From Candidatus Hodarchaeota archaeon (GTDB lineage Archaea; Asgardarchaeota; Lokiarchaeia; Sigyniarchaeales; SOKP01), in contig JBHLJY010000001.1 of NCBI GenBank assembly GCA_048887225.1, positions 288,001 through 352,000 on the forward strand: a stretch of 64,000 nucleotides of DNA. Reading direction: 5' to 3'. Position 1 is the first letter of the stretch. Each line of letters opens with the position of its first letter. The notes below the pieces were generated by a model. The model was not told where the DNA came from, ran no database searches, and was given only the letters and a program-made list of their open reading frames with translations. Shown here one piece after another: positions 1 to 64,000 of the stretch. A program made the translations under genes and the position numbers.

Positions 1-51
1 CTAATTTTACTCTTTCTACCCATTAATTTTGCGTTAAGTTTAATCCTAGTT

Positions 52-714
52 GTGGTAAATACAGATCTCTTGATATTCTTAAAAGATCTGATAAAAGCTA
101 GAAAAATTTGGAAGTATAAGAGACCTGAATTTGAAATTGAAGTTAAGGGCAAAATAACTTATATTAATATAAAAACTGATGAATATCTTTTCACTCCTGT
201 ACCAATGTTAATTATTGCAAGATATCTTCAGAGTAAAGGATTCTCTATTTCATGGTTTATAAAAGGTGCATTTAATCATTTATTCTCCTTAATTGTTACA
301 TATTTAGCTGGGTGGCCGCGAGCTAGAAATAAATTATTCCGATTTATTGGAATGAAAATAGGAAAAAATTGCCATATTTCTGAAAAAGCAATACCAGACC
401 CCCTTTTACCTGAATTAATTGAATTTGAAGATGGTAGTGGTTGTGGAATTGGTGTGAAATTATTGACTCATAATGCAATGCATATAAAACATGGAAGCTT
501 CAGTTTTGGGCCTATCAAAGTTTGTGAAAATGCGAGAATAGGTGCATACTCTATTATATTACCAGGTGTTAAAATTGGTAAAGGATCGATTATTGGAACA
601 GGATCATTAGTGGCAGATGACATTCCTCCATATTCTATAGCATATGGTTCTCCTGCTAAAGTTGTGCGTCAATTAACTGAATCTGAAAAAGAAGAGGTAA
701 AAAAAAAATTTTAA
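52..714 (+). CDS. Hexapeptide-repeat (left-handed beta-helix) acyltransferase
   Basis: Repeats IGKNCHI, VCENARIGAYSIILPGVKIGKGSIIGTGSLV and C-terminal GSPAKVVR. Confidence 0.85.
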   Translation: MVNTDLLIFLKDLIKARKIWKYKRPEFEIEVKGKITYINIKTDEYLFTPVPMLIIARYLQSKGFSISWFIKGAFNHLFSLIVTYLAGWPRARNKLFRFIGMKIGKNCHISEKAIPDPLLPELIEFEDGSGCGIGVKLLTHNAMHIKHGSFSFGPIKVCENARIGAYSIILPGVKIGKGSIIGTGSLVADDIPPYSIAYGSPAKVVRQLTESEKEEVKKKF

Positions 715-759
715 ATTATTTCATATAACAAGAAATAATTTTATATAATAAAATCATAT

Positions 760-2199
760 TTAGAATCTCTTTTCACTTAGTGAATCCAACATCCTTAACG
801 ATGATCTAAAATCTTTAGCTATATTTTTTAATTTATCACGACGATAACTACTTATTAATGATCTAGCAACTTGCTTGAAAATAAATTTTGGTCTTCCTAA
901 TGAATAAAATTTTTTATAAGTTTTTCTTATCACGTCTATTAGAAAATCCAGATCGATATTATAAAATGGAAGTTCAGGTACTCGAACACCAGTTTCCCAA
1001 TATTTATTTTCATCTATTTTATTTTGTCTTATTAATTCATCCCAGATTTTAATACCTGGAAATACTTCAAATATATGAAACATAGCATAATCAATGTCTA
1101 AACGTAAGGCAGAATTTATAGTTTTTTGTATATCACTAATCTTTTCAATAGGCGCACCAAGAATAAAAGAACCGAATAACATATCAATTCCAGCCTTCCG
1201 AGCTTTTTTTAATGCCAATTTGCACTGAGAGGGTGTTATATTTTTTTGATAATAGTCTAATACTCGTTGACTGCCGCTTTCCATACCGTAAAAAATAGTT
1301 TTGACATGAGCCCTATTCATGTATTCATACATTTCTTTGGTTCCTTCAATTCTAGCTTCACAATGAAAAATCAAATCGATTTTTTCTTTAATAATGTTTT
1401 TACAGATTTTTATTACCCATTTAGGATTTATTGTAAAATTATCATCCATTATCATTATTTCCCGATACTTTTCAGATTCTAAAAGTTGTAGTTCTTGAAT
1501 TATATTCCCCACCGACCTATGTCGCCAACTTTCATGATTGACTGAACAGAATCGACATTGATAAGGACATCCACGGCTCATGATTATTGTTCCAGATTTT
1601 TCACTAGAAATCTCCAAGCCCCCCATCGACATCTTATATTTAGAACCCTTAAGTAATTTACGATCAGGAATTGAAAATTTATCTATGTCTTGTTCTAATT
1701 CACGAGGTGCAGTTGATTTGACAATTCCATTTTCTCTATAAGATATTCCTTTAATATCTTCGTAGCTAGTTTTATTTTTTTGAATCATTGGTAATAACTC
1801 TAGCATTGTATATTCACCCTCGCCTCGGACACAAAAATCTATGAAATCATATTTTTTTAATATCTTTTCAGCACAGACTGTTTGATAATTACCTAAAATT
1901 ATAGTAATATTTGGATTCCATTCTTTAGTTAACTTCGCTACTTTGATTCCAGATAGAAAAGAGCGGGTTAAAACCGAAATACCTAGCACATCAGGGTTCT
2001 GTTTTTTTATCCAATTTAATACTCGAGAAAAGGTATAATCAGTTGCACCATGATCTAATATAGCTACATCATATCCATTCTCCATTAAGACTCCAGCGAT
2101 ATATAATAAACCTAAAGGTTCGGCGAAGCTTGAGAACATAGGGCGAGGGTCTTTTCGGTCCAAATCCATTGGAACTGGAAAAATTAAAGCAATTTTCAT
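760..2199 (-). CDS. B12-binding domain radical SAM protein (class B methylase-like)
   Basis: PLGLLYIAG cobalamin-binding N-terminus, RGEGE, CPYQCRFC motif. Confidence 0.9.
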   Translation of the reverse strand: MKIALIFPVPMDLDRKDPRPMFSSFAEPLGLLYIAGVLMENGYDVAILDHGATDYTFSRVLNWIKKQNPDVLGISVLTRSFLSGIKVAKLTKEWNPNITIILGNYQTVCAEKILKKYDFIDFCVRGEGEYTMLELLPMIQKNKTSYEDIKGISYRENGIVKSTAPRELEQDIDKFSIPDRKLLKGSKYKMSMGGLEISSEKSGTIIMSRGCPYQCRFCSVNHESWRHRSVGNIIQELQLLESEKYREIMIMDDNFTINPKWVIKICKNIIKEKIDLIFHCEARIEGTKEMYEYMNRAHVKTIFYGMESGSQRVLDYYQKNITPSQCKLALKKARKAGIDMLFGSFILGAPIEKISDIQKTINSALRLDIDYAMFHIFEVFPGIKIWDELIRQNKIDENKYWETGVRVPELPFYNIDLDFLIDVIRKTYKKFYSLGRPKFIFKQVARSLISSYRRDKLKNIAKDFRSSLRMLDSLSEKRF

Positions 2200-2271
2200 T
2201 TTTTACTTCGATAAATACATGATCTTTTATTTCTTATCATTATAGCTAGTTCTTGAATTAATTCTATTTTT

Positions 2272-3777
2272 TCAATCTTCATAGGTTCCAAAACCCCTAG
2301 GTTTTGAACTACGAAATGTTGTTATTGCATCCATAGCATTTCTAAAATTTCTCATAATGTTATATGCCATATTAAGCATAAATCTACTTTTTATTGTACG
2401 TAATATCATCTTTAATAGAAATATCTTCTTCCTTTCAAAAGAAAAAAATAATTGATAAGCATTTTGGATTTCAAATAACATTTGTTCTCGTTCTTCTGGA
2501 GATAATAAAAAGTCAATCGCCCTAGTTGTAGTTTCCCATCGCTCAACTTCAAGAATTTCATTACCTACATGAGCTTTTACTTTATCATTTGAATTAATTA
2601 TTTCCTTAGAAATATAATCATCCCATAGTTTTGTTCCTGAGAAAATTTCAACGACATTGAAAAATGGAACATCAATATCAGAACTTACAGCAAAATTTAT
2701 TGTATTTTTAACTTCAGCTATGGTTTCCGTTGGTGCTCCAAGCATAAATAATCCAACAATTAGATCAATATTCGCTTTACGTGTTTTACGAATTGCCTCA
2801 TTGAATTGAGTTACCTTAGTTCTTTTGTTATAAAGATCAAGAATTCGCTGATTTGCACTTTCAAATCCGTACCATATAGATTTGCAACCAGCTTTTCTCA
2901 TCCAATTTAACATATCCTGAGAAGTTTGGTCAACTCGCCCGTCTGTATGCCAATTGATATCAATTTTTTCTTTTTTAATTAATTGACAGATTTTTATAGT
3001 TCTTTTAGGTTGTAAAGTGAAATTATCGTCTACAAAATTTAGTTGTGTATACCCTTGTTCTTCTATTAAAAGCATTTCGTTTACAATGTTCTCAGGACTT
3101 CTTGGTCGAAATCGGCGCTTCGCAAATTTAGTACACGCACAATATGAACAATTAAATGGACACCCTCGAGACGATACGATCGATGTAAGTTTCGATTTTG
3201 AGAACTCAAATCCTGAAAAATTCCATTTATAATCAAAATCTATCAATTTTTTGTCAGGAAAAGGAAGAGCATCCAAATCCGATATTAAAGGAGCATCTGG
3301 AGTTAAGATTGTTTTCTTATTAGAATCTTGAAATGCAAGTCCTTTGATATGATCTGGCGCTTTGCCATCATTTTTATCTAAGAATTCACATAATTCTAAT
3401 AAAGTATATTCACCTTCTCCTCTCACACAATAATCAACATAATCGCCATATTTACGGATTATATTTTCGGCTTCAATAGTAGGATGATAATGTCCTAAAA
3501 TAATTTTTACGTTTGGATTCCAATCTTTAATAATCTTTATGAGATTGATTGTTGGAAGAAAAGCTACTGTAAAGACACTTATACCAATTATATCGGGTCT
3601 TTCTTGTTTAATCCAACTTAATATCTCATTTTTTCCGTAAAATTTTGCTGCCGCATCTAATAATTTAACTTTAAATCCATTTTCTTTGAGTATTGTTCCT
3701 AAATATAGAATTCCTAATGGAGGCCACGGAGAATAGATTTTTGTTTCCAAACTTGGATTTATCAACGCAATTTTCAA
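2272..3777 (-). CDS. B12-binding domain radical SAM protein
   Basis: PPLGILYLG, RGEGE, SRGCPFNCSYC; TTG start. Confidence 0.9.
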   Translation of the reverse strand: MKIALINPSLETKIYSPWPPLGILYLGTILKENGFKVKLLDAAAKFYGKNEILSWIKQERPDIIGISVFTVAFLPTINLIKIIKDWNPNVKIILGHYHPTIEAENIIRKYGDYVDYCVRGEGEYTLLELCEFLDKNDGKAPDHIKGLAFQDSNKKTILTPDAPLISDLDALPFPDKKLIDFDYKWNFSGFEFSKSKLTSIVSSRGCPFNCSYCACTKFAKRRFRPRSPENIVNEMLLIEEQGYTQLNFVDDNFTLQPKRTIKICQLIKKEKIDINWHTDGRVDQTSQDMLNWMRKAGCKSIWYGFESANQRILDLYNKRTKVTQFNEAIRKTRKANIDLIVGLFMLGAPTETIAEVKNTINFAVSSDIDVPFFNVVEIFSGTKLWDDYISKEIINSNDKVKAHVGNEILEVERWETTTRAIDFLLSPEEREQMLFEIQNAYQLFFSFERKKIFLLKMILRTIKSRFMLNMAYNIMRNFRNAMDAITTFRSSKPRGFGTYED

Positions 3778-3805
3778 ATTTACTTTTCACTCTATAAATT
3801 TAAAG

Positions 3806-5251
3806 CTAAAATAAATCAGGTGGATTATTGATTAACTTAACAAATTTATCTATATCATGGAAATTTAGATGATTTAAAAATATTTCTTGGCGATATCTAC
3901 TTATTATTGTTCGTAAAAATGCCTTAATCAAATATTTAGGTCTGAAGAAATTTTTATGGAATTGTTCTTTTATTATTTGATAAATTATATTACGTTTCAT
4001 TTTTGATTCAGGTAAATCAATAAGATCTACGCCTCTTTCCCAATATTTTTCTTCATCAATAATATTTTTTTGAATTAAATTACTGAAAAGTTGGGTTCCA
4101 GGTAACGCTCGAGTAAAAATTATATGAGGAAAATCAATGTCAAGTTTTGAAATAAATTTTAGAGTATTAATAGCTTCATTATAGGTTTCATCAAGTCCAC
4201 CGATCATAAATGAACCAACAATCATCTTAAAACCCGCCTTGCGTGCATTATTTACAGCAATTTCACTCATTTGGGGCGTGATTTTTTTATTATAATAATT
4301 TAACATTCTTTGAGAACTACTTTCTATTCCAAACATTAGGATTTCAAAATTTGCTTTTTTCATAGTTCTCAGCAAATTAATAGAACTATTATTAACTCTT
4401 CCGTCACATATAAATACCATATCCATTTTTTCTTTCTTAATTTTGTCACATAATTCGATTATTCTTTTCGAATTTAATGTAAAATTATCATCAACAAAAA
4501 GTATTTCTTGATAGCCTTGATCTGCTAATTCATATATTTCCTTAAGTATGTTATTTACCGATCGTGTCCTCCACAGACCCTGAGAGAATGCTGTGCAGGC
4601 ACAAAAATTACATGAAAAGGGACATCCGCGTGAAGTAACCAATGTGGTAAATTTTCGATTTGTGACATCAATTCCACCAATTCGATTTTTATAGATACTT
4701 GGAATCATTTTTCGGTCAGGAAAAGGTAATAAATCAAGATTTTTTATAAATTGACGATTCTTATTCTCCTTAATTTTGCCATTATGTTGATATGTTATTC
4801 CTTCGACTTCATCAAGATTTTTGTTCAATTCTATTTTTTCTATAAGTTCTGAGAAAGTTATTTCACCATCCCCTCTCACACAAATATCTACCCAATTATA
4901 GTTATTTAAGATTTTTTTTGCATAGAAAGTCGCAAGATAATTCCCAAAAACGATTTTAAGATTTGGATTCCAAGTTTTTAATGATTTAGATATTAATTTT
5001 GCATTTTCAACAGATGCACATATAATTGAAAAACCTACAACATCTGGGTCTCCTTTTTTAACCCAGTTAATTACATCGCTATTTTCATAATTAATAGCTG
5101 CTTGATCTAAAATAGAAATTTTATGGCCTGAATCTTTCAAATATGTCGCCAGGTATATTAATCCTAAAGGAGGCGCAGAAGCATGAAATAATGTTTCATT
5201 TTGACTATTGGATAATTTTGAAGGTGCAGGATTAATAAGATGAATTTTCAT
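3806..5251 (-). CDS. B12-binding domain radical SAM protein
   Basis: PPLGLIYLA, SRGCPFSCNFC; third tandem paralog. Confidence 0.9.
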   Translation of the reverse strand: MKIHLINPAPSKLSNSQNETLFHASAPPLGLIYLATYLKDSGHKISILDQAAINYENSDVINWVKKGDPDVVGFSIICASVENAKLISKSLKTWNPNLKIVFGNYLATFYAKKILNNYNWVDICVRGDGEITFSELIEKIELNKNLDEVEGITYQHNGKIKENKNRQFIKNLDLLPFPDRKMIPSIYKNRIGGIDVTNRKFTTLVTSRGCPFSCNFCACTAFSQGLWRTRSVNNILKEIYELADQGYQEILFVDDNFTLNSKRIIELCDKIKKEKMDMVFICDGRVNNSSINLLRTMKKANFEILMFGIESSSQRMLNYYNKKITPQMSEIAVNNARKAGFKMIVGSFMIGGLDETYNEAINTLKFISKLDIDFPHIIFTRALPGTQLFSNLIQKNIIDEEKYWERGVDLIDLPESKMKRNIIYQIIKEQFHKNFFRPKYLIKAFLRTIISRYRQEIFLNHLNFHDIDKFVKLINNPPDLF

Positions 5252-5365
5252 TAAAATTTAATTCCTAATTTTTTTACTCTTATTCATTAATTATTTCGTA
5301 TAATAATAACATTACTCAGACTAAAATTTGAGGATTACGGTTTAAAAAATAAAAAACCCTTAAAG

Positions 5366-6715
5366 TTAATTGGTAGATAAAGCTATTATTTCATCTTCTT
5401 GTTTTTCTAACAACATAGGTGTTTTTTCCCAACTTAATTCTTTGGGAAGACTAAACTGACGTAAAAACATATAAAGATGGATATAACCCGATATTAGAAA
5501 GAAAAGTAAAAGACTGTAATGTTTATCACAATATTTTCGTATAGCATTAAACAAAAAGCCAAATTGAAAGATTAAACAGGAAAGGGTCCAACTTAATAAA
5601 TAATACTCTCCAATTATCAAATAAAATATTGCAAATCCAATTACAATAGGAATCCACGTATCAATATTTCCTATGAGCGTCATTGTCATATTTCTTGAAA
5701 TAATTATTGAGTTACCATTCTTTTTTTCGCCTTTCATTGCCATTAACTGTGGCATATCAAAAATATATCCTACTAGCCATCGTGTGCGTTGTTTTGCCAA
5801 AATCTCCCAAGTACTTGGCACATATTCATAAACTTTTGCTTTAGGTGAAAAATAAATTTTTATTCCATCTAAATTTAAAAGCACAGAAAGATAAAGATCT
5901 TCTGTCATTGAAACTTCGTTAAAACCTCCATATTTCCTGAGATATTTCGTATTAACAGCAAAATTTCGTCCATATGAATAGGCAGATAAACCCAATCTAT
6001 TTTTAGTTTCAAATAATATTCCACCACCAGAAACAATAGCATAATCAAGAAAAATTCCCCTAGTCAATTTATTGTTTTTCCAATTCTTAACTAAAACAGG
6101 ACCAATAACCGCATTAATTTCATTGTTTTGAAATGGTGCTATTAAATTCTTTAATGCATCTGGTTCTAGAATACAGCCCGAATCATAAAGGACAACTATA
6201 TCATTTTTTACGTATTTTAGACCATAATTCATGGCTGGAGGCTTTCCTTTTTTAGGAAGATTCTCTGATAAAACTTCTATTTCTAATGTATCATGATTTT
6301 TAGCAAATTTTTGACAAAACTCCGTTGTATCATCTGTAGAACCACTTGTTATTATAATTAATTGGATATTTTCTTTAGGATAATTTGATTTAATAATGGA
6401 ATTTAATGTTCTTTCTAATAGTATTTTTTCATTTTTTGAAGCTATTAATATACTTATTTTTGCATAATAAGGTGTTTTGGTTCGGTAACCCTTTCCAAAT
6501 GATGCAAGGAAATATTTACCATAATAAATAACCAATATCAACAATATGATTAGCCCAATTAATGGAAATATGAACCACCAATAAGTTAATGGATCGGCAA
6601 TGAAGGCGTCAATTGAACTTTTTGTTCTAGATGATAAAAAAGGGGGAAAAAATATGTGTAATAGAACAAAAAATATTACCCATACAAGTCCATATAAAAA
6701 ACTTTTGAAATTTAT
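5366..6715 (-). CDS. Membrane GT2 glycosyltransferase (processive/cellulose-synthase-like); probable ATA start
   Basis: TED and QRTRW motifs. Frame stays open 57 codons upstream of TTG 6544 with two hydrophobic segments, to ATA 6715, which follows a GAGGT site. Confidence 0.8.
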   Translation of the reverse strand: MNFKSFLYGLVWVIFFVLLHIFFPPFLSSRTKSSIDAFIADPLTYWWFIFPLIGLIILLILVIYYGKYFLASFGKGYRTKTPYYAKISILIASKNEKILLERTLNSIIKSNYPKENIQLIIITSGSTDDTTEFCQKFAKNHDTLEIEVLSENLPKKGKPPAMNYGLKYVKNDIVVLYDSGCILEPDALKNLIAPFQNNEINAVIGPVLVKNWKNNKLTRGIFLDYAIVSGGGILFETKNRLGLSAYSYGRNFAVNTKYLRKYGGFNEVSMTEDLYLSVLLNLDGIKIYFSPKAKVYEYVPSTWEILAKQRTRWLVGYIFDMPQLMAMKGEKKNGNSIIISRNMTMTLIGNIDTWIPIVIGFAIFYLIIGEYYLLSWTLSCLIFQFGFLFNAIRKYCDKHYSLLLFFLISGYIHLYMFLRQFSLPKELSWEKTPMLLEKQEDEIIALSTN

Positions 6716-6790
6716 ATTTTAAAACCTCTTTTTTATATTTTATTTGGTTTCGTAATTAATATTTGATAGCAACTCATTTTAAAAATTCGT

Positions 6791-7732
6791 TCATTCTCTA
6801 CTATTCTTATCCATTATCTTTAATTGTTTTAAACTATAGCTAGCTAATTTAATTAATGAATAGACCATAATCAATAATAAACTGATTTGAAAAATTAACA
6901 TGTTCCAAGTTATTGTTCCAGAGTGTGAATAAGTCCATATTTTGGTCACAGAGGGATTGATCCAATTTGTTATTAATACAAAGAAACTCGAAATACCGTA
7001 AATTAGAAAAAATGTAAAGATTACTAATATTCGCGTTATTCTTTCACCCATAAACGGTTTTGTTTCATGCAACCCTAAACCTTCATGTCTTGCTCTCATG
7101 TATTCATAAAGAAAGATTAGAAAAATATTTGTCCAAATCATCCATGTAAAATCAAGTCCATATTCCGATAAAATCAAAAAGTTTCCAGGAATTAAACATA
7201 CCAATATTAATGTATCACTGATCCTGTCAATCACATTATCTAACCAAGCACCTCTTTTAGACTTTATATCCAATAACCTAGCTATTGAACCATCAATCCC
7301 GTCGATGATTCCTGTAATTAATACTAAAAAAGCAAGAGGTATAAACCAAGAGCCATAGAATGGTTGTTGAGAAAATAATTCACGTGTATGACCTTCACCA
7401 GCCATTACTACACCGTAAAAAATGAGAAATGAGAAAATTAAATTTAAATAAGATATCTTATTTGGAGTTAAACCACATTTTATAGAGATTTTTGCACCTT
7501 TATATGTTAGAGTCATATAAATTAATCCACCTGGATCCTTTTTCATTTTTTCAAATTGATCATCTAACTTATGAGCTTGTCCGTGATCTTTAAGCCAATC
7601 CATTATAAATTCATCTAAACTCATAAGTTCTTGTTTTGGACGTTTTTTAAAGAATCCACTAATGAAAATAATTGCAAGAAGCCCGAGTAGCACTAATGGA
7701 AATCCTATTTTAAATATTATTTCTGCCGTCAT
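6791..7732 (-). CDS. CDP-alcohol phosphatidyltransferase family protein
   Basis: DGIDGSIAR...GAWLDNVIDRISD signature. Confidence 0.9.
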   Translation of the reverse strand: MTAEIIFKIGFPLVLLGLLAIIFISGFFKKRPKQELMSLDEFIMDWLKDHGQAHKLDDQFEKMKKDPGGLIYMTLTYKGAKISIKCGLTPNKISYLNLIFSFLIFYGVVMAGEGHTRELFSQQPFYGSWFIPLAFLVLITGIIDGIDGSIARLLDIKSKRGAWLDNVIDRISDTLILVCLIPGNFLILSEYGLDFTWMIWTNIFLIFLYEYMRARHEGLGLHETKPFMGERITRILVIFTFFLIYGISSFFVLITNWINPSVTKIWTYSHSGTITWNMLIFQISLLLIMVYSLIKLASYSLKQLKIMDKNSRE

Positions 7733-8047
7733 ATTGATAATTGAGTTAGAACTGGTAATTTAAACTATTGTTTAAGATATATTTAAAGATTGTGAAATTG
7801 GGCTTTCTTAACTTAATTTTATTGAAAATCTGAAAACTTCTCTTTTTCGTTCACTATCTTTTCCCAAAATAAATTGAATTATAAATTATAACGTAAAAGA
7901 TTCATTTAAATTACCTTCTAAATAAGGTATATCTTTTTATTGAAATTCTAAATCGTTTCGAAATTTTTAAATATAAGTTAATTTTATGTAATTAAAATAA
8001 ACTCTAAGGAGAAATATAAAAAAATATTCAAATAGATCATTTAACAC

Positions 8048-8812
8048 ATGCATAATAGTAAAATACTTGATAAATTTAAGATAATCCCGGGATTGGTCTT
8101 TATTTTTTCATATTTCATAGTTACTTTCATTTACATGTTTATTAGAGATGTTCCTGTTTTATTTTCTTTAATAAACGATTACGTTACTTCTGGCAATTCA
8201 TTTTTTATTCCTACTTTACCTTATCTCAACATATTATGGTTTTTACCTGAAAAATATCAAACAATCCAGTTAAGCCTCGGTCATTTGATAGATTTCTTCA
8301 TTATTAATAACCTTTTTTGTTACGTTAATACTGGTTTTTATCATTATTTTAAAAGGGCATTCTTAAATGGAGAAGATCAAATATTTTTTTATATAGATTT
8401 AAGTATTCTCGGATCTAAAGGAACAGCATATGGATCATCTCAAGATCCAGATATAATATTTAGGTTAAAGGAAGAATCAATAGATTGTTCCGATGATAAA
8501 CTTTTTGGCATTAATATTGAAAGAAATTGTAAATTGATTCAAAGAAACGATAATTCTTATAACCATTTAAGAAGAAAAAGTTATGAAAATAATATCATTC
8601 AAAATAGAATATATTACATAAAATCCAATGTTACTATTTATAATCGCTATAACAATCTTCGAGTTTCTTGTGATCATTCTGTTTTTGAAAGATTTTGGAT
8701 TTTTTATTTAAAAAATTATTATCCTTATCCCAAAATTAATAACTTTACTGATTCTAATGACAATATCCTGGGGAAGGAGGACAAAAATGATAAAATTTGT
8801 TATTACCTATGA
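8048..8812 (+). CDS. Hypothetical membrane protein, possibly a decayed or frameshifted gene
   Basis: 254-aa ORF with a hydrophobic N-terminus. Other frames contain TM-like segments (ISSLLITFFVTLILVFIIIL; LLFIIAITIFEFLVIILFL). Confidence 0.35.
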   Translation: MHNSKILDKFKIIPGLVFIFSYFIVTFIYMFIRDVPVLFSLINDYVTSGNSFFIPTLPYLNILWFLPEKYQTIQLSLGHLIDFFIINNLFCYVNTGFYHYFKRAFLNGEDQIFFYIDLSILGSKGTAYGSSQDPDIIFRLKEESIDCSDDKLFGINIERNCKLIQRNDNSYNHLRRKSYENNIIQNRIYYIKSNVTIYNRYNNLRVSCDHSVFERFWIFYLKNYYPYPKINNFTDSNDNILGKEDKNDKICYYL

Positions 8813-8896
8813 TTTTAATATAATTTTGCTATTTAAACTTAAAAATGATTTACTTTTAGAAAAAAGAGGGTAAAAAAATTAAATTAAGGTGTAAAA

Positions 8897-9376
8897 ATGG
8901 AATGGGAGAAAGAAATTAAAGACATATTTGAAAAAATCATAGATCAGGCTATTAAAATAAATAATAAAAAGGAGGTGAAAATTGATATGGAGACAAAAGA
9001 AGAATGGGAAGCGTATCTTACACGTTTTATGAAGGCTTATAATGAGTTAGATGACATAACATCATTATTAGAGCCCGTTGCGCCACTACTTTTTCAATAT
9101 GACATAAGTGATAGACCAGAAATGAACTTTTGGCAATTTTTTGAAAATGATAAGATGAATTGGGGAATGGGGGAATATTCCAGGACTAATGCTCCAAAAA
9201 TCATACACAAAACAGATTTTGAAACTGTTAAAGGTGTACTCAATGGTAAATCTGATCCCATCCAAGCAACCATGGCTGGAACATATATTGTCGAAGGTGA
9301 CATGACTAAGCTCATGGCTTGTGCACCGTTATTGCCGCTTAATGCTAAAGCTCATAATAAAATTACCCAAGGATGA
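8897..9376 (+). CDS. SCP2 sterol/lipid-carrier domain protein (alternative start ATG 8987)
   Basis: C-terminal LNGKSDPIQATMAGTYIVEGDM SCP2 motif; GGAGGTGA site before ATG 8987. Confidence 0.8.
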   Translation: MEWEKEIKDIFEKIIDQAIKINNKKEVKIDMETKEEWEAYLTRFMKAYNELDDITSLLEPVAPLLFQYDISDRPEMNFWQFFENDKMNWGMGEYSRTNAPKIIHKTDFETVKGVLNGKSDPIQATMAGTYIVEGDMTKLMACAPLLPLNAKAHNKITQG

Positions 9377-9398
9377 AGATATAAAGAGGTGATAATAT

Positions 9399-10799
9399 AT
9401 TCAATTAAATGTTGCTACGAATTGGGACTTTAAACTTATAGGTGAATTGGCTAAATATCCTGTTAAAGATATTTACGGCGTAGGGAATTTCTCGATCGTG
9501 GGCCATGGGCGCCCTTCATTTTTACTAAAAGAAGTTTCGGAAGAAGAAATAGCTGAGTATATCAAAAAAGTTCACGAGAATAAAATGGAATTCTCCTATT
9601 GTTTAAATGCACCGTGTATGGATAATAAGGAATATGATGCTGGATATCATAGAAAGTTGATAAGTCATCTTCAATGGATAAGCGATATTGGATCAGATAA
9701 TATAATTGTTACTATTCCATTTTTAATACAGATCATTAAAGAACAATTTCCCAACTTGAAAATTCGGGTTTCTACTGTTGCTCATGTTAACAGTGTGAAT
9801 CGAGCTAAATTTTATGAAATGCTTGGGGCAAGCGAAATAACTCCGAGCATAATGATAAACCGTGATTTCAAGACATTGAAGAAAATTCAAAATGCAGTAA
9901 AGTGTAAAATTGTTCCACTTTTAACCGATGGATGTTTATATCAATGTCCCTTTAGATATTATCATTATAATATTTTAGGACATTCTTCTCAAGTTTTTAA
10001 CGAACTTGGGGGCATTTATATAGATTCTTGTATAGTCAATTGCAGTGCCATTAAATTTTCAAATCCGACAGAAGTAATTAAATGTCGGTGGATTCGTCCC
10101 GAGGATTTAAAGCATTATGAAGCTATTGGAATTGATACATTTAAAATAGCTGGACGCCGCATGCCCACTGAATGGATTGTTCGGTCTGTTAAGGCATTTT
10201 CTTCCCGTAAATATGAAGGTAACCTTGTTGACATTATTCAAGGTTTTTCAATGTCTATTGGAGTAGAGAAAGATCCCCATGATAAATTTGTTGAAACGTT
10301 TGTAGAAGAACCAAAATCGAAATTAATAATAGATAATACAAAACTCGATGGGTTTATAGATTTCTTCAAAAAACAAGACTGTATCTCAATGTGTGATGAA
10401 TGTAATTATTGTGAACAATGGGCGAAAAAAGCTGTTATCCTTGATAAAGAGGAAGCTCCGAGATATGTCGAATCTTTAAAGGATTATATTGATGATCTCA
10501 TTAACAGTCGTGAATTTGGAGTTGAAAATGCCAAACCTAAAGAAAAGATTAAAAAAGAATTAGATTGGAATGCCGAAACTGAGAGAATTTTTGACGAATT
10601 AATAAAATTATCACCCCCTCAGTTTCAATCAATAGCGAGGATGACAATTTCCTCTCTTGCGGAAGAGAAAGCAAAAAATAGAGTTTCACAAATTATTGAG
10701 AACCAAGATATTGTTGGTGCATTTATAGAAGGGACTCCAGGACCATTTCAAGACGATATGAGAGAAGGTCTCAAAAAACACGGACTTTTGAACGAATAA
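9399..10799 (+). CDS. Peptidase U32 family (Fe-S hydroxylase-like) protein with C-terminal DUF2621/PCP_red-like domain; probable ATT start
   Basis: N-terminus (I)QLNVATNWD, YCLNAPC, GCLYQCP, WIRPEDL, FKIAGR; GAGGTGA 6 nt before ATT, with an in-frame TAA just upstream. Confidence 0.85.
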   Translation: MQLNVATNWDFKLIGELAKYPVKDIYGVGNFSIVGHGRPSFLLKEVSEEEIAEYIKKVHENKMEFSYCLNAPCMDNKEYDAGYHRKLISHLQWISDIGSDNIIVTIPFLIQIIKEQFPNLKIRVSTVAHVNSVNRAKFYEMLGASEITPSIMINRDFKTLKKIQNAVKCKIVPLLTDGCLYQCPFRYYHYNILGHSSQVFNELGGIYIDSCIVNCSAIKFSNPTEVIKCRWIRPEDLKHYEAIGIDTFKIAGRRMPTEWIVRSVKAFSSRKYEGNLVDIIQGFSMSIGVEKDPHDKFVETFVEEPKSKLIIDNTKLDGFIDFFKKQDCISMCDECNYCEQWAKKAVILDKEEAPRYVESLKDYIDDLINSREFGVENAKPKEKIKKELDWNAETERIFDELIKLSPPQFQSIARMTISSLAEEKAKNRVSQIIENQDIVGAFIEGTPGPFQDDMREGLKKHGLLNE

Positions 10800-10842
10800 T
10801 TGGAAATAATTTAAGGTAAGAATATAGTTATAAATTGGAGAT

Positions 10843-12267
10843 GTGAATTCAATGCGTGTGCTAATAATTTCTGTAAGTCGCGAGATATTGCATGTAATGG
10901 TATCTCCATTGGGTGAAGCATACCTCGCTTCTTACCTTCTCACTCAAGGACATGAGGTGATGATACTTGATTTAACTCTTAGTAATGATTTCAAGAAAGA
11001 TTTTTCAAGGGCAATCAATGATTTTAATCCTCAATTGATCGGAATTTCTATTCGAAATATTGACTCAGCAACATACCCTGGAAATCTATTCTTTTACCTT
11101 CCAGCTAAGATTATTATTCAATATATAAAAGAAATAGTAGAATCTGAAATTCCAATAATTTTAGGTGGTTCAGGCTTTTCTATTTTTTCAGAAGAAATTC
11201 TTAGGGATTTAAACCATGATATTGGTGTCGTCGGTGATGGTGAATATGTTTTTGCTGAAATTTTAAAACGAATTAAAAATGATGATGACCCCCGAAAAAT
11301 TGAAAAAGGAATCTGTTTCTTAGATGGGAATGGCGAATATCATCAAAAACCACCATGGCGCGTTGAAAATCTGGATGATCTACCAATTCCCGCACGAGAC
11401 TTGATGGATAATGATGCATATCTCTTTGATATCATGAATAAAACAGGAACAATCTGGGGAAATGTTCAAACTAAACGTGGTTGCCCCTACAATTGCATCT
11501 ATTGTAGCTACAAATATATTGAAGGATCAATTGTTCGTTATCGATCTCCTGAAAAAGTTGCTGAGGAGCTCGACTTAATAGTAAATAACCTTGGAATTAA
11601 AAATATTTTTATCGCAGATAGTGTCCTCAACTTAAATTACAAACTTTTAGAAGAAACATGCCAAGAAATAATAAAACGCAAAATCGATTTCAATTGGGGG
11701 GCAAATTATGTCCCCCTTAAGGAATTTATTCATTTATTGCCCCTCATGAAGGAAAGCGGTGCTACTCATCTAGCAACTGGCATTGAGTCATTATCAGAGG
11801 AGATGTTGAAAAACATAAAGAAAAATAGAACCCCTGATGATGCTATCCTTACTTCTAAAAAATGTGTTGAGTTGGAAATTGAGCAACTTATGTCTATTAT
11901 TGTTGGAGGTCCGGGGGAATCACTTGAAACAGTTCGAACTTCTCTTAACCGGTTGGAAACTATAGAGAACTTTAGGGGAAATATGTGGCAAGGAGATGCA
12001 GACGTACTTATCTTTATAGGAATGCGGATTTACCCTAATACAGCTCTTCAGCTTATTGCAGAACAGGATGGCGTGATATCGAAAGGAAACAAACTGCTTA
12101 AGCCTAAATTTTATATATCTCCAAAAATCAAAGAAATCGACCTTTTTCAAGTAGTAAGAGAGTATTGTGAAGTTAATACAAGATGGATAGCACCGGGAAT
12201 TGGTCTTAATAATCCAGAAGGATATGCTGAACTAAGCAAAATTCAATTTGATAAATATCAAAAATAA
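10843..12267 (+). CDS. B12-binding radical SAM protein (lipid-biosynthesis type)
   Basis: PLGEAYLA, IGISIRNID, QTKRGCPYNCIYC. Confidence 0.85.
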   Translation: MNSMRVLIISVSREILHVMVSPLGEAYLASYLLTQGHEVMILDLTLSNDFKKDFSRAINDFNPQLIGISIRNIDSATYPGNLFFYLPAKIIIQYIKEIVESEIPIILGGSGFSIFSEEILRDLNHDIGVVGDGEYVFAEILKRIKNDDDPRKIEKGICFLDGNGEYHQKPPWRVENLDDLPIPARDLMDNDAYLFDIMNKTGTIWGNVQTKRGCPYNCIYCSYKYIEGSIVRYRSPEKVAEELDLIVNNLGIKNIFIADSVLNLNYKLLEETCQEIIKRKIDFNWGANYVPLKEFIHLLPLMKESGATHLATGIESLSEEMLKNIKKNRTPDDAILTSKKCVELEIEQLMSIIVGGPGESLETVRTSLNRLETIENFRGNMWQGDADVLIFIGMRIYPNTALQLIAEQDGVISKGNKLLKPKFYISPKIKEIDLFQVVREYCEVNTRWIAPGIGLNNPEGYAELSKIQFDKYQK

Positions 12268-12275
12268 ATTGATTA

Positions 12276-12470
12276 ATGAAATTATCTCAAGCTCAATTTC
12301 AATCAATGGCAAAGAAAGTAATATACTCTCTTGCGGAAGAGATTTCAGAAAAGAGGGATTCAAAAGTTTTTGAGAACCATGATATTATTAAGGCGTTCAT
12401 TGAAGGTACTCCAACACCATTTCAAGCCGATATGAGAGAAGGCCTCAAAAGATATGGACTTTTAAACTGA
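12276..12470 (+). CDS. Small protein duplicating the C-terminal DUF2621-like domain of the U32 protein
   Basis: KLSQAQFQSMA...SLAEE...AFIEGTPTPFQADMREGLK is close to the region at ~10600-10799 in both DNA and protein. Confidence 0.6.
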   Translation: MKLSQAQFQSMAKKVIYSLAEEISEKRDSKVFENHDIIKAFIEGTPTPFQADMREGLKRYGLLN

Positions 12471-12548
12471 TAATTGTGATTTTATATTAATTTTTTTATT
12501 AATTCTTTGGAAATTCAATAAGAAGGAAAAAAATAATTTTTTAAAAGA

Positions 12549-14387
12549 TTAAAAAGCGACGCAAAAATTTCGTTTCCGTATTGCTTTTATAAGGTAATCA
12601 TCTATTTCGGGATTGCCTTTGCTGGATTTTAACTTACGAAGTAATTTTAGAAGATTTCCTCTAAGTGAGAATCTGAAGTTACTCCATTTCATCGAGAATG
12701 GGATTTTTGACAATGATTCGGTCGTATAAGGGATATCGCTATCCTTTAAATTTTTATTCTTTAGGTAAAGATACCGCTTGGCAGGTTCTTCTTTAGGGTA
12801 TCGATTAAACGGATCCCACATGTTTTTCATTTTGAAGTCTTTTGCGAGAGAATCAATCTTCATTGCTATACGTTCTTGGACTGGCGTTGGTTCTCCAATT
12901 AAACTTCTATATTTTTCGTCAATTTTTAGAACTCTTCGTCTCACAACACCATTAGGCGCAAACCTATCCATCGCATATAACATGTTCCATATCACTGATG
13001 CTTGTCGTTTGAAGAATAGCGATTTATGATTTTGCATTATGAGATTATCAGAATCTAAGCAATGTTCATAACCCCGTAGGACAACATCAAGCTTTCTAAG
13101 TATAGAAGGACCCCACGTTTTATACAATAAATCATACCCATACTCTGTAAGATTCAACGTTTCATGAGTTTCTAATGCGACATTTTCTTGTGCCCCGCTC
13201 CAGAAATGTACATCTTCCCAAGGCACATTTTTTACACGTCCACATTGTTTCATTTTATCGTACAATGAAGTGCCAGGGAACGGAGATAATCGGGTTAACT
13301 GTTGAAATGTTGGATAGCACGCCACGAAATAGTTAAGATCCTCGTACATGTTAGAATGATTATGAAAATCCCAACCGCATATCCACGCTCCAACGGAACG
13401 AATTCCTAACGAATGGAGTTTATTAAAAAGTTCTCGTGAATCAGTTTCTTGAATTTTGTTATAACCATGTTCTCCAGCAAATTTAGATTCAACACCGATG
13501 AAAATCGCACCGATTCCAAGTTCAGCTAAAGCATCCCATCCATATTTGTCAGCAAACTTCCAAATATGATCAACTGAACCAAATGCAAACCAATCAAGAG
13601 ATTCCACTACATCTGGATTATTTAGCCAATAATCTCTAGTTTTAATGAGATATTCTGGATGACGGAAGTGATCTTCTTCAATAACAAATACTTGAACTAC
13701 ACCAGGGTAATACTTATGGTATGAATGCATGTGCTCAACCAATTCCTGAGGTGAGAGTAATTGTATTCGTTTGTGACCAAACATTTCAGTTGTAGAGCAA
13801 AAATCGCATCCCCCAGGACATCCTAAGCCCGATACAAGAAAAGCAACGTTCCCCCTAGGATGTTTATCGACAAACCAAGGAGAACCTCCACATTTTGGCA
13901 TGAGTTTTTGTTGAATTGGTCGATTTGTGTCTTCTCCTAGAAATTCGCGTAGAAATCTCACACCTTCACCTTTTACCGCATAGTCTACATATTTCTTCTG
14001 GGTATCCTCATCATATTTTGCTTTAAATGCTTGCGCGCCATATGAACCTAACATTATTGTTGTTTTTGGGGAAGTTTCTCGAACATACTTACACATTTTT
14101 AATACCATGTCTAAGTGGACAGGAAAACAACTGATACCAATGATATCGTAACCCTTATTAACTTCACTGGTAAAATCATTCCACCTAGGATACTCAAGCA
14201 ATGTTGATGGTTTATCAATGTTTTGCGCCAGAATATGATTCCCAAAGCAATGTGTGTGTGAAATTAATGTAAAAATATCGTCACCTTTCGTAAAACGTTG
14301 ACCGGTAGCATCTGTAAGGGAGTCATTCGCAGGTAATGTAGGGTATGGATAACATGGAGTTGTGAGGAGGATTCGTTCTGTATTCAT
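12549..14387 (-). CDS. Cobalamin-dependent radical SAM protein
   Basis: GEG motif, GCPGGCDFC, IFIGVES, PFPGT. Confidence 0.85.
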   Translation of the reverse strand: MNTERILLTTPCYPYPTLPANDSLTDATGQRFTKGDDIFTLISHTHCFGNHILAQNIDKPSTLLEYPRWNDFTSEVNKGYDIIGISCFPVHLDMVLKMCKYVRETSPKTTIMLGSYGAQAFKAKYDEDTQKKYVDYAVKGEGVRFLREFLGEDTNRPIQQKLMPKCGGSPWFVDKHPRGNVAFLVSGLGCPGGCDFCSTTEMFGHKRIQLLSPQELVEHMHSYHKYYPGVVQVFVIEEDHFRHPEYLIKTRDYWLNNPDVVESLDWFAFGSVDHIWKFADKYGWDALAELGIGAIFIGVESKFAGEHGYNKIQETDSRELFNKLHSLGIRSVGAWICGWDFHNHSNMYEDLNYFVACYPTFQQLTRLSPFPGTSLYDKMKQCGRVKNVPWEDVHFWSGAQENVALETHETLNLTEYGYDLLYKTWGPSILRKLDVVLRGYEHCLDSDNLIMQNHKSLFFKRQASVIWNMLYAMDRFAPNGVVRRRVLKIDEKYRSLIGEPTPVQERIAMKIDSLAKDFKMKNMWDPFNRYPKEEPAKRYLYLKNKNLKDSDIPYTTESLSKIPFSMKWSNFRFSLRGNLLKLLRKLKSSKGNPEIDDYLIKAIRKRNFCVAF

Positions 14388-14554
14388 AATTTAGCTTTTT
14401 TTTAATATTAATTTTATTATTTAGATATAATCACAAAAATATTTAAATGTTTACTAGCGCACAACATTGATCCATAAATTTTTTAATGCTCATTCTATAT
14501 TAGATGTAGAAAACTATTATTCTTCATTATAATTAAGTAAAAGTTAATTTCCTT

Positions 14555-15253
14555 ATGGAATCAAATAAGAAAGATAATTATAAGTCAAAAATATTGAAAA
14601 AGTTAGATGATTCTCCATTTGGTTTAACAATAAAGGAAATTTCGGAAAAAACAGGCTTTCATCGCAATACAGTGTCAAAATATGTCAATATTTTAGAAGC
14701 AGAAGATTTGGTAAATAAAAAAGAAATAAGTGCTGCGCGTGTTTTTTTCAGTAAAAAAAGACCATATTTACGGAGGAGTTTAGTAAATTCCTTTATTAAA
14801 GCATTAACATATGCATTGAAAGACAAATTTCCCGATAGAGAACAGGTTTTTAAAGAAGTTGGTTGGAGAATTTTAGATGAATTTCAATTTCCTATTGGAG
14901 ACGCTTACTTTAAGGAATTTGAAAAATATAGAGGAATTTCTGACCCGCAATCTCAATTAAAGCTATTTAAAGAATTTTATAATGCTTTTGATTTTTTTCA
15001 AGAAGATCTTGATATTTCTGTTATAGAACTACAAAAAAATAAGATCGTCTATAGGATCAGAAATTCTGAATATTTAGGAACTTCTGATAAATTCGTTTAT
15101 TTTTATTATATAGCGTGCGGGATAACTGAGGGAATATATTTACAGAATTTAAACAGAAAATTAATATGTAACGTTGAAAATATTAATATATCAAATAATA
15201 AAGAAGAATCTTTTATTGATATATCGTTAGAAATTAAAGAAAAGCAGATATAA
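14555..15253 (+). CDS. Winged-HTH transcriptional regulator with C-terminal V4R-like ligand domain
   Basis: GLTIKEISEKTGFHRNTVSKY HTH; ACGITEG V4R-like segment. Confidence 0.7.
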   Translation: MESNKKDNYKSKILKKLDDSPFGLTIKEISEKTGFHRNTVSKYVNILEAEDLVNKKEISAARVFFSKKRPYLRRSLVNSFIKALTYALKDKFPDREQVFKEVGWRILDEFQFPIGDAYFKEFEKYRGISDPQSQLKLFKEFYNAFDFFQEDLDISVIELQKNKIVYRIRNSEYLGTSDKFVYFYYIACGITEGIYLQNLNRKLICNVENINISNNKEESFIDISLEIKEKQI

Positions 15254-15262
15254 AAAGAAGTA

Positions 15263-16792
15263 CTATACTCTTTCTATTAACATACCACCTAAAATTATAG
15301 GACTCCCCTTTTGAATATAGATTCTTTCTGCTCGTTTCAAATTGGATTGACTATTCGAATAAATTTTAAAAATTATTTCCCCTTCTTTAACCCTAGCTCC
15401 TTGTTTTTTAAATATTTCTACTCCAGATGTTTTTGAATTCGGACACCCAGCAGCTTTAGCTATTTGATTGATAATTGCGTTGTTTACTTCAGTAATATGT
15501 CCTTCCTTGGTGGCGTAAAATTCTTTTCTATACTGACCTAATTTAATATCTTCTGGTAAAATATCAGGATCACCCCCCTGAAGTTCAATAATTTGCCTCA
15601 TTTTTTCGTATGCTTTACCAGAACGTAAAATTTCTTTTGCCATTTTTTGGCCATGACTTTTTTCTGCTTTTCCTCCCATTTCAAGAATTATTCCTGCTAA
15701 AGAGGTTGATTTTTCAATTAAAGAGCTTGGTCCTGCGGTATAATCTCTCAATAGTGTTAATGCTTCTTGTGCCTCAATAGCAGGTCCAATGCTATGCCCT
15801 ATAGGTTGATGAGCTAAAGTCAACGCACACTCAGTCTGAATTCCAACATTCTTAGCTATTTCTTTAAACAGATGTGCAAATTTTTCTCCATCGTTAATCG
15901 TTGGAAATTTAGTTCCTCCTCCAACGGGGATATCTAAAACTATTTTTTTAACACCTAAAGACAATTTTTTTGTCAAGATAGAAGGAATCATTAAACCAAC
16001 TGGATCCATTCTCAAAGGTCGTTGGATTTCAATCATAATATTATCTGCCGGTGCAATATCGAGCGCGCCCCCCCAAACTATGCAAGCTTTAAGGTGAGAC
16101 ACGATTTTTTTTAGTTCTTCCGAATCAAAGGCAACAGGAGCTAATACTTCCATTGAGTCAGCAGTTCCTGAAGGTGAGGTTATAGCTCTGGTTGATGTTT
16201 TAGGAATTATTAATCCTGCAACAGCGACTATTGGTACGATGATAAGTGAGACTTTATTTCCTGGCACTCCACCTGTTGAATGTTTATCATACACCTCAGG
16301 ACCAAAATCAAATAGATTTCCACTTCTAGCTTCTGCTAAGGTTAAAGAAGTCATTTCTTCGTTATCCATACCATTAATCGAAACACCTGTAATAAATGAA
16401 GCCAATTCAATGGGAGATAAATGGCCAGAAACAGAATCAGAGATTATTTTGTTAATTTCTTCACTGCTTAATTTTCCTCCTTTAATTTTCTTTTGAATAA
16501 ATCTAAAAGAGTCTGGAGGTTCTACAGGACTTACTGAAACTTCTATATCATTTTTAATATCTCTAATAGTATCTATGAATATACCAATTTCACCAGGAGC
16601 TACAATTGAATCCGAATAAGCAATCTGTAGAATTGCGACTCGATGTTCACTATTAATAGTTTTAGATTCTGGATGTTTAATGATAATTCGATCTCCTGCT
16701 TTTAAATTGAGTTTTTTAGCATCGTTTGCATTAATCATGACATCCTTAGTTGTGCCGGTTTCAAAATGAATTTTCTTTACCTTGAGCTTGAT
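15263..16792 (-). CDS. deoA: AMP phosphorylase (archaeal thymidine phosphorylase family); probable ATC start
   Basis: DKHSTGGVPGNK, KTSTRAITSPSGTAD; frame extends to (I)KLKVKKI at ATC 16792, directly after a TAA. Confidence 0.88.
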   Translation of the reverse strand: MKLKVKKIHFETGTTKDVMINANDAKKLNLKAGDRIIIKHPESKTINSEHRVAILQIAYSDSIVAPGEIGIFIDTIRDIKNDIEVSVSPVEPPDSFRFIQKKIKGGKLSSEEINKIISDSVSGHLSPIELASFITGVSINGMDNEEMTSLTLAEARSGNLFDFGPEVYDKHSTGGVPGNKVSLIIVPIVAVAGLIIPKTSTRAITSPSGTADSMEVLAPVAFDSEELKKIVSHLKACIVWGGALDIAPADNIMIEIQRPLRMDPVGLMIPSILTKKLSLGVKKIVLDIPVGGGTKFPTINDGEKFAHLFKEIAKNVGIQTECALTLAHQPIGHSIGPAIEAQEALTLLRDYTAGPSSLIEKSTSLAGIILEMGGKAEKSHGQKMAKEILRSGKAYEKMRQIIELQGGDPDILPEDIKLGQYRKEFYATKEGHITEVNNAIINQIAKAAGCPNSKTSGVEIFKKQGARVKEGEIIFKIYSNSQSNLKRAERIYIQKGSPIILGGMLIERV

Positions 16793-16849
16793 TTATCATC
16801 GACCTTTTTATTATGTTTTTAAGAACTAGAGATATAAGAAAAAACTAAC

Positions 16850-18175
16850 TTATAATTTTATTGAAAAAGGGAAAGTTTTTATTTCTTCAATTAAATTTTG
16901 GTCGGGATCTTTAAATTTTATATCCATTGTTATATTGTAGTCTCCTGCTTCAAGAGGTTTAAGGTTAAGCTCCCACTTTATATTATCATTTGAACTAAGA
17001 GAATATACTTGCTTTTTTGTTGTTCCCCTCATTAATTTGAGTTCTTTGGGGAACTCTACATTGATATTAAGTTCGAGTGCGTCACCCTCGCTATTATTTT
17101 CTATTAAAATTTCTAATGGAAAAGTCTTGCCGATTAAGGGAGGTCTTAGATTAATTAAAGTTATTTCTAGTGAAGGCGGAGGAGATATGATTTTTGGCTT
17201 TATAATTTCTTTTTCTTGGAGGAAAAATCTGAATTTATCGTCCAATTCACAATTTAAGGAAATTGGGCCAATAAAGGGTTCTTCAACTTGAAAATAGGGT
17301 TTTATTACAAATTTAAACTCATATCCTTCGCCAATGTTTAAAGTTATTGGTAATTCTGGCTTTTTTTGAGTAGTTATATTTTCAGAAAGTTCCAATCCAA
17401 TGTTTATAATTTTTATTTTTTTAATATTATAATTATAAAACGAATTTTGAGAGATTTCTAATAGAGGTTTTGTATTTACATCTACTTTTAAAGTTATGAG
17501 ATCCTTAGTAGTGTATTGGTCTTTATCAAGGTTCAATTCTGTTTCTAAAGAAATATGCGATTTCGCTATAACCAATACTTCTTTAAGAAGTTTTTCTTCA
17601 GCTTCGCGAAAATCATATTCATTAAAATTATCTACAATTTTATCGATATAATCAATGTTTTTATCCCTTATCGAAACAATTAAATTCTTTACAAGGCTAA
17701 TCATTGGAGACTCCTTAAAAAAATCACTATCTATATATTTTTTTATTTGTTTGATAAGATCGAAGCCTTGATCTTGCTTTCCTTCAACAAATAAACATAA
17801 ATACGATAGCGACGAAAATAGTAGGTAGATATAATCTCTATTTTCGGTTTTCCTTAAATGCGGAACATACTTAAGAGTCTTTTTGAAGAATTTGTTCGCA
17901 TCCGAATGTTCATCAATATATAAAGAACAATCACCAGCATTTCTCAAAGCTCCTATCGCAAGACTGAATTTATTTATATTAATGAAAGAATTCGCAGCAT
18001 TATAATAACAATCTTTTGCTGAACTATACTCATGTTCTTTAAAAAATAGATTTCCCGCAGAATTGAACAATTTCCCTGCTTTTTTATATTGATCAGCGTT
18101 AGAAAAGAACTCTGCCTTACTTAACTGTTTTTCAGCTTCTATAAGATGATCTTTCGGCATATTTCTTTTTATCAA
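16850..18175 (-). CDS. TPR/SNAP-like helical repeat protein with two C-terminal Ig-like domains
   Basis: Repeats AGKLFNSAGNLF / AKDCYYNAANSF / ALRNAGDC; beta-rich C-terminus LEILIENNSEG...LKPLEAGDY. Confidence 0.6.
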   Translation of the reverse strand: MIKRNMPKDHLIEAEKQLSKAEFFSNADQYKKAGKLFNSAGNLFFKEHEYSSAKDCYYNAANSFININKFSLAIGALRNAGDCSLYIDEHSDANKFFKKTLKYVPHLRKTENRDYIYLLFSSLSYLCLFVEGKQDQGFDLIKQIKKYIDSDFFKESPMISLVKNLIVSIRDKNIDYIDKIVDNFNEYDFREAEEKLLKEVLVIAKSHISLETELNLDKDQYTTKDLITLKVDVNTKPLLEISQNSFYNYNIKKIKIINIGLELSENITTQKKPELPITLNIGEGYEFKFVIKPYFQVEEPFIGPISLNCELDDKFRFFLQEKEIIKPKIISPPPSLEITLINLRPPLIGKTFPLEILIENNSEGDALELNINVEFPKELKLMRGTTKKQVYSLSSNDNIKWELNLKPLEAGDYNITMDIKFKDPDQNLIEEIKTFPFSIKL

Positions 18176-18286
18176 AGTAGAAACTAATCTTCAATATTAA
18201 AATTAAGAATTTAGAGAATAATATAAAATCCATTATTTAATATAAAAGTATTTTATAAAACCGTCAAACATATATTAAAAATATGA

Positions 18287-19231
18287 TCAAGAATCCAACA
18301 TATCCTTTAATATTCTTATAAAGGTACTATACTCTCTTTTAATAAAATACAAATCAAAAGGATTATCATCAGTGAGTACAAGTACATAATAAGGAAGTAC
18401 GCTATCTTTTAACGTTATCTGTTTAAATAAAAAATATTTCCCGTATCTTTGAACGAGCATTTGATCGTCACTTCGAACCAATCCATTGATTTGAAAGTTA
18501 TCATTAAATGTTAAGAAGTGAGAAACGGCTCTGCTTAATATATGTTCAATCTCTTCATTTTTATAATAGGTTCCTATTAAAAGCGAACTATCGTCAATAA
18601 TTACTAAACCTTCGCATTTTAATTTTTTGGCAAATTCTTCAACTGTTTTTTGTATTAATTGTGATTTTGGATACATCTCCAACATAATTTCTGACATTGC
18701 TCTCATGATATTTGAGGGATCAAAGATAGAGGTAATAAAAAACCGGATTTTCTTATAATTCACAATATTATTTATTTTCTTGATTAAATCATTTATAAGC
18801 TTTGCAATTTCTTCTTGGCTATTTTTAATTAGAACAGGATCACACTTGTGAAAAAAAACATTGATTGATGGATCGACCTCTAGTTTTTTAAATTGTTCAA
18901 TAACATCGCTTAAATAGCTTATTGATTCTGGAATTCTGAGAGTATTCTGTATATCAATTACATATATTGCTGTTTCTGTGTTGTCAAAATATTTACCTGG
19001 GTTTTTCAAATAAGAAATTCGATATTGTTTTTGTCCACCAAGATCCCATTCTGTTATTTCTCTCCCCAATAACTTAAAAATACGTCTTTGTGCTCCACGA
19101 GTAGGTTCAACTACAGCTATTTTTGAGAATTCCCTCTGCAGTGTTAGAATTATACTTGTTTTCCCAGCAGCATCAAGTCCAGTAAAAAGTACTTTATTGA
19201 TTTCTTTCTTTTCTTCTTGTAAAAATTCCAA
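18287..19231 (-). CDS. Small GTPase, Rag/Arf-like, with C-terminal roadblock/longin-like domain
   Basis: G1 GLDAAGKTS, G2 PT, G3 WDLGGQ, G4 HKCD (Rag-type HKxD); C-terminal ~125 aa GLVIIDDSSLLIG. Confidence 0.85.
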   Translation of the reverse strand: MEFLQEEKKEINKVLFTGLDAAGKTSIILTLQREFSKIAVVEPTRGAQRRIFKLLGREITEWDLGGQKQYRISYLKNPGKYFDNTETAIYVIDIQNTLRIPESISYLSDVIEQFKKLEVDPSINVFFHKCDPVLIKNSQEEIAKLINDLIKKINNIVNYKKIRFFITSIFDPSNIMRAMSEIMLEMYPKSQLIQKTVEEFAKKLKCEGLVIIDDSSLLIGTYYKNEEIEHILSRAVSHFLTFNDNFQINGLVRSDDQMLVQRYGKYFLFKQITLKDSVLPYYVLVLTDDNPFDLYFIKREYSTFIRILKDMLDS

Positions 19232-19382
19232 AAAGAGTTAGCCCCTCTCTAATGCTTTAGATGAATTTTTAAAATATTCTTATATGAAAAAAAGATATCT
19301 TAGTTTTTAAAAATTTTACTAACACATTTAATTAAAAATTTTTGAAATAAATTAAGAATCCGATACCTTTGCTAAAGGTGAG

Positions 19383-19417
19383 TCCTCTTGAGACTAAAAT
19401 TTTCTCACAAGAGTCAT
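19383..19417 (-). promoter_or_regulatory. Eukaryote-like SECIS element in the 3' UTR of mvhD/vhuD
   Basis: Minus strand AUGA-CUCUUG(UG)AGA-AAAUUUUAG-UCUCAAGAG-GA: AUGA/GA core, ~9-bp helix, apical AAA; starts 1 nt after the TAG stop. Confidence 0.88.
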
Positions 19418-19418
19418 T

Positions 19419-19892
19419 CTATTCGGTTTTATTTTTTTTACCTTTTTTAGAATCCTTAATTTCTTTATTTAAAGATAAAGACTCCTTTAAAGGATTGCTG
19501 CCTAAATTTTCAATAATCTCTGAGATTCGGGTAACTTCCATTTGAAATCTTTGACCTTCCGCTGCGGAGCAGTGAAACATTTGAATCCTATCAGGTGATA
19601 ATCCAGCTGTTTTTAAGATGTTTTTTGTGTATTCTACATTTCTTGCAGCTACAAGATTCCCGGTTTCATAATCACATTCACCAGGATATCAACCTGCAAC
19701 CATTACACCATCGGCACCTTTTCCAATTGCTCTCATCATTAAACTTGGTGTCACTCTTCCAGTACAATTAATTCTTATAGGCCTTATTGTAGCAGGGTAT
19801 TGAGCTCGAATTGTACCAGCCATATCTCCTGCTCCATAACCTCATTTCCAGCACATGAATGCTAGAATCTTAATGTCGTTTTTCGTTGTCAT
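19419..19892 (-). CDS. mvhD: Methyl-viologen-reducing hydrogenase delta subunit MvhD/VhuD, selenoprotein (Sec17, Sec68), 157 aa; missing from ORF track
   Basis: MTTKNDIKILAFMCWK-UGA-GYGAGDMAG...NCTGRV...GADGVMVAG-UGA-YPGECDY...CSAAEG; UGAs at 19842-19844 and 19689-19691 occupy conserved Cys positions. Confidence 0.93.
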
Positions 19893-19905
19893 ATCTATCG
19901 CCTCT

Positions 19906-21885
19906 CTAAATTTCTTCTAATATTGCATCTATTTGTTTTTCGTATTGTGGTTCTCGATAATACCTCAGAGTTATTGCCTCAGAGGGACAATTTGCTAAGC
20001 ATGACCCACAACCTCTGCATAATATCTCATTAACTTCAGCTCCATCTTCCATTATGCTAATAGCATCATAAGGGCAATTTAATTCACATAAACCACATTT
20101 TGCGCACTTTTTTTTATCAACAGCAGCACGTATTAAAAGTATGCGATACTTATCTTTACTCATTAATCTAGCTAAAGACGATGCCGCAGCTCTTCCCTGC
20201 GCAATAGATTCAGCTATGGATTTAGGACCCTGAGCAACACCTGCAAGCGCAATACCCGGTATTTTTGTATCTATTGGATTTAATCTCGAATGATATTCTT
20301 TAAAAAATCCATCTTGGCTGGTTTCAAGTTTTAGCATTCTCTTAATTTTTTCAACTCCCATAGCAGGCATCATAGCAGCAGATAAAACAACTAAATCATA
20401 TTCTAATTCTTTTAATCCTAGGGAATCTCTTAAAGTATTTTGCATAAGAACTTTGATATTGCCAGTCAATGGATCTTCTTTTAATTTAGATATATTTGTT
20501 CTGATGTATCTTATCCCTTCTTTTCTAGATGCGGTAAAATATTCTTCATAATCTTTTCCAGCAGCCCGCATATCCATATAAGCGACGTCGATTTCTGTAT
20601 CGGGATAATGTTGTTTGATTAATTTTGTATTTTTAATTGCGATCATACAACAGACTCCAGAGCTACAATAAGTATTTTTGGTTAAATCCCTTGATCCTAC
20701 GCATTGGATAAATAAAATTCTTTTGGGGTGTTTACCATCAGAAGGTCTAACAAGATGTCCAATGGTTGGTCCGTTTGGTGCTAAAATTCTTTCGAGTTGT
20801 AACTCAGAGATCACATTAGGATATACATTGTAACCTAAATAGCCCGTTTCAGGTTCATATTCATCCCACCCTGTAGCAACAATAATTGAACCGATTTCCA
20901 GTTCGATAATTTCATCTTCCTGGTTAAAATCTATAGCTTCAAGTTCGCACGCATCTGTACATAATTCACATCTTATACATCTATCCATATCAATTTGTGC
21001 TAATGATGGAACAGCCTGAGCAAACGAGACGTATATTGCTTTTCTTGGATCCATTCCTTCATTGAATTCGTTATATCCAAACGCGGGACATACATCAAAA
21101 CAGGCTCCACATCCATTACAATCCTTTGTTACGTATCGAGCCTTTTTCCTAATTTTTGCCTTGAAATTTCCAATGAATCCTTCTACGTCCTCCAGTTCAC
21201 TATAGGTGTAAAGATTGAGCCCTGGCGTTCTAGCTGACTGAAGCATTACTGGCCCAAGAATTCATATGCTGCAATCGTCCGTAGGGAATGTACGATCCAA
21301 CTTTGCCATTTTTCCTCCAATTGTAGGGCTTTTTTCAAGTAAATGGACTTCAAAACCTTGTTCAGCTAAATCAATTCCAGCAGTTAATCCAGCAACCCCC
21401 CCACCAATGATTAATGCCTTTTTAGTAATATCGACTTCTTTAATTAAAATTGGTTCTAAAACCGTAGCTCTAGCAACTGCCGACCGTATTGCGTCTTCAG
21501 CAACTTTCTGAGCACCTGGTTTATCATGTCGATGGACAAAACTTGAATGTTCGCGAATATTTGCAAACTCTAAATAAGAGGAGTCCATGTTCATGGATTC
21601 CAGCACACTTTTGAAAACAGGTTCGTGAGTTCTTGGGGTACACGATGCTACAATTAATCTATTAGCATTGCTCTCAACCATTTTTTCTTTAATAAATTCA
21701 GCACCCGGTTCCGTACAAAGACTAATATAATCAGAAGCGTCAACAACATTCGGAAGATTCTTAGAAAATTCTACTAATGCTGAACAATCGATTATTTCCG
21801 CTACATTTATTCCTCATTGACAGATAGCAACGTAAATTCGAATTGCTTCGTCATCTTTAATTATATCACTTTTAGTTTCTACCAT
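19906..21885 (-). CDS. hdrA: Heterodisulfide reductase subunit A, selenoprotein (Sec24, Sec208), 659 aa; joins the two split ORFs of the track
   Basis: ICQ-UGA-GIN (21814-21816) and FPTDDCSI-UGA-ILGP (21262-21264) lie in one frame; ASCTPR, GGGVAG FAD motif, ferredoxin motifs, QCVGSRD, CC. Confidence 0.93.
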
Positions 21886-22094
21886 TGCAAATCATTCCTT
21901 TCTACTTTTTTGATTATTCCTCCTAAAATTATTGTAAACTATAATTAAGATTTAAAATACTCAATATAATTTAAAATATCTAATTATGAAAAAATAAATT
22001 TAAATCAAAAATCTTGCTTATATGTTTTATAAGTAAATAAATAAAATCAAATTAAAAAGTAAGATATATTAATTATAAAAGAATTTAGGTCGCT

Positions 22095-22526
22095 ATGATA
22101 TTAACATTATTTCAAAACGGAGAAAATGGACCCTCTCTTGGTCCAGAAATATTTGTTATCATAATTATTGCTTTCATAGTAGGATTAATCTTATTAAAAG
22201 TTGGACTTGTGATTACTAAAGCAGAAGCTAGAACCGGTTTCAGATGGCTTTTAGCTAGTTTTGGGATTCAAGTAGGTATGTTTTTCTTTGTTGGCAGTCC
22301 TATGATCTTATTGGGTATCTCAGGTGCTTTTGGCGAACAAGGTCCAGAAGTAATTTTAATCATTATATTTTTAGTTTTGGCATTGTTTATTGATCTACAT
22401 GTTTTGAACATAGTTCATCAATTAGGAATAAAAAGAGCACTGTTAGTTTTTGGCTTAATGGCGATTCCATTTTTAATTGTTACATTTTCAATAATTTTTT
22501 TGATAGTTGATTTTACCGTAGGATAG
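22095..22526 (+). CDS. Hypothetical membrane protein (4 TM)
   Basis: Four hydrophobic segments. Confidence 0.6.
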   Translation: MILTLFQNGENGPSLGPEIFVIIIIAFIVGLILLKVGLVITKAEARTGFRWLLASFGIQVGMFFFVGSPMILLGISGAFGEQGPEVILIIIFLVLALFIDLHVLNIVHQLGIKRALLVFGLMAIPFLIVTFSIIFLIVDFTVG

Positions 22527-22530
22527 ATTT

Positions 22531-23451
22531 TTAGAGTTCTATTTCTTTATTTATTCTCTCGTTCATTTCAATTACTGCTTCTCTTGCGGCTTCCCCAAAT
22601 TTTTCGGAGGGATATCTCTTATCATGATAAGCAAAGATAATATCTCGTGATGAATTTATTATCGCTCCTAATCCTTGATTTCTAAAGCCATATTTAATAT
22701 CTTTCGCTTGAGCCCCTTGAACCCCATAACCAGGGATTAGGATAAACGAATTTGTGGTAATTTCTCGGATTATCTTCAATTCACGTGGAAAAGTGGCCCC
22801 AACTACTATACCTAAATTATGATATCCAGAAAATGTCCTTAAATTATTACCCCAATATTTCACTAACTTTGCCATTTGCAAATAATTTCTCTCTAATTTT
22901 ATTGATTCTTGTTCTGTTTCTGTTTCATCTTCTGGAATGCTTTTTAATTTAACACTGAATAAATTTTGAAATTCTCGACTGCTTGGATTTGATGTCTTTA
23001 CTAGAACGAATAATCCTTTTTCTTTGTATTTTTCCATATATGGCTTGATTCCATCAATTCCAAAATAAGCGTTGAGAGTACATGCATCTGCGTTATAAAC
23101 ATTAAATGTGGAATAAGCATATGCTTCTGAAGTTGTTCCTATATCGTTTCGTTTTGAATCTAAAATTACTAATAAGTCTTTTTTGTGAGCATAGTTTATG
23201 GTTTCTTTTAATGCCTTTAAGGCATCATACTTTTCGTAAAAAGCAATTTGAGGCTTTATCACTGGAATTAAATCATATGTATTATCAATTAAAATTTTAT
23301 TAAATTCCGTAATAATTTTTTTTGGTTTATTATATTCATCAATAAGATAGTTAGGAATTTGTCCCACATTGTCCATTCTGGGATCAAGCCCCATACAGAC
23401 AACACTTTTCTTCTCTTTGATTAGTTCAATTAATTTTTCTACAAAGATCAT
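22531..23451 (-). CDS. pyrF: Orotidine-5'-phosphate decarboxylase
   Basis: CMGLDP, KPQIAFYE, LDSKRNDIGTT, VVGAT, LIPGYGVQG, INSSRDI. Confidence 0.93.
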   Translation of the reverse strand: MIFVEKLIELIKEKKSVVCMGLDPRMDNVGQIPNYLIDEYNKPKKIITEFNKILIDNTYDLIPVIKPQIAFYEKYDALKALKETINYAHKKDLLVILDSKRNDIGTTSEAYAYSTFNVYNADACTLNAYFGIDGIKPYMEKYKEKGLFVLVKTSNPSSREFQNLFSVKLKSIPEDETETEQESIKLERNYLQMAKLVKYWGNNLRTFSGYHNLGIVVGATFPRELKIIREITTNSFILIPGYGVQGAQAKDIKYGFRNQGLGAIINSSRDIIFAYHDKRYPSEKFGEAAREAVIEMNERINKEIEL

Positions 23452-23566
23452 ATGTCATTTTTAGCTTTTGTAACTTTCAATTTTAAATGAGACTTTTGCA
23501 TAAATAAATGAGACCTTTCTTAATATCTTGACTTTAATTCACTTTTTTTATTTGTCTCATCCCTTT

Positions 23567-23929
23567 TTAAACCCAGTTCCATGCATACCAAACAATTAGT
23601 ATATTAAAGCCAATACTTACCAAGAGTAAAAATTTGTCATAAGCTTTATACCCTTTAATCCCTAGGAGATTAAAAATTAAAAAGAAAATTGCTACTATGA
23701 TGTTTATCCATTTATTTAATGGATTATCCAATATCAAAGTTAGAACAATCATTATAATAGGCATCACCATGATTGCTGCTATTCCTAAGTACATATTCGA
23801 AGAAACTTTTTTACCTTCTATTTCTCCTGGTGTAAAATCCCCAGCAAATATACGAAACACATCCCCTAAGAAATAAATCAACATGGTCGCAACCCATAAA
23901 AAAGCAAGTATTATTCTAATATCTTCCAT
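23567..23929 (-). CDS. Small membrane protein (DUF6326-like)
   Basis: LWVATMLIYFLGD...NKWINII...IVWYAWNW pattern. Confidence 0.6.
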   Translation of the reverse strand: MEDIRIILAFLWVATMLIYFLGDVFRIFAGDFTPGEIEGKKVSSNMYLGIAAIMVMPIIMIVLTLILDNPLNKWINIIVAIFFLIFNLLGIKGYKAYDKFLLLVSIGFNILIVWYAWNWV

Positions 23930-23936
23930 AATTACA

Positions 23937-24869
23937 TTACTCCACTATTTTTATAACTACATTTCCCTTTTTATGACCTTCGTCAACATACCTATGAGCT
24001 TCGATAGTTTGTTCCAAGGGGTAGATTTTGTCTATGACTGGTTTTAGCTTTCCCTCTTCGCATAAGTCTTTGAGGAAAAGTAGATTTTTAGTCCTTTCTC
24101 TTGCCAATCCCTTAGCAACAGTTACGAAGGTCCCGCTCGGTTTTAAAACCTTCTTACAAGTTGAAGGCAAGGCTTTTCCAACGGCGTCAAAAACAACGTC
24201 GTAAAATTCTCCTTTTTTTGAAAAATCCTCTTTAGTGTAATCAATTACTTTATCGGCTCCTATAGATTTCACCATGTCTAAATTTGTAGTGCTACATACC
24301 CCGGTAACCTCTGCCCCAAAGTATTTGGCAAGTTGTACCGCGTATGTACCCACGCTACCAGACGCTCCGTAGATAAGAACACTTTGTCCGCTCTTGATAT
24401 TACCTTTTCTAACAAAATGCAACGCCGTCATAGCCCCAATAGGAACGGCAGCTGCATCATCATAGTTCATGTTTTTAGGTTTTAACGCCACAACACCCGC
24501 CCTCCATTCTTCGGGAATGCACACGTACTCGGCGTAAGCACCAGTACCCACCCCAGTAGTAGTTCCAAAAACTTGGTCACCTCTCTTAAATCGTTTTATG
24601 TTTTTACCCACTGCCTCAACGTCTCCGGCTAACTCGTACCCCAGTATAGTTCTTCTTGGTTTTCTTAGACCAAACATAAATAATTTCGCGAGGAACCGCG
24701 TCGCAGAAGGTAAACCCTTTAGGCCACTTCGAATTAACACCACCCCTGATGTTACCGTTGACGCATATACTTTTACCAGTATTTCATTGTTCTTAGGAGT
24801 AGGTTTTTCTACTTCTTTGAGCTGAAGAACCTCCGGAGGCCCATATTTTGTGTATACAATTGCTTTCAT
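23937..24869 (-). CDS. NAD(P)-dependent medium-chain dehydrogenase/quinone oxidoreductase
   Basis: [33 protein letters not shown]. Confidence 0.9.
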
Positions 24870-25009
24870 AAAATTAACTCACCTAGATGGTTATTTTGTT
24901 ACTTGTCCAGTAAAATAATAAATTTTCTTCTAATAATTTAAAAATTTTATATCTGAAAATAAATTAAAACATTAGAATTTTGAGACTTTAGGTTTCACTT
25001 TTTTGAAAG

Positions 25010-26377
25010 TTACACCTTTTCAATATCCATCTCTTCTATTTCATCAAAAATCTTATAAATTTCCTCTATTATTTCATTAGCTGCAATCGTTTTTTGTTTG
25101 TTGTTTACCATATTCCTTAATCCAACTTGATTTTTTTCCATTTCCTCGGGGCCAACAATAATTGTAATTAAAACTCCTAATTCATTCGCTTTACTCAATT
25201 GGTTTTTCAAATTCTTAAATCTATAATCAACAATGCAAGGAAAATCTTCAGTTCTAATAATGTCTGCAAGTTCTAAAGTATATTTAGCGACTTCCTCATT
25301 AACAGATGCAATATAAATCGTATCTGTATAATCTTTTTCACGAATAAAATCTGGTATTAAATTATAAGTTTTTAAGAATAATGATAGCATTAGAATTCCC
25401 ATTCCAAATCCTATTCCTGATAATTTTTGGTCAGAAAATAGTGATAATAGATCATCATAGCGACCCCCACCAAAAATAGCTCTTATATTTTCCTTTCCGG
25501 TATCATACACTTCAAAAACTGTCCCCGTATAATATGCTAATCCTCTTACAATACTAGAAGAAAATGTACAATATTCTGAGAGCCCTATATCGTCAATTAA
25601 TTTAATTAAATTAACCAATTCATTATATCCATTAGATTTATAAAATTCATCTGGTATATCATCAAATTTTTTTAATAAATTTTCAAGGCTCTCAGTTTCT
25701 TTTAATTTTAGGAGCCCCTGAACCACGAACTCCTCTTGAAATGTATCTATTACATATTTTTCAAATTCACTTTCTTCCATTTTGTCTGATTTATCTAGAA
25801 CTGAATAAACATCTGGCATTTTTTCTTTAGGTAGTTGAAGTATAAATTTGCATACTGCATCAATAAAACGTCGATTATTATATAATATCTGGAATTGTTT
25901 TGATGTTGCCCCAAAACTGGCTAAAATATCAACACATATATTAAATATTTCGATTTCGGCATATAAAGAATCTTCGCCAAGGATATCCATATTAAATTGT
26001 TTAAATTCTCTCTTCCTCCCTTTTTGAGGTCTCTCATATCTGTAGCATGTTGGTGTAGAGTACCATCTTATTGGCTTTTTGATTTCTTGACTTTTTTTTG
26101 CTATCATTCGTGCTAAGGTTGGTGTAAGTTCTGGTCTTAGAAGCCAGCGTTGGCCCTCTTTTTTTTCCACTACATAAGCTTGTTCATTTACTAATTCTTC
26201 AGAAGATTTTGCTTCGAATATCTCTATTGGTTCTAATAAGGGCCCCTCAAATTCTTCATAACAATAAAGCTCTGAAATATCTTCAAGAATTCCTTCAATC
26301 CAATTGATTTCTCTCAAGTCAGACGGGTAAAAGTCTTTCAAACCCCTAAGAGGTTGCGTAGAAAATTTCTTGGACAT
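25010..26377 (-). CDS. hisS: Histidine--tRNA ligase
   Basis: RGLKDF, LRPELTPT, YRYERPQKGRKREFKQ, RGLAYYTG, GGGRYD, C-terminal anticodon-binding domain. Confidence 0.95.
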   Translation of the reverse strand: MSKKFSTQPLRGLKDFYPSDLREINWIEGILEDISELYCYEEFEGPLLEPIEIFEAKSSEELVNEQAYVVEKKEGQRWLLRPELTPTLARMIAKKSQEIKKPIRWYSTPTCYRYERPQKGRKREFKQFNMDILGEDSLYAEIEIFNICVDILASFGATSKQFQILYNNRRFIDAVCKFILQLPKEKMPDVYSVLDKSDKMEESEFEKYVIDTFQEEFVVQGLLKLKETESLENLLKKFDDIPDEFYKSNGYNELVNLIKLIDDIGLSEYCTFSSSIVRGLAYYTGTVFEVYDTGKENIRAIFGGGRYDDLLSLFSDQKLSGIGFGMGILMLSLFLKTYNLIPDFIREKDYTDTIYIASVNEEVAKYTLELADIIRTEDFPCIVDYRFKNLKNQLSKANELGVLITIIVGPEEMEKNQVGLRNMVNNKQKTIAANEIIEEIYKIFDEIEEMDIEKV

Positions 26378-26463
26378 TCAATCACTTGAACTTATTATTC
26401 TGTGTTAGTAGTAAAAAAACATAAAAACAAATATTTTTTTCTATTTTTTGTTTAATAATTTAA

Positions 26464-26765
26464 TTAATATTCTTTCCACTTGAAAATATAAAACTCTTTT
26501 ATGATCCTATCAATATTTATTATTTTTTAGCCATTGGAACAGTTCAAGGATTAGGATTATATAGCTGGTATAAAGCTATTTCGTACATGGAATTCTCAAA
26601 GGCAACAATCTTGGTTGCTCCAACGCCGATTATTACGCATTATTCGCTTATTTTGTATTGGGAGATCCTTTTACCATCTTTACCTTAATTGGAACCGTTA
26701 TAGTAATATTTTCTATAACTATGATTGTTAGAGAAAAGCCGAGAGAAATGATAATAATTGAATAA
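26464..26765 (+). pseudogene. Truncated, frameshifted EamA/DMT transporter remnant (3' part)
   Basis: LIFFPLENIKLFYDPIN...WYKAISYMEFSKATILVAPTPII / (1-nt loss near 26636) / ALFAYFVLGDPFTIF...MIVREK, paralogous to the end of 27700-28644; no start. Confidence 0.8.
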
Positions 26766-26853
26766 AAAAAAAATTTAAATGCTGATATGTTTCAAGTAAA
26801 CTTTATTTAAAATAAAAGATATTAACTTCAAAAAAAAATAGGTGTTTAAAGAA

Positions 26854-27240
26854 ATGTCATTAGAAGAAAAAATAAGTGTTAAAGTTTTAGGAAGTATGAT
26901 AGGATACGCTACTGAACAACTTGCGATACATGACGAGGGTTTCAAGAATAAACTAAAAGGATTAAATGAAGTAATCCAGTGGAAGATTGGTGACGATATT
27001 GCATATTATACTGAAATAAAAGATGAAAGCATTAAAGCTAACGATGGGATCTCCCCCAATCCTACAATAACTTTTGAAATCGAAGATGTCTCGAAAGCAT
27101 TAAGTCTGTTAACGGGAAAAATTGATGTTGCAGGAATTGCTGGAGACATGAAAATTTCAGGAGATGCGGCGAAAATTCAGCAACTTGGTTTTATATTAGA
27201 AACTGTAGCAGAATATATGGAGGGTTTAAGAGGAGGGTGA
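26854..27240 (+). CDS. SCP2 sterol/lipid-carrier domain protein
   Basis: IQWKIG, LLTGKID, MKISGD; AGGTG site favours ATG 26854. Confidence 0.75.
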   Translation: MSLEEKISVKVLGSMIGYATEQLAIHDEGFKNKLKGLNEVIQWKIGDDIAYYTEIKDESIKANDGISPNPTITFEIEDVSKALSLLTGKIDVAGIAGDMKISGDAAKIQQLGFILETVAEYMEGLRGG

Positions 27241-27244
27241 TTTT

Positions 27245-27631
27245 ATGGACAAAGTTGAGTTTCAAGCAAAAATGATGTTTTATATTATGTGCAAAAGTCT
27301 AGAGGAGATTGCAAAGGTTGATGAGGAATTACAAGAAGAAATGGAAGATGTTGAAGGAAAAATACAATGGAAAATCGCGAGTTTTAAAGGTTATCAAGTT
27401 ATTGAAGAAGGCAAATATTCATTTGTAATGGACGAGGAAATTGATGATGCAGACCTGACTATGATAATTGAAGACGCTGAGGTTGCAAGAAGTTTTTTTA
27501 GCGGAGAGGTTGACGGGACTTCCGCTTATATGAGCGGTGATTTAAAGATTGAAGGCGATTTACAATTGGCTATGGCATATGGTTCGCTAGCTGAATTTAT
27601 CCAAGATTATTTAGAACCAATTAGAGGCTAA
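27245..27631 (+). CDS. SCP2 sterol/lipid-carrier domain protein
   Basis: FFSGEVDGTSAYMSGDLKIEGDLQLAM. Confidence 0.85.
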   Translation: MDKVEFQAKMMFYIMCKSLEEIAKVDEELQEEMEDVEGKIQWKIASFKGYQVIEEGKYSFVMDEEIDDADLTMIIEDAEVARSFFSGEVDGTSAYMSGDLKIEGDLQLAMAYGSLAEFIQDYLEPIRG

Positions 27632-27699
27632 GAAAGAAAATAAATTTAAAATCTTAAATTCATATAATTTTTAATTTTCTTAGTTTTTTAATCTATATC

Positions 27700-28644
27700 T
27701 TGAGCAATAAAAACCAAGTTAAGGGTATTATTTTTGCATTAATCGCACTTTTATTAGTTTCTTTGCAGCCAATTGTGGCAATTGCGAGGCCAAAGATTAT
27801 TGATTTTTATATTTTTGCAGCTATGACCTGCTTAATTCAAGCAATAATCTTTTTACCATTAGTGGCAATTGAAAGAAAAAAAATTAAGTCTTCAATCCAA
27901 ATTGAACAAATTGATTCTCCAGATTTAGAATTGTTTTTGAATGGATGGAAAAAAAATAAAAAGTTCTTGATTTATCTAGGTATTAATTTTGCTATTGCTC
28001 AAATATTGTTTTTCGTAGCTTACCAACTTGCGGGGGCAATAAACGGTTCTCTTGCTCAACAAACAACTATAGTTTTTGCGCTTTTATTCGGGTATTTGGT
28101 AAATCGTGAAAAAATTTCAAAGATTCAAATATTCTTTGTATTAATCTTATTTTTTGGACTAATTCTCGCTATTACTCAAGGTTCTTTCAATTTACTTGAA
28201 TTTAATATAGGTGTATTAATAATGTTTGGAACAACTGCATTATGGATGCTTGCTCATACGTTAACTAAGCCAATTTTAGATCGAAATGAATTGACTCCCA
28301 TTCAGGTAGTTTTTATAAGGAATGCACTAAGCGGATTAATCTTAATCTCTACTTATTTCATCTTCTTTCCGATAGAAAATATAAATATGTTATTTGAGCC
28401 GATAAACTTATTTTTTTTTATCTGTATGGGCATATTATACGGATTTGATGTTCTGTTTTGGTATAAAAGCCTCAACAAAATTGAGGTGAGTAAAGCTACT
28501 GTTTTAGTAAGCCCCATGCCGCTTTTAACGGCGGTATTCGCTTTTTTAATTTTGGGTGAACTATTAACAATTTTTCACCTGATTGGAGCAATCATAATAA
28601 TCTTTTCGATTTTTATTATAGTTAGAGAGAAAAATACAGATTAA
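27700..28644 (+). CDS. EamA/DMT family transporter
   Basis: About 10 TM, two EamA repeats (REKIS, LGELLT). Confidence 0.88.
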   Translation: MSNKNQVKGIIFALIALLLVSLQPIVAIARPKIIDFYIFAAMTCLIQAIIFLPLVAIERKKIKSSIQIEQIDSPDLELFLNGWKKNKKFLIYLGINFAIAQILFFVAYQLAGAINGSLAQQTTIVFALLFGYLVNREKISKIQIFFVLILFFGLILAITQGSFNLLEFNIGVLIMFGTTALWMLAHTLTKPILDRNELTPIQVVFIRNALSGLILISTYFIFFPIENINMLFEPINLFFFICMGILYGFDVLFWYKSLNKIEVSKATVLVSPMPLLTAVFAFLILGELLTIFHLIGAIIIIFSIFIIVREKNTD

Positions 28645-28692
28645 ATCTACAAAACAAAGTTTTTTATATCTCTTCACTTTTTACTTTTTATC

Positions 28693-29661
28693 TTGAATAA
28701 CGTAAATTATGCAAAAGGGATTATTTTTGGTATGGCTTGTGTTATTTTAGTTGGTTTACAACCAATTATCGCAAATTCAAGACCTAGTGCGCTCGATGCG
28801 TACTTTTTTGCTGCAACAACTTGTATTATAGAAGCATCCCTTTTTTTTCCTTTAATGTTAATTGAGAGAAAAAAGATTAAGGCATCTTATAGGAATGAAC
28901 AAACAAATTCAGAAGGATTATATTTGCAATTAAATGGGTGGAAAAAAAACAAAATATTATTAATATATGTGGGGATAAACTTTGGGATAGCTCAGATTTT
29001 GTTTTTTTTAGGATACCAACTTGCTGGAGCAATAAACGGGTCTCTTGCTCAGAAAACCACTGTAATTTTTGCTTTATTGTTTGGATATTTGATAAATCAT
29101 GAAAAAATTTCAAAAGTTCAGATAATTTTTTCGTGTGTGTTATTATTTGGTCTTACCTTGGCAGTTACACAAGGCTCTTTTAATTTACTTGAGTTCAATA
29201 TAGGAGTCCTTTTAATTTTTATAACAGTTATCCTCTGGATGCTCGGACATTCATTGACTATACCAGTATTCGATAGAAATGAAGCAACTCCTACTCAAAT
29301 TGTGTTTATAAGAAATTTTTTAAGTGGATTATTTTTAATTACAACCTATTTTATAATATTCCCTTTAGATAATTTCATTTTATTATTTGATACAGTAAGT
29401 CTTTTTTTTATTGTAGCAATGGGGATTTCATACGGCTTAGGATTATTCTGCTGGTACAAAGTATTATCGTATCTGGGCACGTCAAAAGCTACAGCAATGA
29501 CTGGGGGGACTCCAATAATTACCATTATTTTTGCAACAATCATTTTGGGTGAGATATTTACAATTTTTCACATTATTGGAGCATTATTAGTTATCTTGTC
29601 CGTTTTAATAATTGTTAAACCCAGAAAGGATGAAGAGAGAAAAGAGGATCTGATTGGATGA
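28693..29661 (+). CDS. EamA/DMT family transporter (tandem paralog)
   Basis: High similarity to upstream gene (YQLAGAINGSLAQ, TQGSFNLLEFNIG). Confidence 0.88.
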   Translation: MNNVNYAKGIIFGMACVILVGLQPIIANSRPSALDAYFFAATTCIIEASLFFPLMLIERKKIKASYRNEQTNSEGLYLQLNGWKKNKILLIYVGINFGIAQILFFLGYQLAGAINGSLAQKTTVIFALLFGYLINHEKISKVQIIFSCVLLFGLTLAVTQGSFNLLEFNIGVLLIFITVILWMLGHSLTIPVFDRNEATPTQIVFIRNFLSGLFLITTYFIIFPLDNFILLFDTVSLFFIVAMGISYGLGLFCWYKVLSYLGTSKATAMTGGTPIITIIFATIILGEIFTIFHIIGALLVILSVLIIVKPRKDEERKEDLIG

Positions 29662-29686
29662 AATATTATTAAATTTTAGAATCCAA

Positions 29687-30490
29687 TTAGGTCGAAATAC
29701 GACGTTTAATGAATTCCTTTAATAATTTAAGGCGATCACTACTTATTTTAGGAATTTTTAAATCTCTTATAAGTTGCTTCTTAAGATCTTTCTCGCTAAT
29801 GCCTTCTGCATTTTCAAACACCTTTTTAACAGTTTCGGCTTCTGTTATAAATTTAAGAATTTCATTTTGAATTATAAATAGTTGTTCTTCTTCATCTATT
29901 ATTTCTAAGGCTTTTTTTACCATAGATTCCTCAAAGCGCAGTTTTTCCTCCCAGGGTGTTTGAACTGAGCGCTGGTGTGTGTCCATCAATAATGCTTGAT
30001 CATCTATTTGTAAATGCCTATTATAATCGCTTTCTAAAAGTAAATGTATGGTTTTTTCGCCTTGATATCTTTCAGGTAACATCTGGTCCCCAATAAGATT
30101 TAATAAATCTTCGCTATGTTCGAAATTTTCGTCTACTATGATATAAGAAGGATAGTTAAACAATTTACTGTGAATCAAACTGAATACCCCGTACAATCCA
30201 AAGATCTGAATTAATTTCTTTAGTGTTAATATTCCTGCTGCCTCTTTTGGAGTTTCTTCTTTCGACACGGTCATGTGAACGTCTATTTTTTCATAACTCC
30301 TGACAATACCTTGAGGATCTAAAAAAACTAAGAATTGATGTTGGCAAACAGCACCTATTGGGATTTGTATTTTCACAGTCCCGAATTCTTTTTGTGATAA
30401 AACTGTTTCTGGAACATCAATGTTTTTAATCGTTTGACAAATCGGGCATTTTACTTCAATATTTTTCGTAATTTTTTGGTTAAATTCCAT
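29687..30490 (-). CDS. Hypothetical protein with N-terminal Zn-ribbon (CPIC...CxH)
   Basis: Paralog of 31603-32451. Confidence 0.75.
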   Translation of the reverse strand: MEFNQKITKNIEVKCPICQTIKNIDVPETVLSQKEFGTVKIQIPIGAVCQHQFLVFLDPQGIVRSYEKIDVHMTVSKEETPKEAAGILTLKKLIQIFGLYGVFSLIHSKLFNYPSYIIVDENFEHSEDLLNLIGDQMLPERYQGEKTIHLLLESDYNRHLQIDDQALLMDTHQRSVQTPWEEKLRFEESMVKKALEIIDEEEQLFIIQNEILKFITEAETVKKVFENAEGISEKDLKKQLIRDLKIPKISSDRLKLLKEFIKRRIST

Positions 30491-30540
30491 AATAACAACT
30501 TATATTTTAAATTTTAAAAATTTCAGTTTTTTAAAAAATT

Positions 30541-31443
30541 TTAACTATACCACTTTACATTTAAAGGTTTTCTTGGAGGAACTCTATGATATTTTATGGC
30601 TGGATAACCGACTATTAAAACTCCATTTACATTCATCTTTTTCGGTATTTTGAATAATTTTTTATTTTTTTTAAAACGATTTAAGGCTTCTTGAGCAAAA
30701 CCTATCCAACATGTCCCTAGATTTCGACTTTGAGCAATTAGCATTCCATACGTTAATGCGATCCCTGCATCATTAGCGGTCATCAACTTACTTCCATATA
30801 CAGGTGCATATGTTATTATTACAACTGGAGCGTTATAAAATATATGATCTTCTCCATTTTTTGTTCTTTCAAAGAACTTGTTGAGGCTAATTTTTGTAGC
30901 CGGGTCAGATATAAGTTTTTTTACGTTTTTTGGGAGAATTGGCTTTAAAAGTTTTGCAATTTTCAATGCTTTTCTCGCCATTTTCATCATTTTTATTACA
31001 CTCTTACGAAGCTTTTCAATTTCTTGAGGATCAGTAATAATTAAGTATTTCCATGATTGCGAGTTCATAGCACTAGGAGCGTATCTCATTGCTTCAAGAA
31101 TTGCTTCGATATCTTCCTTTGGCACGGGCTCAGATTTAAAACTTCTGATTGAACGTCTACTTCGTAATACCTTCATTAAATCCTCGTAATTTATTAATGA
31201 TGATGGATTTTTTGCTCCCTCAAATTCATATGGTTTTTCTGCATCTTCGAAAATGACTGCATAACTAGGGCAAATAGATATACAGTGGCCACACTTAATA
31301 CAAGAATTATAAGGATCATTGAAAATCACATCTCTTTTATCACCAACTTTAGTAGATGGTTTGAAATATAAACTTGCTGGACACACTTTTACACATTCCA
31401 AACATGTAATGCATTTTTCTTTATTTATCCCGATAATTTTCAT
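30541..31443 (-). CDS. Nitroreductase family protein with N-terminal 2x[4Fe-4S] ferredoxin
   Basis: CITCLECVKVCP, CIKCGHCISICP, RRSIRSF, APSAMNSQSW, LGTCWIG. Confidence 0.92.
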   Translation of the reverse strand: MKIIGINKEKCITCLECVKVCPASLYFKPSTKVGDKRDVIFNDPYNSCIKCGHCISICPSYAVIFEDAEKPYEFEGAKNPSSLINYEDLMKVLRSRRSIRSFKSEPVPKEDIEAILEAMRYAPSAMNSQSWKYLIITDPQEIEKLRKSVIKMMKMARKALKIAKLLKPILPKNVKKLISDPATKISLNKFFERTKNGEDHIFYNAPVVIITYAPVYGSKLMTANDAGIALTYGMLIAQSRNLGTCWIGFAQEALNRFKKNKKLFKIPKKMNVNGVLIVGYPAIKYHRVPPRKPLNVKWYS

Positions 31444-31602
31444 ATGTAATTACTCAAGAAATACAATTAATACTTTATCCAAATTAGTTAGTTCACGATT
31501 TTTTAACATTAAATTGTTAAAAAATAAGTTAAATTTTTTAATATTGAATTGACGTTATATATATAATTAATCGTTAAATTTTTTAACGGAGAAATTTGAG
31601 TC

Positions 31603-32451
31603 GTGGCGAGTAGTTACAAGGCAATTGAAGCAATCTGTCCAATATGTGGATTATCCAAATCATTAAATGTCCCAGAAGTAATTTTTGCTCAAAAAAAATT
31701 TGGTACGATAAAAATACAAGTGCCTATTGGAGCCGTTTGTTCAGAGCATCAATTTATTATTTTTGTTGACTTAAAAGGGATAATTCGTGGATATGAGAAG
31801 ATTGATATTCAAATGACAATGCCAGCTGCTGAAACTGAATTAGAAAAAGCAGGAATTTTAACTTTAAGAAAATTAATCCAACTTTTTGGTCTTTACGGCA
31901 TTTTTTCCATGATTCATAGTAAGGTATTTAATTACCCGGTTTATATAATAATAGACGAAAATTTCAAATATAGCGAAAGAGTATTGCATGCTATAGGGGA
32001 GTTGTTATTACCAGAAAGATATAAAGGGGATAAGACCGTTCACTTACTCAAAGAAACTAATTATGGAAAAATCAAACTTAAAGAAAAGAATGCTTTATTG
32101 ATGGACACGCGTCAAAACATCCTTCAGACTCCTTGGGACGAGAAATTGAAGTTTGAAGAAGATATATTAAAAAAAGCGTTAGAAATAATAGACGAAGAGG
32201 AACAATTAGTTCTGATACAGCAAGCCATAGCAAAGTTAATCAAAGAGGCTGAGTACACTAAGAGCGTATTGGAAGATGTCAAAGAAATTTATGAAGATGA
32301 TTTAATAGAACAAATCTCAAGAGATTTAATGATACCCAAAATAACTAATTCTCGATTAAGTTTAATAAAAAATTTTATTAGACAGAGATTTTCACCTAAA
32401 TTAGCTTCGAAAATCAAGAACAAGGTGGAAGAGTTTCTCGAACTTCTTTAG
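31603..32451 (+). CDS. Hypothetical protein with N-terminal Zn-ribbon (CPIC...CxxH)
   Basis: Paralog of 29687-30490. Confidence 0.75.
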   Translation: MASSYKAIEAICPICGLSKSLNVPEVIFAQKKFGTIKIQVPIGAVCSEHQFIIFVDLKGIIRGYEKIDIQMTMPAAETELEKAGILTLRKLIQLFGLYGIFSMIHSKVFNYPVYIIIDENFKYSERVLHAIGELLLPERYKGDKTVHLLKETNYGKIKLKEKNALLMDTRQNILQTPWDEKLKFEEDILKKALEIIDEEEQLVLIQQAIAKLIKEAEYTKSVLEDVKEIYEDDLIEQISRDLMIPKITNSRLSLIKNFIRQRFSPKLASKIKNKVEEFLELL

Positions 32452-32559
32452 TTTGACATCTTTTCCTTTTAATGATTTATTCTGTATAGAAAAAGTAAAA
32501 TAAAGATCTTTAATTTATTTATAAAAATCATTTAAAAATATAATAAAATGTGATTTGAT

Positions 32560-33374
32560 ATGGATTGGGGAATGAGAAATCGATTTTCTCGAATAATTAA
32601 GCCTAAATCTGGACGCTGTGTTATGTTAGCAATAGATCATGGTTACTTTGGAAACATTCCGGGACAATTAAAGTGTTTTGATGATTTAAATCCATTGTTT
32701 GAATATGCTGATGCATTAATGCTAACTCGTGGAATGCTTAGGAACTGCGTTTCCCCTGAACTAGATATTCCAATTGTTTTGAGGGTATCCGCCGGTGCAA
32801 GTATGCTTAAAGAGCTTTCAAATGAAGAAATCAACGTGGCTTTAGACGATGCTTTGAGATTAAATGTAGCAGCGTTGACTTGTTCCATTTTTGTTGGTGG
32901 AGAATACGAAAAACAAACTTTAATGAATTTATCTAAATTAGTAAATTGGGGTCAGCAATATGGGATTCCAACATTAGCAGTTACAGCAGTAGGGCGTGAA
33001 ATGGTGAGGGATGCTCGTTATTTAGGTATGGCAAGTAGAATGGCTGCCGAAATGGGAGCAACCTTCGTTAAAACATATTATTGTGAGAATTTCGAAGAGG
33101 TCACCAGCATTTGTCCCGCACCAATAGTAATTGCTGGCGGCAAAAAAATTGAGGAAAGAGACGCATTACAAATGAGCAAGAATGCTGTTGATAAAGGGGC
33201 TGTCGGCGTAGACTATAACTATTTTATTTAGTTATAGGCGCATATATGGGAAGAAATATATTCCAATCTGACAGCCCAATCGGTATGATAAAGGCAGTAA
33301 GAGCAATAGTCCATGATAATGTTCCAGTTGATGAGGCTTTCGAAATATATAAAAATGGTCCTAAAGGATTGTAA
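32560..33374 (+). CDS. lsrF: LsrF-like class I aldolase/thiolase (DhnA family), intron-split: exon1 32560-33211, exon2 33244-33374, 260 aa
   Basis: [19 protein letters not shown] Schiff-base Lys, IAGGKK. The conserved tail [27 protein letters not shown] is in another frame after a 32-nt insert. Confidence 0.9.
33212..33243 (+). other. Putative bulge-helix-bulge (tRNA-type) intron in mRNA, 32 nt
   Basis: GCGU(33206-09)/GCGC(33238-41) 4-bp helix, bulges AGA (33210-12) and AUA (33242-44), 9-bp perfect stem CUAUAACUA/UAGUUAUAG; canonical cuts give GUA GAU AUG GGA. Confidence 0.85.
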
Positions 33375-33500
33375 GACTTTTTTTTTTTTCCTTTTTTTTA
33401 TTTTAACACTGAAAGGTATAGTTTTTATCAAGGTTAATTTAATAAATCTTTATTTATTTTTTTCCACATCAAAATGAGATTTATGAGAATATAATTTACA

Positions 33501-34466
33501 ATGACTATACCTAAGATAAAAAATCTTGAATTTAGAAAAGTGACTGATGATGTTTTACTCGTTCATCAAATAAAGGTACCAGATCAATTTTCTTGTTGTG
33601 ATGGATTGTTAATTTTACCAAAAAAAACCCGTAATTCTAATACTATTGTCCTTGATTTAAATATTGAACCTAAATATTCTATAGAAATTTATAAAAAATT
33701 AGGACCTATTTTACATTATGTTTGTACTCACGGGCACATGGACCACATGTCTCATGTATACGGATGGGAAGCATTAAATGCATCTATACATGCTCCTTTC
33801 TCTGAAGCATATTATTTGACTGATTTATACAATTTTTACAATGGTTTTGGTTTCTCTGAGATGATGGATTTTCACACAATTGAAAAATTTGCTCATATAA
33901 ATAAATATTTTAGCTGTAAAGAAGTGAATACATTTGAACCAGGAGATATCTTAAATTTTGAAAATTTCGAAGTCGAAACTATTCCATTTAAGGGTCATTC
34001 CAAAGCGCATGTTGGTCTTTACCTTCCTTCCGAAAAAATACTACATATTAGTTGTCTTGGATTTGATCAACCCGAACCTGAGGCGGAGAGATTTGGACCT
34101 TGGTATGGATTTGAAGAATGTTCTATTGAACAATATCTGAATGATATTGATATAGCAGAGACGATTTTCCTTGAACGAGCAGAATTTCTAACTTCCAGTC
34201 ATGCTTACATCGTGAAAAATCCAGATAAAACACCATTCGAATATATGAGGAGAAAAATTAAAGAAAATCAAAAAAAAATCAATATGGCAATAATAACCAC
34301 AAAATTAAGTTTAGATTTAGAGGAGAGTGCAAAAACATTATTAGAACAAGACTTATTTTTCAAGAAGAGCAAAATGAAAGGATTTCTTAAGAAAATATAT
34401 ACACTATGGGAATATTGGATAATTACAAATCATCTTCAGCGTAGTTATAAAAGCTTGGAAGTTTAA
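33501..34466 (+). CDS. MBL-fold metallo-hydrolase
   Basis: THGHMDH, GHSKAH, SSH. Confidence 0.85.
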   Translation: MTIPKIKNLEFRKVTDDVLLVHQIKVPDQFSCCDGLLILPKKTRNSNTIVLDLNIEPKYSIEIYKKLGPILHYVCTHGHMDHMSHVYGWEALNASIHAPFSEAYYLTDLYNFYNGFGFSEMMDFHTIEKFAHINKYFSCKEVNTFEPGDILNFENFEVETIPFKGHSKAHVGLYLPSEKILHISCLGFDQPEPEAERFGPWYGFEECSIEQYLNDIDIAETIFLERAEFLTSSHAYIVKNPDKTPFEYMRRKIKENQKKINMAIITTKLSLDLEESAKTLLEQDLFFKKSKMKGFLKKIYTLWEYWIITNHLQRSYKSLEV

Positions 34467-34542
34467 GGATTGTATTATTTCTAAGGCTAAGATATGTTCA
34501 TTATAAAGGATCTACAAATAAAAAATTAAAATACTTAAAAAA

Positions 34543-35592
34543 TTAATGAATTTCTGGTTCAATTATAACTTTCAACGACTCATTAGCATCACATACCACT
34601 TTAAATGCTTCTCCAACTTTACTGAGAGGGAATCGATGTGAAATCAAATCTACTACATTAATTTTTTTTGATTTTATCCATTTGTAAGCTTCATCTAAAT
34701 CTTGAGGAGCTGCACCATATGAAGTCATAATAGTAATTTCATTTCTCCAATAATCATTTATTGGGATTTCTAGGTTAATTCCGGGTTTGGGAACGGCAAA
34801 AAAAATGATTGTACTCCCTGATCCAGCACATTGTAATGCTTGCTTAGCTGCTGATAATGCACCAGTACAAACAATTACAACGTCGGGGGATCTTCCATCG
34901 TTTTTTTTTTTAATCGCTGCTAGAATATCATTATTTGCGTGAATCACTACATCAGCACCAAATTCTTTTGCTTTTCTTAAACGATAATCGCTTATATCCG
35001 TTGTGAATATTCTTTCTACATCTTTAGCTTTTGCTAACATAAGATGCAATATTCCTGAGACGCCACTACCTAATATTAAAAGAGTTTGTCCTTTTGTTAT
35101 TTTAGCTAATCTTTGAGCACGACATACACATCCCAATGGTTCAATAAATACGCCTTCATCATAAGAAACATTTTCATCAAGAAGATATACGCCTTTTTTT
35201 TCTATATTAACAGGCGGAACTCTGAGATATTCTGCAAACCCCCCAGGATCGTAATTTGTGTTGTGAAGCAAATTGCAAGCTGTATGATGCCCGAGTTCGC
35301 AGTAATGACAATTAAAACAAGGAACGTGATGAGATACAAAAACGCGGTCTCCAACTTTAAAATCTTTTACTTCTTCCCCAATTTCAACAATATCACCTGA
35401 AATTTCATGTCCAAGAACAAGACTATCAACACCAAGTTTTTTCATTTTTGCAATACGATAGTATTCTAAAATGTCAGATCCACATATTCCAGATTTTCTT
35501 ACTTTTATTAAGAGCTCCCCAGATCCAATTTTAGGTTTAGGCATCTCATCTTCTATCACTTTTTCATTGTTGTAATATCTTGCGATTTTCAT
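34543..35592 (-). CDS. Zinc-dependent (sorbitol/L-iditol-type) dehydrogenase
   Basis: GICGSD, GHE, CFNCHYC...C, GSGVSG. Confidence 0.9.
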   Translation of the reverse strand: MKIARYYNNEKVIEDEMPKPKIGSGELLIKVRKSGICGSDILEYYRIAKMKKLGVDSLVLGHEISGDIVEIGEEVKDFKVGDRVFVSHHVPCFNCHYCELGHHTACNLLHNTNYDPGGFAEYLRVPPVNIEKKGVYLLDENVSYDEGVFIEPLGCVCRAQRLAKITKGQTLLILGSGVSGILHLMLAKAKDVERIFTTDISDYRLRKAKEFGADVVIHANNDILAAIKKKNDGRSPDVVIVCTGALSAAKQALQCAGSGSTIIFFAVPKPGINLEIPINDYWRNEITIMTSYGAAPQDLDEAYKWIKSKKINVVDLISHRFPLSKVGEAFKVVCDANESLKVIIEPEIH

Positions 35593-35747
35593 AAATGATT
35601 CCCGAAAAAAATTATCCTTTAGAATATAATGTAATTTTGAGTTATTTATGAATTTTAAATTAAACTTTTTATTTATGATTATATATGTAAGTTATCGGAA
35701 TCTTCTTAAATAAAATATCTAAAATGCGTAGAATGGACGTGATTTAA

Positions 35748-36968
35748 TTGAAACTTAAAAATTTTGAAAATTTTTTAGAATTTAACGAAAAAGCGTGTAA
35801 TTTTTGCGGCCTTTGCTTTCATAAATGTCCTGTAATGAGTTTACCTCTTGACATTGCGAAAAAAGAAATTGAATCAATTATTAAAACTGGAAAATCTAAA
35901 AAAGTTTTAAATAATTGCGTTGGTTGCATGTCTTGTAACCATTATTGCCCAAATAATTGTAACCCTTATGCTTTAATTATTAATAAATGGAATGAAAAAT
36001 ACCGTAAAAAAGGTCTTCCAAATCGTGCAAACTTAATTTTAACCTTGCCATATAAAATGCCCTATATTCATTCATTTATAATTTCGAAACTTCCTAAAGA
36101 AGAATTAGAATGGATAAAAGAATGGGAGTATCATGTAAAGAATGGGAAAGAAACTATGATATACGCAGGGTGTAACCTACTTCTTCAGCCATATATTTTA
36201 CAATCTAAATTATTCGAAAATCAAACGATATTTGGCTCAACAGAGCTCTGTTGTGGTGAACCACTTTATCGTTCAGGATGTTTTGAGGGTCACGAACTAG
36301 TCGCTCAAAACCTTAAAAAAAAGTTTGAGGATATTGGTTTTAAAAAATTAATAACGCCATGTATCGCTTGTTATCATATGTTCAAATATGTTTATAAGAA
36401 AAATTATGGCATAGAAATGAATTTTGAGGTTATTTCAATAATCGATTTTTTATGGGATGAGCTTAATTCAGGTAAATATGAAATAATTCCTCTAAATTTC
36501 ACAGCCTCAATCCACGACAATTGTTGGTCTAAAGCTAGTGGCGATTATTTCTTTAATAAAGTTCGTGATATTCTTAAATTATGTGGTGTTAGAGTCATTG
36601 AGTTAGAGCATTCTCGTGAAGATGCATTATGCTGTGGTATTTCAGCAGCCAGTGCAAATTATAGTATTTTTCCTACTCTTAAACATGCAAAGATAAGATT
36701 AAAAGAGTTTAATAATTCTAAAGCAGATATAATTGTTGATTACTGCGGTGGTTGCAATTGGATATTTTTAGTTGCAAATGCGTTTTCACTTAGAAAAAAA
36801 ACCAAAAAACCTATTTATACCTTAATTGAAATCGTTCAGATGGCAATAGGAGAAATTCCTTCAGATAAATCAAAAAAAAGGGGAAAATTGATAATAAAAG
36901 CACTTATAGGGAAAATTATAAGAGCGTATTTATCAAGAGGACGTTATTATATTGAAGAAATATGTTAA
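35748..36968 (+). CDS. Fe-S oxidoreductase with CCG domains (HdrD/GlpC-like)
   Basis: CNFCGLCFHKCP, CVGCMSCNHYCP, two CCG motifs. Confidence 0.88.
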   Translation: MKLKNFENFLEFNEKACNFCGLCFHKCPVMSLPLDIAKKEIESIIKTGKSKKVLNNCVGCMSCNHYCPNNCNPYALIINKWNEKYRKKGLPNRANLILTLPYKMPYIHSFIISKLPKEELEWIKEWEYHVKNGKETMIYAGCNLLLQPYILQSKLFENQTIFGSTELCCGEPLYRSGCFEGHELVAQNLKKKFEDIGFKKLITPCIACYHMFKYVYKKNYGIEMNFEVISIIDFLWDELNSGKYEIIPLNFTASIHDNCWSKASGDYFFNKVRDILKLCGVRVIELEHSREDALCCGISAASANYSIFPTLKHAKIRLKEFNNSKADIIVDYCGGCNWIFLVANAFSLRKKTKKPIYTLIEIVQMAIGEIPSDKSKKRGKLIIKALIGKIIRAYLSRGRYYIEEIC

Positions 36969-36974
36969 TCTACC

Positions 36975-37004
36975 TTCCTAATTATAAATTTAGGAATTTT
37001 TTTT
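36975..37004 (+). terminator. Hairpin plus T-run after the Fe-S oxidoreductase gene
   Basis: TTCCTAA-N8-TTAGGAA followed by T8. Confidence 0.4.
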
Positions 37005-37160
37005 ATATTTAGATCCAATATATTGGAATCAAACACTTTATATACTCTCACTTATTTTCCATCTTAAAACATTATTTACTAAAAATCTAAAGAAAAACAA
37101 GTCTATATTTTTTTTAATTTAGACCTTAAACTCTTTAATCTAATAAAAAATATAAAAAAA

Positions 37161-37787
37161 ATGATAGGAAATAACGATATTGAAAAAATTGAAGAAATTG
37201 TTGATTCATTTGATAACGCAATGAAAAAAGGGTTCATAAGTGCATTAATTTTATTAGTTTTAGAAAAAGAAAAAAGCTACGGATACAAAATTGCAGAAGA
37301 AATTGATGAGCTCACCTCGAGTGTATTCCAACCAACAGTTTCTACATTATATCCATTGTTAAAATCATTGAGCAATAAAGATTTAATAAATTGCATAGAA
37401 GTGGATGATTCTGGTCGGAAAAAAAAGATATATGAAATAACGACCAAGGGCCAAGAAACATTGAAAATGTTGATTCAAAAACATCAGATGATGGTCGATT
37501 CAATAAAAAATATGATTATAGATACTTTAGGGATAACTGACGAAACATCGCCATCATTTTTAGAAGATTTGGAAAAATTAATCACGACTCCTCAAATGGA
37601 ATTGATTAAAGTAAAATCTATGGAATCTAAAAAAGATATATTAAATTATCATAAAAAATTACTCGAAGAACGAATTAAAAATATGCAGAAAAATATTAAA
37701 ACGATTGATAATATTCTATCAAAATTGGATAAAAAAGGTGAAAAGGATCTTGTTGAAACGCCATCTAAAAAAATTGCAAGTCATTAA
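37161..37787 (+). CDS. PadR family transcriptional regulator
   Basis: KGFISALIL...YGYKI...STLYPLL...KKIYEITTKG. Confidence 0.9.
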   Translation: MIGNNDIEKIEEIVDSFDNAMKKGFISALILLVLEKEKSYGYKIAEEIDELTSSVFQPTVSTLYPLLKSLSNKDLINCIEVDDSGRKKKIYEITTKGQETLKMLIQKHQMMVDSIKNMIIDTLGITDETSPSFLEDLEKLITTPQMELIKVKSMESKKDILNYHKKLLEERIKNMQKNIKTIDNILSKLDKKGEKDLVETPSKKIASH

Positions 37788-37814
37788 CGATAAAAATTAT
37801 AGAGGTAAATAGAA

Positions 37815-40800
37815 ATGGGAGTTATATTTAAACTTGCGATAAGGAATATGAAAAGGCGTAAGGCAAGGTATATCCTTACAACTATTACGCTTGTAATTGG
37901 TGTTGCGCTGTTTGGAGGCATTTTAATAGCCAGGGATTCTTTCAGGGTAATGTTTATCAAGGATATTGACAATCGAATGGGGACCGCTGATATTTTAATT
38001 CGTGAAACTGAAACGCAAGATGGTTGGTTTAGACCGAGTACTGTAGAGGATATTGAAAATTTACCTCACGTCGATTATGTTTCTTATAGAATAGCTGGTG
38101 AATATGTATATACGAGTTGGATCTTACATGGAAATCAACTTTATAATAGTACGAGAACTGCGGTATATGGGATTGATATCGATGATAGTGACGAGGAAGA
38201 ACTTGGAGGCAAACCGTATATTATAGATTCTGATGTAGACGGGGATACTATTGAAGAGCTCCTTGATGAGGGAATTAATAATTACGGGAAAAAAACTATT
38301 GTAATCACAGAGTCTTTGCAAATAAAGTTAGGAAAAAAATTTGAAGCGGGCAACAAAATTTGGGTACTACCTATAGATTATCATCTTATAATCGGGGAGA
38401 ACCAACAGGATGTAGCTGCTGATACAGCTTTATGGGATACATATACTGTTGCTGCTATAATACGAGATCTAGGTGAGGCAAGAGATTTTGACCCTGAAAC
38501 ACCATCAACCTATGATTCTCCTTCGTCAGGACCTTGCTTATTTGCCAACATTGAGACTGCACATGATCTCGTTGATGGTATTATTGATCGCACTGGTTTA
38601 TATAATCTTGTGGCGGTGGGTGTAGATGATCTTAATAATCTTGAAGGTATTATAGATGATATTGAAGACGAGCTAGGCGATGATTGGGTCGTAGCAGATT
38701 TAAAAACGGATACTATTGAACAAATTAATGATTCTGTTGATATGATGATGACCATACTGTTAATGTTTGCTATTATTGCTTTAATCCTTTCGATTATTCT
38801 AATAGTAAACATTTTTAATATTATAAAAGAAGAGCAAGAGTACGAGACCGGAATGCTCCAAGCTGTAGGTGCGTCAAAGTCGGAAACCTTTAAAATGTTT
38901 TTAACACAAGGAGTTGTAATGGGAGTTATTGGAACAATTATAGGTACAATTTGTTCTTTTTTTATGTCATACCTTATTTTTTATATAACAGTAGAATCCC
39001 TTAAGAACTTGCCAGGTGAATTTGGTGAAATGTTTGCCCAAACAGAATTCGAAATCATTCTATACCCACAGACCCTTGCATTAACCGTAGGTGTGGGCAT
39101 ATTTTCATGCATTATGGCTGCTATTTATCCTAGCTGGAAAGCAAGTCGAAAGCCTCTTATTGAATGCCTAAATCCTCTTGCACATAAAGCTGAAAGGGAG
39201 AAAAAACATCATAAAAGAAAGATTCTATATATTATTATAGCCTTCATGTTAATTGCTTATGGTTCTTGGCTTTTATATACTATAGTTGGATTTGGTCCTA
39301 GACGAGGAGGTAATGGTCAAGAGGGTTTGACAGAATCAACAGCATCCATTATTGCTCCTACACTTATTTTATTGGGTGTAATTGGGCTTGCGGCTATTTT
39401 TGTTGGTCCTATTACAAAGGGATTTATTAAAATCTTTGGCCCGTATTTAAAACATACAAAATTGCTAACAAAAAAAAATGTTTTAAGACATCATAAAAGA
39501 ACGGTGCTTACATTTTCAATGATTTCTCTAACGGTGAGTTATCTTGTTGGTATTAGCGTAATAATGGGTTCTCTTAGGGAAGGTGTTCACACTACTGTCA
39601 ATAACGTAATGGGGTGTGATATTCGAATATTTGCCCAAAACACACCTCAATCGTTTGAAGATGAACTTGAAGATATCGATGGAGTTGCTGATGTAATGGG
39701 AGTGTCTCATCGAAATGTACAGTTATTTCATGAAGATAGGAATAAATGGATTGGACACAGCTCATTAGAAAAGGATTGGGATAAATCCGTTACAGTACAT
39801 ATATTAGATCCCGACAAGGTTGAAAAATATATGACTGAAACAGTAATATTTGAGCCTAGTGATATGACGCTTGAAGATATGATGGACGAGATAAAAGATG
39901 AAAATACTATGATTATTACTGAGGAAGAAGCAGATTACTTTGATTTAGATGTAGATGATGAGGTATCAGTAAGATTTTCACTTGGAATAAGTTTTGCCTC
40001 TTTTGATGACATGCAAGCTTATAATACAGATAATGCTATAGAGGTTACACATGATGAAATTATAGAAGTAATAGCAATTGTCGAGAAGTTTCAAGGTTTT
40101 GCTACTGGAGAAATTATAGGTCAGGAAGAAGGCGCGTTTAATATATATGTATCATGGCAAACATATGAAGAGATTGCACGTAATAATCTTCCTGGAGGAA
40201 ATACCGATATTATATTCAGAAAAAAACCACAATCAGGAGATGATGGCATAGATTTATATGCACCTAATTGGTTCAATTTTTCGGAAGTATCTCCTATATT
40301 AAATAGTATAAGTGGAATAGATTATTATACAACACGTATGGATTATATCAGCCCAACCTTTGATCTCGCATTACCATTTAACCCGTTCAATCCAAATGAT
40401 TACATTGAGAAAATTATATATAATTCTTCTGTGGTTGGTATTAGGACGAATTCTACTGGAGATTTTGAAGATGATTCCTACTTTGGAAATCACAAATTAA
40501 TTAACAATACAGACTCAACAATGGAAGAGCTCTTAAATACTACTAAAAATGTATGTGTAATTGATCAAACATTCTTTAATAATATGAGAAGTAAGGATCC
40601 TTCATTTGGTATAGATTCAAATATTACAATATTTCCTCAAGAATTTAATCTATTTCCAAATACTATAGACACGGGGGCAGGCAATACTACTGCTATACCT
40701 AAAAATGGAACTATATCAGGCTCAGAAAATGCTCTTACTAATTCAGATAATGGTTATATTTCTTTTATAAGCAATAAAACTTCTTTGGAACTGAATATTA

Positions 40801-42056
40801 CCCTTAATATGTTGCTATATTTTGTGTTTAATCCTTATTTCTTAAGTCCATACAATGTTACAATAGAATCGTTCGTTAACTCATCTATTAATCTAATTGA
40901 TTTGGAGGTTTATAATTATTTTACTAATAAGTTTGACAGGCTTGGAAGTATAAATAATACAATTGAAAAAATCCACACTTTCACTTTTAATCAATATTAT
41001 CCTCCTTTCAGCTATATCGATCAAAATAGTTTGGAGCTTAAATTAAGGATTAGAGGAGAAAATGCTACATTTAATAATGCTTATAACCTAAGCGTTGATA
41101 TGTTGAATTTTCAGTTTTTTAGTTCAACACATACAATGGATCCGAGAACATGGCCTAATTACACTGTTATTGGAATAATCCAAGATCCTATGTTGTATCG
41201 TACAGAACGATTGAATTGGCAGGCAGGCTTCGAAGTGGGTTACGATATAGCAGAAACCGAAAATGCTGTCTATATTAATTATGAAAATGCTAGATCTCAA
41301 GTGTATGTTCATAATGAAGGATCTCGAAATAATGGGTCATATGATAAAATCACTCATGTTTTTATACATTGTAGATCTGTTGATGATATTGCGAAAACTG
41401 CTTCTTTATTGCGGCAATCATTAGGATCAAACTGGACTATCCTTGATATTAAAACTGGATCACCATCGGTTCCTATTGATTCATTGGCATTTAGATTAAA
41501 TGTCTTTGATTGGTATATCTGGATTGAAGAAGGTGAGGATGATGAAGATGTTTTGGATGAGATAATTGAATATATGGAAGATAACGGTTATATCATATTG
41601 TTTGCTTTTACAAGTTCATTTATCACGCAAATTTTCGAAAGTTTAGTAGATTTGATTACATTGGTTATGAATGGAATATTAGTCTTTGCTATTATAATTG
41701 CCATGATTGGACTAGCCCTTCATTGCCTTCTTACGACAATGGCTCGTCGAAGAGAAATCGGAATGCTTAGATCAATTGGGTTAAATAAAAAAGGAGTTGT
41801 AAGAACTATTTCTGGCGAAACATTAATCGTGGCATTTTTAGGAACAATAATTGGAATACTTGCAGGGTTGTTGACAGGATTTCTTATGGTATCGTCAATT
41901 CCAGACACAGGATTTCTTACGGTTACTCTTACCATTCCATGGCTTATAATCGGCTTATTAATACTTACAACAGTGGTAACAGCAATTCTTAGTTCAAGAT
42001 ATCCTTCAAAATGGGCAGCAAATATCAATATAATTGACGCAGTAAGAACAAGATAG
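37815..42056 (+). CDS. Large FtsX/MacB-type ABC transporter permease
   Basis: Two FtsX units (ETGMLQAVGASK; RRREIGMLRSIG) with large acidic extracellular domains. Confidence 0.9.
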   Translation: MGVIFKLAIRNMKRRKARYILTTITLVIGVALFGGILIARDSFRVMFIKDIDNRMGTADILIRETETQDGWFRPSTVEDIENLPHVDYVSYRIAGEYVYTSWILHGNQLYNSTRTAVYGIDIDDSDEEELGGKPYIIDSDVDGDTIEELLDEGINNYGKKTIVITESLQIKLGKKFEAGNKIWVLPIDYHLIIGENQQDVAADTALWDTYTVAAIIRDLGEARDFDPETPSTYDSPSSGPCLFANIETAHDLVDGIIDRTGLYNLVAVGVDDLNNLEGIIDDIEDELGDDWVVADLKTDTIEQINDSVDMMMTILLMFAIIALILSIILIVNIFNIIKEEQEYETGMLQAVGASKSETFKMFLTQGVVMGVIGTIIGTICSFFMSYLIFYITVESLKNLPGEFGEMFAQTEFEIILYPQTLALTVGVGIFSCIMAAIYPSWKASRKPLIECLNPLAHKAEREKKHHKRKILYIIIAFMLIAYGSWLLYTIVGFGPRRGGNGQEGLTESTASIIAPTLILLGVIGLAAIFVGPITKGFIKIFGPYLKHTKLLTKKNVLRHHKRTVLTFSMISLTVSYLVGISVIMGSLREGVHTTVNNVMGCDIRIFAQNTPQSFEDELEDIDGVADVMGVSHRNVQLFHEDRNKWIGHSSLEKDWDKSVTVHILDPDKVEKYMTETVIFEPSDMTLEDMMDEIKDENTMIITEEEADYFDLDVDDEVSVRFSLGISFASFDDMQAYNTDNAIEVTHDEIIEVIAIVEKFQGFATGEIIGQEEGAFNIYVSWQTYEEIARNNLPGGNTDIIFRKKPQSGDDGIDLYAPNWFNFSEVSPILNSISGIDYYTTRMDYISPTFDLALPFNPFNPNDYIEKIIYNSSVVGIRTNSTGDFEDDSYFGNHKLINNTDSTMEELLNTTKNVCVIDQTFFNNMRSKDPSFGIDSNITIFPQEFNLFPNTIDTGAGNTTAIPKNGTISGSENALTNSDNGYISFISNKTSLELNITLNMLLYFVFNPYFLSPYNVTIESFVNSSINLIDLEVYNYFTNKFDRLGSINNTIEKIHTFTFNQYYPPFSYIDQNSLELKLRIRGENATFNNAYNLSVDMLNFQFFSSTHTMDPRTWPNYTVIGIIQDPMLYRTERLNWQAGFEVGYDIAETENAVYINYENARSQVYVHNEGSRNNGSYDKITHVFIHCRSVDDIAKTASLLRQSLGSNWTILDIKTGSPSVPIDSLAFRLNVFDWYIWIEEGEDDEDVLDEIIEYMEDNGYIILFAFTSSFITQIFESLVDLITLVMNGILVFAIIIAMIGLALHCLLTTMARRREIGMLRSIGLNKKGVVRTISGETLIVAFLGTIIGILAGLLTGFLMVSSIPDTGFLTVTLTIPWLIIGLLILTTVVTAILSSRYPSKWAANINIIDAVRTR

Positions 42057-42071
42057 GTGATATGAAAGAAG

Positions 42072-42890
42072 ATGAAAGACAAACGAAAAAATGAAGCAGA
42101 GAAAAAAATTTCAAGAACCTCGGAAAAAATTTTCAGAAAAGCTTTAGAAAAAATCGATCCGAATTTAGTTCTTGATGTCAGAAACCTTACTAAAATCTAT
42201 CCACTCGGAGATTACAATGTTACAGCACTTAATAATATAAATCTACAGATTAAGAAAGGAGAATTAGTTGCTATTGTAGGTCCATCTGGATCAGGTAAAT
42301 CGACGCTGATAAATTGCCTTGGAGCACTCGACTTTCCAAATTCAGGACAAATAATATATAATATTGATGGTAAAGGAACTGGAAGCGACATTACTAAAAT
42401 GAACAGTCGAGAACATAAAGAAATGCGATTACATCAAATTGGATTAATATTTCAATTCTATAATCTCTTCCCAATTCTTACCGCATATGAGAATGTAGAG
42501 CTTCCACTGCTTCTTGGAGGAGAATCTAGAGAAGATATTAAAGAAAAAGTGGAAGGCCTTCTTAAAAGTGTAGGTCTTGGTGAGAGAATATCTCATAGAC
42601 CAACACAATTATCAGGAGGAGAACAACAACGAGTTACCGTCGCCAGATCAATGGCAAACGATCCTTTAATATTGCTAGCGGACGAACCAACAGGAGAACT
42701 TGATACTGAAACCTCGTCCCATATAGCTGAAATCTTTCTCAATTTAAAGGATGCTGGTCAATCTATTCTCATGGTCACTCATAATATTAGAATTGCTGAA
42801 ACTGCAGACAGGATTCTAACTCTTACTGATGGAGAGATTACTGCAGAAAGAAAAGGTGGAAAACCTATATCAGAAATTTGGAACGATTAA
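42072..42890 (+). CDS. ABC transporter ATP-binding protein (LolD/MacB-like)
   Basis: [26 protein letters not shown]. Confidence 0.95.
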   Translation: MKDKRKNEAEKKISRTSEKIFRKALEKIDPNLVLDVRNLTKIYPLGDYNVTALNNINLQIKKGELVAIVGPSGSGKSTLINCLGALDFPNSGQIIYNIDGKGTGSDITKMNSREHKEMRLHQIGLIFQFYNLFPILTAYENVELPLLLGGESREDIKEKVEGLLKSVGLGERISHRPTQLSGGEQQRVTVARSMANDPLILLADEPTGELDTETSSHIAEIFLNLKDAGQSILMVTHNIRIAETADRILTLTDGEITAERKGGKPISEIWND

Positions 42891-42910
42891 AAAAATGGAG
42901 GACGTAAGCA

Positions 42911-43666
42911 TTGAAGTTGAGAAAAAGAAAAATTGAACATGAAAATATTGCTAAAGACGATGGAAAATATACACCTAATCCAGAGTCAATGATCCAAGTA
43001 TTCGATTTAACTAAAGTTTACCATATGGGCGAGGTTGAGGTTAGAGCTTTGGATGGAATATCAATGAAGATTAAAAAAGGAGAATTTGTATCTGTGATGG
43101 GACCGTCTGGATCTGGAAAAACTACGCTTCTTAATATGATTGGTGCTCTTGATAATCCAACGAATGGTGCGGTATTCATAAATGGAATTAACGTAGCACA
43201 TATGAATGATGAACAGCAAACGAATCTGAGACTTAAAAATCTTGGATTTATATTCCAATTCTATAATTTAGTTCCCGTTCTTAGTGCGTATGAAAATGTT
43301 GAACTTCCCTTAATTTTTGCTGAAGTAACTGAGGAAATAAGAAGAAAAAGGGTCACAAAATTTCTTGAACTTGTAGGTTTAGGAGATAGAATGGATCATC
43401 TTCCTGCTGAACTCTCTGGTGGCGAACAGCAAAGAGTTGCTGTTGCACGCTCTCTTGCTAACGAGCCTTCGCTCCTTATTGCCGACGAGCCAACAGGAGA
43501 ACTGGATACGAAAATGGGTCGGGAAATCGTAGATCTTCTCCGCAATCTTAATATGGAACTAGAACAAACCATTATAATGGTAACTCACGATCCTGCTATA
43601 GGTCAACTCGCTGAACGACTTTTAAAGATGAGAGACGGTAAAATTGTAGAAGAAGTAATTTTATAA
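42911..43666 (+). CDS. ABC transporter ATP-binding protein (LolD/MacB-like)
   Basis: [26 protein letters not shown]. Confidence 0.95.
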
Positions 43667-43788
43667 TTTTTTTTTTTCCTTTTTTTTACACTGAAGTGCT
43701 CTATAAAACAAACCAAGATATATTTTTTAATAAGTTTTGTTTAGATCTTATTTATAACCTATAAATAAGAAAAATGGAGGTATTAAAA

Positions 43789-43983
43789 ATGCCAAATGTC
43801 GCCATTGAGGGACCAAAAATCGAGAATCTTGAAATAAAAAGAAGATTAGTTAAACAAATTACAGATGCGCTTGAAAAAGCCTATAAATTACCAAGACAGG
43901 TCTTTACTGTGGTAATTAAAGAAAATCGACCTGAAAATGTAGCTGCTGGGGGTACATTAATTATAGATAGACAAAAGGAGTAA
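43789..43983 (+). CDS. 4-oxalocrotonate tautomerase family (DmpI-like)
   Basis: N-terminal (M)P after a GGAGGT site; ENVAAGG. Confidence 0.85.
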   Translation: MPNVAIEGPKIENLEIKRRLVKQITDALEKAYKLPRQVFTVVIKENRPENVAAGGTLIIDRQKE

Positions 43984-44081
43984 TCAAAAATCGATACATT
44001 AGTTGACTTTTCTTAAAGGGTCATACCATTTAAATAGAAAAAAATATATTAAAAGAAGTAATAAATATGAGGTAAGGATTT

Positions 44082-44519
44082 ATGGCAGAAATTAAAGTCA
44101 AATCGTTGGTATTGGCAATTATTTTTGGTTTTGTATCGTGGTTATGGGCGTTTATAATAGTTGGATCTGCATACTATGATTGGGCGGCAAATAAACCGAT
44201 TGAAAATCCTGACTTTGGAGTGTATGTAGTTTTATTGATTGTAAATGTAATAATATCTATTATAATCACTGCTATATACTTATGGAAATATGAACAGATA
44301 AATCCAATTATTCTCGATAAATGGGCTATTGATGCAATCATTCTTGGCGTAATCATATGTGCAATGAATTATCTATTTGATATACTATTCTTTGGTGTAT
44401 TAATGCAACGTAATTTATTTACTTATTTTTGGCTGGAATCAACCGCAGGTTATTCTTACCCCTTCATAATCCTTATGACATTAATATTGGCGTATTTAAT
44501 CTATGGGAGAAAAGAGTAA
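44082..44519 (+). CDS. Hypothetical membrane protein
   Basis: Four hydrophobic helices; GAGGT site upstream. Confidence 0.65.
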   Translation: MAEIKVKSLVLAIIFGFVSWLWAFIIVGSAYYDWAANKPIENPDFGVYVVLLIVNVIISIIITAIYLWKYEQINPIILDKWAIDAIILGVIICAMNYLFDILFFGVLMQRNLFTYFWLESTAGYSYPFIILMTLILAYLIYGRKE

Positions 44520-44652
44520 TAAAAAAACTACCTTTTTTTTTATTTTTAATTATGAAAAAGATGTTAAGATTTTTATAGTAAAATTCAATGATAGTATTTA
44601 CGAGTTTCCAATTAAAAATTAAAAAAGAGAAAAGATTAAAATAATTTTTTAA

Positions 44653-44856
44653 TTATTCGCGTCTATTTGAACAGCTTTTAATTAACATTTTGAAAGATTC
44701 ATCTTCAAGTTCTTCGTACATTTTTAATTCATCTTTTAAAAAATCCCTCAGAGCATTCCTTATTGCTTCGGATCTTGAAGGATAGATCCCTAAATCGTTT
44801 AAGATTTGAATAGCTGATAAATATTTTTCGGGTAAATTTATCGTTATTATCTTCAT
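44653..44856 (-). CDS. Ribbon-helix-helix (CopG/NikR-like) regulator
   Basis: IITINLP...GIYPSRSEAIRNALRDFL. Confidence 0.88.
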   Translation of the reverse strand: MKIITINLPEKYLSAIQILNDLGIYPSRSEAIRNALRDFLKDELKMYEELEDESFKMLIKSCSNRRE

Positions 44857-44929
44857 ATTAGGCTATAACCTGAAACTATAATTAAAAATTTTATAATTAT
44901 ATTTTGTCGGTGGTTTATAAATAGTTGAT

Positions 44930-44960
44930 ATTAAGCGTTTAATGGTATTAAGCGCTTAAT
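44930..44960. promoter_or_regulatory. Tandem 14-bp palindromes, candidate operator
   Basis: ATTAAGCGTTTAAT (44930-43) and perfect ATTAAGCGCTTAAT (44947-60), next to TTTATAAA (44914-21) upstream of the RHH gene. Confidence 0.55.
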
Positions 44961-45005
44961 TGAAGACGAATAAAAAACATCAAACTGCTAATAGAGGTTC
45001 TTAGA

Positions 45006-45773
45006 TTAAAAAGGTTTATTTAAGGATTTAATATGAAGAATTAGCGAAAATGAAGATTTGTATAGGTCAGCATGGCTAATTTCTTTAATATTTTTAAGAA
45101 AGGTAAGGTTATAATCCTCTTCTCGTTTCAGATAAGTTATATCTTTAGTGCTATGGTCATTATCTAAGAAAGTGTCAATTTTAAAAACATTTTTTTTAAA
45201 TTTTCCAGGAAATTCGGGCATCATATTAAATGTGAAGATCAAATCGGGATCAGATTTAACTTTACCATTTAAAACAAATAAGATATTTGGTTCAAGAATT
45301 GCTAGAAAACTCTCTAATGAGTGAAAATAATCGTCAATTTTTACTGTCAAATTCGAAATATTGCCATTAATTTCAAAAGAGCTGCAATCGCTAACCTTTG
45401 GAAATATAAATTTTTCCTTACCCCGAAAAGCTAAACTTATTTCGTTTGCATTCAAATATTTTTTAAAAAGTGGATTGTCCTTTTCTAATAAAAAATTATC
45501 TTCATTGATAGATTCACTCTTGACATAAAAAATTAAAGAACCAGATGCTATTAAATTGATTTTTTGATAATAAATGTTAAAAATTGGATTATATGGTAAA
45601 CTAATCACATCTTTAGTACCGCCCATTCCCAATTGAGCAAGAACGTTCGACGGAATTTGACTAGTTAAAGTAAATAATAAGAACGATCTAAAATCGTCTA
45701 ATTCAAAAAAACACGTGAAATCTTTGAAGTAGTCTTGTACTTTAATGATTAAGTCATTTAACTTGTCAGACAT
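45006..45773 (-). CDS. Hypothetical protein
   Basis: 255-aa ORF with GAGG site upstream; no recognised motif. Confidence 0.6.
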   Translation of the reverse strand: MSDKLNDLIIKVQDYFKDFTCFFELDDFRSFLLFTLTSQIPSNVLAQLGMGGTKDVISLPYNPIFNIYYQKINLIASGSLIFYVKSESINEDNFLLEKDNPLFKKYLNANEISLAFRGKEKFIFPKVSDCSSFEINGNISNLTVKIDDYFHSLESFLAILEPNILFVLNGKVKSDPDLIFTFNMMPEFPGKFKKNVFKIDTFLDNDHSTKDITYLKREEDYNLTFLKNIKEISHADLYKSSFSLILHIKSLNKPF

Positions 45774-45830
45774 GTTTTTCCTCTGATAATAATTCTAGAG
45801 TTAAATAATTCAATGAATTACAAAATTTAA

Positions 45831-46253
45831 TTAAATATCTTTTAAATATTTTGATAAGAATTCTTTAAGTTTCTTTTTAATTGACCAGTTAATATGATGC
45901 TCAATTTGGCAAGAGATATTGTCTACAACTTCTTCATCAGGGATTTCTAAAACTTTTATGAAAAAATCTCGTAATAACTCATGAGTCTCATTTAATTGCC
46001 TCGCTATTGTTTTTCCCTTTTCAGTTAACCTAATTGATTTTCTCGGTCTCCAATCAATTAAACCTTGTTTTTCCAATTTTTCTAGCATTCCTGAAACGCT
46101 TGCTGGTTTTATATCTAGATTTTCAGCGAGCTCCTTATTAGAAACCCATCCTCCTTTTTTTTTTCGCGATATTATATAAATCTCATCTAAATATCTTTGA
46201 TAGCTTTCCGGAATCTCTGAAGTTTGACTCTCTTTGCTGTTTTTATTTGCCAT
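45831..46253 (-). CDS. DtxR/MntR metal-dependent transcriptional regulator
   Basis: YLDEIY, PASVSGMLEKL, LTEKG, HELL, CQIEHH. Confidence 0.9.
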   Translation of the reverse strand: MANKNSKESQTSEIPESYQRYLDEIYIISRKKKGGWVSNKELAENLDIKPASVSGMLEKLEKQGLIDWRPRKSIRLTEKGKTIARQLNETHELLRDFFIKVLEIPDEEVVDNISCQIEHHINWSIKKKLKEFLSKYLKDI

Positions 46254-46356
46254 TCTTATTTCAAATATTATAAATATACTTATAATATTTAATCTTTCTT
46301 GTAAGATTGATAACTATATTTGATTATTAAATTATTAGATTTTTACTTGAGAGTTA

Positions 46357-46929
46357 ATGAAAAAAAAATTTCAAGGCACTTTATTTTTGGTTGTTGGAAA
46401 TTCCGGTTCGGGGAAAGATTCGATAATTTATGGCGTAGCAGAGAAGTATCCTCAAAATTTAAAAAAAGTATACATTGTTAAGAGATATATCACAAGACCC
46501 CCATCCGAAACGGAAGATAATTATTCTATAACACCTGTTAAATTTAGAGAGATGGAAAAACAGGGTAAATTCGCCTTAAAATGGCATATTTACCACTTAG
46601 ATTATGGAGTTCCTATAGAAATAGATGAATGGCTTAGGAATGGTCATCCAGTTTTAGTTAACGTCAGTAGAACCATAGTTGATGAAGCTAGAGAAAAATA
46701 CGAGAATATTAAAATAGTTTTCATAGATGTTCCTTTCGAAATTACTTTACAACGCTTAAAAGACCGTGGAAGAGAAAATGGGGAATTATTAAATGAAAGG
46801 ATAAATAGGGCAAGAACACATCAAAAATTCCCGTCGGCTGACTTCGTAGTCGATAACTCTAAAGATCTAGATGATGCAATTAATCAGTTTTTAAATTATT
46901 TGGTGAAAATTGTTAAAGTAAAACTATAA
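46357..46929 (+). CDS. phnN: Ribose 1,5-bisphosphokinase (PhnN-like)
   Basis: VVGNSGSGKDSI, RYITRP, FALKW...YG, NVSR, RGRE. Confidence 0.82.
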   Translation: MKKKFQGTLFLVVGNSGSGKDSIIYGVAEKYPQNLKKVYIVKRYITRPPSETEDNYSITPVKFREMEKQGKFALKWHIYHLDYGVPIEIDEWLRNGHPVLVNVSRTIVDEAREKYENIKIVFIDVPFEITLQRLKDRGRENGELLNERINRARTHQKFPSADFVVDNSKDLDDAINQFLNYLVKIVKVKL

Positions 46930-47000
46930 TTCTGAAATAAAATTTTTTTTATAGGAAAAATTATAATTACCATAACTTTACTTAATATTAAATAAACAGT

Positions 47001-47103
47001 GGCCCGGTTAGTATAGCGGTTAGTATTGGGGACTGTGAATCCCTAGATGTTCAAGATTTTATCATGAACTGGGGAAAGACGGGTTCGATTCCCGTACCGG
47101 GCC
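47001..47103 (+). tRNA. tRNA-His(GUG) with encoded G-1 and a 30-nt intron at position 45/46 (47047-47076)
   Basis: Acceptor GCCCGGT/ACCGGGC, G-1:C73, anticodon arm GGGGA-CTGTGAA-TCCCT, T arm ACGGG-TTCGATT-CCCGT; insert forms a relaxed BHB (CCCU/GGGG, bulges AGA/AAA). Confidence 0.92.
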
Positions 47104-47122
47104 CTCTTTATTATGTTAAAGG

Positions 47123-47590
47123 GTGCTTAATATAGATCGGTACATAGATCAAGAAAAGATTCGAGATATACTTGGATGGGAACAAAACGCACCTATCCCA
47201 ATTTGTATGGGGGGAGATTATAGGGCACTAACTTTTTGTTGTAAACCTGGATATTACCTAACTTTTGGTTTTAAATGTAAAAGAAACAAGACTTTAAAAG
47301 AGATAGGAATTTCTCCAGAAGAATTTATAGATATAAAAGAAAAATATTCTAATGAGAACGACTGGGATTCTGAATTGGTATGTTTTGGTTCAATCTCTTA
47401 TTGTTGTATGAGGCGTGGAGGATGTCCAAGAAGAGATCTTGCCTTATCAATAAGATATCCTAATATGACTAAAGATGAGTTCATGAAAATCTATTTTCAA
47501 AAAAAGAAGGAATTATCAAGAATAATTTTGGAGAATGCTAAAGATCCAGACGATAAAAAGAAAGTAAAAGCATATTTAGATTTATTTTAA
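47123..47590 (+). CDS. Cys-rich protein resembling methanogenesis marker domain 9
   Basis: PICMGGDYRALTFCCKP...CFGSISYCC...CPRRD. Confidence 0.75.
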   Translation: MLNIDRYIDQEKIRDILGWEQNAPIPICMGGDYRALTFCCKPGYYLTFGFKCKRNKTLKEIGISPEEFIDIKEKYSNENDWDSELVCFGSISYCCMRRGGCPRRDLALSIRYPNMTKDEFMKIYFQKKKELSRIILENAKDPDDKKKVKAYLDLF

Positions 47591-47996
47591 ATATTCAATT
47601 TAAAAGATACATAAAAATTTTTAATTAGTTTTTAAAATTCTTAATTCAATTTCTTATAATTAACCATTTAGATAAATAGAAAGAATTTTGTCGGAAAGAA
47701 CATACTAAAACTGAATCTGTTTTTATTCGCAAGAAAAATAGTCAATTATAAATATAACCTATCCTAATTGTTATATAAGAGATGATTTTCAATGATGGCG
47801 AATTAAAATGATATTGGAACAAGTACAGAGTCATCCAGAAAAATCCGAGCTTTATATAGATAAAATTATAACACCCCACGATAGGGTTACAGAGAGCGAT
47901 AAAATAATAATTAAACGTATTCTTTTAAAAGAGATCGCTACAAGTCTAGAAATTTTTTCATAAAAAAAGAAAAAAGATTTTTAAAAGAAATTTAAT

Positions 47997-49004
47997 TTAG
48001 GTTCGATTAATTTTTTTAAAGATAATTGGAACTAAGAATATTAAGATCAATGATATTAATGCGTATCTTACAAATCTGAGAAATACGTTTCCACTAATTA
48101 TCAAATCTAAGCCTAAGTATACAACAAGCAAAATAATAACCCCAATGATTAAATTAATTATTTTTTGTTTCTTGTTTAATTCTGATGGATTATACTTCAC
48201 ATATTCGTTTTCTAGCAAATATCCAACGCTCAAACCTAACATAGCACCTCCAACCTGAGCAAAACTTCCTTCGTCAGGATAGAGAGGAGGATTTTCAACA
48301 AGTCCGAGTCCAGCTGTAGGGAATAATAAAGTCCCAATAGCAAATAATGAAATAGAAATTGCGACCGCGAGTAATATCTTTATTATCAAATTTAATTTAT
48401 TGATTTTTGGAGCAATTATCGGTTCCAAATAAATGAATGCGACTAAAAGACATATACCAATCGCATAACCTCCAATTATGTCTTGTAGGTCGTGAACTCC
48501 TATGATAATCCTGGATATTGCTATTAGAAATATTAATAGAGAGACTAAAATTGGTGTAACAAAAGGCTTTGGCTTGTTTTTAAATTCATAACCTAAATAG
48601 CCCCACACAGCTAAAGCTGTTTGTGTGTGTCCTGAGGGGAATCCGTATGATGTTTCAACTAATCCATATTCTGCCTCGGGGTCAGCATTAGTAGAAGGTC
48701 TTGGATCTTGAAATATATCCTTCACAAATTCATTAATATACGCTGAGAACAATAGGCTAAAAGCGAGATTTTTAGCAAATCTTTTATCGTAAGCAAAAAA
48801 GAAAATAGCAATGATAAGAATTAAGACAATAGCCTCACCTAAGTATGTGATCGCTTTAAAAATAGTTTGAATCAATGTGTAATTTAAGTAAAATGCTTCA
48901 TTATATCCCAATCCTAATAAAATCATACCAATTACCATAACTAGTACTGAGATTATTCCAATCGTAATTAAGGCTTTTTTAGATAGAATTTCTTCTTCTG
49001 ACAT
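47997..49004 (-). CDS. PAP2 family membrane phosphatase
   Basis: KDIFQDPRP, FPSGH, SRIIIGVHDLQD. Confidence 0.92.
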   Translation of the reverse strand: MSEEEILSKKALITIGIISVLVMVIGMILLGLGYNEAFYLNYTLIQTIFKAITYLGEAIVLILIIAIFFFAYDKRFAKNLAFSLLFSAYINEFVKDIFQDPRPSTNADPEAEYGLVETSYGFPSGHTQTALAVWGYLGYEFKNKPKPFVTPILVSLLIFLIAISRIIIGVHDLQDIIGGYAIGICLLVAFIYLEPIIAPKINKLNLIIKILLAVAISISLFAIGTLLFPTAGLGLVENPPLYPDEGSFAQVGGAMLGLSVGYLLENEYVKYNPSELNKKQKIINLIIGVIILLVVYLGLDLIISGNVFLRFVRYALISLILIFLVPIIFKKINRT

Positions 49005-49202
49005 ATTTTTTTCCTCGATTTTGACAATTTATACTAATTTATAATTTTAATTGAATAGGTTTCTATTGAAAATATTTTTATAATTAATAATTTATAGTTG
49101 ACCTATCTTTTTTAATGATAAGAATCTATTTGTTAGACTATTAAAGTAATAGATCAGAAAAATTCAGGAAATATTAAAAATAAGCAAAAAATGAGGATAA
49201 TA

Positions 49203-49841
49203 TTAATCGATTTTAATATTTGATCCCGTTTCTTTAATTTTTTTTAGTTTTACACTTAAAATACCATTTCTTAAAGACGCCTTTGCTAAGTCAGAATTAA
49301 TCGCAGCGGGAAGCTCGATCTCTTTATAATATTTTCTTCCAAAACTGTTAGATTTAGTAGAAATAGTAAGAGATCTACTTGTAGCCTTTAATTCAACGTC
49401 GTCCTTTGTTACTCCAGGCATTTCAGCAATAACTACAAGCTTGTCACTTTCTTCATTGATTTCTACTAAAGGCTCCCTAATAGGATCAACCTGAACCCTT
49501 GATCTTCTTGAATATGGTTTAGATTTAATATTTCCGAAAGAATCAATTCTTGGTTTACCATCTGGTCCTATATTGATGTTAAAGCCATACATAAATGGAA
49601 ACCCAAATTTGTCTTTATTTTTCATTAATTCTTTTTGGATATCCTCAGGAGAAAGTTTTTGAAAGTCTGACCCAAAACCTTTCGAAATTTTTTCGAAAAT
49701 TTCTTTAAATAAACGCCTAAATTGTTTAGAATTAAAAAGTTTATTTGGGTCTGCGAATAAATTAAAGAAATCAGATGGATCTTCGAATTCGTCTTCATTA
49801 TCATCCTCATACTCATCGTCGTAATCATCTTCTCTTGGCAC
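49203..49841 (-). CDS. hsp20: Archaeal small heat shock protein Hsp20
   Basis: YGFNINIGPDGKP, REPLVE, AEMPGV, NGILSV. Confidence 0.92.
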   Translation of the reverse strand: MPREDDYDDEYEDDNEDEFEDPSDFFNLFADPNKLFNSKQFRRLFKEIFEKISKGFGSDFQKLSPEDIQKELMKNKDKFGFPFMYGFNINIGPDGKPRIDSFGNIKSKPYSRRSRVQVDPIREPLVEINEESDKLVVIAEMPGVTKDDVELKATSRSLTISTKSNSFGRKYYKEIELPAAINSDLAKASLRNGILSVKLKKIKETGSNIKID

Positions 49842-50078
49842 GCATTTTCACCTCAAACTGTTATTAAAAATCTAAAGTTCTTTAAATTTTAATACTTTAA
49901 TAGTGTTATCTAGGTTAATAAAGACTACTTAGCTTAATAAAGATTATTCTATTTAAATTATGATTAATAAAAGTTAAAATTGCAGTATATATCTGTTAAT
50001 ATTTTATTAAATAGAAATAAAAATTTGTGTATATTCAATTTTTATAAAAAAAAATAATATTAAGAAATGTAGATTGAT

Positions 50079-50999
50079 ATGACTGCTAAAATTGATAACA
50101 CATACTGTGAGGCATTTGAGGGCTTGTGTGTCCAATTAATGGTAACAGCTCAAGATGCTGAATTCTTAAATAGAGCCGCGAACGCATTTACGGCTTTACC
50201 TTCGACTGTGTTTGGAGATGCTGAAGGTGGTATAGTTCGGTGGTTAACTGAAAAAGAAACGGTTGATGGCCGATTAGGCGCAATAGTACAATTATGGATT
50301 ACTGGAACTGGAAAGAAAGCTACGGAAAAGCTCTATAATCGGCTTGGTAGAAGAATGCGTCAAGGTATCCTTGTCATACCAACCACGGCCGTATTTGACT
50401 ATTATCCAGAAGATACAGAACTCAAATTCAATATGATGGATAATGTGGGACATTGTGGGGATGGATATGAATGGATTGTTGAAAAATATAACAGAAAACT
50501 CATAAATGTCCCAATAATGATGGGTTTTGATTTCATAATAGAAGAGGAATTATCATATGCTAAGGGTGTTATGGGAGGAAATTTGTGGTTGTTCTGTGAT
50601 TCAGTTAATTCAGGAATTAAAGTTGGCAGAGAGGCTGTAAAAATTATTTCTGAAATTGATAATGTGTGTACCACATTTGATGTTTGTTCTGCAGGTTCAA
50701 AACCAGAAACAAATTTTCCTGAAATAGGTCCATCTACTAATCATCTTTTTTGCCCTACTTTAAAAGATAAACTTTCCGAGAATGAATTTAAAGTTCCTAA
50801 TGGAATAGAATCGATTCCTGAGATTGTCTTTAATGCAATTAATATAGACACAGTAAAAGAGACTATGCAAGAGACAATAAAAGGGATAATTGAAATGGAT
50901 GGTTTAATTAAAATTTCTGCTGGCAATTACGGAGGCAAGCTAGGTAAATTTAAAATTCATTTGAAAGAATTAGGACTGAAAGAAAGTTATTTTTCATAA
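50079..50999 (+). CDS. ftr: Formylmethanofuran--tetrahydromethanopterin formyltransferase
   Basis: IDNTYCEAF, GDGYE, GVMGGN, SAGSK, STNHLFCPTL, ISAGNYGGKLG. Confidence 0.9.
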   Translation: MTAKIDNTYCEAFEGLCVQLMVTAQDAEFLNRAANAFTALPSTVFGDAEGGIVRWLTEKETVDGRLGAIVQLWITGTGKKATEKLYNRLGRRMRQGILVIPTTAVFDYYPEDTELKFNMMDNVGHCGDGYEWIVEKYNRKLINVPIMMGFDFIIEEELSYAKGVMGGNLWLFCDSVNSGIKVGREAVKIISEIDNVCTTFDVCSAGSKPETNFPEIGPSTNHLFCPTLKDKLSENEFKVPNGIESIPEIVFNAINIDTVKETMQETIKGIIEMDGLIKISAGNYGGKLGKFKIHLKELGLKESYFS

Positions 51000-51007
51000 T
51001 ATCTATA

Positions 51008-51688
51008 TTATTTATTTAGGGATAATGGTTCTTTTTTCATTGGTTTTATATGAAGATGATCTAAATTATTGTACCATTTCGGATATTTTTCTGTAAATAT
51101 TTGATCTATCTTCTTTAGGGGCACATCAGCATAATTACCCCAATCTCCTATATATTCAACAAACATATTCCCTTCTGTATCATATGGTGAAAATAAAGCA
51201 TCATTTTCTCCATCGAACTCTATCATTGGAAAAAATCCCCCTTTAATACAAGTTTCTTTATCAAAAACGGGTGTAGCTTTTATCCATTTCCCGTTCAAAT
51301 ATAATTCACTATACGCATGACAATGAAAGGCTTTTGTACCCATTAGATTAACAAACTTTTGTGATATTTTGTGATTAATAATGTCAACCATGTGAATACG
51401 AGCAGGAATCCCTACAGCTCGTGCCAAGGTTGATAATAAAGCAGCCTTAGACATACAAAAACCGTTTTTTCTTCGCAATGTTACTGAAGCTTTAAGATTT
51501 GCTTTAATTTTTGGATAGTAAGAGAATGCGTTATATTTTATTTTATCTCTTACCCAATAAAATAGCGCTATTGCCTTTTCTTTATCAGTCTCCAAACCAT
51601 TAGCAATTTCAATAGCCTTTTCTCGAACTCTTTTCTTATGAAAGTCTAGAAATTCAGTAGGCTGTAAATATTGTTCAAAACCATCCAT
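51008..51688 (-). CDS. Transglutaminase-like domain protein
   Basis: YLQPTEFLD, GFCMSKA, GIPAR, HAYSELYLNGKW; likely start MDGFEQ (ATG 51688). Confidence 0.85.
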   Translation of the reverse strand: MDGFEQYLQPTEFLDFHKKRVREKAIEIANGLETDKEKAIALFYWVRDKIKYNAFSYYPKIKANLKASVTLRRKNGFCMSKAALLSTLARAVGIPARIHMVDIINHKISQKFVNLMGTKAFHCHAYSELYLNGKWIKATPVFDKETCIKGGFFPMIEFDGENDALFSPYDTEGNMFVEYIGDWGNYADVPLKKIDQIFTEKYPKWYNNLDHLHIKPMKKEPLSLNK

Positions 51689-51789
51689 ACTTAGGCAAAA
51701 TATTGGTTTGTATAAAAATTTTATATTTATAAAATGAAATGAGAAGTTAATTATTTTTTGATAAGTTAAAAGCAGAAGTCGTATTTGTA

Positions 51790-52476
51790 TTAAGAAATTA
51801 TCACTCTTTCGATGAGAAAATAGAAAAATGCGGCGCTTCCTAAATATACCAACATTACTATAAATGCAGCAGGGATTTTTAACCAATGATTTTTTTCCTG
51901 AATAGTAAGATACGTATAATAAGTCATAAATCCAAGGATAATTTCTGGTATGATAATATATACAGCCATATGACCCATCATTGTAACGTTCTGAGCATAC
52001 CACGATCCAACCGTCCACATTGTCATCTCAGAAATTCCAAAAATTAGCAAAGACAATAAACCTACTGCAAAATAAGCTATATTTAGAGAATGTCGCTCCT
52101 GGACACGCTGTCCAACGAATAGAATTATGAACAATGGAATTGCCCACAATAACAACATATATCCAGACACAGTACCAATTTTAAAAAGTCCATCCTCTGG
52201 AAAAACTAATATTTCCAGCTGAGCAGACAAAAACCAGTCTGGAAATACTTGGAATAAACTGATAATAAACGCAAACAACCAGATTTTCACCAATTCAAGA
52301 TGTTTGCGCCATAGACCGACTATTGGAATAGCCAGATTGTAAATGATTACAAGTATAAACAATCTAATTCCAATTTTTAGATCAATTGGTATAAGCAATA
52401 TTACCGCACATATTATTACAAATATAATGTGTACAAAAAACACGTCTCGTTCTATTTCAGTTAATAATTCTTTTAT
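51790..52476 (-). CDS. Membrane protein (DUF6989-like); start GTG 52443 or ATA 52476
   Basis: FPDWFLSAQL...LVFP, multiple TM helices. Confidence 0.6.
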   Translation of the reverse strand: MKELLTEIERDVFFVHIIFVIICAVILLIPIDLKIGIRLFILVIIYNLAIPIVGLWRKHLELVKIWLFAFIISLFQVFPDWFLSAQLEILVFPEDGLFKIGTVSGYMLLLWAIPLFIILFVGQRVQERHSLNIAYFAVGLLSLLIFGISEMTMWTVGSWYAQNVTMMGHMAVYIIIPEIILGFMTYYTYLTIQEKNHWLKIPAAFIVMLVYLGSAAFFYFLIERVIIS

Positions 52477-52643
52477 AACACATTCATCTCTTTTGAATTA
52501 ACTTATTGTGATAAAGTTTTAATTATAATTTTAGTTTAAAACCATATAAAATTTTTAAAACTAAATTTTTATTTTTAATAGTATTTATATATCTCCATTA
52601 TTACTTTAAAATCGAGTTTTAAAATATATTAAATCAGTGATAT

Positions 52644-53978
52644 ATACTGGAAGCCTTAATACTTTGTCGATTTAATACGATATATGGCCCAAGAATAGTT
52701 TTGAAAGCTCCCAAATCTTTAAACGAGAAGAGAATAAGAGACATTCCATTATTAATGGATCTTCCCTCAAAAGGAGTTTTTCTTCACATCTTTGAGGGAA
52801 TAAAAACCGCGAACTTATTTTTTGACATTCCTAGTGAGTATGCAAGGGGTGGAATAGAAAATCTTCTAATTTCAATAATTACTGATATTGATAGTAACCT
52901 TAAATTAATGTTCGCACGTGAACTTCTTGAGGATTTTGTGAAAGATTTTAAAAATATAAAAGACGCTTATAAAGCATTCAATTTTGAAGCGAAAGAATAT
53001 AAAGGAGATCCTGATAAATTAAAAGAAATTGAAAGGTTATTTCTTTCTTTTTATAAATCTATTAAACCAGCAATTAAAACTTTAGAAATAGCTGAATATC
53101 GTTACCAAGCATTGTTTAAGACTGCTCGGGATGCAATTTTTATTATAGATCGCGATTTAGGAATTATTATTGATGTAAACATAGAAGCAGCAAAATTAAT
53201 TGAATGTTCTCGTGACGACATCATTGGAAATCAACCTTCTCGATTTAAAATTTTTGAACCGCAAATGTTAGAAACAATTTTTTCACAGGATCTAAATAGT
53301 GAAAATGCACCTCTTTTCTTTACAAAACTGAAAAACTCTAATGGTAAAAAAATATTTCTCGAAGCAAGTATGAATGAGATCCAATTTGGAGACCAGCATT
53401 TAATTCAATTCATTTTTCATAATATTACCGAAATGAAGATAGCTGAACAAAAAATTAGAAATCATGCTAAAAACATCGAATTTCTAAATAAGATCATAAC
53501 ACTTGCGAATCAAGCTGATGACGTAGCTCTACTTCTAGATAACATCCTAGAATCCATCATAGATTTTTTAAACTTTGATGGATGCTGCATTTATTTAATC
53601 GATAAGAATAAAAATATAGCTGAAATCGAAGCTCAAAAAGGATTTCCATCTAATTTTCTTAAAAAGAATAGTTTAGTAGAAATAAATAGAAGTCCATACG
53701 ATTTTATTTTTATCAAGGGAGTAGCAACTTTTAACGACAATTTTCCAGAAATTAATAATGAATTTTTTAAAGATACAAATTTTATTTCTACAGCAATAAT
53801 TCCATTATTTTCGAAATTTGAAATTATTGGTGCTATTGTTATGGGTTTAGAAAACCGGAGGCTATTTTCAACTGAAGAAAAAGATTTACTTATTTCAATA
53901 GGTTTAGAAATAGGCACAGCAATAAAAAAAATGAAATATGAAGAATATTTACGCCGAAGTGAAATAAATAGGAGATGA
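52644..53978 (+). CDS. Longin/uDENN-like N-terminal domain + PAS + GAF sensor protein
   Basis: N-terminal LILCRFNTIYGPRIV (upstream of TTG 52701); RYQALFKTARDAIFIID PAS; GAF with IIPL...IIGAI; no output domain. Confidence 0.7.
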   Translation: MLEALILCRFNTIYGPRIVLKAPKSLNEKRIRDIPLLMDLPSKGVFLHIFEGIKTANLFFDIPSEYARGGIENLLISIITDIDSNLKLMFARELLEDFVKDFKNIKDAYKAFNFEAKEYKGDPDKLKEIERLFLSFYKSIKPAIKTLEIAEYRYQALFKTARDAIFIIDRDLGIIIDVNIEAAKLIECSRDDIIGNQPSRFKIFEPQMLETIFSQDLNSENAPLFFTKLKNSNGKKIFLEASMNEIQFGDQHLIQFIFHNITEMKIAEQKIRNHAKNIEFLNKIITLANQADDVALLLDNILESIIDFLNFDGCCIYLIDKNKNIAEIEAQKGFPSNFLKKNSLVEINRSPYDFIFIKGVATFNDNFPEINNEFFKDTNFISTAIIPLFSKFEIIGAIVMGLENRRLFSTEEKDLLISIGLEIGTAIKKMKYEEYLRRSEINRR

Positions 53979-54074
53979 TAAAATTATTGTCTATACCTCA
54001 TCGAAAGCTGGCGGTTATTCAGCTATTTTAATATTATAAAAAAAAGATAATAACTTATAATAAAACTACCTAGT

Positions 54075-54719
54075 TTAGTCTTCTTCAAAGAAATATAATA
54101 TTTTATTAGATCTCTTTTCTTTGCATAGTATATTGATTTCTTCAAGAGATTCAAGATATTTTCTAATTGTATTACGATGGATCTTAAGGTCTCTGGAGAG
54201 TTGATTTTTTGTAATTCCAAAATCGTTAATTTTTAAATAATTAATAATTTTTTTGCATTTTTCTTTTGAAGTTAAGTATAGTTTTTTACTATCTTTTAAA
54301 TCTATATTTGAATCAAAATAAACTACATGATTATCAATAATCTTTTTTTTAAGAAAATTAAATTTAAGAAGAACGTTTAGGTGCCAAAATACAACAATAT
54401 TGCATATTTTTAAATCTTTTGCGATTTTATTAACATATTTTCCTGGATTTTCTTTAATATAATTATATATTTTTTTTCTTCTTGGATAAATTAACACATC
54501 TTTTTTTGTAAATTTAGTTCCTTCAACAATTATGTTCTTTTTTACTAAAGAGATTATGATCTTCTGAATTCCTTCAGTGCTAATGTTTATTGACGATTTA
54601 GCGAATTTAGCTTTGATATAAGGGAGTATTTTTCTCATATCAAATACTCTATTTTTATTTAAATACTCCTTAATCACATTAAATACAATGGACTCATGCT
54701 TTACTAAGATTTGCCTCAT
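54075..54719 (-). CDS. Tandem winged-helix transcriptional regulator
   Basis: RKKIYNYIKENPG...WHLNVL; ITKNQLSRDLKIHRNTIRKYL. Confidence 0.8.
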   Translation of the reverse strand: MRQILVKHESIVFNVIKEYLNKNRVFDMRKILPYIKAKFAKSSINISTEGIQKIIISLVKKNIIVEGTKFTKKDVLIYPRRKKIYNYIKENPGKYVNKIAKDLKICNIVVFWHLNVLLKFNFLKKKIIDNHVVYFDSNIDLKDSKKLYLTSKEKCKKIINYLKINDFGITKNQLSRDLKIHRNTIRKYLESLEEINILCKEKRSNKILYFFEED

Positions 54720-54978
54720 TAATTAACATCATACTTAAATATTTTCTTATATTTTAGCCATAAATTTATGAAGTAAGTAATGAATTGACAAATAAGTATT
54801 TAATATTTTTGTAATAGGCGATTTAGAAACAAAATCAAGAAATTATCTATTTAGTTCAAGATAAATAAAAAAAAAAAGGATTTTAATTTAAAATATTTCC
54901 TTGTTTACTTTTATTTGCGCTTTTGTATTATAATATGAATACCTACTATGCCGAAAAAAATATCTAAAATTATCTCTA

Positions 54979-55167
54979 TTAATGCCCATAAGAAATACAA
55001 TAGCGAATTACAAACTCAAAATTATAAGGTAATTAGTTTTTTCTTTCAAACAGGTCTGGAAAGATATAAAGGTACACTGGATCATCTTGGAATGCTCGAC
55101 CATACATCTTACTTGCTGGCTTAATTTGATGTTCAGTTAAGCGATAAATTTTATTTAATTCCCTTAT
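54979..55167 (-). pseudogene. GNAT acetyltransferase N-terminal remnant with internal stop
   Basis: IYRLTEHQIKPASKMYGRAFQDDPVYLYIFPDLFERKN*LPYNFEFVIRYCISYGH*, after a GGAG site. Confidence 0.6.
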
Positions 55168-55194
55168 ATTATTTTTGCTCCTAATTTTTATTTT

Positions 55195-57939
55195 CTAATT
55201 GGATTGTTGATTAGTATTCTCTGAATTTGATTCTTTTAATTTCAAAATTCCATCAATAATTTCCTGTCTTTCTTTAGGTGTAAAAGAGAGCATGTTTTTT
55301 ATAAATTCTACTTTATCCTTATCATCAAGGTTAAAATCTACTATTTTTTCCCAAAATTCGTTTGATACCACAGTAATATTTAAATCGTCAAATAAAGCAG
55401 GTTTTTCCAGAGCATTTTTCTCTTTTAAAACCCTAAGAAGATTTTTCTTTTCCACATAATCTTCTAAATTAGGCGATTTGACAACTTTTTCATCGAAAGG
55501 TTTGACAAGAGGTTTTTTCATAAGCAGTTCTTTTTTAGTTGGCTTAGCTCTTGTTTTATAATAGTATGTTGAAGCTGCTGTGATTATACTCAAAGAACAA
55601 ATAATTATTATGAAAATTACGATAATATTTATTTCATCTATACCATCATCATCTTTAGAAAGAGGAAATGTTTTTAATTCACCGTTAAGAGCAAAAAGCG
55701 ACGTATGATTTAACGAAATAACTATTATACCGTTGTTATTATCACTAAAGGGAATTTCTACCCATCCTCCTTGTCCACCATTGGCAGACTCATTAAACCA
55801 GAACGCATTTAATATTTTATACATACGGACATCATATTTAAGTGTAATATTAATCGGAGTGTCAAGTTTTTGATTTAAATTATCAGTATCGTTAAGCTGT
55901 AAGTTCATAAATATTAACCCTTTATCAAGAGGAACTTCTGAGATATCATCATCAAAAGCGGAGAAAATTACTTCGGTGTAATTATTAAGCGCGATTGATA
56001 TATTAACATCGATGTTGTCAACACTATAGGGTTCAATTTCAAATTCATTTATTCCAGGAGGCAATATTATTGTATAACAGGTATTATCTTTAATGATATT
56101 TTCTATACACCCATCATATTCATAAATAAAAATTATATTACCAACTAAGGTGTTTCCCGATATAGTGTTATTATTACTGAAATATAAATATATCCCATAA
56201 TTGTTGTTATTTACTGTGTTTCCCGATATAGTGTTATTATTACTGAAATATAAATATATCCCATAATTGTTGTTATTTACCGTGTTTCCCGATACAGTGT
56301 TATTATTACTCTCATCTACAGTTATCCCATCATTCAAATTGTTATTTGCGGTGTTTCCCGAAATTACGTTATAACTACTATACAATAAATATATACCACT
56401 ACCACTGTTGCTATTTGCGGTGTTTCCCGAGACTGTGTTATCATAACTATTCCATAATGATATCCCGAACAAATCATTGTTTTTTGCAGTGTTTCCCGAA
56501 ATAGTATTGTTATTACTCTGCTCTAAATGTATCCCATTTTCATTTAGTGAACAGTCATTATTAATTATTGTTCCATTATTAGTGTTGTAAAATTTGATTC
56601 CCGCATCCATAAAATCTGAACCTGAATGGTAAACTATACAATTTTCGATCCTAAAATACGCATTGGAATTTTCAATTATTATACCACTTCCCGAACCACC
56701 AGCATTAATCTCTAAACCATCTATGACATAAGGGTCAGCAGGAGTACCAGAACCAGAGCACCAAAATCGAGTGCTAGCCCATTCCCAATTATTCCCGGCA
56801 TTATCATCAATATGAATCCCATCATTCCAAATTGGATAATTATCGATTACACCATTTTTATTATACGGTGTATCTCCGATAAAATCATCGTCATCATCTA
56901 CACCGATATAATCATCCCAATAATTTCCAATAGAACCATTATCCCATGAGTTTCCCGAACCAGAAAAATATAAATAACCAGCATGGTATTTTAAGCTTCC
57001 TTTAAATGAATTTAAATAAATTGTATTGTTTGACGAGGGCCTTCCTGAAAGGATAATACCATATGAATTATCGACAAAAGTATTTTCTTTTGCAGTATTT
57101 CCACTTGAGGATGAAAGGATAATACCCATCAAATTTTCACCGAGATTATTATTTATTAAAATGTTTTCATCTGATCTCATTAAAACTATCCCGTGATACC
57201 CATTATCTTCTATAGTGTTTCCCAAAATTTTATTATAATTACTATCCTCTAAAATAATCCCATAATAATCGTTGTTGTTTGCGATATTTCCAGAGACGGT
57301 ATTATTATTACTTGTCGCTAAATATATCCCGTTAATATTGTTATTTGCGGTGTTTCCCGAGATAGTGTTATTATCGCTAAATCCTAATTTTATCCCCTCT
57401 ATGCCGTTGTTATTTACAGTGTTGTTTGAGACTGTGTTATTATTACTGTCAATTAAAAATATACCTTTATAATTTAGCGAACAGGTGTTATTAATTATTT
57501 CTCCATTATTAGTGTTGTTTAATTTAATTCCAGCATCGACATCTTCCGTTCCTGAATTGTAAACTGTGCAATTTTTAATCTTAAAGTATACATTTAAAGA
57601 ATTCTCAATTAGGATACCACTGCCCGAACCACCGGCATCTATTGTTATGTTTTCGATGATGTAAGGATTGCCCCAACTACCATCGCCAAGTCGACACCAC
57701 TCTTGACTAAGAGCCCATGCCCAGTTATTAGATGCACTATTGTCAATAAAAATTGGATCCATAGAATTATTAAACCAAGATTTTTTCGGACTTCTGAATC
57801 CGTTAATTTCATCAATTTCATCATGTTCTATATTTTTATCAACATTTATTAGATTACTGTTTAAACTACTGATGAAAAAACTCGATGAAACAAATAAAGC
57901 AATTGAAATTATTATAAATATTTCTGATTTTATTTTCAT
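55195..57939 (-). CDS. Membrane-anchored NosD/parallel beta-helix surface protein
   Basis: Signal-like N-terminus, two WCxGxGxxxDPY modules, many GIxLxxSNNNTISGN repeats, C-terminal TM and cytoplasmic tail. Confidence 0.88.
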   Translation of the reverse strand: MKIKSEIFIIISIALFVSSSFFISSLNSNLINVDKNIEHDEIDEINGFRSPKKSWFNNSMDPIFIDNSASNNWAWALSQEWCRLGDGSWGNPYIIENITIDAGGSGSGILIENSLNVYFKIKNCTVYNSGTEDVDAGIKLNNTNNGEIINNTCSLNYKGIFLIDSNNNTVSNNTVNNNGIEGIKLGFSDNNTISGNTANNNINGIYLATSNNNTVSGNIANNNDYYGIILEDSNYNKILGNTIEDNGYHGIVLMRSDENILINNNLGENLMGIILSSSSGNTAKENTFVDNSYGIILSGRPSSNNTIYLNSFKGSLKYHAGYLYFSGSGNSWDNGSIGNYWDDYIGVDDDDDFIGDTPYNKNGVIDNYPIWNDGIHIDDNAGNNWEWASTRFWCSGSGTPADPYVIDGLEINAGGSGSGIIIENSNAYFRIENCIVYHSGSDFMDAGIKFYNTNNGTIINNDCSLNENGIHLEQSNNNTISGNTAKNNDLFGISLWNSYDNTVSGNTANSNSGSGIYLLYSSYNVISGNTANNNLNDGITVDESNNNTVSGNTVNNNNYGIYLYFSNNNTISGNTVNNNNYGIYLYFSNNNTISGNTLVGNIIFIYEYDGCIENIIKDNTCYTIILPPGINEFEIEPYSVDNIDVNISIALNNYTEVIFSAFDDDISEVPLDKGLIFMNLQLNDTDNLNQKLDTPINITLKYDVRMYKILNAFWFNESANGGQGGWVEIPFSDNNNGIIVISLNHTSLFALNGELKTFPLSKDDDGIDEINIIVIFIIIICSLSIITAASTYYYKTRAKPTKKELLMKKPLVKPFDEKVVKSPNLEDYVEKKNLLRVLKEKNALEKPALFDDLNITVVSNEFWEKIVDFNLDDKDKVEFIKNMLSFTPKERQEIIDGILKLKESNSENTNQQSN
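56150..56310. repeat. 66-bp intragenic tandem repeat (2.4 copies)
   Basis: 56150-56215 and 56216-56281 are nearly identical; each encodes one 22-aa beta-helix coil. Confidence 0.85.
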
Positions 57940-58004
57940 AAATATTCGTTCTTTTTATGAATTGAGGTATTTAAATATCTCTATATTTAGAAAGATTATA
58001 TAGA

Positions 58005-58388
58005 CTATTTAAATGAATTTAGTCAATTTTTGTTCAATTAAATTTTCCAAATTTAATTTTAATTAAGTATATTAACCTATTTTAAAGACTGGAGTAAAAT
58101 TTAAATAAAAAATGATAAGCCCTACTAAATTTTAGTAAAATTCTTTAATAAAAAATGAAAATTCTGTAAAAAAAAAAGCAGACCAAATAATCATCCTATA
58201 ATATCTCAAATGATTCGATAGAAAACCAAAAAAGGGAAGCAACAGATTTTATCGAACTATAAATAGCCACACTAACAAAAATGTAAAATTCCAGATTTCC
58301 CAAAAATATAAAATAAGTTAAGATATTTAATTAAAATTAAATTTGGAAAATTTAATTGAACAAAAATTGACTAAATTCATTTAAATAG
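58005..58388. repeat. Long inverted repeat (62 bp perfect, 72 bp with 2 mismatches) bracketing ~240 bp
   Basis: 58005-58066 is the exact reverse complement of 58327-58388. Confidence 0.9.
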
Positions 58389-58479
58389 GAGTTTTAAAAT
58401 GTTTCAATTATTGATGATCATTAGTTTTGAAATACAAACATTTGATCATCAAAAAAATTTAAAAAAAAATTGAAAAACG

Positions 58480-59319
58480 ATGAGAACAAAACTAATTTTT
58501 ATTACTTTTTTACTTTTTGCAACAATTATTATCGGTTTGACAACGAATACAGTTGCCGACGATGATTATTACGAAGTTGGTTTCAAGGAAAAAGATGAAT
58601 TCATATGGATTTGTAATACGTTAAATGAAGACGATATGGAAGATATTTGGGGAGATGATTGGAACGAGATTACCTTATTCGAAAATATGAAAGTAGGAAC
58701 AAGAATGAAATGGGAGATAACAGAGATAAACGAAGATATAAGAACATATTCCAATGAAACTGGTCAATATATGGACGCTTTAAGTGTCAAGTATGATATG
58801 TGGACATGGACGTCTGATGATGATTTTGGAGATGCTGACGAGGAGGGTTTAGAATTTTGGTGGTATACAGATCCAGAGGATTATGAAAAAATTTTAAGAT
58901 ATGCGGAAGGTTTATACTTTGATGTTGTCGTGGTGCCCTGGGTTCCAAATACTGTCACCGAATACTTAGGGGATTTGGAATTGTATAAGTGGTGGGGTGC
59001 TAACGAAGATACATTAACTTATGAAATTTTTGGGCAGGATCGAAAAAATTGGTATAATTCTGAGATTCATAAAAAAAAAATTGTAATGGAAACGATATAC
59101 AACGAGCAAGGTATTATCTCTTCATTTAAAATTATGAACGAAGATGATGAGGTAGTGTGTGAATTTTCTATTGAAAGCGAAACTGCTTTCCTAATACCGC
59201 TCATAATTATAATCGTTGTTATTATTGCAGCACTCGCCGTTGTTTACATCGTGATGAGAAAAAAAGGGATAAAACTCATAAAAAGAAGAAAAATTGAGGA
59301 GGTACATGAAAATGAATAG
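58480..59319 (+). CDS. Secreted, C-terminally anchored acidic protein
   Basis: Signal peptide, YEVGFKEKDEFIW, C-terminal TM followed by RKK. Confidence 0.75.
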   Translation: MRTKLIFITFLLFATIIIGLTTNTVADDDYYEVGFKEKDEFIWICNTLNEDDMEDIWGDDWNEITLFENMKVGTRMKWEITEINEDIRTYSNETGQYMDALSVKYDMWTWTSDDDFGDADEEGLEFWWYTDPEDYEKILRYAEGLYFDVVVVPWVPNTVTEYLGDLELYKWWGANEDTLTYEIFGQDRKNWYNSEIHKKKIVMETIYNEQGIISSFKIMNEDDEVVCEFSIESETAFLIPLIIIIVVIIAALAVVYIVMRKKGIKLIKRRKIEEVHENE

Positions 59320-61378
59320 AGTCCATACGAAAATTAAATTACTCCCTATCGTTTTCCTTTTCTCTATTTTTATCCCGTTTTTAATTCTGCCGTTCTTTAG
59401 TGTTACGCCTTTTAATCCTTCTTCCAATTCTTCAGAAGAACAAGCTCAAACTAAGTACTATGATGTAAATCCCGTCTCACCTCCTTTACCATCGATGGGA
59501 ATTCATTATTCTAAAATTTTTAACATAAGTGCGTCTGAGGATGATGCTTGGACTAGGAATACCGAAACAAACTATCTTCAAGATAAACTGGAATTAGGTC
59601 GTCAAAATGACCCGGAGAATGACGGGGCTAGAAGAATTTGTTTAAGGTGGAACTTATCGATTCCAGAAGGTTATAATATCGCTAGTGCGTATTTAAATCT
59701 TACATTAAAGTCTAGCAATAATTATGATGGATTTAAAACTACAATTTCCGCATTTGATAATGTATCAACGCCCGATTTTTCAGATACAAGTGAAAATATT
59801 CGAACGAATCGAGAACGAACTAGTGAGATTGTCGTATGGCAAATGCCATATCCTACTATGACCGATGGTAAAACTTATACATCTCCAAATATTGGCACTC
59901 TTTTGCAAAAAATAATAGATCGCGATGATTGGAAAAACAATAGCATTTTTGGTATATATATAGAAGCGGGGGGGGACGAAAGTATTTCTTATGAATTTGT
60001 AGATGGTAGCGAGCGCCTTGATTTCCATTCCTTTGATGGCTCTAACCTGTATAAACCTAAATTAATTGTTGAATGGGAGGATTATCCCGGTTTTAGATCT
60101 ACACCTTCAGATCAAACTATAAATAATAACACTCTAGGGTACCATCTAGAGTGGACCGCTGCGGATGACAATCCAACGAATTATACGATTGAATGTAATT
60201 ATACGGGGTCATTCAAAGAAGTGCAAAACGGTACTTGGCAAACTGATGTTGAGATTAGGTATGATATACCAAAACTCGATATTAGCATTGTTAATTATAC
60301 TATTAATATTACTGATGCTGATGGAAATTTTGATTGGGATTCAGTTCTTATTACTGTTACTGATTTAGGGCTCCCCAGATTCTCTTCCGTTAGACTCTTC
60401 CAAGGGGATGCAAATTTTACTTACGATGAGAGGGATTATTTTATATGTGGTGATGGTCCGTTCACCTTGCAAATGATTAACAGTACTCCAATCAATAATA
60501 TTGAACTTTGGCTTACTGCTTATTATCCAGACTTTTATATAAAATCAAATATTGTGAAGGGGCCTATGTGGGTTGATCCGTATTCTTGGTACGGTTATTA
60601 TGACATAAAGGCTGAATGGATACTCCCTCTGAGATATGATTTAAAGTACGATGCTGTGTCGGGCAGCTTTAGTTTCACGCCCCCCTCGTCAGCTAACTAT
60701 GCATGGGCATTTTGGGCCGTACCCGGAGGGGCGGGGGTACCAATGGTTTTTCACGTAGATTTTAAGACAGTAAACTCTATGAAGTACAAAGTTTTAAATT
60801 TTCTCAACATAACGGTTGATGGGGGGTCAGATTTCACTGTAGGAGATTATATAGTATATGCTCCTGTAAACTATGAAATGTTAAACAAGGATATTCGTCC
60901 ACCAAATATTGGAAATCCAGAATTTATTGAACCGGATGACCCTGACGAGCATTATGAAATATCTTTACGGGTATGGGAAGGTGATGAGTATGAATCAGGA
61001 GTTTCTGAAGTCTTACTTTATTATTCGGTTGATGATGGTACATGGAGAGAAGTTTCCATGTTATTATCTCAAGGATTTTATTATGGGGATATTCCATCAC
61101 AACTAGAAGAGGGAGTGGACTTAGATTATTATATCGTAATTAGAGATGTTGCTGGAAATGAAATTACTACAAGAATATATTCAGAAAAAACCGTTGATTT
61201 TGGAGCGAACCCTGTGATTGTTCCGCTACTCATTCTTATCCTTGCGATGGTCGGAGCAATCTCAACTATATTAATCTACAAATTATGGCGAAGAATATTT
61301 TCAAAAAAATATAAAATGGAAATGAAAATGGAACCTAAAAAAATTAGAAAAAAAATATCGAAATATAAGGAGGCTTGA
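59294..61378 (+). CDS. Surface protein with DNRLRE-like beta-sandwich and Ig-like domains
   Basis: SEDDAW...CLRWNLSIP...KPKLIVEW; VLLYYSVDDG; C-terminal TM. Confidence 0.7.
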   Translation: MRRYMKMNRVHTKIKLLPIVFLFSIFIPFLILPFFSVTPFNPSSNSSEEQAQTKYYDVNPVSPPLPSMGIHYSKIFNISASEDDAWTRNTETNYLQDKLELGRQNDPENDGARRICLRWNLSIPEGYNIASAYLNLTLKSSNNYDGFKTTISAFDNVSTPDFSDTSENIRTNRERTSEIVVWQMPYPTMTDGKTYTSPNIGTLLQKIIDRDDWKNNSIFGIYIEAGGDESISYEFVDGSERLDFHSFDGSNLYKPKLIVEWEDYPGFRSTPSDQTINNNTLGYHLEWTAADDNPTNYTIECNYTGSFKEVQNGTWQTDVEIRYDIPKLDISIVNYTINITDADGNFDWDSVLITVTDLGLPRFSSVRLFQGDANFTYDERDYFICGDGPFTLQMINSTPINNIELWLTAYYPDFYIKSNIVKGPMWVDPYSWYGYYDIKAEWILPLRYDLKYDAVSGSFSFTPPSSANYAWAFWAVPGGAGVPMVFHVDFKTVNSMKYKVLNFLNITVDGGSDFTVGDYIVYAPVNYEMLNKDIRPPNIGNPEFIEPDDPDEHYEISLRVWEGDEYESGVSEVLLYYSVDDGTWREVSMLLSQGFYYGDIPSQLEEGVDLDYYIVIRDVAGNEITTRIYSEKTVDFGANPVIVPLLILILAMVGAISTILIYKLWRRIFSKKYKMEMKMEPKKIRKKISKYKEA

Positions 61379-61383
61379 AAAAA

Positions 61384-64000
61384 ATGAGAGGTAGTAGAAC
61401 ATTAAAAAAAATCGCACCTTTTTTGGTTGTTGTAGGAATTTTTACAGCAATGGCCGCTCCTTTAGCATTACATACAATAAACGAACTAACGCCTTATTTG
61501 AATTTAAGCGATGTGGTGGAGATGCCTGAAGCGACGATGCTTGATAGCTTCGAGATTGTTGATAAAGAATATGATAAAACTGCTGAAGAACGTCTATTTT
61601 CAGTATCAAATACAGAGATTAAAACAACTCATCCTATCTATGAAGTTGATGGAATTTTCCTACAAAGCGAATACGATACTATGAAGTATCCGAGAAATTA
61701 TTTTACTGAAGGAAAAGTATATATCCATGATAACGTAATAGATGTAGGATACAATCCTTTACCAAACTATACATATTCAAATGTACATACTCGTTCGACT
61801 TTTCTAACTAGAGAGGTATTTAACATAAGTCAGTCTGCTGATGATGCTTACATCCAATTTGGACCGCCTATTTACCCCAGTGGGGCTACTCTGGATTTAG
61901 GAGGTGCTAAATTTCTAATAGGCGGTTACCAAATTTGTTTAAGGTGGAATTTATCGATACCAGAAAATTCTAATATCATTTATACATACTTAGATCTTAC
62001 TTTAAAGAGTGCTAATCTTAATGGATTTATTAGTGAATTTTTTACATTTGATAGCATTAATACATCTGATTTTTCAGATACAAATGAAAATATTTATCAG
62101 ACTCGACCACTAATTGAGCCTGGAGTTATATGGGATCTCTACAACAAACCTGTTATCGCTAATGTAACTTGGAAATCTCCAGATATTTCATCTCTTATGA
62201 ACCTTATAATAGGACGTGATGATTGGAAAAACAATAGCATTTTTGGATTATTTTTAGAAGCGGGAGATCTCTATGTTGCCGACCCTGATAGTGACGGAGT
62301 TGAGGACGGGGAGTTTGTAAGTTTCCATTCCTTTGATGGCCCTAATCCCCTGTATAAACCTAAATTAAATGTTGGATGGGAAAAAAAAGCTGACCCTTAT
62401 ACATATAAGAAATTAGAAATAAGTAAAACCTGGCAGCATATCGACACAGGACATAATATATTAAATGTAATTGGAGTTTGGAACACCTCAGATCATTCTT
62501 ATGGAAATCTATATAATGAATCGAATGGAGATTATTTCGATGGAAAACATATTTATTTAAAAACTCCACAACCTCGGAATCAAACATCTCTGTGGTATTC
62601 AATTAAATCAGATGAAGCCCCTGTAGTCGTAGAATATACTATTAAAGAATGGACATCAATAACTTGGCGCTTTAATCTGAAACTCGATAATCGAGGTGAT
62701 AACGATGTAATATTTCCTGCCGCTAACGTTACGCTTAATTATTTAGATGAAAGGTTAGGAGAAGGATGGATCCCTCACACTTACGAAGTTCCGGCTCATC
62801 AGGACGAAATATTTGAGATGTATATAATTATGGAAAACGATAAACAGACTTCACTTTTCGTAAATGCTTTGCTTCTTGGCTTACCAATAGAGTTAATAGG
62901 AATAATGGAGATTTACATTCTCATTGAGGATGCAAATGGAGATCCTCTATTACCTATAAAACAGTCTCAGGAATTTGAATTTTTTGTGCCTGCTGCCGAG
63001 AGAGGACCTCCTCCATTCATCCATTCGCTAAATAGAGGTGGAGTTTCCGCATATGAAGATGTAGAGATTACCATAACAGCGACGGACGAGGGAACCGGAA
63101 TAAATGATCATGGACGGTCATTTATTTACTATTCTGTTGATAACGGTATTTCTTGGGAACAAGCCCAACTGACAGGACCTCCGTGGGATTGGAAATTTAA
63201 GGGTGAATATCTTGGGAGTGGGACTTATCCATTAAATTCAACTTTATCACCACAAACTTATTCAGGAGAAATACCTGGATTTCAAGGGGGCACTCATGTT
63301 CTTTTCTACATTTATCTCGAAGATTATGCTGATAATTATGAGCATAAAAAACCTGGTAATATTGCCATATCCCAAACATATTCGTATGTTGTTCCTTCTG
63401 GTGGTGCATTGCCATCATTTTCGGTTGAGTTTGTGGAAATTATTGAGGATGATGCTGGGGATAAGTTTTTTGACTACATCGAAGAGCACGGTATTAATAT
63501 AAATTATTATTTATATTCAAAAGGCACATGGTTTACAGCTAATTGGGTATTTAAGTATTTACCATATATAACGACTTTTGCCGAAATCCTTTATGACAAG
63601 GATGTTGACCACAATTATGCAAATGACCTTATAGTTATCGATTTACCGACCGCAATTGGGATACTGGCAGATTCAGGTGTAGCTTCAGGTTATTTACTGC
63701 AGGGCCTTGGTATAAATCTTGAAGACTTCTTTACTTACCTTGTAGATCATATTATGTTGCCAGTAAACGATGAATATAGCTACATTGCACAACAAAGACG
63801 AAAAGAGATATTTATTGTTGATAACTTGGAAGGATCTTTTGTAGGGGATTGGAGTTCGATTCCTTCAGATGTAGTAAATGAATATGATGATTCAAAATTT
63901 ACAAAGATTCAACTTAATGACACATACACTATAAAGTATTCTGAGGACGATGCATATACACGGAATACTGGGACAATTTATAACGGCTTAACTCTTGCCT
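61384..64000 (+). CDS. Large surface protein, runs off window edge (not in ORF track)
   Basis: ATG after GGAGG; N-terminal TM; SADDAY...CLRWNLSIP...RDDWKNNSIFG...KPKL domain paralogous to 59294-61378; frame appears open to the window end. Confidence 0.8.
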   Translation, partial: MRGSRTLKKIAPFLVVVGIFTAMAAPLALHTINELTPYLNLSDVVEMPEATMLDSFEIVDKEYDKTAEERLFSVSNTEIKTTHPIYEVDGIFLQSEYDTMKYPRNYFTEGKVYIHDNVIDVGYNPLPNYTYSNVHTRSTFLTREVFNISQSADDAYIQFGPPIYPSGATLDLGGAKFLIGGYQICLRWNLSIPENSNIIYTYLDLTLKSANLNGFISEFFTFDSINTSDFSDTNENIYQTRPLIEPGVIWDLYNKPVIANVTWKSPDISSLMNLIIGRDDWKNNSIFGLFLEAGDLYVADPDSDGVEDGEFVSFHSFDGPNPLYKPKLNVGWEKKADPYTYKKLEISKTWQHIDTGHNILNVIGVWNTSDHSYGNLYNESNGDYFDGKHIYLKTPQPRNQTSLWYSIKSDEAPVVVEYTIKEWTSITWRFNLKLDNRGDNDVIFPAANVTLNYLDERLGEGWIPHTYEVPAHQDEIFEMYIIMENDKQTSLFVNALLLGLPIELIGIMEIYILIEDANGDPLLPIKQSQEFEFFVPAAERGPPPFIHSLNRGGVSAYEDVEITITATDEGTGINDHGRSFIYYSVDNGISWEQAQLTGPPWDWKFKGEYLGSGTYPLNSTLSPQTYSGEIPGFQGGTHVLFYIYLEDYADNYEHKKPGNIAISQTYSYVVPSGGALPSFSVEFVEIIEDDAGDKFFDYIEEHGININYYLYSKGTWFTANWVFKYLPYITTFAEILYDKDVDHNYANDLIVIDLPTAIGILADSGVASGYLLQGLGINLEDFFTYLVDHIMLPVNDEYSYIAQQRRKEIFIVDNLEGSFVGDWSSIPSDVVNEYDDSKFTKIQLNDTYTIKYSEDDAYTRNTGTIYNGLTLA

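Follow-up and report, generated by a model that had tools for sequence, protein, structure and literature searches.

The interrupted lsrF gene and its surroundings

A 32-nt insert at positions 33212 to 33243 interrupts lsrF, the gene for a sugar-phosphate enzyme of the LsrF thiolase/aldolase type, in a genome of the Promethearchaeota (Loki-type Asgard archaea). Positions are those of the window, the whole 64,000-nt stretch of DNA analyzed, and refer to its plus strand unless stated otherwise. The unspliced open reading frame starts at 32560 and has 223 codons, ending at an in-frame TAG (33229 to 33231). Exon 1 (32560 to 33211), assigned from the NCBIfam model NF006081 and motif positions, comprises codons 1 to 217 and the first base of Asp218 and contains the DHG motif, the catalytic Lys171, and the AGG phosphate loop. 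Exon 2 (33244 to 33374) extends from the remainder of Asp218 to the stop codon and carries Gly220-Arg221 and the C-terminal tail. Exon 1 alone scores 322.8 bits against NF006081, the LsrF equivalog, which is above the cutoff of 297, while exon 2, in a second frame from 33246, matches positions 252 to 288 of the same model (E value of 1e-12). The exon 1 score and the presence of Lys171 and Gly220-Arg221 identify the gene as lsrF. In the alignment of an intron-less ortholog with E. coli LsrF (PDB 3GKF; PMC2728841), 254 residues were aligned (E value of 1.6e-91), the catalytic Lys and the phosphate-binding Gly/Arg are conserved, and E. coli Gly253-Arg254, which bind phosphate, correspond to Gly220-Arg221 here.

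Deletion of 33212 to 33243 yields a 260-amino-acid LsrF that reads GVD|MGRN across the junction and regains the phosphate-binding Gly-Arg. When all 32-nt deletions were tried, the invariant D-M-G-R-N was obtained only from this deletion and two shifted equivalents; the boundary drawn by protein homology is therefore the one drawn by the cleavage rule for bulge-helix-bulge (BHB) introns. The first-pass annotation of this DNA had proposed such an intron, and its coordinates, 32-nt length, frameshift, stop codon, 223- and 260-amino-acid products, and GVD|MGRN junction were all reproduced. It had also raised the possibility of an assembly artefact, which was ruled out: an identical lsrF sequence is present in a contig from a separate assembly (Logan, SRR30758827), which may derive from the same sample, and this nucleotide is also occupied by an insert in 12 further orthologs. 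Contigs of a further sequencing run (X1, of unclear kind) cover 32502 to 33010 and thus stop short of the splice junction.

The host genome is 98% complete and contains one close lsrF copy, its two paralogs being merely 26 to 29% identical; among named genomes, most of the nearest orthologs belong to Promethearchaeota metagenome-assembled genomes. Directly behind the lsrF stop codon lies a long T-run (33378 to 33400) resembling an archaeal terminator, placed at the end of exon 2 rather than of exon 1. A Zn-dependent dehydrogenase is encoded nearby (34543 to 35592, minus strand), and a homolog of it lies inside the fetched flanks (mostly 1.5 kb) at 120 of 190 lsrF loci, across phyla. No lsr operon genes, such as those for LsrK and LsrG, the partners of LsrF in AI-2 catabolism, were found among the annotated neighbors of lsrF here, and the conserved pair suggests a two-gene pathway without an lsr operon.

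RNA structure and covariation of the insert

The minimum-energy fold contains the elements of a BHB motif that had been proposed for this RNA: a central helix of 4 bp, two 3-nt bulges, and a 9-bp intron stem with a 7-nt loop. The region from 33190 to 33285 is unusually stable (z score of −4.6; 0 of 200 shuffles equally stable). The exon strand of the central helix H (33206 to 33209) is fully paired with its intron strand (33238 to 33241) through three G-C pairs and one U-G pair. Splicing endonuclease cuts behind the second base of each bulge. Applied to bulge 1 (33210 to 33212) and bulge 2 (33242 to 33244), this rule predicts cuts at 33211^33212 and 33243^33244, the second of which gives back Asp218-Met219. 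Between the bulges lies the intron hairpin h′ (33213 to 33237), in which 33213 to 33221 pair with 33229 to 33237 and the 3′ arm holds the TAG. The intron thus consists of the last base of bulge 1, the hairpin, the 3′ strand of the central helix, and two bases of bulge 2.

One structural detail of the first-pass annotation did not hold. Instead of a weak G-U-rich exon-exon helix, there is just one G-U pair beside the 3′ bulge (one or two pairs in orthologs), so the 3′ cut would need relaxed recognition by the splicing endonuclease, EndA. The fold predicts in its place a long-range exon-exon helix of 9 bp (33197 to 33277, with 33197 to 33205 pairing with 33269 to 33277), which stacks on H and closes a three-way junction with a small exon 2 hairpin. 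Among the features of archaeal BHB introns, the 4-bp central helix, two 3-nt bulges with cuts that restore the host gene, and h′ are all present; helix h flanking the 3′ bulge, which marks the strict hBHBh′ subclass, is absent, and the intron is therefore of the HBh′ class. HBh′ is a recognized relaxed class (PMC5829648; bioRxiv 10.64898/2026.10.13.758758), and by these sequence criteria the lsrF insert would belong to it. A group I or group II self-splicing intron was rejected, as a ribozyme core needs more than about 200 nt and the insert has 32.

The genome has many intron-containing tRNAs. The tRNA-His gene (47002 to 47104), miscalled by ARAGORN, has a 30-nt intron in its variable region (47047 to 47076, placed by hand) that is like the lsrF intron in the first bulge and the U-G closing pair and in little else. 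Descent of the lsrF insert from this intron was considered and not supported, the argument for it being a shared loop, the most variable part among orthologs.

Alignment of lsrF orthologs, which the first-pass annotation had suggested, was informative for both presence and pairing. Among 100 distinct sequences of at least 72% identity, 13 have an insert at precisely this position (32 nt long in twelve and 30 nt in one), 87 lack one at this site, and 78 lack any insert. Four central pairs out of four are formed in 12 of the 13 same-site introns, 96.8% of cells are paired across the set, and 7 of 13 base pairs show double-sided (compensatory) changes. Slid controls were 26 to 43% paired, and 0 of 500 shuffles matched the observed values; these are counts and not probabilities, since the orthologs are related. 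Within helix H, 97.9% of cells are paired and one pair has double-sided changes, a C-G pair of this exon/intron helix being swapped for U-A or A-U. In the h′ hairpin, 6 of 9 pairs have such changes. The same-site introns occur in sequences that are up to 24% diverged.

The coding sequence on both sides of the insert appears maintained. For pairs of intron-bearing genes, dN/dS is about 0.05 (exon 1) and 0.07 (exon 2), values that are approximate because synonymous sites are near saturation, and their dN is similar to that of intron-less genes. By these estimates, exons 1 and 2 of intron-bearing lsrF are under purifying selection, and the neutral decay of exon 2 that would have spoken against splicing was not seen. 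Synonymous positions near the junction are also constrained: third-codon identity among intron-bearing orthologs rises from 0.36 to 0.62 in codons 211 to 220, and these orthologs form on average 5.4 of the 6 core pairs of the long-range helix, versus 3.9 in intron-less ones. The raised synonymous constraint and the long-range pairing may result from selection on the fold or, alternatively, from flanks being carried along with the intron.

The same orthologs bear on whether ribosomes might cross the insert by recoding. In this genome, TAT occurs both after the Asp218 codon and before the Met219 codon, a matched pair on which a hop could act. Matched hop codons are found in just 3 of the 13 orthologs, and a hop would put an extra Tyr into the invariant motif; a −1 frameshift would enlarge the phosphate site by some 11 variable residues; and the one ortholog with a 30-nt insert at the identical site has it in frame but with a stop codon. 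We regard recoding of either kind as extremely improbable.

Other lsrF sites and other interrupted genes

Further inserts of 30 to 36 nt occur at four other lsrF sites: two lie near codons 9 and 22, and two follow the DHG and AGG motifs, respectively. Across the five sites there are 27 inserts, 25 with four of four and 2 with three of four central pairs, all with an internal hairpin, and one ortholog (L028) has three inserts in a single lsrF. All but one of the 27 truncate the protein. The exception (L140:2061-2122) is a 30-nt BHB insert behind the AGG motif; it preserves the frame and contains no stops, such that translation of the unspliced RNA would add 10 residues. Three of the five sites adjoin residues equivalent to those with which E. 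coli LsrF binds the substrate phosphate, namely, the His of DHG, Gly226/227, and Gly253/Arg254 (PMC2728841). Two in-frame TAA codons replace Glu at codons 115 and 117 of one further ortholog (L008, genome G021), which has no insert; this gene may be a pseudogene, an assembly error, or something else.

No BHB-type insert was present in about 80 more distant LsrF homologs (under 72% identity, mostly from other phyla). Of the 60 relatives searched, only members of the host's family had close lsrF orthologs, and the next homologs are from Thermoplasmata and bacteria, from which we infer that lsrF was acquired by this family from elsewhere and that its introns came later. On the gene tree, the intron at 33212 requires at least 10 gains or losses, gain and precise loss being indistinguishable there, and several well-supported sister pairs differ. 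The site-1 introns of two orthologs (L058:1501-1558 and L136:1501-1558) are an identical 30 nt, although their exon branches are 0.2 to 0.26 changes per site; their junction lies within a 7-nt direct repeat. This identity hints at lateral spread, and origin by duplication is also possible.

The at least 10 gains or losses and the occupation of four other sites indicate turnover of nearly neutral introns and argue against a conserved switch. The first-pass annotation had mentioned a regulatory switch as a possible role of the intron. Such a selected, HAC1/XBP1-like switch would itself require splicing and differs from our preferred reading in why the intron is kept. An unspliced product without the phosphate site and the synonymous constraint around the junction speak for it; the turnover, the spread over five sites, sister genes that differ, the large insert-free majority of orthologs, and the interruption of unrelated genes in the same genome make it unlikely.

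The first-pass annotation had also suggested that similar introns may be hidden in "broken" Asgard genes, and candidates were found in rtcB, uL11, and further genes of this genome. The single rtcB locus (C13:33313-34649) is interrupted within GY|DINCG; the insert here measures 29 nt (C13:33458-33486, plus strand) and has four of four central pairs and a 9-bp stem. This insert is common to two of the 60 relatives (G002 and G021), in which the stem varies, and the gene is intact in most. The uL11 gene has a 28-nt hBHBh′ insert with a 7-bp outer helix (C4:65594-65567, minus strand) and, upstream of it, another insert that spans about 36 nt and includes a stop (about 65670 to 65630, minus strand; ends approximate). 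BHB-shaped, stop-containing inserts were located in an acetyl-coenzyme A (CoA) synthetase-like gene (two, at C2:89799-89828 and 89906-89935), a thiolase-like gene (C4:215764-215799), and an acetoacetyl-CoA synthetase-like gene (C1:83789-83818), all on the plus strand, and in a sugar kinase gene (C5:191663-191631) and a cold-shock (Csp) gene (C2:11602-11573), both on the minus strand. Excision of the inserts from these five genes leaves an open frame. With lsrF, the total is about ten inserts in at least eight genes, which is a lower bound.

Systematic searches of the genome, another suggestion of the first-pass annotation, succeeded in part. A motif-first scan for BHB motifs whose removal joins reading frames recovered lsrF and rtcB but was no better than a mirror-geometry control (20 versus 14 and 6 versus 5 sites) and is unfit for counting introns. 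A motif-free census based on tblastn between paralogs, which is blind to single-copy genes, gave 19 candidate inserts, 5 of which had a high BHB score, compared with 1 among 114 shifted controls. The high-scoring candidate at C3:122345 (minus strand) was rejected as a false positive, the end of an EF-2-family gene that runs into an antisense tRNA. Four high-scoring inserts remained, two of them found with relatives as queries.

These genes help to weigh three further explanations of the lsrF insert. A dead lsrF, inactivated by a small hairpin insertion, would account for the frameshift and stop, and the gene is probably dispensable, as searches of other families gave no close orthologs. Set against this are the low dN/dS of both exons and the recurrence of inserts with compensatory pairs at the same base in 13 diverged sequences. 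A MITE or insertion sequence footprint was rejected: there is no second copy of the insert in the genome (best match, 23 of 32), and with only two equivalent placements, there is no target duplication. Like inserts in rtcB and uL11 extend the argument, since RtcB and uL11 are hardly dispensable and dead-gene readings thus fail for the insert class. We give inactivation next to no weight.

Alternatively, two polypeptides might be made without splicing, the 223-amino-acid product assembling into a barrel with a 42-amino-acid piece reinitiated at ATG 33246. Gene callers do call this 42-codon frame, and its ATG lies 14 nt past the stop; that ATG is expected anyway, as the Met following Asp218 is invariant across all intron-less orthologs. 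Moreover, a restart codon is absent at the other four lsrF sites and at the rtcB, uL11, and Csp inserts, though stops are present there, and covariation of the exon/intron helix is left unexplained, so we consider assembly from two pieces very improbable, if slightly less so than inactivation or recoding. Excision from DNA rather than RNA, whether precise or phase variable in part of the population, would fit the patchy presence of the insert and the close sisters that cleanly lack it. The asymmetric bulge geometry, however, fits one RNA strand and includes G-U pairs, no direct repeat flanks the insert here, and most cells could not do without active rtcB and uL11; DNA excision accordingly has hardly any claim on these data.

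Predicted splicing machinery and relation to known mRNA introns

Two EndA genes were identified in the host, one for alpha (around C1:186989) and one for a putative beta (around C3:61052). EndA alpha aligns to the catalytic subunit in PDB 3P1Z and 3AJV over a region that takes in the inserted loop and the catalytic His, and the second gene encodes a separate beta-like subunit without the catalytic His. Judged from sequence, the host enzyme is an (alpha-beta)2 EndA with the crenarchaeal-type L1/CSL loop and its lysine, which would permit relaxed substrates. Asgard EndA has been described as (alpha-beta)2 with the L1 loop, and HBh′ introns as removed only by such enzymes and by the epsilon2 form (PMC5829648); the class of the lsrF intron agrees with this substrate range.

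Every comparative test run upheld the proposal of an EndA/RtcB-type BHB intron in an Asgard metabolic mRNA, and we conclude that the insert is very probably a protein-spliced mRNA intron, cut by EndA and joined by RtcB, with full-length LsrF made solely from spliced RNA. In the proposed mechanism, the lsrF transcript would fold into an HBh′-type BHB braced by the predicted long-range exon-exon helix, and (alpha-beta)2 EndA would cut at the two predicted positions, one in each bulge. RtcB would then ligate the exons, by analogy with the tRNA and cbf5 pathway. Spliced RNA would give the 260-amino-acid LsrF and unspliced RNA the 223-amino-acid product, which lacks the Gly-Arg phosphate site and the C-terminal tail and is presumably inactive. 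The intron would belong to a large set of small and almost neutral introns that turn over in the lineage, with no switch dedicated to lsrF, and such introns may be kept where splicing of the RNA is possible and a conserved motif would be wrecked by imprecise loss. Given the insert in the sole rtcB gene, production of RtcB would itself require RtcB.

The closest known system is the pre-mRNA intron of cbf5, a pseudouridine synthase gene of Crenarchaeota (Watanabe 2002; Yokobori 2009, PMC2738675), the sole archaeal coding-sequence case in the mostly open-access literature searched, where others are "predicted" (PMC2738675). Both genes have a short BHB intron in the coding sequence at a catalytic motif; as in lsrF, the cbf5 motif is often relaxed, the host EndA is hetero-oligomeric, and the intron is gained or lost across relatives (PMC2738675). 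The two differ in phylum, lsrF is an ordinary metabolic gene, and cbf5 presents one site in one gene, compared here with five sites across lsrF orthologs and a genome in which at least eight genes are affected. Splicing of cbf5 was shown by cDNA, while that of lsrF is deduced from sequence. Haloferax HVO_1309 likewise has an EndA substrate within an mRNA, but it is a 46-nt BHB intron in the 5′ UTR, a noncoding position with no reading frame to restore; cbf5 was named there as the only other mRNA example (PMC7714728). Noncanonical tRNA introns of Asgard archaea resemble the lsrF intron in size range, motif classes, and repeated recent gains, and would be cut by the same EndA; the studies of 2024 and 2026 that describe them are restricted to tRNA genes (bioRxiv 10.64898/2026.10.13.758758; PMC11291895), the word "mRNA" being absent from the preprint (bioRxiv 10.64898/2026.10.13.758758).

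Among eukaryotes, HAC1 and XBP1 mRNAs contain a short frameshifting intron that is cut out by protein, and XBP1 is ligated by RtcB. The lsrF intron would share with them the short frameshifting insert, cleavage by protein, and, with XBP1, ligation by RtcB. IRE1 acts on dual stem-loops under signal control (for context on IRE1/RtcB mRNA splicing, see PMC13149111), whereas lsrF has a BHB motif, would depend on EndA, and gives no sign of regulation.

From comparison alone, cbf5-type chemistry would operate in an ordinary Asgard enzyme gene, at five independent sites, and in at least seven more genes of this genome. We lean toward the broader view that Loki-type Asgard archaea routinely splice the mRNAs of multiple genes with the tRNA endonuclease and ligase and that their mini-introns are still spreading, with a hint of lateral transfer. 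If so, mRNA splicing would be a normal step of gene expression in archaeal relatives of eukaryotes, and many Asgard "pseudogenes" or split genes would be misannotated. Sister genomes with and without the intron would then offer a tractable system for the route by which such introns are acquired. On this view, protein genes broken by nonspliceosomal introns, all tied to the capacity of EndA and RtcB, would already be present in the closest prokaryotic relatives of eukaryotes.
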